The translations under genes were made by a program, and so were the position numbers. Under the pieces are notes generated by a model, which was not told where the DNA came from, made no database searches, and was given only the letters and a program-made list of their open reading frames with translations. A stretch of DNA of 53,257 bases from assembly GCA_021399345.1 (NCBI GenBank), contig JAAFKI010000144.1, forward strand, positions 1 through 53,257. The letters run 5' to 3'. The DNA is from Candidatus Heimdallarchaeota archaeon. GTDB lineage: Archaea; Asgardarchaeota; Heimdallarchaeia; Heimdallarchaeales; Heimdallarchaeaceae. Each line of letters starts with the position of its first letter. Position 1 is the first letter of the stretch. Shown one piece after another: positions 1 to 53,257 of this stretch.

Positions 1-894
1 ATATATTATAAATAGAACAAAAGTAAAAGCTACAAGACTCCAGGATAAATTCCTATTCCATCTCGCAATATATCGACCTGTAAAAATACCAAATGGTAAT
101 AGAGTAAAGAATGAAAAAAGCAGCATAAACATTGGTATCTCTTTCAGAGCATATAACCAGACGACTCCAAATCCATTTGCAAACATAAATACTAGACAAA
201 CAATAGACCAGAACAACACCCAAACAATACCACTGAGAGCTACAATACCTCTTTCTCTATCACCTCCAGAGAAATCTCTAAAAACAAAAAAAGCTGGAAC
301 AACGAAAATTGGTACAAAAATGCTGACCAAGCCAAGAAGAATCCCTTGTAGCCATAATGTAACACCTGATCTTAATTTCATGCGTTTTGCAACTATTTTT
401 TGAATTGTATAGAATCCTGAGAAAATAAAAACTGAAACACCTAAATTGAGTAGTGTTGTATATAGAAAAAGAGGGGTTAATTGGGCACCTTGATACACTG
501 ATCTAATAACTATACTATGAGTTCCTAGGAATATGCTAAATAATAAAGAAGCAACAAATATGTTAATAATATCTGATTTCAAATCAAAAAGTGTAAAGAA
601 TGATGACCTCATCATAAATCTATCCTGAGATTCAAGCTGAATTGATTTTCGTTCAGAATCTCTTGGACCGTATATACTTTCTCCATATCTCTTTATCTTT
701 GCTTCATCCTTTTTTTCTGGTTTAGGTGGTGAAACTTTAGCTTTTTTATATTCATCAGTTTGATAAATTCCTATCTGTAAACAATTATGCTGTTCTGGTA
801 GTCGATGTTTAGCACAGTACATCTGACCACATAATTTGCACTTAAAGGGGAGAGAATCCCTTTCCATACATCCATCTAAAGAACAAGATTTCAT
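1..894 (-). CDS. AN1-type zinc finger fused to an M50 (site-2 protease)-like membrane domain, probably catalytically inactive; runs off the window edge
   Basis: Not in the ORF track. Manual translation from ATG at 894: MKSCSLDGCMERDSLPFKCKLCGQMYCAKHRLPEQHNC (AN1 pattern), then hydrophobic helices with RERGIVALSG and FFTLLPFGIFTGRYIARWN, resembling archaeal M50 NLLPxxPLDG..W. No HExxH. Confidence 0.8.
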   Translation of the reverse strand, partial: MKSCSLDGCMERDSLPFKCKLCGQMYCAKHRLPEQHNCLQIGIYQTDEYKKAKVSPPKPEKKDEAKIKRYGESIYGPRDSERKSIQLESQDRFMMRSSFFTLFDLKSDIINIFVASLLFSIFLGTHSIVIRSVYQGAQLTPLFLYTTLLNLGVSVFIFSGFYTIQKIVAKRMKLRSGVTLWLQGILLGLVSIFVPIFVVPAFFVFRDFSGGDRERGIVALSGIVWVLFWSIVCLVFMFANGFGVVWLYALKEIPMFMLLFSFFTLLPFGIFTGRYIARWNRNLSWSLVAFTFVLFIIY

Positions 895-909
895 AAATTC
901 ACTCTCTTT

Positions 910-1833
910 TTATTCCGACATATGATGAATACAAACTCCAGGATTCAGAAGTTTATCTCTTATTTTACTTGAAAGACATTTAGATATTTTCTGCCAGAAA
1001 TTCCTTTCTTTTGTTCTACCAATAATAACTAAATCTGGTTCATCTTTCAAAAAGATAGATTCTAGAGCAGGCAAAACTCCATGACCTAATATGAAGCTAG
1101 GTTTGATTAACTGTCCAAAAACCTGCTCATATTCTTCAATATATTTTTTGAAAGTATTGTTCTCTTTCTTTATTATTCTTTCTTGAGCTGCCCCACTCAA
1201 TGGAACTGTCCCTGGTACTTGTTCTATATGGTAAACTTTCACTTTGGCACCTTTTTGAGGTGCTGCAATTGCGGATGCCCACCTTAATAGAAATGGATCT
1301 CTTTTAGAATAGGGCAATAGTACAGCAATATTCTTGAGTTTGTCAGAATCTTTTTGCATTATGGGAGGAAATATTTGAAGGACTTCTGTTTCAATTTGTG
1401 GTATCACCGAATTAGATATACTTGGAATAGTCATTTTATCAAAAATAGTTGGTCGTCTTTTCCCAGACATTATGACAAGATCGTGTTTATGTTTCTTCCA
1501 ATAATCAACAATAGCTTTGGAAACATGGATAGCTTTGGAAACATGGGGTTTCTTTATTGTAATCAAATCATGTTCAACTTCAAACTTATGAAGTTTTTTG
1601 AGATAGCCATCAATATTTTTACCAGGATCGGTTCCAATATGGAGAAAGTCTAATTTTGCTCCATATTCATGAGATATGTAAAAAGCTAATTCTAAACCTG
1701 TACATTCGAACGGTCTTCCTCCAATAGGTACTAATATTTTATCCAGATTTAGGAAAAATTCATCTTGATAATCTGGGTGCAATTTGGAGGGAATCTTAGT
1801 CATTCTCTTGTTCGATTCAGAAACAGATTTCAT
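910..1833 (-). CDS. Tandem universal stress protein (USP) domain protein
   Basis: KILVPIGG...DLVIMSG and KNIAVLLP...DLVIIGR: two USP-like alpha/beta units. Confidence 0.8.
   Translation of the reverse strand: MKSVSESNKRMTKIPSKLHPDYQDEFFLNLDKILVPIGGRPFECTGLELAFYISHEYGAKLDFLHIGTDPGKNIDGYLKKLHKFEVEHDLITIKKPHVSKAIHVSKAIVDYWKKHKHDLVIMSGKRRPTIFDKMTIPSISNSVIPQIETEVLQIFPPIMQKDSDKLKNIAVLLPYSKRDPFLLRWASAIAAPQKGAKVKVYHIEQVPGTVPLSGAAQERIIKKENNTFKKYIEEYEQVFGQLIKPSFILGHGVLPALESIFLKDEPDLVIIGRTKERNFWQKISKCLSSKIRDKLLNPGVCIHHMSE
1511..1546. repeat. Perfect 18-bp tandem duplication inside the USP gene (HVSKAI x2)
   Basis: atagctttggaaacatgg at 1511-1528 and 1529-1546. Confidence 0.95.
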
Positions 1834-1858
1834 CTAATATAAACATTATGCAGTTCGG

Positions 1859-2869
1859 TTAGATGGAATTTCTTAAATCTATGATGTCCTCAGCAGAAGG
1901 GCCAGTACCAATTATGGCAACTTTGATTTTGGTGGCTTCTTCTATTTTATCAATAAACTTCGCAACATCACCTTTAATCTTATCAATGTCATTTGATTTA
2001 CTTATCTCAGGAAAGACAATATCAAGTTTAGTTAGAGCAATTTGAGTAGCACCATTAAGTCTAACTGATTTCTTAGCCAAGTCGTAATTGAATGGAGCAG
2101 CTCTTCGTAATCTCCCAGTTACAGCTCCGTATTCAGTCCATCCACGATTCACTGTTTCCTCTTCAGACAATTCACCCGGTAAATCGCCTGTCCCAACTCT
2201 AGTGAGAAATGCTTTCATAACAACTATTACTTCATCAACTCTTGTTGGACCTACACCAACGTCAGAGCAAATTGCAGCTGCAGAAGTATCCTTTGAAGTA
2301 ACATAAGGATATGAGCCATGGAATAATGAGAGCAGAATTGCTTGACTTCCCTCTGCCATTACATTTTTTCCTTCATCTAAAGAATCATTAATTTCAACAC
2401 TAACATCTGTTAGATATGGTTGTAACTCAGGGATGTCTCGTGCTAGTTTGAGAGAACGCATTGCTCGGTCCATGTTAGCAGGACCAGTTCCGCTACCTGT
2501 AGAACCTATTTTCCCTTTTAGATGAGCATCAGTAGAATCAATATCTATGTGTTTTTGCTCAATTATACCACATTGATAATCAACACCCATTCTATCCTCA
2601 GTCTTAGTTTCCTTGAGTTCTTTGAACAAGACATTAGGATCTACCAGCACTCCAGCTCCAATGAGCATTCTTACTTTAGGGTTAACAAAACCAGAAGGAA
2701 CCATTCGAAGCTTATACTCTCGTCCTTCAAATTCGATTGTATGACCAGCATTTGTTCCAACACCAGCACGAACAACGCTTTCAAGATCATCTTTCAAGGC
2801 TAGATAGGAGAGGAGCTTTCCCTTTCCTTCATCTCCCCAAAAACCACCGCAAACTACTGTGAAAGGCAT
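1859..2869 (-). CDS. purA: Adenylosuccinate synthetase (short archaeal form)
   Basis: WGDEGKGK, NAGHT, GSTGSG, YPYVTSKD, GRLRR and TKLD motifs. Confidence 0.97.
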   Translation of the reverse strand: MPFTVVCGGFWGDEGKGKLLSYLALKDDLESVVRAGVGTNAGHTIEFEGREYKLRMVPSGFVNPKVRMLIGAGVLVDPNVLFKELKETKTEDRMGVDYQCGIIEQKHIDIDSTDAHLKGKIGSTGSGTGPANMDRAMRSLKLARDIPELQPYLTDVSVEINDSLDEGKNVMAEGSQAILLSLFHGSYPYVTSKDTSAAAICSDVGVGPTRVDEVIVVMKAFLTRVGTGDLPGELSEEETVNRGWTEYGAVTGRLRRAAPFNYDLAKKSVRLNGATQIALTKLDIVFPEISKSNDIDKIKGDVAKFIDKIEEATKIKVAIIGTGPSAEDIIDLRNSI

Positions 2870-2982
2870 ACAACCTTGTTAATTTTTTACATATTGTTAA
2901 ACTTTTCATCTAGCCTCATTGTTCATGAAATAGAAAAATATTAGAAAACCTAATAAACTAACAATTTAAGCTTTTAATTGTA

Positions 2983-3546
2983 ATGTCTGTTTATGGAACT
3001 GTCAAAATAGTACTTCTCGGAGATTATGCTACAGGGAAAACCACCTTGAAAAGAAGTTTTATGGGACTTCATCTTGATGAAGCTTATATGAGCACTCTTG
3101 GAGTGGATCTAGCCTCTCATAAACATATAGATGAAGATATTGAGATTATGTTTCAAATCTGGGATCTTGGTGGTCAGGAAGAATATGCTAAACTTAGAGA
3201 GAAACAATATGTTGGTTCTGAAGGAGGTTTACTAGTTTTTGACAAGAGTCGACCTGAAACGTTTGCTAATCTAGAGAAATGGTTACAAGAACTTAATTCA
3301 TCAATCGAAGAAAATATCCCAATATTAGTATTAGGTAATAAAGAAGATTTGATGGAAGAAGCTGAAAATAGCCTTTGGAATGAGCAAGCGAAGACTTTTG
3401 TAGATAATTTCAAAGACAAATATCCTCACATTGAATTAATTGATTTCTATTCTACTTGTGCTCTTGTAGGAAAAAATGTCAATGAAGCTTTTATCGATCT
3501 GGGACGTATTATTATCAGAAGAAAAAGTGACAGGATGAAGATATAA
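2983..3546 (+). CDS. Ras-superfamily (Rab-like) small GTPase
   Basis: G1 GDYATGKT, G2 STLGVD, G3 WDLGGQ, G4 NKED, G5 TCA; no C-terminal prenylation cysteines. Confidence 0.93.
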   Translation: MSVYGTVKIVLLGDYATGKTTLKRSFMGLHLDEAYMSTLGVDLASHKHIDEDIEIMFQIWDLGGQEEYAKLREKQYVGSEGGLLVFDKSRPETFANLEKWLQELNSSIEENIPILVLGNKEDLMEEAENSLWNEQAKTFVDNFKDKYPHIELIDFYSTCALVGKNVNEAFIDLGRIIIRRKSDRMKI

Positions 3547-3608
3547 CAAAACCAAGAATTAAAATAGGTGTTATTCTCTGAAGGGTTAGAATAATACCGG
3601 TAATTATC

Positions 3609-4529
3609 ATGACTAATTCAGAATTATTCGACTTTGGATCAATCCTTGTAATGCTTCTTCCCGTACTAGTATTTATTGGATTATATCTTGGTTTTTATAT
3701 CTGGGGTAAATTTGCCAATAAGAAGAAGAAAGAGTTCTATATAGATGAAGTTCTGACAGCAATAGATCCATATATCATGAATTATTCTAGAAAAGATCCA
3801 AATGATCGTCAAGTAGAAATTAGGTGCCAAATGGGTGACGAGTATGCTGTAACGAGTACTTCTGCTTGGATTATTTTATTACCAAGAACCTCTTTTCCAA
3901 CCATGCTAGTTGATGGATTGTTCTTTAGAAATAAAGATTCATTCGGTTTAGCAGCGAATTTTCCAGATAAACCTAGAGTATTATTCGAAGTGATACCTTA
4001 TAAGATGAAATCAGCCATTCGAAAGGATTTTGATTATCTTGTAGAAATTGACGATATTGCTACTCCTGAACAAAATGTTAATGACTCATTCTTGATAAAG
4101 TCAAATAGAACAAGAGCAATTAATCAATTGATAAGGAGTAAAACTTTCCTGAAAGCTCTTGGAGAATATCCCAAGGAAATTCAGTGGATTTCTGTTCGTA
4201 CTGATGAACCTCATTTCGAGCTAAAATTCAACATGACTAAAAAAACTGCAGATCTTCTAGTACTCACAAAGTTTGCTATGACAGTTCTCAAGTATTTTGC
4301 AAAAGTTACTTCTCAAACAAAGGATTTACCAATTCCAACTGTTGTAAAGAAAGAAGTTAAGAAAATCTCTGACAAAGAAAAACAAAAGCAAGAGAAAGAG
4401 AAAGATAAACAAATGAAAGAACGAGAAAAACGAAGAGAGAGAGCTAGAACTGCAGAAGAAAAAAGAGCTAAAAAGAAAGCAAAAGAAGAGGAAAGAGCAA
4501 TTCGAAAAACAAGAAAAACACAAGATTAG
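3609..4529 (+). CDS. CCDC47 (PAT complex subunit, DUF1682)-like single-pass membrane protein
   Basis: N-terminal TM ending YIWGKFANKK, globular domain, long K/E/R-rich C-terminal coiled coil; motif order matches remembered CCDC47. Confidence 0.65.
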   Translation: MTNSELFDFGSILVMLLPVLVFIGLYLGFYIWGKFANKKKKEFYIDEVLTAIDPYIMNYSRKDPNDRQVEIRCQMGDEYAVTSTSAWIILLPRTSFPTMLVDGLFFRNKDSFGLAANFPDKPRVLFEVIPYKMKSAIRKDFDYLVEIDDIATPEQNVNDSFLIKSNRTRAINQLIRSKTFLKALGEYPKEIQWISVRTDEPHFELKFNMTKKTADLLVLTKFAMTVLKYFAKVTSQTKDLPIPTVVKKEVKKISDKEKQKQEKEKDKQMKEREKRRERARTAEEKRAKKKAKEEERAIRKTRKTQD

Positions 4530-4658
4530 CTATTTGTTTTTCTTCTTATATTCTTTCATTAGAGAACGTTTATTGAAATAATTTATATAGTTCATAAATG
4601 ATTGTTCTCAACCATTTAGATTGTTTATCCTCAATGTACCAATCACAGAAAGTAAAAT

Positions 4659-5528
4659 TTGGAGATGATTAATTTGGAAACTAAGAAAGTGAAAGTAATC
4701 GTTGATAGTACCGCCGATTTACCTAAGGAATTAGCTGAGAAGTATGATATCGATATAGTGCCAGTTTATATTCATTATGAAGATAAAATGTATGCAGATG
4801 GAATTGATCTTAAAGTTGAAGATTATTATGAAATGCTTAGAGAATTCAAAGAATTACCAACAACTTCAGCTCCAAGTCCTAAAGATTTTCTTGATAAAAT
4901 CTCAGAAGCAATGAAAAATTATTCCTCCATATTTGTTACAACTTTATCATCTAAATTATCAGCAACATTTCAATCAGCAAGAATTGTTACAAAAAGAATA
5001 AAAGATAAACAAATTTATTTGATAGATTCAAAATTTGGTTCAGGTGTTTTAGCATTTGTCTCTTTAGCAATTGCTAAACTGGCAAGAAGGGGAGTTCCTG
5101 AAGAAGAGATAGTTAAGAAAGTAGAAGAGATACGAGATGAATCTCTCCTTGTAGGATATGTTGAGAATCTAGATAATCTTAAGAAATCAGGAAGAATATC
5201 TAATCTTAGATTTTTCGTTGGGAATCTGCTAAAAGCAAAACCAATTATCGAGCTTAAAGATGGAGTTCTAGAACCAGTAGATAAAGCTGCAGGAAAAGAA
5301 AAGGCTCAAAATAGAGTTATAAAAGAAATTCTAAGTAGAATAAAGAAGAACAAACAATATGATCTGATGATAACTCATGGTGATGATAGAGAAGCAGCAG
5401 ACAAGATTATGAAGGAACTCGAAACTAAGATACCTTTAGGTGAAAAGATTATCAATTATTTAACACCAGCACTTGCTACTCATTTGGGAATTGGAACAAT
5501 TGTAGTTTCTATATCACCAAGTCCCTAA
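4659..5528 (+). CDS. DegV/FakB family fatty-acid-binding protein
   Basis: VDSTADLP, PTTSAPS, LSSKLSAT, IDSK, LKKSGR, HLGIG; the true start may be a few codons downstream. Confidence 0.92.
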   Translation: MEMINLETKKVKVIVDSTADLPKELAEKYDIDIVPVYIHYEDKMYADGIDLKVEDYYEMLREFKELPTTSAPSPKDFLDKISEAMKNYSSIFVTTLSSKLSATFQSARIVTKRIKDKQIYLIDSKFGSGVLAFVSLAIAKLARRGVPEEEIVKKVEEIRDESLLVGYVENLDNLKKSGRISNLRFFVGNLLKAKPIIELKDGVLEPVDKAAGKEKAQNRVIKEILSRIKKNKQYDLMITHGDDREAADKIMKELETKIPLGEKIINYLTPALATHLGIGTIVVSISPSP

Positions 5529-5532
5529 GCAT

Positions 5533-7116
5533 TCAAATTTCTTTAGCTTTAAAATTTAATGCTTTTTCTATAATAGGATATATGAAATTAGGTATATCTG
5601 AAGCCATAAGACCATCACCAAAACTTCTAGCAGCAAGTTCTCCAGCAGCACCTGAGATAAAAGCACCTAAGCATGAAGAAAGAAATGGATCTTCAGTTAC
5701 TGATAATAACGCCGCAACTATTCCTGTTAGAACATCTCCAGTTCCCCCTACGCTCATTCCAGGATGACCCGTTTCATTAAACTTGGTTATTTTACCATTT
5801 GAGATTATATCTATTTCTCCCTTAAGTAGAATTGTAGTATTCCATTTCTGAGCTGCCTCAGTAACAATCTTTGAATCGGATTCTAAATCTCCTGTCAACT
5901 TTATTCCAAAAATACTCCTAAACTCTCCTTTATGTGGTGTTAAAACAACATTATGATTCTTAAGCAGTTTAAGATGTTCTTCATCCATCATACTTAGAGC
6001 ACTTGCATCAATCACAACCTGTCGCTTTTCTTCATTCTCCAAGAATTTCAGAAGAGTGTTTTTAGTAGTTTGTGAATTCATCATTCCAGGTCCTACAATA
6101 AAACTGGAACCTTCAATCCTTGGATGTGAGAAAAGATTTTCTATATCTGATGGTTCTATCTCTTTTTGACTAGCTGGAATGGTAATAAAATCTGGTTTGT
6201 AAGATGCAACTGTATTCCTAATATCAGAAGGAGTAAGAATAAAGATAAGATCTGCACCTGTCCTAAAAGCTCCCATTCCAGCTAAAGCTGGAGCACCAAT
6301 ATAATCCATCGAACCTGCAATGATTGTAATCACACCGTTTTGACGCTTATAGCTGTTTGATCTTCTTCTTGGGTAATACCATTTCAAATCTCCGAAACCA
6401 ATATATTTCTCAGCTTTTAATGGGATTCCTATATTTCTGACTACAATCTCAGTTTCAGAGAAAATTTTCGCTTCAATTTTGTTTCTTCCAAGGCATATTA
6501 TCTTTTTGGGATTTCTAATGAACATCTCATTTTCTACTTCAGGATCATACCCAGAAGGTAAATCTACAGAAATTATACCTCCTTTGTACTCTTGATTAAT
6601 GAAATCTATCAAAGAATAATAGGGCTCTCTCAAACTTCCTTGGATTCCAATTCCAAAGATGCAATCTATGAGAAGGTTTTCCTTTCCAATCTCCACAAAT
6701 ATTCGTTCAATATCAGATATTTCTCTTATCTGATACCAGTTTTCTATTGGTAAAACAGCTTTCAGTTTATTGTAATTTTCTTGTGATGCCAAGGAGTTGA
6801 ATGTGGTTTTATCCCCTACCACAACTATCTTACAGTTGTATTCTTTTTCTAGAAGATATCTAGCAGCAACTAACCCGTCTCCACCATTATTTCCAAATCC
6901 AACCAGAAAGACAATATCCTTCAAATATTTTGAATTAAAATAATTTTCGATTTCTTCAGCTATTACTTGTCCAGCAGTTTCCATCATCTCAAAAATTGTT
7001 ACTCCTGTAAAAAAGACATTTTCTTCTATAGCTCTAGTCATTTTGATAGTAAAAACCTTGTCAGAATTATTATTCATTGAATAAAATAAACAATATCTTC
7101 TAATAACTTTTTTCAA
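5533..7116 (-). CDS. nnr: Bifunctional NAD(P)HX epimerase/dehydratase (YjeF/Nnr)
   Basis: MMETAG, GNNGGDG, DLPSG, LTPHKGEF, LLKG, GGTGDVLTG; real start probably MNNNSDK (about 7077). Confidence 0.93.
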   Translation of the reverse strand: MKKVIRRYCLFYSMNNNSDKVFTIKMTRAIEENVFFTGVTIFEMMETAGQVIAEEIENYFNSKYLKDIVFLVGFGNNGGDGLVAARYLLEKEYNCKIVVVGDKTTFNSLASQENYNKLKAVLPIENWYQIREISDIERIFVEIGKENLLIDCIFGIGIQGSLREPYYSLIDFINQEYKGGIISVDLPSGYDPEVENEMFIRNPKKIICLGRNKIEAKIFSETEIVVRNIGIPLKAEKYIGFGDLKWYYPRRRSNSYKRQNGVITIIAGSMDYIGAPALAGMGAFRTGADLIFILTPSDIRNTVASYKPDFITIPASQKEIEPSDIENLFSHPRIEGSSFIVGPGMMNSQTTKNTLLKFLENEEKRQVVIDASALSMMDEEHLKLLKNHNVVLTPHKGEFRSIFGIKLTGDLESDSKIVTEAAQKWNTTILLKGEIDIISNGKITKFNETGHPGMSVGGTGDVLTGIVAALLSVTEDPFLSSCLGAFISGAAGELAARSFGDGLMASDIPNFIYPIIEKALNFKAKEI

Positions 7117-7139
7117 ATATTAGAAAAAAAAAGAGAAAA

Positions 7140-7709
7140 TTAGACAATATTTCCATATTTGCGTGCTTTTTTGAACTCTGATTCTAATTCTTTCTCTAAA
7201 TTTGCAGTCAGAAATCTACTGATATCTATGATTTCATTATATTCTGTAAAGGCAGATTCAAATGAGTTTAATGAGTTTTCTAATAATTCAACATATGTTA
7301 CATTTTTTTCTATGAAAGTCATTGTCTTACTTATATTATGAGCAATGGTTTTCAACAATTTATTCGTTTCTACATCCCTTTTGCATAAATCGAGTAACTT
7401 TTTGGGCGTTTTAATTGGGAAATCTAAGCCTTCCATCTCAATCATTAAATCAATTCTTTCTGCACTAACTTGTTCCATATCATTGTAAAGAGAACACAAT
7501 GATGCAAGATTTGCAATTATTTCTTCCTTTTTTGTAACGATCTTGCCTTTTGAAGATATGACCTCTTTAACATCTCTAAACACATCAGGACTTAAGGAAA
7601 TTATGCTCTGGGTTTTTTCATCCCAAACATTGTTTACATCCTTCAAAATGCTAATGAAAGAACCTGTTGTGTGTGCAAGTGTATCACTTTTTCTTAGATT
7701 TTTATTCAC
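7140..7709 (-). CDS. Hypothetical alpha-helical protein
   Basis: 189-aa ORF with GTG start and upstream GGTGA; amphipathic helices. Confidence 0.6.
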   Translation of the reverse strand: MNKNLRKSDTLAHTTGSFISILKDVNNVWDEKTQSIISLSPDVFRDVKEVISSKGKIVTKKEEIIANLASLCSLYNDMEQVSAERIDLMIEMEGLDFPIKTPKKLLDLCKRDVETNKLLKTIAHNISKTMTFIEKNVTYVELLENSLNSFESAFTEYNEIIDISRFLTANLEKELESEFKKARKYGNIV

Positions 7710-7936
7710 TTTTAATCACCTATACCTTGAAAAGATAATACTATGTCTATCGAAAATTTACAAACAAAAATTGAATCTTTCCCTTTTGGAAACATTACAA
7801 TATTAATAGCACATGAACATAATTAAACTTAACGTTAGTCCGATATGATACGTAAGATATCTTTTCAACACCCCGTAATCTATTAGTTTCTCAAATACCG
7901 ATGCATTCAAAATAGAATACAAATTACTTCTCTTGA

Positions 7937-8941
7937 ATGCCTTTCTCAAAAATATCTAATGATGTTAAAGGAAAGGTACTTGATGTACAACTATATATTT
8001 CTCAATGTGCTGTTCTTGCGCATAACCTCTTATATGCTACAGATTCAAAGCCAGGAGGTGCTTCCTTTAGAAATGAATTTAAAGATACAAAAACTGAGCA
8101 CTTCTTAATAGGGGGTACTAATCTTTATTCTCCAATTTTTGGACTTTCAAAGAGAGGAATTCTTGTTGCTGAAAATCATCTGTGGTATGAGGATGCGGAA
8201 ATTGGTTTTTTTATTGAAAGAGCTCTAGAAAGAGCTCTAACTTGGTATAAGGGTTCAGGAAATACAATACTAGGAACTTTGATAATGTTTGCACCAATTA
8301 CACTTGGAGCAGCTCATAGTTTTGCTCATGAAGGTATGAAGACCAATACTCGATTAAATCTAGACAACGTAGTCTATATATCGGAACAGTTTCTCAAAAA
8401 TTCCACTACAGAAGATTGTATCTATCTCACAGAAGCTTTAAATAAATCTGTTTCAGAAAAATTGCTCCCATCTGATAAAGAGGAAGATGATTTCAATTCA
8501 TTTTTGGAAATCCATAAACATGAAAGAACAAATCTCCACGAATACACAAATTTCTATAAGGGTAGAGATCTCATCTTTCACGAATTATCACATAAATACC
8601 AAATCACACTCAAATATGGCTATACTACCTTTTTGAGAGCATTTGAAGAGAATCAGGATTTTAGAAATTCAATTACTCAAACCTATATTACTTTACTCTC
8701 AGAAAAGAGAGATACTCATATAGCTAAAAGATTTGGTAATGAAATTGCTTCATATGTTAACAAAGAAGCAAAGGAAGTTGTTCAAGCTGGTGGAGTATTT
8801 ACTGATGGTGGCAAAACAAAAATAAAAGAGTTAGATGCCTATCTTAGAACATCACAAGATACACAAATAAATCCAGGAACTACAGCTGACATTACTGCCA
8901 CTACTGTCTTTCTAGCACTGCTGCAGGGATATCGTCCTTAA
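7937..8941 (+). CDS. citG: Triphosphoribosyl-dephospho-CoA synthase (CitG) family protein
   Basis: KPG, GNTILG, DTHIAKRFG, INPGTTADITA motifs. Confidence 0.82.
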   Translation: MPFSKISNDVKGKVLDVQLYISQCAVLAHNLLYATDSKPGGASFRNEFKDTKTEHFLIGGTNLYSPIFGLSKRGILVAENHLWYEDAEIGFFIERALERALTWYKGSGNTILGTLIMFAPITLGAAHSFAHEGMKTNTRLNLDNVVYISEQFLKNSTTEDCIYLTEALNKSVSEKLLPSDKEEDDFNSFLEIHKHERTNLHEYTNFYKGRDLIFHELSHKYQITLKYGYTTFLRAFEENQDFRNSITQTYITLLSEKRDTHIAKRFGNEIASYVNKEAKEVVQAGGVFTDGGKTKIKELDAYLRTSQDTQINPGTTADITATTVFLALLQGYRP

Positions 8942-9977
8942 CAATTATCGCTTCTTCGAACACTTTTTTTGTACGTTCTATAATTGTTGACACAGAAATT
9001 GCTCTATTAAATTCCATGACAATTGTTCGATTAATTAATTTAATATAGATATAGCTTTTCTCATCATAGTTTAGAATCTGTAAATGTGTAGGAGAATCAA
9101 ATAAGAATTGAAATCCTTTTTCTGCTGCTTTGAACAAATCTAGTATGAACTTGTGATCATCATGGATTTCTTTTTGTGTGGTGGTTGAAACCAAGTTTTT
9201 AGAATATACATCTATTGAATCAGGGGCGTATGTTTTAGTAAACATTTTAATCAGTTGCTGAGCTGTTTTTGTTTTAAATTGTTTTATTCCCTTTGCCTTT
9301 AGCTCTTCTACATATGATTCGGTTATTATAATGGCATGAGGTAAAATAATTGTTTGAATAATATTTCCCTTATGCGTAATGTGGAAGCAAGTTCCCTTAG
9401 GGTAATTAGCTAGTTTAGAAGTAACCTTCTTCACACTTTTACCTAATACTTGGAAAATGGTAAAACTATCAATATTATAGTTTGGTGCACTTGCTCTTAC
9501 AATAAGTGGTTCATAATCTAGTGATAATAAACACCAAGCTCGAAGATTTCGACCTTCTTGATCATGAATTAAGACATCAGCTACATCCGCACCACATTCA
9601 AGGAGGATTTCCTTACATCTACCCTGAAAATCATGAAAAATGCTGACATTTCCGTCAAAATCCTTAATCTGCTCAGAATACTCTTTCATAAATTTTTCAA
9701 ACATACAATTACTTACATATTCAGCATAATTACCAGGCATCTCATCTGAAATCTGGAAAATGAAAATAAGAGAATCTTTGGAAATAACAAGAAACTGGCT
9801 TTCTTCAAGAAGAAGTCTTGAAAGCTTTTCTTTTTCAGTTTCCTCAACGAATTTTAGGATTGCTGTCAATAATCCTGAAACTAAAACTTCATCATCTCTT
9901 CCGTACTCTTCATAATCGAAAATAGGAACACCATGTTCTGTAATGATTAAGATTCGTTTGATTAACACTTGCTTCAT
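8901..9977 (-). CDS. Multi-longin/roadblock domain protein (probably three units)
   Basis: N-terminal ILIITEHGVPIF...LVSGLLTAILKFVEE longin pattern, then two more beta-beta-helix-beta-beta-beta-helix segments. Confidence 0.7.
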   Translation of the reverse strand: MKQVLIKRILIITEHGVPIFDYEEYGRDDEVLVSGLLTAILKFVEETEKEKLSRLLLEESQFLVISKDSLIFIFQISDEMPGNYAEYVSNCMFEKFMKEYSEQIKDFDGNVSIFHDFQGRCKEILLECGADVADVLIHDQEGRNLRAWCLLSLDYEPLIVRASAPNYNIDSFTIFQVLGKSVKKVTSKLANYPKGTCFHITHKGNIIQTIILPHAIIITESYVEELKAKGIKQFKTKTAQQLIKMFTKTYAPDSIDVYSKNLVSTTTQKEIHDDHKFILDLFKAAEKGFQFLFDSPTHLQILNYDEKSYIYIKLINRTIVMEFNRAISVSTIIERTKKVFEEAIIVKDDIPAAVLERQ

Positions 9978-10852
9978 CTTCCACTTCTGAAATATTCAAT
10001 AGTTTCAATTATCTCTTCAATATTAGGTCTTTCACTCAATACTTTCTGTCTAGCTATTATTGAATGGATTCTTTTAGGTAAATTAGTTTCAATTGCCAGA
10101 TTGATTGTTTCTTGATGGAAGACAAAATCATAATGGTAGAGGGATAATAAATAACTATCCAAACAAGCATGTTGTAGAAGAAGAAAAAAATTCGAATCTC
10201 CGATTTGGTTCTTTTGCACAGTTTTAGATAACATGAAATCCTTCTTGCTTCCTGATAAAAGGATTAATCTGCTCAAGAAATCTGAATTTTGTTTGTTGAA
10301 TATTTCAGGAGAACTGAAAACAATGAATCTTCCTCTTCTCTTGAAAGCGGCCAAAACCACAGGTTGGTCATCCATTAGAGCAAGAGGGATAAATCGCTTA
10401 ATTCCACTTTCTTTCATAAAACTTTCATTCATATTTGAATTAATAACATGAGCTTTTGTTATGGTTAAATCGGATCCTAATAATCGAACATTCATTGGTA
10501 TTTTTGGCAATCCATATACAAATTTTGATTGAAAAGATATCCCTATCTCCTTTCTGAATTCCTCAAAAAATCTACCTAGCTCTGTCCAAGGCGGAGAAGG
10601 TAATGTTAAAATCAAACAACCCCCAATATCAATATAGGAAATCAATTCAATGTATTGCTCTTGAGTTAGTTTTTTTCGGGGAAGACTTATGAAAAGGATG
10701 TGAGACTTCTCGAGAGTTTTCCGATCTAATCCGTGACTCCTTTTTTTAACAATGTTAAACTTAACATTAGCTATCTCAGGATCAATAGAACTAGTAATGA
10801 CTTTAGGGTTGATTTCTTCATTGAGCGAATAATCTATCGAACAAAGTCTCAT
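9974..10852 (-). CDS. GIFT-domain (GldG/IFT52-like) protein
   Basis: LFISLPRKKLTQEQYIELISYIDIGGCLIL and PVVLAAFKRRGRFIVFSSPEIF...NSDFL resemble GIFT motifs; ATGA overlap with the longin gene. Confidence 0.65.
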   Translation of the reverse strand: MRLCSIDYSLNEEINPKVITSSIDPEIANVKFNIVKKRSHGLDRKTLEKSHILFISLPRKKLTQEQYIELISYIDIGGCLILTLPSPPWTELGRFFEEFRKEIGISFQSKFVYGLPKIPMNVRLLGSDLTITKAHVINSNMNESFMKESGIKRFIPLALMDDQPVVLAAFKRRGRFIVFSSPEIFNKQNSDFLSRLILLSGSKKDFMLSKTVQKNQIGDSNFFLLLQHACLDSYLLSLYHYDFVFHQETINLAIETNLPKRIHSIIARQKVLSERPNIEEIIETIEYFRSGR

Positions 10853-10918
10853 CTAGTCTTAATTAATAAAAAACATATAAACACATTGTGGTTGTAAAAA
10901 AGAGAAAACTGCTGTTCT

Positions 10919-11986
10919 CTACTCAATAGATTTGAGTTTACGTCTAAGGTCTCGTCTCAATTTTCTCGCGGAGTTGTTTTCGGGAGTAATTTTCAAAGTC
11001 TGCATGACTTCATCATATGCTTCTTGATACCTTTTTTTTGCATTCAAGCTTATAGCTCTAAGTAAATGAGCTCGAGAAGTCATATGAGGTCTGTCATGAT
11101 AATCTTCACCAATTTCAGTTAGTACTTTACCAGCATATTCCAATGTTTTGTCATAATTACCTTCCTTGGTGTGCATTAAAGCTAACCTAGACACTAAAAC
11201 AACATTATTTGGATCTCCTTCTAAGTGATCTTCAATAAGCTTGAAGGCTTCTTCAGTAAGATCTGCTGATTCATAATAATCTAATGCTTTCAGCAATAAA
11301 CTTGGATCTTTTATTCTATCAAATGACATGGTTTTGTAATAAATGAATAAATACCAGCCTATAGCCAGAGGAAGAGTCACAAATTGCATAATAATTAGAA
11401 CAATATCTTGTGATGTGAATATTGATACTATGGGGAAATAAGTCATCCCTAAACTGATTATTGTGAATATTGATATGATAAAGTAAAACCTAGTTCCAAA
11501 GAGTAAATTGAATCTCTTCCTAAGGAATAATTTATCATCTTCATCATCTAATTTGATTAAAATTTCAATATTATCTGTGACTAGTACGTGTCCTGTAAAC
11601 TCAAGAATTGAGATGAAAAACAGAGCTACAAAATTAAAGATTATTGCTACCAAGAAATCTATGTCTTGATAAGCAGGATATCTAAATAAGATGAACAAAT
11701 ATCCCAAAATTATTTGAATTAAATGGTAGTTTCTTAACACTTTGATAGATGATAAATGTATCATTCTTTTATAATGAACTTGCTTTGGTAAAGGTCTTCT
11801 TCTAAATCTGACAATTCCCCAACTTACCAGCAATATTCCAATAGCTGGAAAGGAAGCGAAAGCTATAGTGTCATCAGATCTTATATCAGTAAAAGCCAAT
11901 ATAAGAACTACAAAACAAGCTATGACCATACTTAGATCTTCAGGAGAGAGAGACATTTCTTTATCTAATTTATACATACACTGCAC
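10919..11986 (-). CDS. Polytopic membrane protein with C-terminal TPR repeats
   Basis: About 6 hydrophobic segments, then TPR-like helices (DPNN, GNYDKTLEY, ITPENNSA). Confidence 0.75.
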   Translation of the reverse strand: MQCMYKLDKEMSLSPEDLSMVIACFVVLILAFTDIRSDDTIAFASFPAIGILLVSWGIVRFRRRPLPKQVHYKRMIHLSSIKVLRNYHLIQIILGYLFILFRYPAYQDIDFLVAIIFNFVALFFISILEFTGHVLVTDNIEILIKLDDEDDKLFLRKRFNLLFGTRFYFIISIFTIISLGMTYFPIVSIFTSQDIVLIIMQFVTLPLAIGWYLFIYYKTMSFDRIKDPSLLLKALDYYESADLTEEAFKLIEDHLEGDPNNVVLVSRLALMHTKEGNYDKTLEYAGKVLTEIGEDYHDRPHMTSRAHLLRAISLNAKKRYQEAYDEVMQTLKITPENNSARKLRRDLRRKLKSIE

Positions 11987-12045
11987 TAACCTTTCGATAT
12001 GAATAAAAAGTATATATATTGATAAATTTGACGTATAGACAGAAT

Positions 12046-14649
12046 TTATTTTGTTTGTGGTTTTTCAATTTCTTTTGTATAGTTTTTAGCACTTTTCTGT
12101 AACTGTGTTTTATCTAGAACCTTTGCTAAGCGCTCAATTGCATTCAAGTTATGCACCAATGCATCTAACCATGAATACAAATCACCAGGATAGAGCTGAA
12201 TATTATAGTTCTTACGAAATTCACTAGAAATGCGGATAGGGGAATAACCTAGTTTCCTTAGTTCTACTAGTTTTTTCGAAAGGTTAACTTCTCCACAAAT
12301 ACAGAAAGGTCTATCTTCGCATTTACAGGTAAAGAATTCTTTGGTCCAAATTGCAAATGTGTCAATAATCAGTTTCGTAGGACTCTTTCTACCCCATCCA
12401 TGACCTGAATAAAGGTCAAGAATTGCTCCCGAGAATATGTTTGTTGATATATTTGTTTTTAGAGTTCTTTCTATATCCCCATGCACTCTTGGAACTAAAT
12501 GAGCAGATCTAAAAGGTTGTATTTTGATGGCCAAAGTTAAAGCAAAATCTTCCTCAAAGCTTTTGGGTTTTTTCCTTTCAATTTCTTGTACTAAACGGAG
12601 AGCATATGCAGGGGATAAAAATGATAAAGAAACAGCTTTTCCTAAATCTGTAGGAATGATTATCATATTTTCAACATCAATCATTTTCATCTTGCGTAAT
12701 GCTCTCATATTATCAGGAAGAGAACTCGATCTACCTATAATATTAGCAAAAATCATCTTATCATCTGAAATACTGACATTTTGGAAAGCAACTATTGTTG
12801 CTAAAATTTCTTCCTCTTCTTCAATAGTATCTAGAATAGGATCAACATCTTCTATTGGTTTGGTTAATAGATCAAAAGCTACTTGCTCTTCAGTTTCTTT
12901 TTGACCTGCAAATATTTTTCTCCCAGGCTCAATTAAAAGATAGACCTTTCCTTTGTCGTGGAAACCATATCTTCCAGCTCTTCCTAACATTTGATGAAAT
13001 TCTGCAACAGATAACCATTCAATACCCATTGCAAGGTTTTCGAAAATAACTGTGGATGCTGGAAAATCTACTCCTGCCCCTAAAGCTATTGTTGTTACAA
13101 CTGCGGAGTATCTTCCTTTTTCAAAACCTTTCTCAACAATTTTCCTTTGACGATAAGTTAAACCTGCATGATAAAAAGCAGCTGTTAAACCTTTTTTCTT
13201 AAGTTTTTTTGCAACATTCTCACAGTTTCTTCTTGAATTGGTAAAGACTAACGTTTGACCTTTATATCCTGTTTTTGACCTAATTTTTTGTTCATGTTGA
13301 CAGATTTTGAATAGGTGTTCAAATCGTTCATGTTCGTTTTCCGTTAGAACTGAATGTCTTTCCAAAGGTATAGGTCTACCCAAATACTCTACTACTTCGG
13401 CATTGAGATCTTCTCCTAAAACCTTTGGGTTTCCAATGGTTGCAGAGAGATAGATAAATTGAGCTTTGGGAAATAGAGCTTTTAATCGAGAAATTAAACC
13501 ATTTAATCTAAAACCTCTTTCTTTAGCAACAAGCATCTGTACTTCATCAATGACAATGACACCTATATCCCCAATTTCTTTGTTTTTACCATCTCTTAGA
13601 AGAAAATCAAATGCTTCATAGGTTGCAACAATGATATTTGCTGTCTTAAAAGTTTCATCAATTATAGGTTTATGTTCGCCTTCAACTTGAATTCTACTCA
13701 TTCCTACCCTTATAGTAGTTTTTAGTTCCAATGCTTTATACCGTTTTTTGAACTGTTCATATTTCTGATTAGTAAGAGCTACTAGAGGAGATAGATAAAT
13801 GAATTTTTTACCTTTCAAAGCTGAGTTTATGCCTGCTAACTCACCCACAAGAGTTTTACCTGCGGTAGTACCCGCTAATACAAGAAGATCTTTATTTCTT
13901 AGAAGTCCTTTTTCTAGAGCCAATTCTTGAATTGGAAGAAGTGTCTGAATTCCATCACTTATGAGCAATTTTTTGAATTGAGAAGATAATAGGTCAACTT
14001 GGTTTACCTTCATTTTGTCTTCAATTTTCTTGGCTGGGATAATATCAAAGAGTGTTGAATCTGGTCTGTTTATAGGATCTTGGTCTGCACCAAAGGAAAT
14101 ATTCTCTAGAACATCATCTAGGTTACCTTCTCTTTGAGCTTGTTGTTGGAAGAATTTTGTAAGTCCTCCTGTTACAACTAAATTGCTTCGTTGTAGTTCA
14201 CTTGTTAGTAGATTTTTGCTGCAGTAATCACAGATTCGGTTTCCTTTAAATTTGAGAGAATCGTTATCTAAAGCAGTCCATTTGATTCTTCTAGATAGAC
14301 AAAATGAACAAAGAGGAGCAAGTTTTGGTTTTGATATCTTGAAAGTACGACAATATTCTAGTAATCCTGCATTATCCCAGGGGAGATCTGTATCGGGAAT
14401 AAGGAGATATTGAGCATCTCTCAAATTTTCTGTAGCAAAACGGGGACGAATGTAAATATTGGAGCTTCGACCAACTTTAAGATACTTGTAAACCCTCAGA
14501 TGATTCCTTTCATACACAAATTGCAATCTAGTATGAGTTAAAGGTCGTCTTTCCTTACTTGAACCAAGACTAAAATAAATTATGTCTGTGGAACGTTTTT
14601 CTTTGTTCCAATTAAAGAGTATAGCAACATAAGGCTTAGGGAATTTCAT
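12046..14649 (-). CDS. Archaeal Ski2-like SF2 helicase (COG1202/ASH-Ski2 type)
   Basis: TTAGKTL, DEVQ, SAT, YHAGL, QMLGRAGR; C-terminal CKCEDRPFCICG and YPGD. Confidence 0.9.
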   Translation of the reverse strand: MKFPKPYVAILFNWNKEKRSTDIIYFSLGSSKERRPLTHTRLQFVYERNHLRVYKYLKVGRSSNIYIRPRFATENLRDAQYLLIPDTDLPWDNAGLLEYCRTFKISKPKLAPLCSFCLSRRIKWTALDNDSLKFKGNRICDYCSKNLLTSELQRSNLVVTGGLTKFFQQQAQREGNLDDVLENISFGADQDPINRPDSTLFDIIPAKKIEDKMKVNQVDLLSSQFKKLLISDGIQTLLPIQELALEKGLLRNKDLLVLAGTTAGKTLVGELAGINSALKGKKFIYLSPLVALTNQKYEQFKKRYKALELKTTIRVGMSRIQVEGEHKPIIDETFKTANIIVATYEAFDFLLRDGKNKEIGDIGVIVIDEVQMLVAKERGFRLNGLISRLKALFPKAQFIYLSATIGNPKVLGEDLNAEVVEYLGRPIPLERHSVLTENEHERFEHLFKICQHEQKIRSKTGYKGQTLVFTNSRRNCENVAKKLKKKGLTAAFYHAGLTYRQRKIVEKGFEKGRYSAVVTTIALGAGVDFPASTVIFENLAMGIEWLSVAEFHQMLGRAGRYGFHDKGKVYLLIEPGRKIFAGQKETEEQVAFDLLTKPIEDVDPILDTIEEEEEILATIVAFQNVSISDDKMIFANIIGRSSSLPDNMRALRKMKMIDVENMIIIPTDLGKAVSLSFLSPAYALRLVQEIERKKPKSFEEDFALTLAIKIQPFRSAHLVPRVHGDIERTLKTNISTNIFSGAILDLYSGHGWGRKSPTKLIIDTFAIWTKEFFTCKCEDRPFCICGEVNLSKKLVELRKLGYSPIRISSEFRKNYNIQLYPGDLYSWLDALVHNLNAIERLAKVLDKTQLQKSAKNYTKEIEKPQTK

Positions 14650-14670
14650 TTCAATTCACTTTTTCCTAAT

Positions 14671-15219
14671 TCATTTCTCAACCGAAGGTTTGATTGATTT
14701 TCCACATTTGGTGCAGAACTTGGAAGTGACAGAATTAACTTTTTGGCAATGGGGACATTCTTTGTGCAATTGATAACCACAGTTTTTACAAAATTGTAAG
14801 AATGAAACCTCTTTAGAACAGTTAGGACATTCTATTGATTTCTTACTTGTTTGAGTTGGGATTGATTTTGAATCTTGGCTAACTTTTTGAGGGATTTGTT
14901 GTGAAGCTTTGGGAGCTGTTGGTCTCCCTAACCATGAAGGTTTTGCAGGTTGATATGTCGCTCCTGGTGGGGTTCTAGCTTGATGATCTCTTGTTTCAGC
15001 TTCAGGTTTAGCAAAAGTAATGTCCTCAGCTGTTTTAGGATCTACATCAATAACATAATCTAAAGCAGATGTTTGTTCTGGGATGGTGATTTTCTTTTTT
15101 CTTTGCTTAAGAAGTACAAGAGCTAAATAATCCTTTATCTCATCTTGATTTGACCCACAATGTAGGCAAATTCGGTCTTGTTCTTCGATGTCTTCCCAGC
15201 AAGCTAAACACTGCTTCAT
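14671..15219 (-). CDS. Zinc-ribbon protein (N-terminal ribbon, P/Q-rich linker, double zinc ribbon)
   Basis: Start reassigned to MKQCLAC at 15219; six CxxC pairs; the track's longer N-terminus is antisense to the 15356 gene. Confidence 0.8.
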   Translation of the reverse strand: MKQCLACWEDIEEQDRICLHCGSNQDEIKDYLALVLLKQRKKKITIPEQTSALDYVIDVDPKTAEDITFAKPEAETRDHQARTPPGATYQPAKPSWLGRPTAPKASQQIPQKVSQDSKSIPTQTSKKSIECPNCSKEVSFLQFCKNCGYQLHKECPHCQKVNSVTSKFCTKCGKSIKPSVEK

Positions 15220-15355
15220 GAAAATCACTTTTCTAGTCAACTTTTTCTTAACATGGCCTCTTATAAAACTAGCTTTCAAGCTAAAGATATGGTTAAAGGA
15301 ATAATAACTCATAGAAAAGATTTTAATCAAGTGAACTGAACAATATTTGAGATTT

Positions 15356-15745
15356 ATGGCCAAGAAGAAACTGATAAAATGCAAAAATTGTGGAGAAGAG
15401 TGGATTCCGACTGATGTTCCAACAAAAAAGGAATGGAATATTGTCTCTCCAATGCCTGATAAACAAGGCAACGTCACTATTACTAGAATGGCGACCTGGG
15501 ACTGCCCAAAATGCGGTAAAAACCGTACTGGAGCTAAAGGAAAAACCAAGGGTGAGTTTAAAGAAGAGGAAACTCCTAAATATAAAATTGAGCATGCTAT
15601 TGTTTCTGGAGAAAAATTCAATATAGCTGACCTTGCTGAAGAAATAGGTTTTGACATCGAGAGCATTAAGAAAATAATACCAATGTATCTCAAGAAGAAA
15701 AGTATGAAAGGTAAAATTGATGGGGATTATTTCATTCCTGGATGA
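15356..15745 (+). CDS. Cren7-like zinc-ribbon domain fused to a C-terminal winged helix
   Basis: CKNC...KEWNIVSPMPDKQGNVTITRMATWDCPKCG resembles the long-loop Cren7-like family; FNIADLAEEIGFDIESIKK...GKIDGDYF is wHTH/PCI-like. Confidence 0.65.
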   Translation: MAKKKLIKCKNCGEEWIPTDVPTKKEWNIVSPMPDKQGNVTITRMATWDCPKCGKNRTGAKGKTKGEFKEEETPKYKIEHAIVSGEKFNIADLAEEIGFDIESIKKIIPMYLKKKSMKGKIDGDYFIPG

Positions 15746-15840
15746 ATTTCGCTCCATGCAAAAGTTAAAATCTGTCCGAATGGCAAAGATTTTTAAACGT
15801 TTAAAAAAATCACGCACAGAAGATTAAAAAGGGATTAAGA

Positions 15841-16065
15841 ATGGCATATATAGCATATAACGGGCTCTTAACCGGTGGTTGGCTAACCTTTATGGTAGTA
15901 GTTTTTTCTATATTGACAGTTGCAAGCATTATTTGGTTTATATTGTATGTTGAAATGTCGCAGAGAAAGAATTGGAAAATGGTTGTTCTAATAGTTTTTA
16001 TTTGTGCATTAATAACAGCTTTTGAAATTCAGCTCATCCTTCTGAAAATAAATGTCATTTTCTGA
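15841..16065 (+). CDS. OST5/TMEM258-like oligosaccharyltransferase small subunit
   Basis: 74 aa with two TMs; WFILY and CALITAFEIQLILLKINVIF parallel TMEM258 WFFVY and [20 protein letters not shown] (from memory). Confidence 0.6.
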   Translation: MAYIAYNGLLTGGWLTFMVVVFSILTVASIIWFILYVEMSQRKNWKMVVLIVFICALITAFEIQLILLKINVIF

Positions 16066-16207
16066 TTTGATGGGTACACATTTTTATTCACTTATTTCTG
16101 TTTTTGAGATCGTTTCGTTTTCTCACACCAGAAACGATGAAAAAGTTAAATAATCAGTTAATCGTAGAACATCAAGACAGACGGTCAAATACAAGAGCTA
16201 ATTAAGA

Positions 16208-17071
16208 GTGGTAGATGTGATGAAAGAAACCATATTCAAATATATCTCAACAGATGAAATAATTTCTGTCCTATCTACTACTAGTAAAACAGTAAAAAAG
16301 AAACCAAAAGATGATCTTCAGAAGCTTCTGTTCAAGGAACTCAAAGAGAAAAAAATATCCAGTACAAAGATTCGAAATTTCTGGTCTAAAGCATTGAAAA
16401 ATCAGTTTTTTGAAGAGTTTCAACGTGTTTATTTGTTTACCCCTGTCACAAAGTACGATACTTCGACTAAGCTAAAAAAAGAATTAACTAGCAAGTCCAA
16501 GAAATTAAAAGAAGAGAGTGATTTGAAGTTCAGTAATAGTTACATTTCCAAATTGAGTTCATCACCATTGCATTTTGTATATATGTTTGGGTTCAAAGAA
16601 CTTCAAGATCAAAATGATTTAATGAAGTTGCCTTTGGATTCGCTTATGTTTCTCTCAATTTTACCGGAGTTAGGTGTAGCTATTTGTCCTGCATGTGAGA
16701 AGACTAAAAAACATAAGTTCATTGTAAATCTTCTCAAAGCTACTTTTACTAATGTCACCGAACTCAAAGTTAATGCGCTTTTACTTAGAAAATATGCAAC
16801 ACAGGAGACAATAACTAAATTAAGTATAGCTACTCCTCAAGAGATAGCAGGATTTGCTGGACTTGATGTTATTGAGTTTAAAGGACCAAATGTGATGCTA
16901 GGTTTGTCTGGTTTGAAACGAAGACATGATGCAAATGTTGAGGTAATTACAAGAGTAGGTCCATTTAAAGAAATTGAATCTGGTTCAATAATGTTGAAGT
17001 GTGGGAAAGGTATTCATTTTAAAAAATATGCGGGACTTATATCACTCCTAAACACCCTTAAGATTGGCTAA
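16208..17071 (+). CDS. Hypothetical basic protein, candidate CENP-N/Chl4-like
   Basis: The 287-aa ORF is clear; the family call rests on a by-eye alignment only (see findings). Confidence 0.45.
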   Translation: MVDVMKETIFKYISTDEIISVLSTTSKTVKKKPKDDLQKLLFKELKEKKISSTKIRNFWSKALKNQFFEEFQRVYLFTPVTKYDTSTKLKKELTSKSKKLKEESDLKFSNSYISKLSSSPLHFVYMFGFKELQDQNDLMKLPLDSLMFLSILPELGVAICPACEKTKKHKFIVNLLKATFTNVTELKVNALLLRKYATQETITKLSIATPQEIAGFAGLDVIEFKGPNVMLGLSGLKRRHDANVEVITRVGPFKEIESGSIMLKCGKGIHFKKYAGLISLLNTLKIG

Positions 17072-17169
17072 AGCTGAATTGTATGATTTTTTTCAAACTT
17101 TAATGTAATACCTAAAATATTATAATAAATGAAAAAAACCCCACAGCAGAGCTGATAAGGTTAGAAGTA

Positions 17170-17721
17170 ATGATTGAAATCATACAAATTAGTCGTGGAG
17201 GTTCAGGAGGAGTTACAGGAGCTAAAATTCTTGCTGAAGCAGCCATGTATGAAGGTCTAGATGCTCAAGCAATACCAAAATATGGTTCAGAGCGAAGAGG
17301 AGCAGCTGTTGAAGCATATGTAAGATTCAATAATGCTCCAATTAGAATACATAGTCCCGTTTATGATCCAAACCATGCTATGATTCTAGATATTTCATTG
17401 CTTGACAGAATTGATATTTCTAAAGTAGACCAGGATGGAGTAATTGTAATTAACTCCAAAGAAGTTCCTGAAGAATTGAAAGGAACTGGAAGAAAAGTAG
17501 CCTATGTAGATGCAACAGGTATTTCACAAGAACTAGGTTTAGTTCTCAGTGGATTTACTCTGGTGAATATGACTATGTTAGGAGCTTTTGTTAAGGGAAC
17601 TGAATTAATAAGCTTTGAAAACCTAGAGAAGGCAATCAGAAATTATTGGGGAGAACTTGCTCCTAAAAATGTTGAAGCTGCAAAAAGAGCTTACGAAGAA
17701 ACAAAGGTGGTTAGAGTATGA
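17170..17721 (+). CDS. porC: Pyruvate/2-ketoisovalerate:ferredoxin oxidoreductase gamma subunit
   Basis: RGGSGGVTGA, YGSERRGA, VINS, NMTMLGA. Confidence 0.92.
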   Translation: MIEIIQISRGGSGGVTGAKILAEAAMYEGLDAQAIPKYGSERRGAAVEAYVRFNNAPIRIHSPVYDPNHAMILDISLLDRIDISKVDQDGVIVINSKEVPEELKGTGRKVAYVDATGISQELGLVLSGFTLVNMTMLGAFVKGTELISFENLEKAIRNYWGELAPKNVEAAKRAYEETKVVRV

Positions 17722-17990
17722 CAGAGGGACCAAGCTTACCAATATTGTATCCAATGGAAGGAGTAGCTGGAAAAACAGGTGAATGGAGAACTTTCTATCC
17801 TGTATTGAATCCAGATTTATGTATCAAATGCAACATCTGTTGGAAATACTGTCCAGATCATGCAATTTATCGTGCTGATAGAGAAAAAGATGAACCTATA
17901 AGTTTTGATTACGATTACTGTAAAGGATGCGGTATTTGTGCTCAAGAATGTCCAAAGGGTGCTATAACTATGGTTCCACAAGGTGAATGA
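17718..17990 (+). CDS. porD: Oxidoreductase delta subunit (2x[4Fe-4S])
   Basis: TGEWR, CIKCNICWKYCP, DYDYCKGCGICAQECP. Confidence 0.95.
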   Translation: MTEGPSLPILYPMEGVAGKTGEWRTFYPVLNPDLCIKCNICWKYCPDHAIYRADREKDEPISFDYDYCKGCGICAQECPKGAITMVPQGE

Positions 17991-19134
17991 GATGGTAGTT
18001 AAACAAGAAACAAAATCTATGACAGGAAATGATGCGGTGTCTTATGCAGCGCTATTTGCCAAACCTGATGTTATTGCAGCATATCCGATAACTCCCCAAA
18101 CGACGATTGTCGAGAATCTCAGCAGATTTGTAGATGAAGGCAAACTTGATGCTGAATTTATTATTGTAGAAAGTGAGCATTCTGCTCTTGCAGCTTGCAT
18201 GGGCGCTGCTTGGTCTGGTGTGAGAACATTCACTGCAACTTCATCTCAAGGATTATTGTACATGGCTGAAAATGTCTTCTGGACAGGATATGGTCGTCTT
18301 CCAATTATTATGCCTGTAGTAAACCGTTGTCTTGCACCAGGATGGAACATATGGCCAGACTTTCAAGATTCGATGGCTTTCAGAGATGCAGGTTGGATAC
18401 AGATGTATACTAAAAATAACCAAGAAGTCTTTGATACAACTCTTCAAGCTTTTAAGATTACTGAAAGTAAAGATATAGCGCTCCCAAGTATGCCATGTTT
18501 AGATGGTTTTGTAATCAGTCATACAACAGGACAAGTAGATTTACCAGACCCCGAAGATGCTTTTGAATTCGTAGGTCCCTATGATGATCCAGTAATTGAA
18601 TTGGATGTAGAAAATCCTTGGGCTTATGGTTCGATGACTGGCCCTGATCAATATTCAAAGCACAGACGAGATTTAATGGTAGCTATGGAGAGAGCTAAGA
18701 AAAAAATTGTTGATGTTCATAAGGAATTTGAAGAACGCTTCGGTCGTTCATATGGTAATGGATTGGTTGAACCATACGGAGATGACGAAGCAGACTTGAC
18801 TTTGGTAACATTAGGAACTATCGGTGATGAAGCTCATGAAGCCATTGACAGATTGAAAGCAGAAGGTCATAATGTCAATGCGTTAAGAGTAAGAACTTTT
18901 AGACCATTTCCAGTCGAAGATATAGTTGAATTTGCTAAAAAGAATCATAAGCTTGTAGTTATTGATCGTGCTGCAAGTTTTGGGCATGATGGCCCTCTAA
19001 GAATTGAAGTTGAAGCAGTACTAAAAAGACACAACGTTGATACTTCAGTTTCTGGAAAGATTATGGGTCTTGGTGGTGAGGATGTTCCATATTCTGCAAT
19101 TATAGATTTAGTGAAAAAGGAGCTAAAGGAGTGA
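17983..19134 (+). CDS. porA: Oxidoreductase alpha subunit
   Basis: YPITPQT, ESEHSA, TATSSQGL, RPFP; probable start ATG at 17992 after AGGTGA. Confidence 0.95.
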   Translation: MNEMVVKQETKSMTGNDAVSYAALFAKPDVIAAYPITPQTTIVENLSRFVDEGKLDAEFIIVESEHSALAACMGAAWSGVRTFTATSSQGLLYMAENVFWTGYGRLPIIMPVVNRCLAPGWNIWPDFQDSMAFRDAGWIQMYTKNNQEVFDTTLQAFKITESKDIALPSMPCLDGFVISHTTGQVDLPDPEDAFEFVGPYDDPVIELDVENPWAYGSMTGPDQYSKHRRDLMVAMERAKKKIVDVHKEFEERFGRSYGNGLVEPYGDDEADLTLVTLGTIGDEAHEAIDRLKAEGHNVNALRVRTFRPFPVEDIVEFAKKNHKLVVIDRAASFGHDGPLRIEVEAVLKRHNVDTSVSGKIMGLGGEDVPYSAIIDLVKKELKE

Positions 19135-19143
19135 GATGATAAA

Positions 19144-20046
19144 ATGCCAGTAACTCAAAAAGATTTAATGATAAAACCAAAAGATGCGTTGTTGAAAGGT
19201 CATTTTGCCTGCGCAGGATGCGGTTCTGCACTAGCTTTCCGTCATGCAATAGGTTCAGTTGCAGATAAAGCAGTTTTAGTAGTACCAGCAAGTTGTGCAA
19301 GTGTTTATCAAGGATCAGGAAAGGGCGTTGCTTTTAATGTTCCTACAATAAACACAGCTTTTGCTGCAAGTGATGCAGTTGCTTCAGGAATATCTAGAGC
19401 ACTAAAAAAGAAGGGCAAAGATGACTTGAAAGTTATTGTCTGGGGCGGTGATGGTAGTGCTGCAGATATTGGTATCGCAACAGAGATTGGAGCTTGTGAT
19501 CGTCAAGAGAACATTCTTCATGTAATGTATTCAAACAATGTCTATGGTAATACAGGTGGTCAACGGAGTGGAGACACCATGATTGGAGCAAGAACAGCAA
19601 CAACTCCTAAAGGAAATACAACTCCTAGAAAAATGGTCCCCTTTATTATGATGGCGAATAATGCTCGTTATGTAGCTACAGCTAGTGCAGCATTTCTTGA
19701 AGACTTTGTAGAAAAATTCCAAAAAGCGCTTTCTTTTGAAGGTTTCAAATTTATTCAAATTGATATCAGTTGTCCTCCTAACTGGCGTGCTGAGTCTGCT
19801 CATTCTATCAAAATTTCTCGTTTAGGCGTTCAGACAGGTATTTGGCCTTTATTTGAGTGGGATCGTGAAACTAATACAGCTATACTCAGTCGTCCTGGGA
19901 AAAAATATGGTGACAAAGCGAACAGAAAACCTATTTCAGATTGGACTAGCTTGCAAGGAAGATTTAGAGGTATCACTGACGAAGAATTAATTGCACTTGA
20001 AAAAGACACTGAGAGACAATGGAACTTTCTTAGAAAATTCATGTAA
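19144..20046 (+). CDS. porB: Oxidoreductase beta subunit (TPP-binding)
   Basis: GHFACAGCG, GDG..DIG, NNVYGNTGGQRS, CP. Confidence 0.95.
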   Translation: MPVTQKDLMIKPKDALLKGHFACAGCGSALAFRHAIGSVADKAVLVVPASCASVYQGSGKGVAFNVPTINTAFAASDAVASGISRALKKKGKDDLKVIVWGGDGSAADIGIATEIGACDRQENILHVMYSNNVYGNTGGQRSGDTMIGARTATTPKGNTTPRKMVPFIMMANNARYVATASAAFLEDFVEKFQKALSFEGFKFIQIDISCPPNWRAESAHSIKISRLGVQTGIWPLFEWDRETNTAILSRPGKKYGDKANRKPISDWTSLQGRFRGITDEELIALEKDTERQWNFLRKFM

Positions 20047-20128
20047 TTATGTAAGACAGAATCTTTTCTTTCTTACTCCTCCATTACCCCCATCGATTGT
20101 TTTAATAACTCTGATTCAACTTTTTTTA

Positions 20129-20779
20129 ATGACCGACTTGACAGAGACGAATATGTTGGATGAGCTATACCAGTTGATATATGGATTCATAGAAAGTGCT
20201 ATTCAGCTGAAGAGATTACCGAGACAAGGATGGATTAGGGTTGGTGTTTCTCTTTCAGATGTCGAAAGCATCGCCGATCATGCTTATAATACAACCATGC
20301 TATCATTACTTCTTTGTGATCTTCATAACGCTCTTTATCCTGAAGAAACTCTTAATACAGAAGTTGTGATGAGAATTGCTATAATTCATGATTTACCTGA
20401 ATGCCAGTATCAAGATTTTGATAAACAAATAGAAATTCTTCTTGGCCAAGATAAATATCAGCAATTCAAAAGTCAATTGTTAACAACCGCAAGTACTGAA
20501 CTTCTCTCTTTAATCCTTAATGAAGAAGTCAAAAAACTGTGGAAAGAATCATTCGTTGAATTGCAAAACAAAGAATCGAAAGAAGCAATGTTTGTTTCAT
20601 ATATTGACAAGGTTGAATTACTGGTTCAAGCCATTTCTTATGAATCTCTTGGGTATCAATCATCACTTTTTGATAGTTTTTGGGAAACATCTAGCAAATA
20701 CCTCGAAAAATGTACTTTTGGGGTCATAAATGATCTTTTACCTATTTTAGAGGAAGAAAGAGCTCGATTAAGTGAGTAA
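20129..20779 (+). CDS. HD-domain 5'-deoxynucleotidase (YfbR/HDDC2 family)
   Basis: LKRLPRQGW, ESIADH, HDLPE, DKVE; start reassigned to MTDLT. Confidence 0.88.
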   Translation: MTDLTETNMLDELYQLIYGFIESAIQLKRLPRQGWIRVGVSLSDVESIADHAYNTTMLSLLLCDLHNALYPEETLNTEVVMRIAIIHDLPECQYQDFDKQIEILLGQDKYQQFKSQLLTTASTELLSLILNEEVKKLWKESFVELQNKESKEAMFVSYIDKVELLVQAISYESLGYQSSLFDSFWETSSKYLEKCTFGVINDLLPILEEERARLSE

Positions 20780-20932
20780 AACTTAAAATTCCCACTTTTA
20801 TTCTTAAATACTATAGGCACATATAGGACTATCAATCAATTTATTAAATGGAAAAGTTATAAGTTAGATTGGTTTGGTATCTGTTATTAGGGGATTCTTT
20901 ACACATAAGAATTGTAGATAGATGGTGACTAA

Positions 20933-22114
20933 ATGAGTGGCGCGGATAAGTACCAGGAATTGAAAATATCACCCTTTCATGTACCTTTTTTACGTGATTT
21001 AGGAATCAAAACTGTATCAATGGTACAGTTTGACATTATTTTTGGTCCTGTGTGTTATATCAAAGAATTGTCCCGATCTATTTTTGGTGAAAAATTGAAA
21101 GATGTTAGCTCCCTTGCTGAAATTTACACGGGTTTTGCGAGAACTAATGCAGATGTTATCACAAGCCTTGAAGAAAGAGTTGTTATAGGTCGTTATATCT
21201 CCATACAAGAAGAAGTTGAACAAATAGTTGTTTTGTTATTTGTTTGCGTCCCTACAGCAAATCTAGATAAGTTGGCTAAATATGCTAGGTCTCTTTCTGA
21301 AAGAACTCAGGGAAGACCACAATTATTTGATGATGCTTTAACCCAACTAATAGATGCGGAAAAATCTGCGGCTTATAAAATTCCATTATCCAAGAACGGC
21401 AACACAATGAAAGGATTGGTAATCAATGATAAGTCTGAAGTCACAGGGAATGAATTAAATAATTTCCATGGGTTTTTGTTTATTCCATATCATAAAGGAA
21501 CGATGGATGGACGCTTCTTCCCTAAGATGATAGATGGTAAAAAAATCGAATTTTCAAGTCTTTTCAAATTTATTGATATTCAGAAGAATGAAGCTGATCT
21601 CAGGGAAGGAGATTTAATTAGTCTTTACTACAAAGGTTTGGAACTTCTCGTTTACAGACATCTTAAAAAAGATGCCTTGATGGTAGGAGCAAAAAAACCT
21701 CAAAGCAAAATAAATTACTCCTATTTGGATGATTGGTTTACAATTCTGTTTAACTCTTACATAAATATTCCAGGAGAAAGTAAAGTAAAATCAACTTTAG
21801 AAGCAATTTCATATCTAGATAAAAATATCTCAAAACAGCCTAAGAAATTTATCATAACAGAAATTATGGATTCAATTATAAATTCTGAAGATGATTATCC
21901 TGAATTGTCTGAAACACCCAAAAATCTCCAAGAAAAAGGATCTATTACCCTTGATCAGAAATTCCAACTATTTTTAGAAAATCTATCTCTTCTTAAAGGA
22001 AATACTTCAATTCATTCAATAAGTCAAGATTTATCTGTACCTATATCTTCAGTAATAGAATTTATCATTTTCTTAAAATCTAGAGGTTTTGTTGACGTTT
22101 ACAGAAAAAAATGA
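20933..22114 (+). CDS. NPRL2/uDENN-like longin protein with C-terminal winged helix
   Basis: FDIIFGP motif near the N-terminus, a second longin-like unit, C-terminal DYP...GNTSIHSISQDLSVPISSVIEFIIFLKSRGFV. Confidence 0.65.
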   Translation: MSGADKYQELKISPFHVPFLRDLGIKTVSMVQFDIIFGPVCYIKELSRSIFGEKLKDVSSLAEIYTGFARTNADVITSLEERVVIGRYISIQEEVEQIVVLLFVCVPTANLDKLAKYARSLSERTQGRPQLFDDALTQLIDAEKSAAYKIPLSKNGNTMKGLVINDKSEVTGNELNNFHGFLFIPYHKGTMDGRFFPKMIDGKKIEFSSLFKFIDIQKNEADLREGDLISLYYKGLELLVYRHLKKDALMVGAKKPQSKINYSYLDDWFTILFNSYINIPGESKVKSTLEAISYLDKNISKQPKKFIITEIMDSIINSEDDYPELSETPKNLQEKGSITLDQKFQLFLENLSLLKGNTSIHSISQDLSVPISSVIEFIIFLKSRGFVDVYRKK

Positions 22115-22216
22115 TTATTGGATTTCTAAATATAACGATTGAGAGTAACGATAGAAATTAAAATACTTACTGCTTTTTAGTAGTATAAACAATCGAATTG
22201 TTAGGTTGGTGACCCA

Positions 22217-23218
22217 ATGAATAAATTCCCCCTTACATTTGAATCTTCTGAAGAAGAAGTATCTAAAAACGTTAATAATCTGCTTAAACTATCAGCATTC
22301 AAAGCTTCTGATATGCTTAAGGATATAGGTGTTTATGAAATTTTAAATCGTCCGAGATCGCCAGAAGAAATCTTTCACATGCTAAATTTCAATTCTTTAG
22401 ATGAAGAATTTGTTAAGGTTTTTGATTTATTAGCTAATCAAGAATTATTAACTAAACAAGGTGAATTCTATGGTGATAGTCCAAGAAGAGAATATTTGGA
22501 GCTAACTTTTAAAGATGATATTAAGGCACTAAATAACGGATTTCTTTCTCCATTCATCAGTTTCTTTGATAATTTGATTCAAAAATATAAAGAAATATTA
22601 AAAGGTGAATCGGGTAAACTCCCCGAAAAAGATCTTACACAAACTTTAGATTCCTTGCATAGTACAGAATTCTTCTTTTTATTAAGGGATTTATTTTTCA
22701 AAAGTCTTAAGCTTCGAATGCCTTTATTTGACATTAAGGAAGTAATACAAGTTTTGATTTGGGGAAATGGTTCTGGTTATAATTCGCTACATTTTGCAGA
22801 TTTCTTCGGAGAAAAGGTTAACATTCTTAGTGTCGAACCTACTAATTCGATTTACAGATGCAATGTCCTGCAAGATTTATATGAAATTTATAATGTCCAA
22901 TTTGTTGAAAGAGAAGAGCTTCAACTTTCTGAAATTAAAGATTCAATAGATCTCTTTCTCGGATCAAAATTCATATTCCAAAATGACTTAAAAGAATATA
23001 TTCAAACTCTACAAACAGTACTTAACCCTGAAGGATATTTCGCTTTCCAAATGATTCCTGAACTTTCCTTTGCTTTAGATTGGATATTAAGTATTTATGA
23101 ACCTTATTTCTTCAACTTGGAAAAAGATTCTCATATGGCAAAACTAAAACATCATGGAATTTCAAGAGAAAAATATATCGGATTGGATAATAGTTTTGTA
23201 TTAATGCGGAAAACGTAA
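22217..23218 (+). CDS. Divergent class I SAM-dependent methyltransferase-like protein with N-terminal wHTH
   Basis: VLIWGNGSG motif I, LSVE, IDLF, LNPEGYF. Confidence 0.65.
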   Translation: MNKFPLTFESSEEEVSKNVNNLLKLSAFKASDMLKDIGVYEILNRPRSPEEIFHMLNFNSLDEEFVKVFDLLANQELLTKQGEFYGDSPRREYLELTFKDDIKALNNGFLSPFISFFDNLIQKYKEILKGESGKLPEKDLTQTLDSLHSTEFFFLLRDLFFKSLKLRMPLFDIKEVIQVLIWGNGSGYNSLHFADFFGEKVNILSVEPTNSIYRCNVLQDLYEIYNVQFVEREELQLSEIKDSIDLFLGSKFIFQNDLKEYIQTLQTVLNPEGYFAFQMIPELSFALDWILSIYEPYFFNLEKDSHMAKLKHHGISREKYIGLDNSFVLMRKT

Positions 23219-23233
23219 AAAAAAAGAGAAGTA

Positions 23234-24373
23234 TTATTTTTTCTTCTCTATAGGAAGTTCAGATTTTTTAGCTAATTCAGGTACAATCTGTAAGAATGGC
23301 AGTATCGCATTGGCTATTGAAGAAAAAGCATCATCTTTGTTTCCAGTTATTATCATTTTGTCTATTTCCAAATTCTGATAAATTTCTGGAAGTTTTTCTA
23401 TTATCATTTCTTGGAATAAACGACCATCAGCTTTGGCTAGAGCTTCTATTCTCTTAAGAATACCTGCTGCTTCAGCCATTTTAGCTTCTAGAATAGCCGC
23501 AGCATCACCCCTTGCTCTGGATTCCATTTCAAATTGTTTAGCTTCTGCTAATTGCTTTATTTTTTGAGCGTCAGCTTTGGCCTCAATTTCTATTTTTGTT
23601 TGATAAGTTAGTGCTTCGACTTCTGTACGTTTCCTTTCTAATTCTTGAACTGCTATTTCCTTATCCTTTTCTTTTGATTCAACTTCTAAGCCGACTTCTT
23701 GCTGTTCGACGCCTACTTTTCTACTAACTTCTAAATCTCTGATTTTAGTAATTTCTTCCATTTCAGCGTTTTTCAATCGTGCAAGTTTTTCCTGCTCAAT
23801 CTTCATTATTGCGCTTACATTTGCTTTAAGACTTGGATCAATGATTTCAATATCCCTGATTTCACAGCTTTCTACAAGCATACCCCAATCTTTGGTCAAG
23901 GAATATAATTCCTTAGTAACTGCTTCAATAATTGCTTGTCTGTCTCGAATGATTTTTTCAAGAGCCATGTTCGCACATGTTGTTCGAATGATACTTTCTG
24001 CTGCATTTTTAATGATGTTTTCAATATAGGCATCAGCGGCTTTATCCCAAGAAGTTCTTGAGAAAGCTACCTCTGGATCAATTACTCGCCAGAAGACAAA
24101 GGCGGTAACTGAAATCTCTTGGAATTCTCTAGACAACACTTTTTCTTTAGCTTCTAAAAAGGTTGATTGTGTTGTAACTGGTACCACACGAACCTCATCT
24201 ATCAAAGGCATTGTTACAGCTTTCCCTCCAATTCCAGCTTTGATGACTTTACCGTTTCTGAAATGTATCATGTAAACATCTGAAGTAAATTTCCTATAAC
24301 GAGATGCATAAAATAATACGAATAATACTAAAACTATAGCTAATCCTACTGGTATCCATATCCACCATATCAT
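23234..24373 (-). CDS. Flotillin/SPFH domain membrane protein
   Basis: N-terminal TM, SPFH core (ESIIRTTCANMALE, WGMLVES), AEA-rich coiled coil. Confidence 0.92.
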   Translation of the reverse strand: MIWWIWIPVGLAIVLVLFVLFYASRYRKFTSDVYMIHFRNGKVIKAGIGGKAVTMPLIDEVRVVPVTTQSTFLEAKEKVLSREFQEISVTAFVFWRVIDPEVAFSRTSWDKAADAYIENIIKNAAESIIRTTCANMALEKIIRDRQAIIEAVTKELYSLTKDWGMLVESCEIRDIEIIDPSLKANVSAIMKIEQEKLARLKNAEMEEITKIRDLEVSRKVGVEQQEVGLEVESKEKDKEIAVQELERKRTEVEALTYQTKIEIEAKADAQKIKQLAEAKQFEMESRARGDAAAILEAKMAEAAGILKRIEALAKADGRLFQEMIIEKLPEIYQNLEIDKMIITGNKDDAFSSIANAILPFLQIVPELAKKSELPIEKKK

Positions 24374-24500
24374 TGTATTTTAACCCTCATTTCTTAGGTG
24401 TTAAATTTACTATCATGGGGGCTTTTTAATCTATCTAAATAAAGATTAAGTTTTTTTGCACTTGAAAAATTATCTCAAAAAAACAAAAAAGGGTAAGATT

Positions 24501-25223
24501 TCAAATGTTTTCTACCAAGTACACACCATTTTTTACTGCTATTATTCTAACCGTCTCTTCTCTCTCGAATCTCTTATAGAAATCAAAACTCTTAGCAGGT
24601 AATTTTTGTTCACCCATACCTTCCCCTAGATCTACGTGAATCATTCCACCTTTTGAATCAACTGGAACAAAAACCTTACCTATCTTTCCAATTAGTTGGA
24701 CACCACTGACAATTGGTTTAACTGTTGTTGCTGAAATTTTTTTCCAAATATGAGTTATTATTAAAGCAAGTAGATAGGGGGAAATAACAACTATTACGAT
24801 GCGGAAAATTCGTAAGCCTATACTTGAAGAAGGCATTCTCAGTGTTGATAGGCCTAGTATTCCAAACATTACAGAATAAGTAGACAAAATAAGAAGAATT
24901 GGTGCAGATGAATGAGTAACATCCTTTATCCCATCTGCATGAACCTCAGAGAGGTCTGAATCTACTTCATGGTCCAAAGACACATCGTGATCAATTGAAA
25001 CATCATGGTCTATAGACACATCGTGATCAATTGAAACATCATGGTCTATAGACACATCGTGATCTATAGAAATATCATGGTCCCCTAATCCTAGAGCATG
25101 TGAGAAGTTTTGAAAATTAAAAACAAATGATAGAAAAACAAAAATTCCTCCTGCAATTAATAGACCTACAGCAAGATAAAACAGAACATTTTCCAATCCT
25201 AATATGAAAGATTCAAATGTCAT
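24501..25223 (-). CDS. NfeD/YqiJ-like flotillin partner with His/Asp repeat
   Basis: Three TMs, C-terminal OB fold (LIGKIGKV...GGMIHV...VYLVE), directly upstream of flotillin. Confidence 0.85.
   Translation of the reverse strand: MTFESFILGLENVLFYLAVGLLIAGGIFVFLSFVFNFQNFSHALGLGDHDISIDHDVSIDHDVSIDHDVSIDHDVSIDHDVSLDHEVDSDLSEVHADGIKDVTHSSAPILLILSTYSVMFGILGLSTLRMPSSSIGLRIFRIVIVVISPYLLALIITHIWKKISATTVKPIVSGVQLIGKIGKVFVPVDSKGGMIHVDLGEGMGEQKLPAKSFDFYKRFEREETVRIIAVKNGVYLVENI
24969..25082. repeat. Coding 18-bp tandem repeat (HDVSID about x6) containing a perfect 36-bp duplication
   Basis: gacacatcgtgatcaattgaaacatcatggtctata at 24979-25014 and 25015-25050. Confidence 0.93.
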
Positions 25224-25438
25224 TCATCCCTACTCTTTATTCTTCAATCAAGAATCATTTATACTTGCAGTCTTAAAAACCTATAGAAATCAATTGGAAA
25301 ACAATTCTTATATTCCATAGCTGTATTGATTAATTGCTGATTGAGATGAAGAAAGATTCTGATTTTGAAATTTGCAGGAGAGAACTTATTGAATCAAGAA
25401 TTAATTTTGAATCTCACCAGATAAACCAAGAAGTAAGA

Positions 25439-26752
25439 ATGAATATCAGTCAAAAAATCAAATCAAAGATAGAAACCATTCAAGAAATATCTAGAAAATT
25501 GAACTGCTCTATAGGTATAGTTGGTGGTTTTGTAAGAGATTTGCTTCTTGAAAGACAATCTGAAGATGTTGATTTCCTAGTTTTCAGAGGCGATTTCCAT
25601 AAATTAACTCTAAAAATCGCGGAGACTATGGGAGCAAAGATAGGTAAGATGAGCAATAGAACCCTCACAACACAAGTTAGATTTCCCGATGAAGTAGTAT
25701 TCGAATTCAACTCAACTAGGAAAGAAAGGTATGAGTATCCTTCCCGAGTGCCTATAGTAGAAAAAGCATCTATTGTAGAGGATTTGCAGAGAAGAGATTT
25801 CACTATTAATGCTCTAATAATGTTTGAAGATTTTTATATAGATCTTTTTGATGGAACAGCTGATTTGCAAAATCAACTTATACAAACAACTCGAGAACCT
25901 GATATTGTTTTTCATGAAGACTATCTGAGAATTTTTAGAGCAATAAGAATTGCCTGCAAGCTTGGTTTTACACTTAGTTCTGAGATCAAAAAAGGAATAA
26001 GGAAAAATGCAACAAATTTGTTGGACGTTCCTAAAGAAAGAATCCTCCAGGAATTAAAATTGTCCTTCAGTTATGCTCCAAGCAGAGCTTATAGGCTGAT
26101 TAGGGACTTGAAGATACTGGAAGTTCTGTTTCCTGAAGTGAAAAATATTGAATTGAACTCTCAAATTTTTAGTACAAAAGATACATGGACGAAAATTGAA
26201 GAGAAAATAAAATTTCTAGAGTTCAAAGGTTCTGTAAATGTTAATCTCTTCATCGCCATGATTTTAGTAGAAATAACATCTGAAAAATCTTCAGAAAAGG
26301 AAGACAGAGATTTAGTTCAGATTGCAAATGAAATCCTTCAAAAGTATAAATTTTCAAACAGAGAAAGAACAGAAATAACAGCTTACATTAGTTTCCGTAA
26401 TTCTCTGATAGATATAATAGACGATCCTCCACAAGACTTTGAAATTAGAAAGATGCTAAGAGAACAAAGTGATTTGATTGATAACGTTATATTACTGACT
26501 AAAGCAGAATTATCTACTAGAACCGAAAATTTAGATTTTGATTCTCTCTTAGATCATATTGCTATTTTGAGGGATAGAAAGGATTTGATATTCTTTGAAC
26601 CTGAACTAAATGGTCATGAAATAAGAAAGATTTTCAACGTCAAAGGTGAAAAAATAGGTTCTATAAAATCAAACCTCATTGAGGCAATAATGAAAGAAGA
26701 AATTAAGAATAAGAGAGAAGATTGCATTTCATATATTGAAAAAAACATGTGA
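25439..26752 (+). CDS. cca: Class II (bacterial/eukaryotic-type) tRNA nucleotidyltransferase, CCA-adding family
   Basis: GGFVRD..DVDF, RKERY..SRVP, DLQRRDFTINA, EDYLRIFRAIR, ERI..EL; start uncertain (25334-25439). Confidence 0.88.
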   Translation: MNISQKIKSKIETIQEISRKLNCSIGIVGGFVRDLLLERQSEDVDFLVFRGDFHKLTLKIAETMGAKIGKMSNRTLTTQVRFPDEVVFEFNSTRKERYEYPSRVPIVEKASIVEDLQRRDFTINALIMFEDFYIDLFDGTADLQNQLIQTTREPDIVFHEDYLRIFRAIRIACKLGFTLSSEIKKGIRKNATNLLDVPKERILQELKLSFSYAPSRAYRLIRDLKILEVLFPEVKNIELNSQIFSTKDTWTKIEEKIKFLEFKGSVNVNLFIAMILVEITSEKSSEKEDRDLVQIANEILQKYKFSNRERTEITAYISFRNSLIDIIDDPPQDFEIRKMLREQSDLIDNVILLTKAELSTRTENLDFDSLLDHIAILRDRKDLIFFEPELNGHEIRKIFNVKGEKIGSIKSNLIEAIMKEEIKNKREDCISYIEKNM

Positions 26753-26887
26753 TTTAGAATTGTAGTTATTCCTAACTAGTTTCTCGAAGTTAATAGAATA
26801 TTTGTGATTTACAAAATAGAGCTAAATTAATAAGGATGTAAACTAAATCATCAACGAAAATTCTGGATCTATAGTGTGATTTGAGTT

Positions 26888-28633
26888 ATGATGAAGACTT
26901 CAAAGTATTTACTAAGCATTTGCGCTATCTTACTACTATGTGGTTCTGTGTTTAACGTTTTTTCTTCTATTTCACCTGAGATCACATCTGATATAGGCCT
27001 TCTAGGTAAAGAAGAAATTGCAGATTTTACCTTTGACTATATCACAGTTCAAGAAATTATAATTTCTTCCAACGAAGATTTAGTTAGTTTTGCTTCAGAA
27101 GGGACAGGTACTGAAATAAGCCCCTATATCATAAAAGACTATGAAATAAATGGACAAGGAGTAAATTATGCAATATTCATAACCAATGTATCAAAGCATT
27201 TTACAATTGAACATTGCAGAATAGTTTCAACTTATGGAATTGTAATTCAAAACATTAACGGGATTACTATAAGTATTTCAAACAATTTGATTGCACAATT
27301 TGATACTTTCTATCCTGTTGAAATGCTGACAGGAATACAAATAACCAATTGTGATAATATTACAATTTCTGAAAACATTATAGAGTCCTATTTTCGAGGT
27401 ATTGATCTGAATTATGCAACCAGTGTATTTGTTTCCAATAACTCGATTCTTGGAAGAGATGGCCTCAATGTTTTGGGGGTAAAATTTTCAGGTATCAGAC
27501 TTCGGCAGACAATCAACTGTACGATTTTAGACAATGGGTTTGACAAAGGCGGAATTGAAATTTCATCCAATTATGACAAGATTCATACTCTAATGATTGA
27601 CAATAACACTGTAGCCGGTTTAAAACTAGGATACATTAAAAACCAAACTAATTTAGTTATTGACAATCAAGAATATGGCCAAATTATCATTTTTGATTGC
27701 ATTAATATCACTGTTCAAAATCAAGTCATGCTGAAAACTTTCTATGGAATATCATGTTTCTATAGCTCTAATTGTACCTTTTCAAAGAATCAGATTAAAT
27801 CTGGTTCAGTAGGAATAATAGAAACTTACAGCTATAATTCTACAATAACAGATAACTTTCTTGAAGAGAATATTTATGGTATAATGTTATCTTATAGTTT
27901 ATTTTCAAAAATAGGTAATAACAGAATACTAAATTCCTCAATTCATGGAATTTGGTCCCATTATTCTTCCAATATCACTGTTGATGAAAACAATGTTACA
28001 TATACAAATGAAGCAAGTGGAATCTATGACTCAGGTAGTAATAATACCTATAAGAATAACATATGCAATTTTAATAATTTTCACGGTCTTTATCTCTACT
28101 ATGTGGATAATGCTAAAATTATCGGTAACGAGTTCAAATATAATGGGGATAGTGTTCTTTTTGCGGGAACAACTAATCTTGAAATTTCTAGTAATTCAAT
28201 CTGTTATAACAAAAAAAATGGTGGAATCGAGGTGATTAATGGAGTAATAGGAATTATTCGAAACAATCTAATTTTAGAAAACAAGGGTTATGGTGCCAAT
28301 CTAAAAACTGGTACAAAACATTTTGTAGTTAGTGGAAATAGTTTCATCAATAATGAGATTCCATATTTAGGTACAAGTCAAGCAGAAGATTCAGGAACTA
28401 ATAATTATTGGTACAATCCTGAGACAAACATAGGAAACTACTGGTTAGATAAAGGAAATAAAAAGAAATATGCAATTGATGGTGATGCAAATAGTTTTGA
28501 TTTATATCCATTAAAGAATCCTATTGTTCTGCCAGATGAGGATTATCCACTAAAAACCTCAATTTCCTTTATCCTATTCATCTTTTCACTTCTCATTGTA
28601 TACGGAGTATGGAAAAGGAAAAAGAGAGGTTAA
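26888..28633 (+). CDS. Surface protein with right-handed parallel beta-helix (NosD-like) repeats
   Basis: Signal peptide, GTGTEISPYII, N/I-rich PbH1 repeats, GNYW..DLYPL, C-terminal TM plus basic tail. Confidence 0.87.
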   Translation: MMKTSKYLLSICAILLLCGSVFNVFSSISPEITSDIGLLGKEEIADFTFDYITVQEIIISSNEDLVSFASEGTGTEISPYIIKDYEINGQGVNYAIFITNVSKHFTIEHCRIVSTYGIVIQNINGITISISNNLIAQFDTFYPVEMLTGIQITNCDNITISENIIESYFRGIDLNYATSVFVSNNSILGRDGLNVLGVKFSGIRLRQTINCTILDNGFDKGGIEISSNYDKIHTLMIDNNTVAGLKLGYIKNQTNLVIDNQEYGQIIIFDCINITVQNQVMLKTFYGISCFYSSNCTFSKNQIKSGSVGIIETYSYNSTITDNFLEENIYGIMLSYSLFSKIGNNRILNSSIHGIWSHYSSNITVDENNVTYTNEASGIYDSGSNNTYKNNICNFNNFHGLYLYYVDNAKIIGNEFKYNGDSVLFAGTTNLEISSNSICYNKKNGGIEVINGVIGIIRNNLILENKGYGANLKTGTKHFVVSGNSFINNEIPYLGTSQAEDSGTNNYWYNPETNIGNYWLDKGNKKKYAIDGDANSFDLYPLKNPIVLPDEDYPLKTSISFILFIFSLLIVYGVWKRKKRG

Positions 28634-28644
28634 GCAAAACTATA

Positions 28645-30027
28645 TCATCCTTTAGGATCTAAAACCTTCTCTAAGTCTTTAATCTCCAAACCCATTTCTT
28701 CTATAACTTCTTTTATTGTTTTTCCAGTTTCATAGGCTTTCTTAGCTATCTCAGCAGCTTTATCATAACCTATAATTGGCACAAGATTTGTCACAATCAT
28801 TAAATTATCTTTTAATTGTTTTTCGATTTGTTTTTGGTCAGCTCTTAATTCTTTTAGGCAATTTTCAGTAAAGGATTTTATTCCATTTGAAAGAAGTAGA
28901 ATAGATTCAAGTATTGTTGAAATGATTAATGGTTTTGTGACATTCAGATCAAGAGTACTTCCAAACCCTTCAGCAAAAGTTACTGTTGTATCATTTCCAA
29001 TGACCTTCAAACATACTTGAATTAGCATTTCAGATTGTGTAGGATTAATTTTCCCTGGCATGATGGAAGAGCCTGGTTCTTTTTTGGGTATCAATAATTC
29101 TCCTAAACCAGCTCTTGGCCCACTGCTCATCCATCTTATATCATTAGCTAGTTTTATCAGAGCTAATGAAAGTGATTTAAGAATACCACTTAATTTTACA
29201 AACACTTTGTGTGAAGCTATTCCTTCTGCTTTAATAGGATTCAAGCGAAAGTCTACTTTTGTTATTTCTGAGAGCTTTTGAATAGCTATCTCTCCAAATT
29301 CTTCGTGAGTATTGATTCCAGTACCTAGAGCTGTACCCCCCAGTGGAATTGATGCCAATTCTTCAACAATTTCCATGAGATTTTGTTCTTCAGAAGTAAG
29401 CTGTTTAAGATAAACAAGAAATTCTAAAGACAATGGTATAGGTACTGCGTCTTGTAAATGAGTTCTTCCAACTTTTATAATATCCTTAAATTCGTCTATT
29501 TTTTGTTTAAGAACAGAAAGAATATCTCTGATAGCTGGAAGCAGCTGTTTATGTATCTCCTCAATGGAAACAAGATGCATTGTTGTTGGTATAATGTCGT
29601 TTGAAGATTGGCCCTTATTCACATGATCATTTGGGTGAACAGGATGCTTTTTACCTAACTCACTGCCTAGAATTTCATTAGCTCTATTTGCTAATACTTC
29701 ATTCATATTCATGTTGGTTTGAGTTCCTGAACCAGTTTGAAAAATGTCAATTGGAAACTGATCTAGTAGCTTATTTTCAATTGTTATTTCATCTATTGAC
29801 TGAAGTATTGCTTCTCCTATACTTTGGTCTATTAAGTCTAATTCTAAATTAGTTTGAAGACATGCTTTTTTGATTTGAGCTAAAGCTTTGATAAACGATT
29901 CTGAAAATACTCTTCCACTTATTCAGAAATTTTCTATTGCTCTTTGTGTGTTGATTCCCCAATAAACATTTGCTGGAACCTCTAGCTCTCCTAAGATGTC
30001 TTTCTCCAATCTAGTTTTATCACTCAT
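28645..30027 (-). pseudogene. fumC: Class II fumarate hydratase interrupted by an in-frame TGA at codon 35
   Basis: ATG at 30027: [38 protein letters not shown]..., with TGA at 29923-29925; continues in frame to QTGSGTQTNMNMNE, GRTHLQDA, GSSIMPGKINP. Confidence 0.85.
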
Positions 30028-30787
30028 TTTTTGACCACTTATCTCTAATATCATTAATAGCTGTTCCCGGTCTTACTCCTTTTGGACAAACACGATTACA
30101 AACAAAATATTTTTCACAGGCTGGTACGGCATTTTGTTGCAACACAATATCTAATATCTCTTGTCTGTGTTCTTCTGACAATCGATTATCAGCAATGAAA
30201 CGATTTGCTTTGGCTAGAGCAGTTGGACCAAAATATTCCTTATTTGTAGCATTAACAGGACATGCCCAACACAGACCACAAGCGATACAATTAATTAAAT
30301 GCTCTATTGATTTAGCGGCATCAGAACTCTGATGAGATTCAGGTGCTTCATCATTCCATTCTCTTGTGAAATAAGGTTCAACTTCTCTGTAAAACTTCCA
30401 GAAAGGTTCCATATTAACTACTAAATCTTGAATGATTTCCATATTAGGTAATGGTTCAATAAGTATCTCATTTTCCTGATCCCAATCAAGGATTTGTCCG
30501 AAATTAAACTCTGGGAGCTTAACTGGTTTCTTTTTGGTTTTAACGGTAGATATCTGCGTTCTACACGCAAGCTCTGGGACTTTATCTACAGTCATACCAC
30601 AGCTGCCACAAATCGCTCCTCTGCAAGAATATCTGAACGCAAGTGTTGAATCATAGTTATCTTGAATATAGAAGAGTGCTTCTAGAATTGTTAGACCTTT
30701 TCTCTTTGGAACTTCGAATCTCTCATATCTGCCTTCTTTATCTTCTGAATCCTTTCTGAATACAAGGAATTTTTGCATCTCTACCAT
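30020..30787 (-). CDS. sdhB: Succinate dehydrogenase/fumarate reductase Fe-S subunit
   Basis: [37 protein letters not shown]. Confidence 0.95.
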
Positions 30788-32502
30788 TAATACACACGCT
30801 CCTTTACCTCAAATTGACCAAGTTTCACAGGTTTAGTTTCTACTATTAATTTTCCTTCTTCGTCTCTTGTAACCATAGAATGAACAAGAAATTCTTCATC
30901 ATTACGGTTTGGAAAATCTATTCGAGAGTGCGCTCCCCTGCTCTCTTTTCTCCACAAAGCTGAAAAAGCAGTGACTTCTGCAATATCAAGCATATTTCTA
31001 AGTTCAAGTGTTCTGATTAAACCAAAATTAAACTTCCTCTTAGAAGTGGAAACTTTGACGTTTTTAAACTCTATTTGCAATCTGCAAATCTCCTCATATG
31101 CTTCATTAAGCTCATCTTCTGTTCGAAAAACGCCAACTTTAGTATCTAATGCTATTCCCATTGCTTCTTGAATCTCAAAGGGTTTTTTACCTAAACTGTT
31201 ATCCCATTTCTCAAGAAGCTCCTCAATTTCTTTGATTACTTCTTCTTCAGATGCCATTACTCTAATTTCTTCCGGTAGCTTTGGCAGGCCTTTCTCTAAC
31301 ATCAACTTGCCAACATGCCTACCGAAAACAGCTGTTTCAAGCAAAGAATTTCCTCCTAATCGGTTAGCTCCATGAACAGATATACAAGCTGTTTCTCCAA
31401 CTACATAGAGACCAGAAAGCATAGTTTCACATATGTCCCCATCAAATTTTGTCCCAATACCACCCATTGAATAATGTTGTCCTGGTTGAACAGGTATTGG
31501 TTCATTGATAGGATCTACACCAGCAAAATAAATAGAAATTTCTCTTATTCCCGGTAATCTTTCTCTGATTCTTTCTGCACCAAGGTGTGTAAGATCTAAA
31601 TGAACATAAGCATCCTCAAATCCTCGTCCTTCTCTGATTTCAGTATCAATAGCTCTAGCAACAATGTCTCTGGGAGCTAATTCTTTAGCATTAGGTGCAA
31701 CATCTAACATGAACCTTTCTCCAAGATTGTTGTAGAGTAACCCACCCTCACCTCGAGCGCCTTCGGTAATCAGAATGTTGGTGCCATATAGGGTTGTAGG
31801 ATGGAATTGAACAAATTCACCATCTTGAATAGGAACTCCTGCTCTAAAAGCTGCACCTACACCATCTCCAGTATTGATAATAGCGTTTGTAGAACGTTTG
31901 TAGGTTCTACCAAATCCTCCGGTAGCTAAAATGACATATCCTGATCTAAAAATAACTAACTCCCCTGAAGCCATGTTCAAAGTCAGTATGCCAGTTATTT
32001 GATCATCAATTTTTATCAAATCTATTAAGAAAAACTCATCAAAGAATTGCACATTCTTATGAACACATTGTTCGTAGAGGGTGTGAAGTAAAACATGACC
32101 TGTTCTATCTGCAGCATAACACGTTCTTGGAAAACCAGCTCCTCCAAAAGGTCTTTGTGCAATAAGCCCAGAATCTAACCTAGAAAATGGTGCTCCCATA
32201 CTCTCAAATTCAACGACTATTTTGGGTGCTTCTTCGCACATTAGTAAAACCGCATCTTGATCAGCTAGGTAATCAGAACCATAAACTGTATCATAAGCAT
32301 GTTTTTCGGGAGAATCATCTTGTCCAGCTTCAGTATTTCCCAAAGCGGCATTAATACCTCCTTGTGCAGCTCCTGAATGACTCCTAATTGGATGGACTTT
32401 GCTTACAACTGCAACTTTCCAATGTTTGGAAAGCTCTAGAGCTGCTCGCAATCCACTTAAGCCAGCTCCAACTACAACAACATCGTATTCTTCTATTTTC
32501 AT
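30787..32502 (-). CDS. sdhA: Succinate dehydrogenase/fumarate reductase flavoprotein
   Basis: GAGLSG, RSHSGAAQGG, QFHPT, TEGARGEGG, HGANRLGGNSL, ESRGAH. Confidence 0.97.
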   Translation of the reverse strand: MKIEEYDVVVVGAGLSGLRAALELSKHWKVAVVSKVHPIRSHSGAAQGGINAALGNTEAGQDDSPEKHAYDTVYGSDYLADQDAVLLMCEEAPKIVVEFESMGAPFSRLDSGLIAQRPFGGAGFPRTCYAADRTGHVLLHTLYEQCVHKNVQFFDEFFLIDLIKIDDQITGILTLNMASGELVIFRSGYVILATGGFGRTYKRSTNAIINTGDGVGAAFRAGVPIQDGEFVQFHPTTLYGTNILITEGARGEGGLLYNNLGERFMLDVAPNAKELAPRDIVARAIDTEIREGRGFEDAYVHLDLTHLGAERIRERLPGIREISIYFAGVDPINEPIPVQPGQHYSMGGIGTKFDGDICETMLSGLYVVGETACISVHGANRLGGNSLLETAVFGRHVGKLMLEKGLPKLPEEIRVMASEEEVIKEIEELLEKWDNSLGKKPFEIQEAMGIALDTKVGVFRTEDELNEAYEEICRLQIEFKNVKVSTSKRKFNFGLIRTLELRNMLDIAEVTAFSALWRKESRGAHSRIDFPNRNDEEFLVHSMVTRDEEGKLIVETKPVKLGQFEVKERVY

Positions 32503-32795
32503 GATATTACCTACAAAGACATTTTAGCAAGAATACTAATTTGTTATTTAATTTTAACTTTGTGTCAAAAAGGTAATTTTTTTGTTTCTTTCGTAATAAA
32601 ATTCTTCTAGATACAATAACAGTTTCCAGAAAGAGTAAACTCGCTATAAATCAGTTCAAAAATGAGAGTTAGAGTTGTTTCGTCTATCGGACTGTCTAGA
32701 ACTTTTTCTTTAGCAAACGTTAATATTGGTGAAACTGTGAAGTATATTTTGAAGATACGCTGGGGAAATGTTATCTATCACTTGGGGTGTGAAAA

Positions 32796-33317
32796 ATGAC
32801 TGAAAATAACACTAACAACATGGAAGAAATGTTAACGACCTTAGAGAGTTATGTTCAACAAGCAAAGCTGAACAGAATTAAGGGCGTTCTTGAGAACTAT
32901 GTGAAGGAATGGGAAGTTGAAGCGAATATCATAATACCAACGAGGATAACATATCCAAAACCTATTTTCCTGTATCTTGAAAAATTAAACGAAATTCCCA
33001 TGGAGGTTTTTGACTGGATTGGTGAATTTAGCAAATATTATGATATGAAATATGTCAACTTAAAGGGGAATTTATTTGCACTGTACATCTACAAAGACTT
33101 TGATCGAAGAGAGGAGAAAGGAGAAAAAGAAGCTTCATTGTATGAAATCTATGAGAGAGAAAGAAAGTCAATATATCAGAGAGAAGATGTCAAAGAAGAA
33201 AGTGTATATGACTACAATATTAAGAAAGGAATAACACCCTTAGTTACTGGAGAAAGGGAACAAAAAACAAAATCACTCGAAGAAGATTACAAAGAAGAAG
33301 AACCTGCGAAATCCTGA
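32796..33317 (+). CDS. Hypothetical protein with acidic C-terminal tail
   Basis: 173-aa ORF with upstream GGGGTG SD-like site. Confidence 0.6.
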   Translation: MTENNTNNMEEMLTTLESYVQQAKLNRIKGVLENYVKEWEVEANIIIPTRITYPKPIFLYLEKLNEIPMEVFDWIGEFSKYYDMKYVNLKGNLFALYIYKDFDRREEKGEKEASLYEIYERERKSIYQREDVKEESVYDYNIKKGITPLVTGEREQKTKSLEEDYKEEEPAKS

Positions 33318-33456
33318 AACAATTTTAACATAGTCTAATGAACTTTTAGAAGTTAAATAATAATCTAGAAGAACTACACATTTGTAAAGTAAAAACTACA
33401 TTTTATTAAATGTTAGATAATAAAAGTGCCCAAAGTAATCAATATCTTGGAGAAAA

Positions 33457-33666
33457 ATGATAAAATCAAACAATATCAATATCTACAAGGACTGGAAAAT
33501 TGTAAAGAAAATAGAAATAAATCGAAAACTAGAAAGGGAAATTGATGCGATATTAGGTAAACGGATCAATCTAAAGAGCGGAAACAATGGCAGTAGTTAC
33601 CAGAAAAAAAGGAAATCAATATTTAGAAAAGAAGAAAGAAAGCAGATAGTGTTTATCAGTGCTTAA
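33457..33666 (+). CDS. Small basic hypothetical protein
   Basis: 69-aa ORF with upstream GGAGA; no family recognised. Confidence 0.4.
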   Translation: MIKSNNINIYKDWKIVKKIEINRKLEREIDAILGKRINLKSGNNGSSYQKKRKSIFRKEERKQIVFISA

Positions 33667-33677
33667 ACGAATAGCTC

Positions 33678-33893
33678 TTGTTCATGATTAGATCATCTGT
33701 AATTATTTTTACAATAGCTGGAATTGTTGGAATCACTCTAGCAGCTCTGGGATATCAATTTTTCATTTCATTCTTCAGTGGAATGAGTGTGATGATTATT
33801 GGTATACTAATAGAGAGTATCATTATCACAATAAAAAGGAAAAAAAGGATGAAAAAACGTGGAAAACTACAGAATTCTAATGTTTCCGCTTGA
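33678..33893 (+). CDS. Small two-TM membrane protein
   Basis: Hydrophobic hairpin followed by a basic tail. Confidence 0.5.
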   Translation: MFMIRSSVIIFTIAGIVGITLAALGYQFFISFFSGMSVMIIGILIESIIITIKRKKRMKKRGKLQNSNVSA

Positions 33894-34039
33894 ATTATTA
33901 ATTTAGGAGACGGATTTTTGAGTCTTCAAATTCATCTTAAATAGTTTTCGGAAGCGTCCTTTTTTTCCATTTACAAGAAGAGGTCTTGAAACGCCACCCT
34001 AATAAAAAAACGATTTCAATTAGGTATTTCTTTGGTCAT

Positions 34040-34056
34040 CAAAACATTTATATATG
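34040..34056 (+). promoter_or_regulatory. BRE/TATA element upstream of tfb
   Basis: caaaacaTTTATATAtg, about 250 nt before the tfb ATG. Confidence 0.5.
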
Positions 34057-34306
34057 AGATGCGAAGGTTAGGAGTTTAGCATAGAGCTACGAAAGATTTA
34101 AAAAGAGAAGTGTTGGGACATTTGGAAGGGTTCTCTCTTATTTTATGAGGTTGAAACATGAAATAGTGTTGGGATTCGCACCAAGCAGCTAGCATTAAGT
34201 GTGTAATGTTAAACGTTAAAATCAATGTAATGCGTAAGAATAATACTGCTCTGTTTAGTTTTTCGTTAATCATATAACAGACAATTCATTGTAGGTTGAT
34301 ACAAGA

Positions 34307-35254
34307 ATGAGTAAAAAAAAGGATAAAGCATCACTAAGAGACGACGAGGAAGATATGGAGTGCCCTGAATGCGGTAGTATAGATGTTATTCTGGATGAGA
34401 CTAGAGGAGAGCATATTTGCAGAAATTGTGGAACAGTTGTCGAGGAAAAGCTAATTGATGACGGTCCAGAATGGAGAGCCTTTACTGCTGAAGAAAGATC
34501 TAAGCGCAGTAGAGTGGGATCGCCTACCACAATTACAATCCATGATAAAGGTCTTTCAACCCAAATCGGTTGGGAAGACAGGGACGTCTATGGTAAGAAG
34601 CTTTCACCCAAACGAAGAGCTCAGATTTACCGTCTCAGAAAATGGCAAATCAGAACAAGGGTTCATAGTTCAATAGATCGAAACCTTGCGTACGCCATGT
34701 CTGAATTAGACCGTTTATCTTCACAACTAGGTATTCCACGAAGTGTGAATGAAACTGCTGCAAATATTTATCGAAAAGCCATCGAGAAAAGATTGATTCG
34801 TGGTCGTTCAATTGAAGCTATGATTGGCGCGACAGCATATGCTGGAGCTCGTATTCGTCGTGTTCCTCGAACACTAGATGAAATAGCTCGTCATTCAAGA
34901 ATTTCTAAGAAAGAACTTGGGCGATGCTATCGATTAATAATTCGAGAATTAAACATTAAAATCCCGCTAGCTAATCCAACTGACTATATTGTTCGTTTTG
35001 CAGCAGAATTGAGACTAAGTGGTAGAACTGCACGTAAAGCTGTTGAACTACTTAACAGAGCAAAAGAGCATAACTTGACAGCTGGTAAAGATCCAACTGG
35101 TCTAGCCGCAGCTTCAATTTATATCGCTGGAATTACTGAAGGAGAGAGAAGAACTCAGAGAGAAATCGCTGAGACTGCAACTGTAACTGAAGTGACAGTT
35201 CGTAATCGTTACAAAGAGTTAGTACGTAAACTCAAAATCGAAGTTACTATTTAA
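34307..35254 (+). CDS. tfb: Transcription initiation factor IIB
   Basis: CPECG..CRNCG ribbon, GPEWRAF B-reader, two cyclin repeats, VTEVTVRNRYKE. Confidence 0.98.
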   Translation: MSKKKDKASLRDDEEDMECPECGSIDVILDETRGEHICRNCGTVVEEKLIDDGPEWRAFTAEERSKRSRVGSPTTITIHDKGLSTQIGWEDRDVYGKKLSPKRRAQIYRLRKWQIRTRVHSSIDRNLAYAMSELDRLSSQLGIPRSVNETAANIYRKAIEKRLIRGRSIEAMIGATAYAGARIRRVPRTLDEIARHSRISKKELGRCYRLIIRELNIKIPLANPTDYIVRFAAELRLSGRTARKAVELLNRAKEHNLTAGKDPTGLAAASIYIAGITEGERRTQREIAETATVTEVTVRNRYKELVRKLKIEVTI

Positions 35255-35273
35255 CTTCCTCTTCATTTTTCTT

Positions 35274-35471
35274 TTATTTTTCAAATTTAGCTAAGTAATC
35301 TTTGTAGACTTTATTTTCACTTGTGAAGATAAGAAACTCTAAGATACTCCTGTTATGAATAACCAGATAATTCGCTCGATTATATAGATTTTTCACTTGA
35401 TGACAAAGTGTGCTTAGAGATTGGTGATAGTTTAGTTCTATGCATTCTACTCTGAGTACTTTAGTCATCAT
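35274..35471 (-). mobile_element. Truncated IS200/IS605-family TnpB remnant
   Basis: RVECIEL...LSTLCHQVKNLYNRANY matches the TnpB N-terminal LC..SKNLYN.ANY motif; similarity stops after about 38 aa. Confidence 0.7.
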
Positions 35472-35613
35472 ATGTAATCTTGAGAGTTTGCTATAAAAGC
35501 TACAGTAATATCTGATGCAATTAGTCTGTTTAAGGTGATTCTATTAACAATTAAAGGAACAAAGAGATAAAAACTCTTAATAATCTATTTTCTTTTGAGG
35601 GCTTTAGATACTA

Positions 35614-37143
35614 ATGACTGAAGAAAGATTGATGGATAAAATCATTGATGTTTGCAAAAGAAGAGGATTTGTCAGTCCTACAGCTGAAATATATGGTGGA
35701 GCTGGAGGATTCTTTGATTATGGTCCATTAGGCACATTAATGCGTCAGAAAATAATTGAACTTTGGAGGCAAAGTTTTGTTTTAGATGAAGACAAAGTCT
35801 TCGAAATTTCAGGATCAACTCTCTTACCTGAGTCTGTTTTTCAAGCTTCAGGACATCTTGAATCTTTTGATGATCCCTTAGTTCAATGTTCTAAATGCAA
35901 TTCCATGTATAGAGCTGATGATATCATAAAAAGGAATACTGGAGAATCTGCTGAAGGATTGCCGATAGCAGAATTGGATAAGAAAATCAAGGAAAATGAG
36001 ATTAAATGTCCAAACTGCAAAGGAGAATTAGGAAATATAAGACAATTCAATTTAATGTTTAAGACTGAAATAGGTTCTACTGGTGGAGTTAATGGTTATT
36101 TACGACCCGAAACAGCTCAAAATATTTTCATCAATTTCAAACAATTAGCTGGTTTCATGAGGAACAAACTCCCCTTTGGTATAGCTCAGTTTGGATCTTC
36201 CTTCAGAAACGAAATCTCACCTAGAAGTTTCCTTATTCGAGGAAGAGAATTTGAGCAAATGGAAATAGAAATGTTTTACGACCCAGGAAAGGAAAATGAG
36301 CATCCACGATGGGAAGAAGTAGCTGATATAGAAATAAACATTGTCACACGAGATATGCAAGAAAAAGGATGGGAAAAACCTTTGACTATGACAGCTGAAG
36401 AAGCTGTTACTAAAAAACATGTACCTAATCAATATTTGGCTTATTATCTGGCATTAGAAACTGAAATGTTTCTAGTATTAGGCGTAAAAGCTGAAGATTT
36501 CTGGTTCAGACATATGCAAGATCATGAAGCTCCTCATTATTCAGCAGGAAATTACGATCTTGAAGCAAATCTTTCAATCGGTCATATGGAAATAGTTGGG
36601 AATGCACTCAGAACAGATTATGATTTACTAAAACATGCTAAAGCTTCAAAATCGAATTATGAGATAGTTGTGGATGAGAAAAAGATTCTTCCTCATGTTT
36701 GTGAACCTTCATTGGGAGTGGGAAGAATACTATATACTGTTCTAGAAAAATGTTATAGAGAAGATGATAGAGGCTGGACATGGTTCCAGTTTCCTCCAGC
36801 TGTCGCACCTTTGGAGGTAGCTGTTTTTCCACTTATGAAGAAGGATGGACTTGCTGAATTTGCTCATGATGTTCACACTGAACTAAAAGAAGCAGGATAC
36901 TTGTCATTCTATGATGAAAGTGGTAAAATCGGTAAGCGATATGCTAGAGCTGATGAGGTTGGAATACCATTCTGTGTTACAATAGATTATGATTCACTCA
37001 AAGAGTATTCTGTTACAATAAGAGATAGAGATACAATGGAACAAATCAAATTACCTTTAGAAGATTTAGAAGTTGCTTTAGGAGAATTGATGGAAGGAGA
37101 TTCAGATTTCCAAGAATTCATTGATTTCGCGGATGAAAAATAG
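35614..37143 (+). CDS. glyS: Glycine--tRNA ligase (archaeal/eukaryotic alpha2 type)
   Basis: DYGPLG, FNLMF, LRPETAQ, FRNEISPR, REFEQME, EPSLG, IGKRYARADE. Confidence 0.97.
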   Translation: MTEERLMDKIIDVCKRRGFVSPTAEIYGGAGGFFDYGPLGTLMRQKIIELWRQSFVLDEDKVFEISGSTLLPESVFQASGHLESFDDPLVQCSKCNSMYRADDIIKRNTGESAEGLPIAELDKKIKENEIKCPNCKGELGNIRQFNLMFKTEIGSTGGVNGYLRPETAQNIFINFKQLAGFMRNKLPFGIAQFGSSFRNEISPRSFLIRGREFEQMEIEMFYDPGKENEHPRWEEVADIEINIVTRDMQEKGWEKPLTMTAEEAVTKKHVPNQYLAYYLALETEMFLVLGVKAEDFWFRHMQDHEAPHYSAGNYDLEANLSIGHMEIVGNALRTDYDLLKHAKASKSNYEIVVDEKKILPHVCEPSLGVGRILYTVLEKCYREDDRGWTWFQFPPAVAPLEVAVFPLMKKDGLAEFAHDVHTELKEAGYLSFYDESGKIGKRYARADEVGIPFCVTIDYDSLKEYSVTIRDRDTMEQIKLPLEDLEVALGELMEGDSDFQEFIDFADEK

Positions 37144-37187
37144 TCTGAACAGAAAAGATTAAGAATAAACTAAGGAAGAGAAAAACG

Positions 37188-37334
37188 ATGACTAAATATA
37201 TTTGCCAAAGATGTAAGAATGAGATAACACCTAGTGAATTAAGATTATTACCTGGGGTTAAATGTCCTAAATGTTCAAATCGAATTCTAGCAAAACAACG
37301 CTCCCTTATTGCAAAACCAGTAAAAGCTAGATAG
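37188..37334 (+). CDS. rpoP: DNA-directed RNA polymerase subunit P (Rpo12)
   Basis: Below the ORF-track cutoff. Manual translation: MTKYICQRCKNEITPSELRLLPGVKCPKCSNRILAKQRSLIAKPVKAR*. Confidence 0.92.
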   Translation: MTKYICQRCKNEITPSELRLLPGVKCPKCSNRILAKQRSLIAKPVKAR

Positions 37335-37406
37335 GACTCTTCCTGTTTTTATTTTATCAATTTTGTTTCATCAGAAGGTTGAAGTTAACCCTTTTTTGAA
37401 TTATTC

Positions 37407-38504
37407 TTAGAAAGGAATTGCAACTATAAAAACACCATAAATAAGACCTGATAGAGCTGCTGCAACAGGGAAAGTTATGATCCAACTTATAACCATTTTT
37501 CTGAATGATTTTTTATCTGGACGTTCTCCCTTAACCATTCCTGCTCCAATAATAGCGAAGATAAGCACATGACTCCCCGAGATAGGAAATCCAAAAATAG
37601 TTGCTAGAAAAATAACACTGCTAGTTGCAAGCTCAATACTAAAAGCATCAGAAGGTTTTATTGCTATTAAATTGTTACCAACATTTTTGATTACGTTTCT
37701 TCCTATAACTATTAACCCTAGAGCAATCATAGCTCCTACAGCCATAACTAAGTAGATCGGATTTATACCCGTTGCAGTAAATTTTGTGAAAATGCCCGAA
37801 GTTAAACCTACTCCTGGTTTAGCTATTAAGAAGAATGGCATGAAGTTTCGTATAGAACCATTTTCTATTAAACCATATAAAATACCTAATGCATTTGCAG
37901 AATCATTTCCTCCTCTACTGAACTGCGACCAACCAACTGCTAAAATGAGTAGTACGGCAAATATTCTCTCAGTTTTTTCAACTCTATCCAATCCTTTCTG
38001 CATTTTCGAAAGAAATTTTTCTATTAGAATTTTGAAAATAATAGCTCCAATAAAACCTAGTAAAGGCGAAATTACCCAGCCTAATGCTACTTCTCCAAGT
38101 GTTCCCCAATCCATAGATTGACCAATTGATCCTGACCCTTGGAAACTCCAAACAATTGCTACACCAAAAACAGCTCCAACTACTGAGTGTGTAGTTGAAA
38201 TAGGAGCTCCTGTTTGTGAAGCTACAACCAACCAAATAGTTGTACTAATAATAATTGCTAAAAGCATATAGACGTTATACTCAACATTTTCTCCCAGAAG
38301 ATTTTCTCCAATTGTTTTACTTACGTTTTCTGAAAAAAACACCACACCTAAGAAAACAAGTATTGCACCTAGAGCAATTGCGTATTTTGTTTTTATAGCT
38401 TTACTCCCCACTAAAGTTGCCATAGTCTCATCATTACTTCCGATGCCAAAAGCTAAGCCGAGCATCAAAATCAGAAGAATGATGACTATAACTGCAACTG
38501 CCAT
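37407..38504 (-). CDS. pit: Inorganic phosphate transporter, PiT family
   Basis: GSNDE, PISTTH, GGNDSANA, PISGSH. Confidence 0.93.
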   Translation of the reverse strand: MAVAVIVIILLILMLGLAFGIGSNDETMATLVGSKAIKTKYAIALGAILVFLGVVFFSENVSKTIGENLLGENVEYNVYMLLAIIISTTIWLVVASQTGAPISTTHSVVGAVFGVAIVWSFQGSGSIGQSMDWGTLGEVALGWVISPLLGFIGAIIFKILIEKFLSKMQKGLDRVEKTERIFAVLLILAVGWSQFSRGGNDSANALGILYGLIENGSIRNFMPFFLIAKPGVGLTSGIFTKFTATGINPIYLVMAVGAMIALGLIVIGRNVIKNVGNNLIAIKPSDAFSIELATSSVIFLATIFGFPISGSHVLIFAIIGAGMVKGERPDKKSFRKMVISWIITFPVAAALSGLIYGVFIVAIPF

Positions 38505-38531
38505 TGATAATTTACTTCCATAATTTTATGA

Positions 38532-39185
38532 TTAAAGTGCATATTTGTGGATAAGGATGAATATTCGATCTGCAAAAATTTCAGATCTATCCGCAGCTTC
38601 CATCAGATACTTGATTAGAGTTTCAGTATATCTAAAAGCTTGAAAATCGTGTTGGTAATCATAATTCAGCTTTTGAAGCACCCATTGTTTGTCTCTTACA
38701 GATCTTCTTAAATTTGTTATATTGGTAATATTTTCTTTTGCTTTTTCAAAATTATCTTGGACATTGATTACCATTTCATGAACTTGGTCTCCAATTTGAT
38801 TGTTTAATTCGGCTATTTCTTTAATTCCTTCTCTCAGATTTTCATTGATTTCAACTTGAAAAAGAAGTAATTTTCTTACAACAATTTCTATTTTGTCTGT
38901 GATTTTATCTATGTTTTCAATAATTTGAATACGATCAGGTCTGGAAAAAACCATTGTTTCTCTAGAAAATAATCTTTGGAAAAATTCTTCTTTTTTTCTA
39001 TCTTGCTGTTTTTCTAAAATTATGGTTTCATCTGCGTATTTTTGAGCATCTATGAAATTACCCTCAACATATGCTAAAACAGCTTTTTTCATTGTTTCAA
39101 ATGCTTTTTTTGTCAACTCACTACAATCTGTAAACAATTCTTTCAGACTTCTAGTATGCTTTTTGCGTGAAAATATTCTTATCAC
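38532..39185 (-). CDS. DUF47/PhoU-like Pit accessory protein
   Basis: E...D and D...D helical repeats; directly upstream of pit. Confidence 0.88.
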   Translation of the reverse strand: MIRIFSRKKHTRSLKELFTDCSELTKKAFETMKKAVLAYVEGNFIDAQKYADETIILEKQQDRKKEEFFQRLFSRETMVFSRPDRIQIIENIDKITDKIEIVVRKLLLFQVEINENLREGIKEIAELNNQIGDQVHEMVINVQDNFEKAKENITNITNLRRSVRDKQWVLQKLNYDYQHDFQAFRYTETLIKYLMEAADRSEIFADRIFILIHKYAL

Positions 39186-39310
39186 CTTTATTTTATGCTA
39201 CATTGCAGAGATATTAACTTTTCTTTAAACTAAGAATTATGATTGGAAACGAATAGTATTATAAATTTTAGTAGAAGTTAATGTTTTTATTAACTGAAAG
39301 TAATTGCTAT

Positions 39311-40333
39311 ATGGCCATGTTTAAGCAGAAAAAGAAATCAATCTTGAGACGTTTTATCAGTTTAATTATTATCTTATGGCTGATTTTAGCTCTTTCAATT
39401 CCTGCTTTGATGTTTGGTCCTGATAAATTAAGATTTACAGATACTGACTGGGATGATTTTTCTTTTATACCAAATTATAACACTACAGAATGGAATGTTC
39501 TCTTAGATTCTCATTCTCATACAAAATTTTCTGATGGGAAACTTACACCACGACAGAATATTCTTTGGCATATAGCTATGGGATTCAATGCAATGATTTT
39601 AACTGATCATAATAGCTACAGAGGTGTTGAAAAAGCAAGAGAAATAGCTCGGAATGAATATGATGATAAGATTAAGGTATTTGCTGGGATAGAATGGGCC
39701 ACAAGTAGATGTCATCTGACTTTGATTTTTCCACCTCATGTTACAACAGAAGAGTATGAAGGTGTTTTGAAATTTAGGAGCTATACTTATACACCTACAG
39801 ATGATGAAATCAAAGAAGTAATAACTGAAACCAAAGAACTTGGAGGATTAGTAGGTGTAAATCATTACCCTTTATCTGATAGATATTTATTGAAACAACC
39901 CTCTAGAATGCAATTCTATGACTTGGGGATAGATTTTTTTGAGATATTAAATGGAAAGAGCTATGATTATCTCTCACATAAGTTTTCCCTAGATAATGGA
40001 TTAGGAGTATTATCTGCTACAGATATGCATGTTCCTGGTCCTGTTCATTCTTAGACACTCCTGAATGTTTCTGAATTTACAGAAGAAGCGATATTTACTG
40101 AACTCAAGCAAAAACGAACAAGTTATCATTTTGATTTAGATGGGTCACCTTATGATGTTGTACACAAAAATAATCCAGGATATATCTTCTTATCTCCTTT
40201 AATTCAAATCGGTTCCATGCTAAATAGTATGTATAGAAGTGATCGATTTTTTAGTTTAGCTTTTGTTCTTATAGGATTCATTTATTTGACTTTCATTGTG
40301 TTAGAAGTTCTTCGAAAATTGTTTAAACCATGA
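39311..40333 (+). pseudogene. Membrane-anchored PHP-family metallohydrolase interrupted by an in-frame TAG
   Basis: DSHSHTKFSDG, LTDHN, GIEW, NH, TDMH; after TAG at 40052-40054 the frame stays open for 92 codons (TLLNVSEFTEEAIFTELK...TM...LFKP*). Confidence 0.78.
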
Positions 40334-40413
40334 TAAAAACTTCTGAGAGCGATAAAGAATATTTTTTGAATATGTTTATTAACTAGAATGTGAAATAATA
40401 CTTAGAAATTTTA

Positions 40414-40689
40414 ATGAGTGAAAGGAATCCAGTGAAAATTCAAAAATCGACAGAAGCACTTTTTAGAAAACTTCGAACAATTTCCTTCATTTTCATTGTA
40501 TTAACTTTCTTATTCTTTGGATTAGGAATAGGTTTGGGGTGGAATTACATTTTAACTATCTGCTTAATGATTGGATGTATGATTATTGCATTTGTACTAC
40601 CTTTCTCTGTTAAAAGAATAAGAATAAAGAGAGATATGGAATTGGTTAAACTTATGCATCTAGATACAGGAGTTGGGGGAAGGAATTGA
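40414..40689 (+). CDS. Small two-TM membrane protein
   Basis: 91-aa ORF with a hydrophobic hairpin. Confidence 0.6.
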   Translation: MSERNPVKIQKSTEALFRKLRTISFIFIVLTFLFFGLGIGLGWNYILTICLMIGCMIIAFVLPFSVKRIRIKRDMELVKLMHLDTGVGGRN

Positions 40690-40693
40690 TATA

Positions 40694-42313
40694 TCAAATA
40701 TAAATTTCGCCTTCTAATAGCTTATCAGATATTACACCTATCACTTTTATTTTACACGTTTTGCCAATGATTGGTTTTTCAGAATATACACTAATAGCTG
40801 GTCCACTGAAGATGGGATAACCAATAAAAGTATTCTTTCTGACTCTATCTTTTTCAGCAATAATAGTAATCATTTCATCCCCTATCATTTGCTTCTTCTT
40901 TTCTAAATTAAATTGAATTATGGCTTTTTTCAGTTCATTTTGGCGGATATTTAAAAGATGTCTTTTTGTTGGTAATGGAACACCAGTTACAGTAAAAGGA
41001 GAACCAGGTAAAGATAAATACCTATAAACAGTAATTTTATCAGCAAAATTGGTAAGTTTGTTTTCGACTACCTCTTTAGTCATTTCCAAGGATTTTACTG
41101 TTTCTCCAGGCAATGAATGAATTAGATAAATCTGTGGGGATAAACCTTCATCTGAAAAGAATTTTGATGCTTCTAATGCGGTATTAGGCTCTGAAGGTCT
41201 TCCTATTTTGTTACTAAGTGATGTATCAAATGTTTCACAACCAATACTGATAGCTGTTTTGGGAAGATACTTTCCAATTAAATTAGATATCTCCTTCGTA
41301 ACTAGTGATGGTTTGACATTTTCAATTGAAATGCTGCAAACTTTTTCTTGGCTGTTTCTAATTTCTGATAGAGATTTTAGCAATTTAGCAATTTCAGTAT
41401 AGTTTGCTTCAGGTTTGGTTGGAGAATAGATTGCTTCTTTTTCTCGACCTCGGAAATAATCCAAAAATCCTGGAGCTGATAGAACTATTCTTCTCACACC
41501 CTTATCTAACAAATCTTTAACTTCTTTTTCTACTTGGTTGAGTTTCTTACTTCTTGGTGGCCCAAAGGTTGCAGATACTGAACAGAAACCGCACCCAGCA
41601 GGGATATCTTCAGGACAATCACCAGTACTAATGGTATCAGGATTATCACATTCACCACATTCACTACATCCTCCCGCTGTTTTAACCAACTCTCCTCTGT
41701 AATGGTTTGAACATCCTCTAACTATTTCAACATAAACTTTAGAAAACCAGTAACCGGGATAATCCAATATTCTCTCTGTTGAAGGTTTGAATTCTTCAAA
41801 TATACTAGTTCCTGATATGCTCTTTTCTTTTACAAGTAAAGAACCGTTTTTCTTCTCAATACTAAATCTATCTGCAGATTCTTGTTCATGAAAAAAACTG
41901 AAATCAAAATCACATCTGATTAACTCTTCTATAATTTTCTCGCCTTCACCAATAACACCCATATCAAATTGAATTTCCTTAACTAGATCCTTCTCTGAAA
42001 GAATAGGACCACCAATTACTATTTTGCTATTCTGTTGCTTTTTTGATATTTTTTTAACTGCTTTTTGGACAGCTACTTTGTCCACAGACATAGCACTGAT
42101 GAGAAATAAGTCAGAAGAATTAACACCTTCATCGTTTTCTTCAATAAAATCTTCTACTCTTTTTATCCGAACATTTACTTTGTATTTTTCAAATACTCCT
42201 GCTATTAATCGTGGTCCTGCTCCTATAGCATCCCTTGAAAATTTCCTTCTCCCCTCATTAGCAGCTAAGGCATCTAAGATTAGAACATTCATTAATCGCA
42301 AGTATTCTTCCAT
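40694..42313 (-). CDS. B12-binding-like / radical SAM / TRAM-domain protein
   Basis: IGGP, GEGE, EIVRGCSN...GCGFC, SIGCET, LPGET, C-terminal TRAM-like barrel. Confidence 0.85.
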   Translation of the reverse strand: MEEYLRLMNVLILDALAANEGRRKFSRDAIGAGPRLIAGVFEKYKVNVRIKRVEDFIEENDEGVNSSDLFLISAMSVDKVAVQKAVKKISKKQQNSKIVIGGPILSEKDLVKEIQFDMGVIGEGEKIIEELIRCDFDFSFFHEQESADRFSIEKKNGSLLVKEKSISGTSIFEEFKPSTERILDYPGYWFSKVYVEIVRGCSNHYRGELVKTAGGCSECGECDNPDTISTGDCPEDIPAGCGFCSVSATFGPPRSKKLNQVEKEVKDLLDKGVRRIVLSAPGFLDYFRGREKEAIYSPTKPEANYTEIAKLLKSLSEIRNSQEKVCSISIENVKPSLVTKEISNLIGKYLPKTAISIGCETFDTSLSNKIGRPSEPNTALEASKFFSDEGLSPQIYLIHSLPGETVKSLEMTKEVVENKLTNFADKITVYRYLSLPGSPFTVTGVPLPTKRHLLNIRQNELKKAIIQFNLEKKKQMIGDEMITIIAEKDRVRKNTFIGYPIFSGPAISVYSEKPIIGKTCKIKVIGVISDKLLEGEIYI

Positions 42314-42425
42314 ATATTAAATTATTTCTTTACTAATATAATCGCGCTAAATTTGAGAAAATAAAATCCCAATAATTTAAGTTTAGATGAAAAGATATAA
42401 ATAACATCTTGACGATGAGTAATTT

Positions 42426-42743
42426 GTGCTAGAAGACGAATTATGTATGGTGTGTGGCTTACCTCAAGATCTTTGCGTATGTGAAGAGATAGCCAAAGAA
42501 GAACAGATTATTAGGGTTTTTATGGTTAAACGAAGATACGGTAAGAAGTATACTCTTGTTACTGGTATTGATCCAAACGAAGTTGATCTTAGTGCTTTAG
42601 CCAAGAAATTGAAATCAAAATTTGCTTGTGGTGGAACTTACAAAGAAGGAAGAATTGAACTTCAAGGAGACCATAGATTCAAAATCAAAGGTATTCTTGA
42701 AAATTCTGGTTTTGCTGCAAACAATATTGAAGTACAATTCTAA
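42426..42743 (+). CDS. sui1: Translation initiation factor aIF1/SUI1
   Basis: CGLPQDLC, RRYGK, ACGGT, IELQGDHR. Confidence 0.95.
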   Translation: MLEDELCMVCGLPQDLCVCEEIAKEEQIIRVFMVKRRYGKKYTLVTGIDPNEVDLSALAKKLKSKFACGGTYKEGRIELQGDHRFKIKGILENSGFAANNIEVQF

Positions 42744-42748
42744 CTAAG

Positions 42749-43027
42749 GTGAACTACATTCGAAAATCTAAGAAGGCTGCCCGAATAGATAAATCTTCAA
42801 AGGCTAAAAAAAGAAGAGGTTCTAATGACGAGTTTGTAAAAGTTTGTCCCGTTTGTTTTTTCCCTACAAAAATTGAATCTAATTTTTATGTTATGTATTA
42901 CTTCACTTGTTCAAATGAAAACTGCAATTGGCAAGGTCCTACTCCAATTGAGGTACGGCTAGAGGATTATAAGGTATTTATTGATGAGCAACTTAAGGAA
43001 TCTTCCTTCCAAGAAAGCGATAATTAG
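42749..43027 (+). CDS. Small zinc-ribbon protein
   Basis: CPVC...CSNENCNWQGP. Confidence 0.65.
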   Translation: MNYIRKSKKAARIDKSSKAKKRRGSNDEFVKVCPVCFFPTKIESNFYVMYYFTCSNENCNWQGPTPIEVRLEDYKVFIDEQLKESSFQESDN

Positions 43028-43066
43028 AAATATTTATCAAACTACCAACTACAATAAGATGTAATT

Positions 43067-43903
43067 ATGAATCCTGCAATCGTTATAGATAGTTCTTCTG
43101 AACTGCCTCAGAAGCTGTATCCGAAGTACAATATTTTTCCTCTAGGTTATGTTATAAGAGATTCTAATGATGAAACTCATAAAGAACGAATACAGGTTCA
43201 AACATTACAAACAAACAAGCTACTCTCAATAATTTCAAACGATAAAAATGCACAGCTATTTGCTCCCAGCATAAAGGATTTTGTTGAGCTTTATACTTTT
43301 CTCTCAGAAGAATTTGATTCTATTATCAGCATTCATTCTTCTTTTGCAACCCCTGTTGTATTCGAGAATGCTTTGGTAGCTAAGAAACTTGTTTCTGAAA
43401 TAAGCATTGATGTTATTGATACTCATACATTAGGTTCTTCTTCTGGTTTATTTGTTGAAGAATTATCAAAATTCATTGTTGAAGCTAAGAATATTAATGA
43501 AATTAGAAAGGAAACAATAAGTTTAGACAAACACATCAATTCCTTCATAATAACAAAGAATGAACATTTAAATTTAACAGGTTTAAAGAAAATTGACTGG
43601 AGAAAGAGTTTAACTAAATCACTCAAAACATACAGTTTGTACAATTACTTCCAGACTAATTGGAACATTCTCTCTAACAGTCGAAACACAAACAAGCTTT
43701 TTTACAAAATACAAGAAAAATTAGCTATTATTATTAAAAATAAAGATTTGAAAAATGTGTTCTACACATCCAGTAAGAATTTCTCAAAAGATACTAAATT
43801 CACTTTAAGCAAAATGAGGAAAGTCCCTAGAACTGAAGCAAAACCTTCTCTAGTTGCTTATTATTTGTTAGGAGATGACTCATTTGATATCTCTTTTATT
43901 TAA
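43067..43903 (+). CDS. Degenerate DegV-like protein
   Basis: IDSSSELP, APS, ISIHSS, VIDT retained; C-terminal GGR and HxGPG motifs missing. Confidence 0.75.
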   Translation: MNPAIVIDSSSELPQKLYPKYNIFPLGYVIRDSNDETHKERIQVQTLQTNKLLSIISNDKNAQLFAPSIKDFVELYTFLSEEFDSIISIHSSFATPVVFENALVAKKLVSEISIDVIDTHTLGSSSGLFVEELSKFIVEAKNINEIRKETISLDKHINSFIITKNEHLNLTGLKKIDWRKSLTKSLKTYSLYNYFQTNWNILSNSRNTNKLFYKIQEKLAIIIKNKDLKNVFYTSSKNFSKDTKFTLSKMRKVPRTEAKPSLVAYYLLGDDSFDISFI

Positions 43904-43909
43904 TCCGTA

Positions 43910-44716
43910 TCATGGTTGGATTCTATAAAATGTGCATGTGTTATTGAAAGTTATATCAGCTAATAGTTTCTCATCTAAATCAAGCATCTTAGCTGCTTTG
44001 TCACAAAATATTGGAATACTAGATGGATCATTATTTACTCCTTTCTCTAATGAATGAAATGGACTGTCGGTTTCAAACATTAAGCTATCTAATGAAGTTG
44101 CTTTGAGGATTTTTTGAAAGCTTTTTCTATAAACTGCGCTTGTTGGAACAGTTATGTACCATGATAATTTAGAGATTTCACTAGCTTGTTCTTCTGTACC
44201 TCCAAAACAGTGCATAAGAACGTCCTCTGCTCCCTTCTCTTTGAGTATTTCAATTGCTTTACCCTCTGCTCCTCTTGAATGGATTACAATTGGTTTATCA
44301 TGTTCTTGAGCAAAATCTATTAACTTCCTAAAGTATTTTTCTTGAAGTTTTCTTAAATCAGATTCTTTTATCCAATGAAAATCAAGACCAATTTCACCTA
44401 TTGCTACAATGTTATCTTCATTTTCACTGAAAAATTTTACAAACTGATCATATCTTTCTTGGGAGATTTTTGTTGTTTCAACGCCAATTGATAGATAGAT
44501 CTCTTTGAATTGTGTGGTTTCTAATCCAAACTGATATTTTTCTTCTTCTAGTGCGCTATTTACAATAACTTTCACGTTTGCTAGTTGAGATTTACCGACA
44601 ATTATCTCAATATCTTCCTTGGTAAACCAGTCAGGAATCAGATGGCAATGACCATCTGCATATGAAGTACCAGATTCTTTTTCGCTTAATATTGAGGAGT
44701 CTGTCTGCGAAAACAT
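43910..44716 (-). CDS. tatD: TatD family nuclease
   Basis: DGHCH, GEIGLD, IHSR, HCF, ETDSP. Confidence 0.93.
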   Translation of the reverse strand: MFSQTDSSILSEKESGTSYADGHCHLIPDWFTKEDIEIIVGKSQLANVKVIVNSALEEEKYQFGLETTQFKEIYLSIGVETTKISQERYDQFVKFFSENEDNIVAIGEIGLDFHWIKESDLRKLQEKYFRKLIDFAQEHDKPIVIHSRGAEGKAIEILKEKGAEDVLMHCFGGTEEQASEISKLSWYITVPTSAVYRKSFQKILKATSLDSLMFETDSPFHSLEKGVNNDPSSIPIFCDKAAKMLDLDEKLLADITFNNTCTFYRIQP

Positions 44717-44726
44717 TTCATCCCAA

Positions 44727-45713
44727 CTATAGTAATTTTTCTTTGAATACCTGAAGCATATTTAGTCCTCTAATTTCTCTATCTAAAGCTTCAATTTCTG
44801 TGATGATTGCATCTGGAAAGGCTGATTTGATATATTCTATATTCTTTATGTGTTCCTTGTGTCTATGCATACAATAAGTGCAAACATCATTAGCTGGATT
44901 TATCTGATTTACTACTGCAAATTTATGTGAAATAAGATGTTGATCGAGTTCTTCAGCAAGTCTTTCTGTTTCAAAAATACTCATCATTGTTGGAATTAGT
45001 ACTTTAATGAATTGTGTTTGTTCTTCATCCATCAGCTTGTCTCTTGCAACCAAAACCTTCTCTTTCATAGTTTCAAGAGTTTCGACAGTTCTATCCTTCT
45101 CTTGATCCCCACCAAACATGGATTTCACCATTGTCATAGCGTTTGAAATAAAAGTTTTCATTTTAAGCATTCTTCCCAAAAATGAATCAAGGAACTCAGG
45201 AATATTTAATAATCGTAAAGTATGACCAGTTGGAGCAGTATCAAGGATTACTGTATCATAAACTTCATCCTCAGCATATTCTAGAATTTTAGCGAAAGAT
45301 AAGGCTTCATCCATACCTGGAGGTGGAATTGATTTTAAATCTTGACCCAAGCCTTGTTGTAATTCACCTAAACCAGGAATAGCAGAAAATTGTGAGAATT
45401 GATCTGAATCAACAGGTTGTCCTATTGCCTTAGATATTTCTTCACCAGCTGCAGAAGGATTGATTTCTAGAGCAAATAGGTCACCAACTACTCCTTTGAT
45501 TTTAGTTATTTCACCATTGGAGAAATCCATGTCAAACGAATCAGAAACACTATGTGCAGGGTCAGTCGAGATAATTAATACTCTTTTACCTAGTTCAGCC
45601 AAGGCTATTCCTAGAGCAGAGGCGACACTTGTCTTCCCTACTCCCCCTTTTCCTCCAACTAAAATGTATTTTAGGTCCATGTTAGTAAGTTCTTTTAAGG
45701 ACATCAAAATCAC
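44727..45713 (-). CDS. get3: Get3/TRC40 (ArsA-family) ATPase
   Basis: GGKGGVGKTS, STDPAHS, PGMDEA, DTAPTGHTLRLL, Met-rich helix, C-terminal CTYC; single ATPase domain. Confidence 0.85.
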   Translation of the reverse strand: MILMSLKELTNMDLKYILVGGKGGVGKTSVASALGIALAELGKRVLIISTDPAHSVSDSFDMDFSNGEITKIKGVVGDLFALEINPSAAGEEISKAIGQPVDSDQFSQFSAIPGLGELQQGLGQDLKSIPPPGMDEALSFAKILEYAEDEVYDTVILDTAPTGHTLRLLNIPEFLDSFLGRMLKMKTFISNAMTMVKSMFGGDQEKDRTVETLETMKEKVLVARDKLMDEEQTQFIKVLIPTMMSIFETERLAEELDQHLISHKFAVVNQINPANDVCTYCMHRHKEHIKNIEYIKSAFPDAIITEIEALDREIRGLNMLQVFKEKLL

Positions 45714-45772
45714 TAGTTTCTTGTAATATATAAAATATGAGATTTGTTGACGTTTTAAAGAAAAAGGAAAAA

Positions 45773-46564
45773 TTACCTTCTTTTCTTGGTTTTTCTTTTA
45801 ACTTGCTTCTTACTTTTTTGTGAAGCAATTTCTTTTTTACGACTTTGTTTCTCCTTCTTTTTCTTAACTTCACGAGGTCTCTTAAAAACAAGATAATCGA
45901 TTAAAACAAGAGCACCTATTCCAAATACTATTGCTAAAGAATAATACAAAATATTCAACCATAGCTTTACATCTAAAACTACAATATTCTCTGGTTTAAT
46001 GGATAAAATGATGAATCTCTGTGATTGTGCATTAAATTTCGTTTCATCAATGCCGTAATATTCAATGGTAGTTGGTTCTAAAGTAAAGTTTCCTTCCGAA
46101 AGAGGTTTGAAATAATAGTAATAATATATAGTTGCATTTGGTTCTACTATAACATACTTCTGGGTTGTTAGATTTAAACTAGAAATAGCCCAATCAGAAA
46201 AACTTGGATCAACTGTTGTAAGATTATATGCAGTTTGATTACCAATGTTCTTAATAGTAATATTAACAAAAATCCATTCATCGATATCTGGGTTGATTTC
46301 TGTATTGTTAACATCTTTAGCAAGATCAAGAATAGGCCTATCAAGGAAAGAATCATTGACTTGACTAAATGTTTGAAGAGTCTTGTCTATTGTTGTAGTC
46401 CTGTTGTTTTCCGAATTAAGAGCTATTGCACTATTAATGGATGAGTGTGAAATAGTTAAGCCTAGAAATAGCATAATTGTAAGATATACTGTTGCGGATC
46501 GAAAGATTCTTTTAATCATTGATTTCTTATTCCTTAATCTTCTAAACATGCTTGAAACAGCCAA
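45773..46564 (-). CDS. Translocon-associated protein beta (TRAP-beta/SSR2)-like protein
   Basis: Signal peptide, Ig-like domain (KNIGNQTAYNLTTVDPSF...KPLSEGNFTLEPTTIEY), C-terminal TM plus basic tail. Confidence 0.72.
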   Translation of the reverse strand: MAVSSMFRRLRNKKSMIKRIFRSATVYLTIMLFLGLTISHSSINSAIALNSENNRTTTIDKTLQTFSQVNDSFLDRPILDLAKDVNNTEINPDIDEWIFVNITIKNIGNQTAYNLTTVDPSFSDWAISSLNLTTQKYVIVEPNATIYYYYYFKPLSEGNFTLEPTTIEYYGIDETKFNAQSQRFIILSIKPENIVVLDVKLWLNILYYSLAIVFGIGALVLIDYLVFKRPREVKKKKEKQSRKKEIASQKSKKQVKRKTKKRR

Positions 46565-46693
46565 TTTAAATATTTTGCTCTTCTGTATCTTTCTTTATTC
46601 ACATTAAAAAATAATCTCTTTTTATTCAAATCATTATTATTTATTCATAAAAGTAGTAAATGTTTAAAAAAAAGCTATTTTAACAATACTGTT

Positions 46694-47581
46694 ATGACAG
46701 TTAAGATCATATGTGACACAAGCGCCGATTTGAACTTACAAAATGATGAAACACTATACGAGAAATATGACATTGAATGGGTTCCAATGCAAGTTATGTT
46801 TGGAACAGAAGCATACAAGGAATTAGAAAATCTCAAAACATCAGAATTTTATGAAAAACTTTCTAAAACTGATGTTCATCCTACAACTTCTCAGTCTACT
46901 CAAGCAGATTTACTCGCAGCTTATGAAAAATTTGGAGATAAAGTTGATGATATTATTTCTATACACATCTCAGGAGAAATTAGTGGTGCTGTAGCCAGTG
47001 CTCGTATGGCTAAAAAAATGTACGAAAAACAGCACCCAGATGGAGCAAAAATACACATTTTTGATTCCAAAACAGCTAGTGCTAACTTTGGATTAATTGC
47101 TTTAAAAGCAGCAATTCATGCAAAGGAAGGTTTGAGTGCTGAAGAAATTGTACCTAAACTTGAAGAGTGGAGAACTCAGGATCAATCCTTCTACTTCACA
47201 GTGAAAGACCTAAAATGGCTGTTTCAAGGGGGAAGATTGAGTAGAACAAAATATGTCCTAGGTTCTCTTTTGTCAAAAATTCCTATTTTCCAAATGATTG
47301 ATGGGAAAATTGTACCTGTTAAAAGTGTTTCAGGAAAGGATGCCGCTATACAAACTATAATTGAGATGCAGATGAATGATTTGCAAGTTGATCCTAGTGA
47401 ATTAACATTACATTTCACTCAAGCACAAATTTACTCTGAAACAAAAGAGATTGCAGCTCAATTAGTGGAAAAATATCCAGGTCTGAAAATAGGAGAAATC
47501 TTCTCTATGGGTGGTGTAATAGCTTCTCATACTGGTCCTGGAACAATTGGTATAATTCTTACAAAAAACTTCGAATATTAG
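46694..47581 (+). CDS. DegV/FakB family protein
   Basis: DTSADL, PTTSQ, ISGEISG, DSK, LFQGGRL, HTGPG. Confidence 0.93.
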   Translation: MTVKIICDTSADLNLQNDETLYEKYDIEWVPMQVMFGTEAYKELENLKTSEFYEKLSKTDVHPTTSQSTQADLLAAYEKFGDKVDDIISIHISGEISGAVASARMAKKMYEKQHPDGAKIHIFDSKTASANFGLIALKAAIHAKEGLSAEEIVPKLEEWRTQDQSFYFTVKDLKWLFQGGRLSRTKYVLGSLLSKIPIFQMIDGKIVPVKSVSGKDAAIQTIIEMQMNDLQVDPSELTLHFTQAQIYSETKEIAAQLVEKYPGLKIGEIFSMGGVIASHTGPGTIGIILTKNFEY

Positions 47582-47636
47582 ATTTAAACAAGCAAAGTTT
47601 AAATTTAACTTTTTTTTCTTTCCTTTAGGTTATCAG

Positions 47637-48515
47637 ATGACTGTAAGAATAATGACAGATAGCGCTGCAGATATAACTCCAGATTTAATCAAGAAGTACA
47701 ATCTATCACTAGTTCCAACAGTGATAAGATTTGGTGATGAGATATACTATGAAGGAATAGATATTGATTTAGATCAATATTATGAGAAATTTTTCACCTC
47801 TAAAGTCTACCCTCAAACCGCTAATCCAACTCTTTACCACCAATATGAATTATTTGAAAAATTAGGAAATGAAGCGGATGAAGTAATAAATATAGTCATT
47901 TCTTCAGGTATTTCTGGTTCCTACAATACAGCAATTAATGCTAGAAGAAGATATGAAAAGAAGGTAAAGAACCCATCTAAAATTCTTATTTACGATTCAA
48001 AACTAGCTACTTTTGGAATAGGTATAATTTCAATTATGGCAGCTGAGCTTGCTGAAGAAGGCCTGAGTGCTGATGAAATAATCCCAAAATTAGATGAATA
48101 TAGAGATAAGCTTGAAGTTGGTTTTACTGTAGCCGATCTAAAATATTTACATAGAGGAGGAAGACTTAGTAGATCGAAGTACTGGGTAGGTAAAATTGCT
48201 GATAGGAAACCTGTAATAGTTTTTGAAGATGGTAAGATGGATGTAGCTAAAACTGTTAAGGGTCATGAAAACGCTGTCATTGAATCATTTGAGTATGTTT
48301 ATGAAAAAACAGGAAGACCCAATACTTTTAATGCTTATATTATGCATGCAAAGAATATGGATTCAGCAAAATTACTGAAAGATCACATCATTGATAGGTT
48401 TAAACCTGAGGAACACAACATATCAATAGATGATCTTGGGATGGCTGTTACTACTCATACAGGTCCTGGTTGTATCGGTATTTGTTTGGATACACATTAT
48501 AAATTTCTAAAATGA
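47637..48515 (+). CDS. DegV/FakB family protein
   Basis: DSAADI, PQTANP, ISSGISGS, DSK, LHRGGRL, HTGPG. Confidence 0.93.
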   Translation: MTVRIMTDSAADITPDLIKKYNLSLVPTVIRFGDEIYYEGIDIDLDQYYEKFFTSKVYPQTANPTLYHQYELFEKLGNEADEVINIVISSGISGSYNTAINARRRYEKKVKNPSKILIYDSKLATFGIGIISIMAAELAEEGLSADEIIPKLDEYRDKLEVGFTVADLKYLHRGGRLSRSKYWVGKIADRKPVIVFEDGKMDVAKTVKGHENAVIESFEYVYEKTGRPNTFNAYIMHAKNMDSAKLLKDHIIDRFKPEEHNISIDDLGMAVTTHTGPGCIGICLDTHYKFLK

Positions 48516-48523
48516 CTTGACTA

Positions 48524-49252
48524 GTGATAAAAATGAATTTTGAGGCATTACTTTTTGATTTAGATGGAACCTTGCTATATTTTGAATCAGAAGCTTTCAT
48601 TAAGACCTATCTAGGAGCAGCTGCGAAGTTTTTCATAGATTTAGTTCCTAATCCTGAAACATTTTACACAGAATTACTCAAATCTACAGATGTGATGGAA
48701 AATGGTGACAACGGGAATACTACAACTCTTGTTGATTTTATAGAAGATTTCTGTCCAAAATTTGATATAGATTATGAAACTATACGAAAAAGATTTTTAC
48801 AGTTCTACGATACTGAATATAAAGCTATAAAACCACTAATTTCCAAGATGAAAGGTGCAAGCAACTTATTACAGAATCTTAAGAAAATCCACCCCGAAAA
48901 GAAATTGATTTTAGCAACTAATCCTGTTTTTCCTTTCATAGCTGTACGTAAAAGAATGGAATGGGGAGGTGTTCCTGAAGATGTTTTTGATCTTATTACA
49001 CACGCAGAAAATTCCAATTATTGCAAAAATAATCGCAATTATTGGTTAAACATAGCTAAAAAGACTGCAATAGATCCACAGAAATCATTAATGATAGGAA
49101 ATGATGGTTATAGGGATATGGTAGCCAAGAAATATGGTTACAAAACCTTTCTAGTTGAAACTGCTTTTGAAAATGAGGAGAATATGACAGAAGATATTAT
49201 GCCTGATTACAGGGGTACATTAGAAGATCTTCATAATCTTATTTTCAAATAA
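48524..49252 (+). CDS. HAD-superfamily hydrolase
   Basis: FDLDGTL, LATNP, K, MIGND...DM. Confidence 0.9.
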   Translation: MIKMNFEALLFDLDGTLLYFESEAFIKTYLGAAAKFFIDLVPNPETFYTELLKSTDVMENGDNGNTTTLVDFIEDFCPKFDIDYETIRKRFLQFYDTEYKAIKPLISKMKGASNLLQNLKKIHPEKKLILATNPVFPFIAVRKRMEWGGVPEDVFDLITHAENSNYCKNNRNYWLNIAKKTAIDPQKSLMIGNDGYRDMVAKKYGYKTFLVETAFENEENMTEDIMPDYRGTLEDLHNLIFK

Positions 49253-49300
49253 TTTTCTACTTTAAATGGTAAGACATTTAAACGTGTCATCTTTTTTCAC

Positions 49301-51004
49301 ATGAGAAAGATGTCTATTATAACTCCTGAAGCTTCATTCATTTTTGTTTATGTCGCATTGTTATATAATGCGGGTTTATCACTAAAGCTGATTTACAATT
49401 CTCTATCAAATCCTCTTTATGAACGGAAAGCATGGAATTTATCATCTGCTGGGTTAATCTTTGTAGGAACGATTCTTTTCTTCTTCTGGTTTAACTTCTC
49501 ATTGTCAGTAGATTTTGTTTGGGGGGGTTTAGTGGGCTGTTTTCTTCTGTTTGTAAACAACCTGTTAGCTACAATTTTAGCATTTAAAAATTCAATTGAA
49601 GTTTCAAGATGGGGTAAAGCTAACTATATTTTCTTCACAGTTTTATCTTTGCAGTCATTTATGCTTTTACTAAATTTCATAGAAGCTCAAACAACTTTTG
49701 GTTTGCCTGGAATTCTAGAATGGATTATGATTATTCCTTCAATTGGATATTCAGCTTTCCAAGCTTTTCTATATGGTCCAGTAGGTTATTTCTTTCCTGC
49801 ACTTCTTTTGATTCCCCTTGCAGCCCCTATTAAATTTATGAGACCTCCTGAACCAGAACCGGAACCTAAGAAAACTCCAACTAAAAAAACCAAAAAACAA
49901 GGTAAAGATTCAAAAGAGAGTGTTTTTACAGAAGAGATTGAGATTCCAGAACAGAAGAAACCAGCAATGTGGAAAACACTACTTTCTTTTCTAGATAATG
50001 GATCAAAAGGAATATTTGCTGTTCTATTCATTTTACTAATGGTTTTTAGCCTTCTAAATATTGGTACATTCACTTCATTTAGTGATTTTAAAGGCTCAAA
50101 TTATAAACCTACATATCCTGAAAGAACTGATTTTGAATTCAGTGTATCATTAAAGACAATTACTTATCAACAAACCCTACTGACTAACTATGAAGCTATC
50201 TTTCAAGAGGAACTAGTTTTAATCAAGGAATTGAATGTTTCCACTGTAAGAATTGACGTTAAAGCAGAGATTGTTGATAATAATCTAACAGAACTTATAG
50301 ATATCACAGAGCAACTCCATGCAAATGGTTTCAAAATCATGCTATCAACGTATGGATATGGTTTTCCAACATGGAATTATCAGGCAGTCAATTTCACTGA
50401 TTATGTTGATGTCATCGAACAGCAAGCTAAAACATTGATTCTTAACTGTACTCCTGAATATCTTCTTATCTATCCAGAACCACTCGGTTTCTCTTCAGCA
50501 TTTGTTAGAGAATTACAGACTCCTGTAGTTTGGGCATCTACAATAAACGATTCATTGAACTATCTTAGATCTTTTACAAATGATACAGAGATTGGCGTAA
50601 ATCTCTCGTTTAATGATTTTGACAAATATACACATGAAACTAGTGTATTTGAAGAATTATGGGTTAATACTACTCTTGATTTCATGGGTATCGACTTTTA
50701 CATAATACATGGAAGGGATCTAAATTTAGACCTATATCTTGAAGATGTAACAAGTAACACAAAAGAATTCTGGGTGTGTGAATTTGGTGTATCAGCAGTC
50801 ATGTATGGTGAGAGAATTCAAGAAGCAGCTTTAGCTAGATTACTTGAGATATGCGTAAAAGAAAGCAGGATAAAAGGTTTCAATTATTTCTCATTAATAG
50901 ATGACTTAGCAGGTGGAAATTCACTCGGATTAGTTGGGCAAACTGGCCACCGTAGGCTTTCATTTTATAGATATCAAGAAATTATCAACAAAGTTGTTTT
51001 ATAG
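49301..51004 (+). CDS. Polytopic membrane protein with C-terminal clan GH-A-like glycoside hydrolase barrel
   Basis: About 6-7 TMs; LNVSTVRID, YPEP, DFMGIDFY, WVCEFG. Confidence 0.65.
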   Translation: MRKMSIITPEASFIFVYVALLYNAGLSLKLIYNSLSNPLYERKAWNLSSAGLIFVGTILFFFWFNFSLSVDFVWGGLVGCFLLFVNNLLATILAFKNSIEVSRWGKANYIFFTVLSLQSFMLLLNFIEAQTTFGLPGILEWIMIIPSIGYSAFQAFLYGPVGYFFPALLLIPLAAPIKFMRPPEPEPEPKKTPTKKTKKQGKDSKESVFTEEIEIPEQKKPAMWKTLLSFLDNGSKGIFAVLFILLMVFSLLNIGTFTSFSDFKGSNYKPTYPERTDFEFSVSLKTITYQQTLLTNYEAIFQEELVLIKELNVSTVRIDVKAEIVDNNLTELIDITEQLHANGFKIMLSTYGYGFPTWNYQAVNFTDYVDVIEQQAKTLILNCTPEYLLIYPEPLGFSSAFVRELQTPVVWASTINDSLNYLRSFTNDTEIGVNLSFNDFDKYTHETSVFEELWVNTTLDFMGIDFYIIHGRDLNLDLYLEDVTSNTKEFWVCEFGVSAVMYGERIQEAALARLLEICVKESRIKGFNYFSLIDDLAGGNSLGLVGQTGHRRLSFYRYQEIINKVVL

Positions 51005-51011
51005 AAATAAT

Positions 51012-51085
51012 GAAGAACTGCCTCAGACCGCCCATCAGCGATCATATTATCACACGACCGTTGTGTCATCATTAGCTAATTCCTC
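51012..51085 (-). ncRNA. Box C/D guide sRNA, dual guide (predicted targets equivalent to 16S C1402 and 23S 2590)
   Basis: Minus strand: gaggaattagcta-ATGATGA(C)-cacaacggtcgt-GTGA(D')-taat-ATGATCG(C')-ctgatgggcggt-CTGA(D)-ggcagttcttc; two 12-nt guides and a terminal stem. Confidence 0.88.
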
Positions 51086-51105
51086 AAGGAAAATAATCGA
51101 GTTTT

Positions 51106-51120
51106 GGTTTAAAGTTTTCG
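51106..51120 (-). promoter_or_regulatory. BRE/TATA promoter of the C/D sRNA
   Basis: cgaaaacTTTAAAcc on the minus strand, about 23 nt upstream of the terminal stem. Confidence 0.6.
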
Positions 51121-51128
51121 ATAATCCA

Positions 51129-52355
51129 CTATATAGACATTGCTTGAGCCATGGAAATGTATCCTTCAACCTCACTTTTAGCAGTTCTAACAAAATCTAA
51201 TAGCTGTTCAAGGTTGCCCTCTGAAGCACTTAGGTGAGTCTCTTCAAGCCTTTTCATAGCTTCCTCAAATTTTGATAACGCATCTTTGAATTGTTCTTGA
51301 TCAAAAAGAGCAATTCCCTCTGTTTCTGAAGCTAGTGCTTCATAGAAAGATCTTTGAGCAGTCATATTTTTTATAAGTGATTCGCTCTTAATACTTGATA
51401 GAAGACCCAAAGCAACATCTACTGATTCAACCGCTTCTTTGAATTTACTACTTGCATCTATTGGATTATCTCTTCTTTTATAGAGCTCATTAGCTTCAGA
51501 TTCAAATTGACTGGCTTGGGTGATTCTAGATAAAGCTAGGTACAAACGTTGTTCCATAAAATTTGAACAAATTACACTTGCTCGAGAATAATATTTAGAT
51601 GCTATTGCAAAAAACCTTAAAGCTTCATTGAAGTTACTTACTATTATATTCTCTGTCCCTTGATCCCAGAATAACTCAGCCCTACCGATTATATGTGATT
51701 TAGTTATCTCATCTATCTTGTTTTGCATATCTTCCATTTCTTCATCAAGTGATTTGAACAAAAAGTTGGCTTTCATTAATTCTGTTCTTGCATAAAGAAG
51801 GTGTTTCTTTGACTCTTTTGTGTTATCTGTGATTGATTCGGAAAGTCTCAACTCATAGAGATATTTTGCATAGCTTATTCTTGAGTTTGAAACAGTCACA
51901 TCAATTGGATTATCGTCACTTTTGCGATTTTCTGTAAATTCTTCAAAGAAACCAATTGCTTCTTTTGCTGCTTGAATTTGATTCTCTACGTTTTGATCAA
52001 GAAATGAATTGCAAATTCGACACATACCCTCAGCATAATTTATCCATTTAACCATTTCATTGAAAATTCTATCTCCTTCTCTCCCTCTAGAAGCTTTTGC
52101 TCTTATTAGCAACTTCAGTGATTCTTCAAAGTTTTTTCGAGCATCAGCTTTCTTATCCTTTTTGAACAATTCATCTCCTTTAACAACATAAAGCATTCCA
52201 GCATAATAGTATGATAAAACTTTGAATGCAACGTTAGCTTCTCCTGCTTCTTTAAATTCATTATACAGTTTAGAATATTCATTATATGATGATTTTAGAT
52301 TTGAATAGACGGGTTCATAATGTAAAAATTGGAATTCAAGACTCTTTGTACTCAA
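51129..52355 (-). CDS. TPR-like alpha-solenoid protein
   Basis: Repeated helix pairs (DARKNFEES, EALRFFAIAS, DASSKFKEA, DALSKFEEA). Confidence 0.7.
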   Translation of the reverse strand: MSTKSLEFQFLHYEPVYSNLKSSYNEYSKLYNEFKEAGEANVAFKVLSYYYAGMLYVVKGDELFKKDKKADARKNFEESLKLLIRAKASRGREGDRIFNEMVKWINYAEGMCRICNSFLDQNVENQIQAAKEAIGFFEEFTENRKSDDNPIDVTVSNSRISYAKYLYELRLSESITDNTKESKKHLLYARTELMKANFLFKSLDEEMEDMQNKIDEITKSHIIGRAELFWDQGTENIIVSNFNEALRFFAIASKYYSRASVICSNFMEQRLYLALSRITQASQFESEANELYKRRDNPIDASSKFKEAVESVDVALGLLSSIKSESLIKNMTAQRSFYEALASETEGIALFDQEQFKDALSKFEEAMKRLEETHLSASEGNLEQLLDFVRTAKSEVEGYISMAQAMSI

Positions 52356-52462
52356 AGGAACACCAAAATAATAATAAAATACAAAAATAAAAAAGTAACT
52401 ATTGTTTTGTTCGTGTAAAAAGAGATAAAAATAGGCAGAAAAATACTCTATTAACTCTCATA

Positions 52463-53137
52463 GTGATAAAGATGACAAAATTACTTCCTTTAGTTGTTTT
52501 TGATATGGATGGAACAATAATTCAATCAAATATAGATTATTTTGGTACAAGGCAGAAAATATGGGAAATTTTGAAAGAAACTGTAAGTAAAAACCATTAT
52601 GAGGAAATTGTAGGTTCTCCAAGATCAATTATTGAGCTAGTCGATTTATTAGAAAGAAACGATGAAACTAATACAAAAATGAAACTAGCTTGGGAAATAA
52701 TAGAAAGAAGCGAGAAAGAAGGCTATGAAGATGCTAAAGTCAATGAAGACGTTTATGAAACACTTGAATTCCTTAAGACGAAAGGGTACACATTAACTAT
52801 CTTTACAAATAACTCCAGAGAGTTAACAAACTATGGTCTTAAGAAATATAATCTTCAGAGATACTTTGACTTTGTACTTACTAGAGACGATGTAAAAAAG
52901 CCTAAACCTCATCCTGAAGGTTTGGAAATAACAATGAAGAGATTTTCCACTCAGAATAACAATGTGGTGTTTGTAGGAGATAGCTGGATTGATGCAGAGA
53001 CTGCTGTGAATGCGGGAGTCAAATTTATTTATTTTGGCTCAGAAGGAGCTACTGGGACAAGAAGAAAAGTAATCAAACCAGATCATACTGTAGAATTCAT
53101 GAATGAATTGATCCCAATTGTCGATAACCTTTGGTAA
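52463..53137 (+). CDS. HAD-superfamily phosphatase (phosphoglycolate phosphatase-like)
   Basis: FDMDGT, FTNN, KPKPHP, VGDSWID, NAG. Confidence 0.92.
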   Translation: MIKMTKLLPLVVFDMDGTIIQSNIDYFGTRQKIWEILKETVSKNHYEEIVGSPRSIIELVDLLERNDETNTKMKLAWEIIERSEKEGYEDAKVNEDVYETLEFLKTKGYTLTIFTNNSRELTNYGLKKYNLQRYFDFVLTRDDVKKPKPHPEGLEITMKRFSTQNNNVVFVGDSWIDAETAVNAGVKFIYFGSEGATGTRRKVIKPDHTVEFMNELIPIVDNLW

Positions 53138-53257
53138 GTTCGATACTTCTGTGCGAAAGAGATATATTATCACGAAAGGAATCATATTTGACTCATATGA
53201 AACCGAAAAAAATTGTAAATTCTGTTTTGATTTTGCTTATTTTTTCTTCCGTCCTTA

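Follow-up and report, generated by a model that had tools for sequence, protein, structure and literature searches.

A gene within the window, the 53,257-nt stretch of Heimdallarchaeota DNA that was analysed as a whole, probably encodes a homodimeric, DNA-binding chromosomal protein of a new Asgard-restricted family that combines the RdgC/RexA/Iml3-Chl4 (CENP-L/N) fold with a SAP-like head. Kinetochores are considered a eukaryotic innovation. Here, a conserved, single-copy family restricted to Asgard archaea has CENP-L and CENP-N as its nearest solved structures and is predicted to pair with itself by the same type of sheet extension. It provides a concrete, clonable protein for testing whether part of the inner kinetochore descended from an archaeal DNA-binding dimer. 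Even a conservative reading would give Heimdallarchaeia a new core family of chromosome-associated proteins, present also in lineages with no detectable histone gene, and would extend the RdgC/RexA/Iml3-Chl4 fold into Asgard archaea. If an ancestry of CENP-L/N were true, the protein would give a CCAN component other than histones its first specific relative among prokaryotes, one with a CENP-N-like DNA-binding head.

The gene and its family

The open reading frame list of the window contains a frame of 287 codons that opens with GTG (16208..17071, + strand), as described in the initial annotation. An ATG at position 16220, with which the N-termini of the homologues align, is the start used in the homologues, in the database copy and in most family members, yielding 283 residues. 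This comparison makes it the likely start codon, and residues are numbered here on the 283-aa form, P0002 (CDS 16220..17071, +), to which the alternative upstream GTG at 16208 would add four residues. The earlier description of a basic protein with no enzyme motif was confirmed: P0002 has a pI of 9.69, its three domains carry net charges of +7, +7 and +6, and neither Pfam nor NCBIfam gave a match at E ≤ 10. The family as a whole has a median pI of 9.2-9.6. A search of PDB sequences yielded only a chance-level match (E 0.59), a protein designed de novo, and a search of them with the family profile yielded none.

When 1.8 billion representatives were searched exhaustively with phmmer, 38 proved to belong to the family, with identities down to 23%. 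The family forms about 70 clusters of approximately 283 aa, all of them annotated as "hypothetical protein", with the named ones coming from Heimdallarchaeota MAGs. Within its own genome the target was the sole match to the family profile (E 9.5e-134) and remained a single copy even at E ≤ 10. A wide profile detected the family in 107 of 400 genomes of the Asgard phylum, nearly all with one match each. Members were present in 76 of the 82 genomes of the window's class, Heimdallarchaeia, and other Asgard families with the protein carried it in 5/5, 6/6, 3/3, 4/4 and 4/5 genomes. The same profile gave no match in 135 genomes of the largest Asgard family (f20), in 19 of f12 or in 14 of f19; the protein is therefore not universal among Asgard archaea. 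The host family of the window is that of Ca. Heimdallarchaeum, the named records being "Candidatus Heimdallarchaeota" MAGs, and a locus search with the narrow alignment matched Heimdallarchaeota records only. Judged by sequence, the family appears confined to Asgard archaea. One member, P0104, was found on a contig binned as the bacterial "Candidatus Deferrimicrobium sp." (k141_535214, DATKTP010000217.1), beside an Arf/Roc-type small GTPase gene and a PDCD5-like dsDNA-binding gene (loci L062/L063). A bacterial origin was rejected because of these Asgard-type neighbours, which indicate that the contig is probably an Asgard one mis-binned into a bacterial MAG. In another genome of the same genus (G026), the two matches at C87:267-1115 and C37:3-440 include a second, partial copy, comprising residues 1-146 at a contig end, which is due either to duplication in the assembly or to heterogeneity among strains.

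Most of the conservation lies in the last 100 residues, the only region in which the narrow profile matches distant genomes. This region contains the family-wide motif EIAGF.GLD.I.F.G..V..GL.GL..R.D ... GP, in which G211, G214, G222, G228, R235 and G247 are invariant throughout the family and position 237 (D237) is always acidic. Scanned against Pfam, 32 diverse members showed no recurring family.

Predicted fold and homodimer

In an AlphaFold2 model built from a purely archaeal alignment (pLDDT 85.8, pTM 0.83), a helical head (residues 1-66) is followed by two alpha/beta domains (67-183 and 184-283). The head (16220..16417, +) is a basic, SAP-like domain of four or five helices with a net charge of +7. 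The globular, TBP-like domain (16418..16768, +) is predicted to correspond to the centre domain of RdgC, to the globular domain of RexA and to the N-terminal half of CENP-L/Iml3. The putative C-terminal dimerisation domain (16769..17068, +), in which the family is most conserved, aligns with CENP-L, Iml3 and RdgC over their C-terminal halves.

The initial annotation had proposed a homologue of CENP-N/Chl4, and a Foldseek search of the PDB indeed placed human CENP-N first (7pkn_N, E 6e-6), followed by CENP-L, Iml3, Chl4 and E. coli RdgC (8e-5). The order was the same in an unbiased structure search across 48,161 representatives, which added YejK at 7.9. By Z score, CENP-L/N, Chl4 and Iml3 led RdgC and YejK by about 2-3 units in this search and in a second structure comparison, and the scores were moderate overall (Z ≤ 11, TM ≤ 0.58). 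The model contains the predicted CENP-L/N homology core, as the initial annotation had anticipated, together with a CENP-L/Iml3-type two-domain body ending in a C-terminal dimerisation domain. Residues 56-283 superimpose on residues 60-341 of CENP-L, and in the model the body is closer to CENP-L than to CENP-N. The arrangement that characterises the superfamily, a globular domain plus a dimerisation domain with an extended antiparallel sheet, is likewise predicted.

It is very improbable that these matches reflect a generic TBP-like or alpha/beta-sandwich likeness, the protein being a scaffold, an RNA-binding protein or an enzyme (e.g. AdoMet-decarboxylase-like) unrelated to DNA-binding clamps. 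Two-domain matches over 170-205 residues were obtained only with CENP-L/N, Chl4, Iml3, RdgC and YejK, at 1.3-4 Z units above single-domain folds. Moreover, neither Ser nor any other catalytic-type residue is conserved within residues 67-183, the family-wide invariants being confined to the dimer motif, and the protein is uniformly basic.

Homodimer co-folding, which had been suggested in the initial annotation, did predict a dimer. Folding of two copies reached a score of 0.56, compared with 0.22 for the best control. Among proteins solved as pairs of one chain, 20 of 30 reached the mark, as did 1 of 23 that had been solved as single chains; these counts are approximate, since the alignment used was our own. 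The runs agreed in at least 98% of contacts, with a partner pLDDT of at least 87. The predicted interface is symmetric and involves residues 205, 210-225, 227-232, 234-239, 242-243 and 246 (residues 205-246; 16832..16957, +), covering the family-wide motif from EIAGF to R.D. Predicted contacts 219:219, 220:218 and 216:222 place strand 217-221 antiparallel to its own copy. The interface coincides with the most conserved motif of the family and with the loop 230-244, which has low pLDDT in the monomer model and falls in the same motif. The pass may stem partly from likeness to solved dimers of this fold. Iml3, a partner of Chl4, is reportedly able to homodimerise as well, as attributed to work by Hinshaw and Harrison in 2013. 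RexA and RdgC homodimers and Iml3-Chl4 heterodimers share an extended, side-by-side antiparallel sheet and a basic DNA-binding face (PMC11077077). DSSP of the model showed no two-helix tip/finger insertion in the globular domain, and no contacts were predicted outside residues 205-246. As both the insertion and a second contact are missing from the model, an open dimer like Iml3-Chl4, not an RdgC ring, is expected.

In the mechanism that we propose, two copies would join via their C-terminal domains, with strand 217-221 pairing antiparallel across the two-fold axis and extending the beta-sheet, and the dimer would be open and horseshoe-like rather than a closed RdgC-type ring. DNA binding is suggested by the fold relatives and the charge of the protein; the basic surfaces and the N-terminal domains may bind DNA without strong sequence specificity. 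The protein would then be a core, single-copy component associated with the chromosome, and may work with the neighbouring zinc-ribbon/winged-helix protein.

Relationship to CENP-L/N and RdgC-like proteins

The initial annotation had based its proposal on a by-eye alignment with human CENP-N in four collinear blocks. The CENP-N C-terminal segment quoted there is genuine, as the 78-aa fragment corresponds exactly to residues 262-339 of 7pkn_N. The collinear likeness itself was at chance level: against primate CENP-N, the Smith-Waterman score was 37 and shuffles averaged 36.0 (z 0.18), with 200 of 500 shuffles reaching the score, and global alignment gave z -0.26. Only block 4, VIEFKGPNVMLGLSGL versus LIKFSSPHLLEALKSL, had a clear best ungapped placement (28 versus 11 for the next one); it was also the top local hhalign match to CENP-N, at a non-significant level. 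Block 1 was marginal, and blocks 2 and 3 scored higher elsewhere on CENP-N. The register of blocks 1-3 roughly equals that of the structural superposition of the N-domain (model 4-68 versus CENP-N 11-83). Given the chance-level scores and the single well-placed block, the four-block alignment was rejected as evidence. An hhalign comparison of the family profile with a mammalian CENP-N alignment was not significant (probability 0.1%, E 0.46). The Pfam profile check was also negative for CENP-N/Chl4 (PF05238), which had no match by hmmscan at E ≤ 10, on the whole genome at E ≤ 10 or among the 32 diverse members. CENP-L/Iml3 (PF13092) had none by hmmscan or on the whole genome, and the RdgC model (PF04381) matched neither the target nor anything else in the genome.

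Against 21 diverse vertebrate CENP-L sequences, hhalign produced one collinear alignment of 210 columns, pairing residues 62-281 with 66-336 (P 0.057, probability 1%). Its register equals that of the structural superposition at both ends, and the archaeal YLFTPVTKY is paired with YSLTPLYKF of CENP-L. The score was reached by 3 of 100 block-shuffled and 1 of 100 column-shuffled nulls; none of 200 shuffled-profile nulls exceeded 87 columns, and reversing the profile reduced the alignment to 12 columns. In a control comparison, even the accepted paralogue pair of CENP-N and CENP-L failed the same test (P 0.019, 17 columns), indicating that sequence methods have low power in this superfamily. CenpL/N were reported to have no significant sequence relatives, nor significant sequence similarity to each other (Tromer et al. 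2019, PMC6601020). The CENP-L profile signal is weak support and not proof, and the long collinear alignment could arise from a shared order of secondary-structure elements, not from descent.

The N-terminal domain was examined separately. Alignments with CENP-N and Chl4 begin at model residues 1-5, and the helical head occupies the place of the pyrin domain. Superimposed alone, the head fits SAP domains (PIAS1, SIZ1, FAN1) better than pyrin, at scores too low to establish homology and with no sequence match to SAP, and Foldseek with the N-domain alone returned nothing at E ≤ 0.001. In the model, a helical head occupies the place of the helical (pyrin-like) N-terminal domain named in the initial annotation; it looks SAP-like rather than clearly pyrin-like, and a pyrin-specific reading gained no clear support.

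No Asgard or archaeal protein described as CENP-L/N-like turned up in full-text searches, which cover the literature incompletely. A tentative reading, which we consider possible but doubtful, is that the family is the specific archaeal sister or surviving ancestor lineage of CENP-L/CENP-N, a homodimer of the archaeal host that was duplicated into a heterodimer during eukaryogenesis. It would then be more closely related to CENP-L/N than to bacterial RdgC-like proteins of any kind. The lead of the four kinetochore proteins over RdgC and YejK in the structure ranking, the inclusion of the helical head in the CENP-N and Chl4 alignments, the collinear profile alignment to CENP-L, the predicted open dimer with a single interface and no RdgC tip domain, and the near-universal occurrence of the family in Heimdallarchaeia are all consistent with it. 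The position of such a relative is also vacant, as the main reconstruction of kinetochore origins placed CENP-L/N only in the broad TBP-like fold class and gave them no sequence relative (Tromer et al. 2019, PMC6601020). The initial annotation's idea of a pre-eukaryotic ancestor of CENP-N/L is partly supported, with the core fold and a homodimer predicted, and with no significant sequence match, no paralogue pair and, in the window's family, no histone detected. An L/N-type paralogue pair was not found, the genome holding one copy at E ≤ 10 and nearly every other genome one as well. The N-domain taken alone is not specifically pyrin-like, and the sequences are too divergent for a tree.

Compared with CENP-L/Iml3 (PF13092), the target has an extra N-terminal helical domain, is predicted to homodimerise instead of pairing with a paralogue, and belongs to organisms that have no kinetochore. 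Unlike CENP-N/Chl4 (PF05238), it is shorter (283 versus 339-458 aa), shows sequence similarity at chance level, and belongs to a lineage in which there is no CENP-A for it to recognise and histones are not detectable either. Neither the window's genome, which is 88.6% complete, nor two closed genomes from its family (G015 and G016) had a match to the histone-fold models PF00808 and PF00125; closed genomes of three other Asgard lineages carrying the target had 1-10 histone matches. If real, this would mean that this Heimdallarchaeaceae lineage has no canonical archaeal histones. With no histone detectable, a nucleosome-reading role of the target is implausible in the window's family, which also argues against an ancestry of CENP-L/N.

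A search of the ESM Atlas by structure ranked an unnamed cluster of ~297-aa, mostly Bacillota proteins first, with TM scores of 0.58/0.56 and 241 residues aligned over 4-280. The corresponding values were 0.56/0.38 for CENP-L, 0.54/0.47 for a phage cluster, 0.48/0.48 for CENP-N and 0.46/0.40 for RdgC. The same Bacillota cluster led the Atlas feature search (0.95), which returned unnamed clusters only, with recognition below the usual level. Since this cluster fits the full length, N-domain included, at least as well as CENP-L and CENP-N do, and since the phage cluster also scores well, both speak against a special tie to the kinetochore proteins. Furthermore, "RdgC-like" proteins of Halobacteria and Bacillus, of similar length, have an RdgC-type body with small extra N- and C-terminal domains and an operon partner bearing a winged helix (Schwab et al. 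2024, PMC11390915). The existence of such proteins means that the PDB ranking may reflect which relatives have been solved, a further point against the kinetochore ancestry. The Bacillota cluster is the best full-length structural and feature match of the target, its identity with the published RdgC-like family being unconfirmed, and no sequence link between the target and either group was detectable by phmmer of the 1.8 billion representatives or by the Pfam scan of 32 members.

These observations favour a second reading, plausible though short of probable, in which the family is the Asgard branch of prokaryotic RdgC-like/RexA-like proteins, acting as a recombination or replication-restart modulator or as a nucleoid protein, and its likeness to CENP-L/N is at the superfamily level only, with no special tie to eukaryotes. 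The leading position of a prokaryotic cluster by both structure and language-model features, and the domain layout and operon partner of the described RdgC-like proteins, point in this direction. Against it, the RdgC Pfam model finds nothing, RdgC lies below all four kinetochore proteins in the structure ranking, and the family is Asgard-only by sequence, given that the single "bacterial" match is probably mis-binned. RdgC (PF04381), a bacterial recombination-associated DNA-binding ring, further differs in its tip/finger domain and second, ring-closing dimer contact, which the target is predicted not to have, no closed ring being predicted. Lambda RexA, a phage exclusion protein, has no SAP-like head, in contrast to the target; the same applies to E. 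coli YejK, whose C-domain and clamp are also different. The target, for its part, belongs to the single-copy core genes and is neither a mobile nor a defence gene. On present evidence, a forerunner of CENP-L/N and a general RdgC-like protein are inseparable. The homodimeric DNA-binding protein of this fold that we favour would have a chromosomal role, as its relatives and its conservation as a core gene suggest.

Gene neighbourhood and putative partner

Every locus with enough flank in the window's family showed a fixed block comprising a helicase and a double zinc ribbon gene on the opposite strand, a zinc-ribbon/winged-helix gene, a microprotein gene, the target and a pyruvate:ferredoxin oxidoreductase operon. 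Outside this family, only the zinc-ribbon/winged-helix gene stays adjacent to the target. In the window it encodes a 132-aa protein with a zinc ribbon (CxxC...CxxC) and a winged-helix-like part (15347..15745, +), a conserved upstream neighbour and possible partner. It had no Pfam match, and its profile gave no meaningful match to PDB sequences. The gene adjoins the target in families f1-f4 and in one genome (G285) of f24, and its own range covers 97 of 400 Asgard genomes. The neighbour is the more conserved of the two, keeping 45-50% identity in lineages whose target homologues have dropped to 24-29%; in two lineages with about 24% identity for the target and about 50% for the neighbour, it lies 14-22 nt upstream. 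In addition, a 339-aa family member, P0081, carries a C-terminal extension homologous to the winged-helix half of the neighbour (hhalign 88.9%, E 2.4e-6). This linkage and fusion suggest a functional partnership between the target and the zinc-ribbon/winged-helix protein.

The microprotein gene (15841..16065, +) lies between the zinc-ribbon/winged-helix gene and the target and encodes a hydrophobic 74-aa membrane protein. With tblastn it was recovered, at 42-97% identity and in the same orientation, from 54 of 63 loci, positioned near -380 nt; it was absent from L034 and L035, and L030 gave a weak match that was displaced and on the opposite strand. Its conservation is limited to the window's family. 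The operons of the RdgC-like proteins of Halobacteria and Bacillus differ in this respect, containing a histone and a large membrane protein, as compared with the zinc-ribbon/winged-helix protein and the 74-aa microprotein next to the target.

The helicase (12046..14649, -; 867 aa) contains DEAD, Helicase_C and C-terminal DUF5814 domains by Pfam. It is nearby in all loci of the window's family with enough flank (24 loci), and a helicase of the same architecture is found near the homologue in a distant lineage (L031) as well as at L032 and L033. A DEAD-box helicase as conserved neighbour is a further point in favour of an RdgC-like branch.

Longer C-termini, by 55-95 residues, were observed in P0077 (377 aa) and in frames of 338-351 aa in G041, G043, G046 and G048. 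The extension of P0077 resembles the winged-helix part of the neighbour weakly (hhalign probability 3.5%) and has a weak Pfam match to a PCI-type winged helix (E 1.4e-4).
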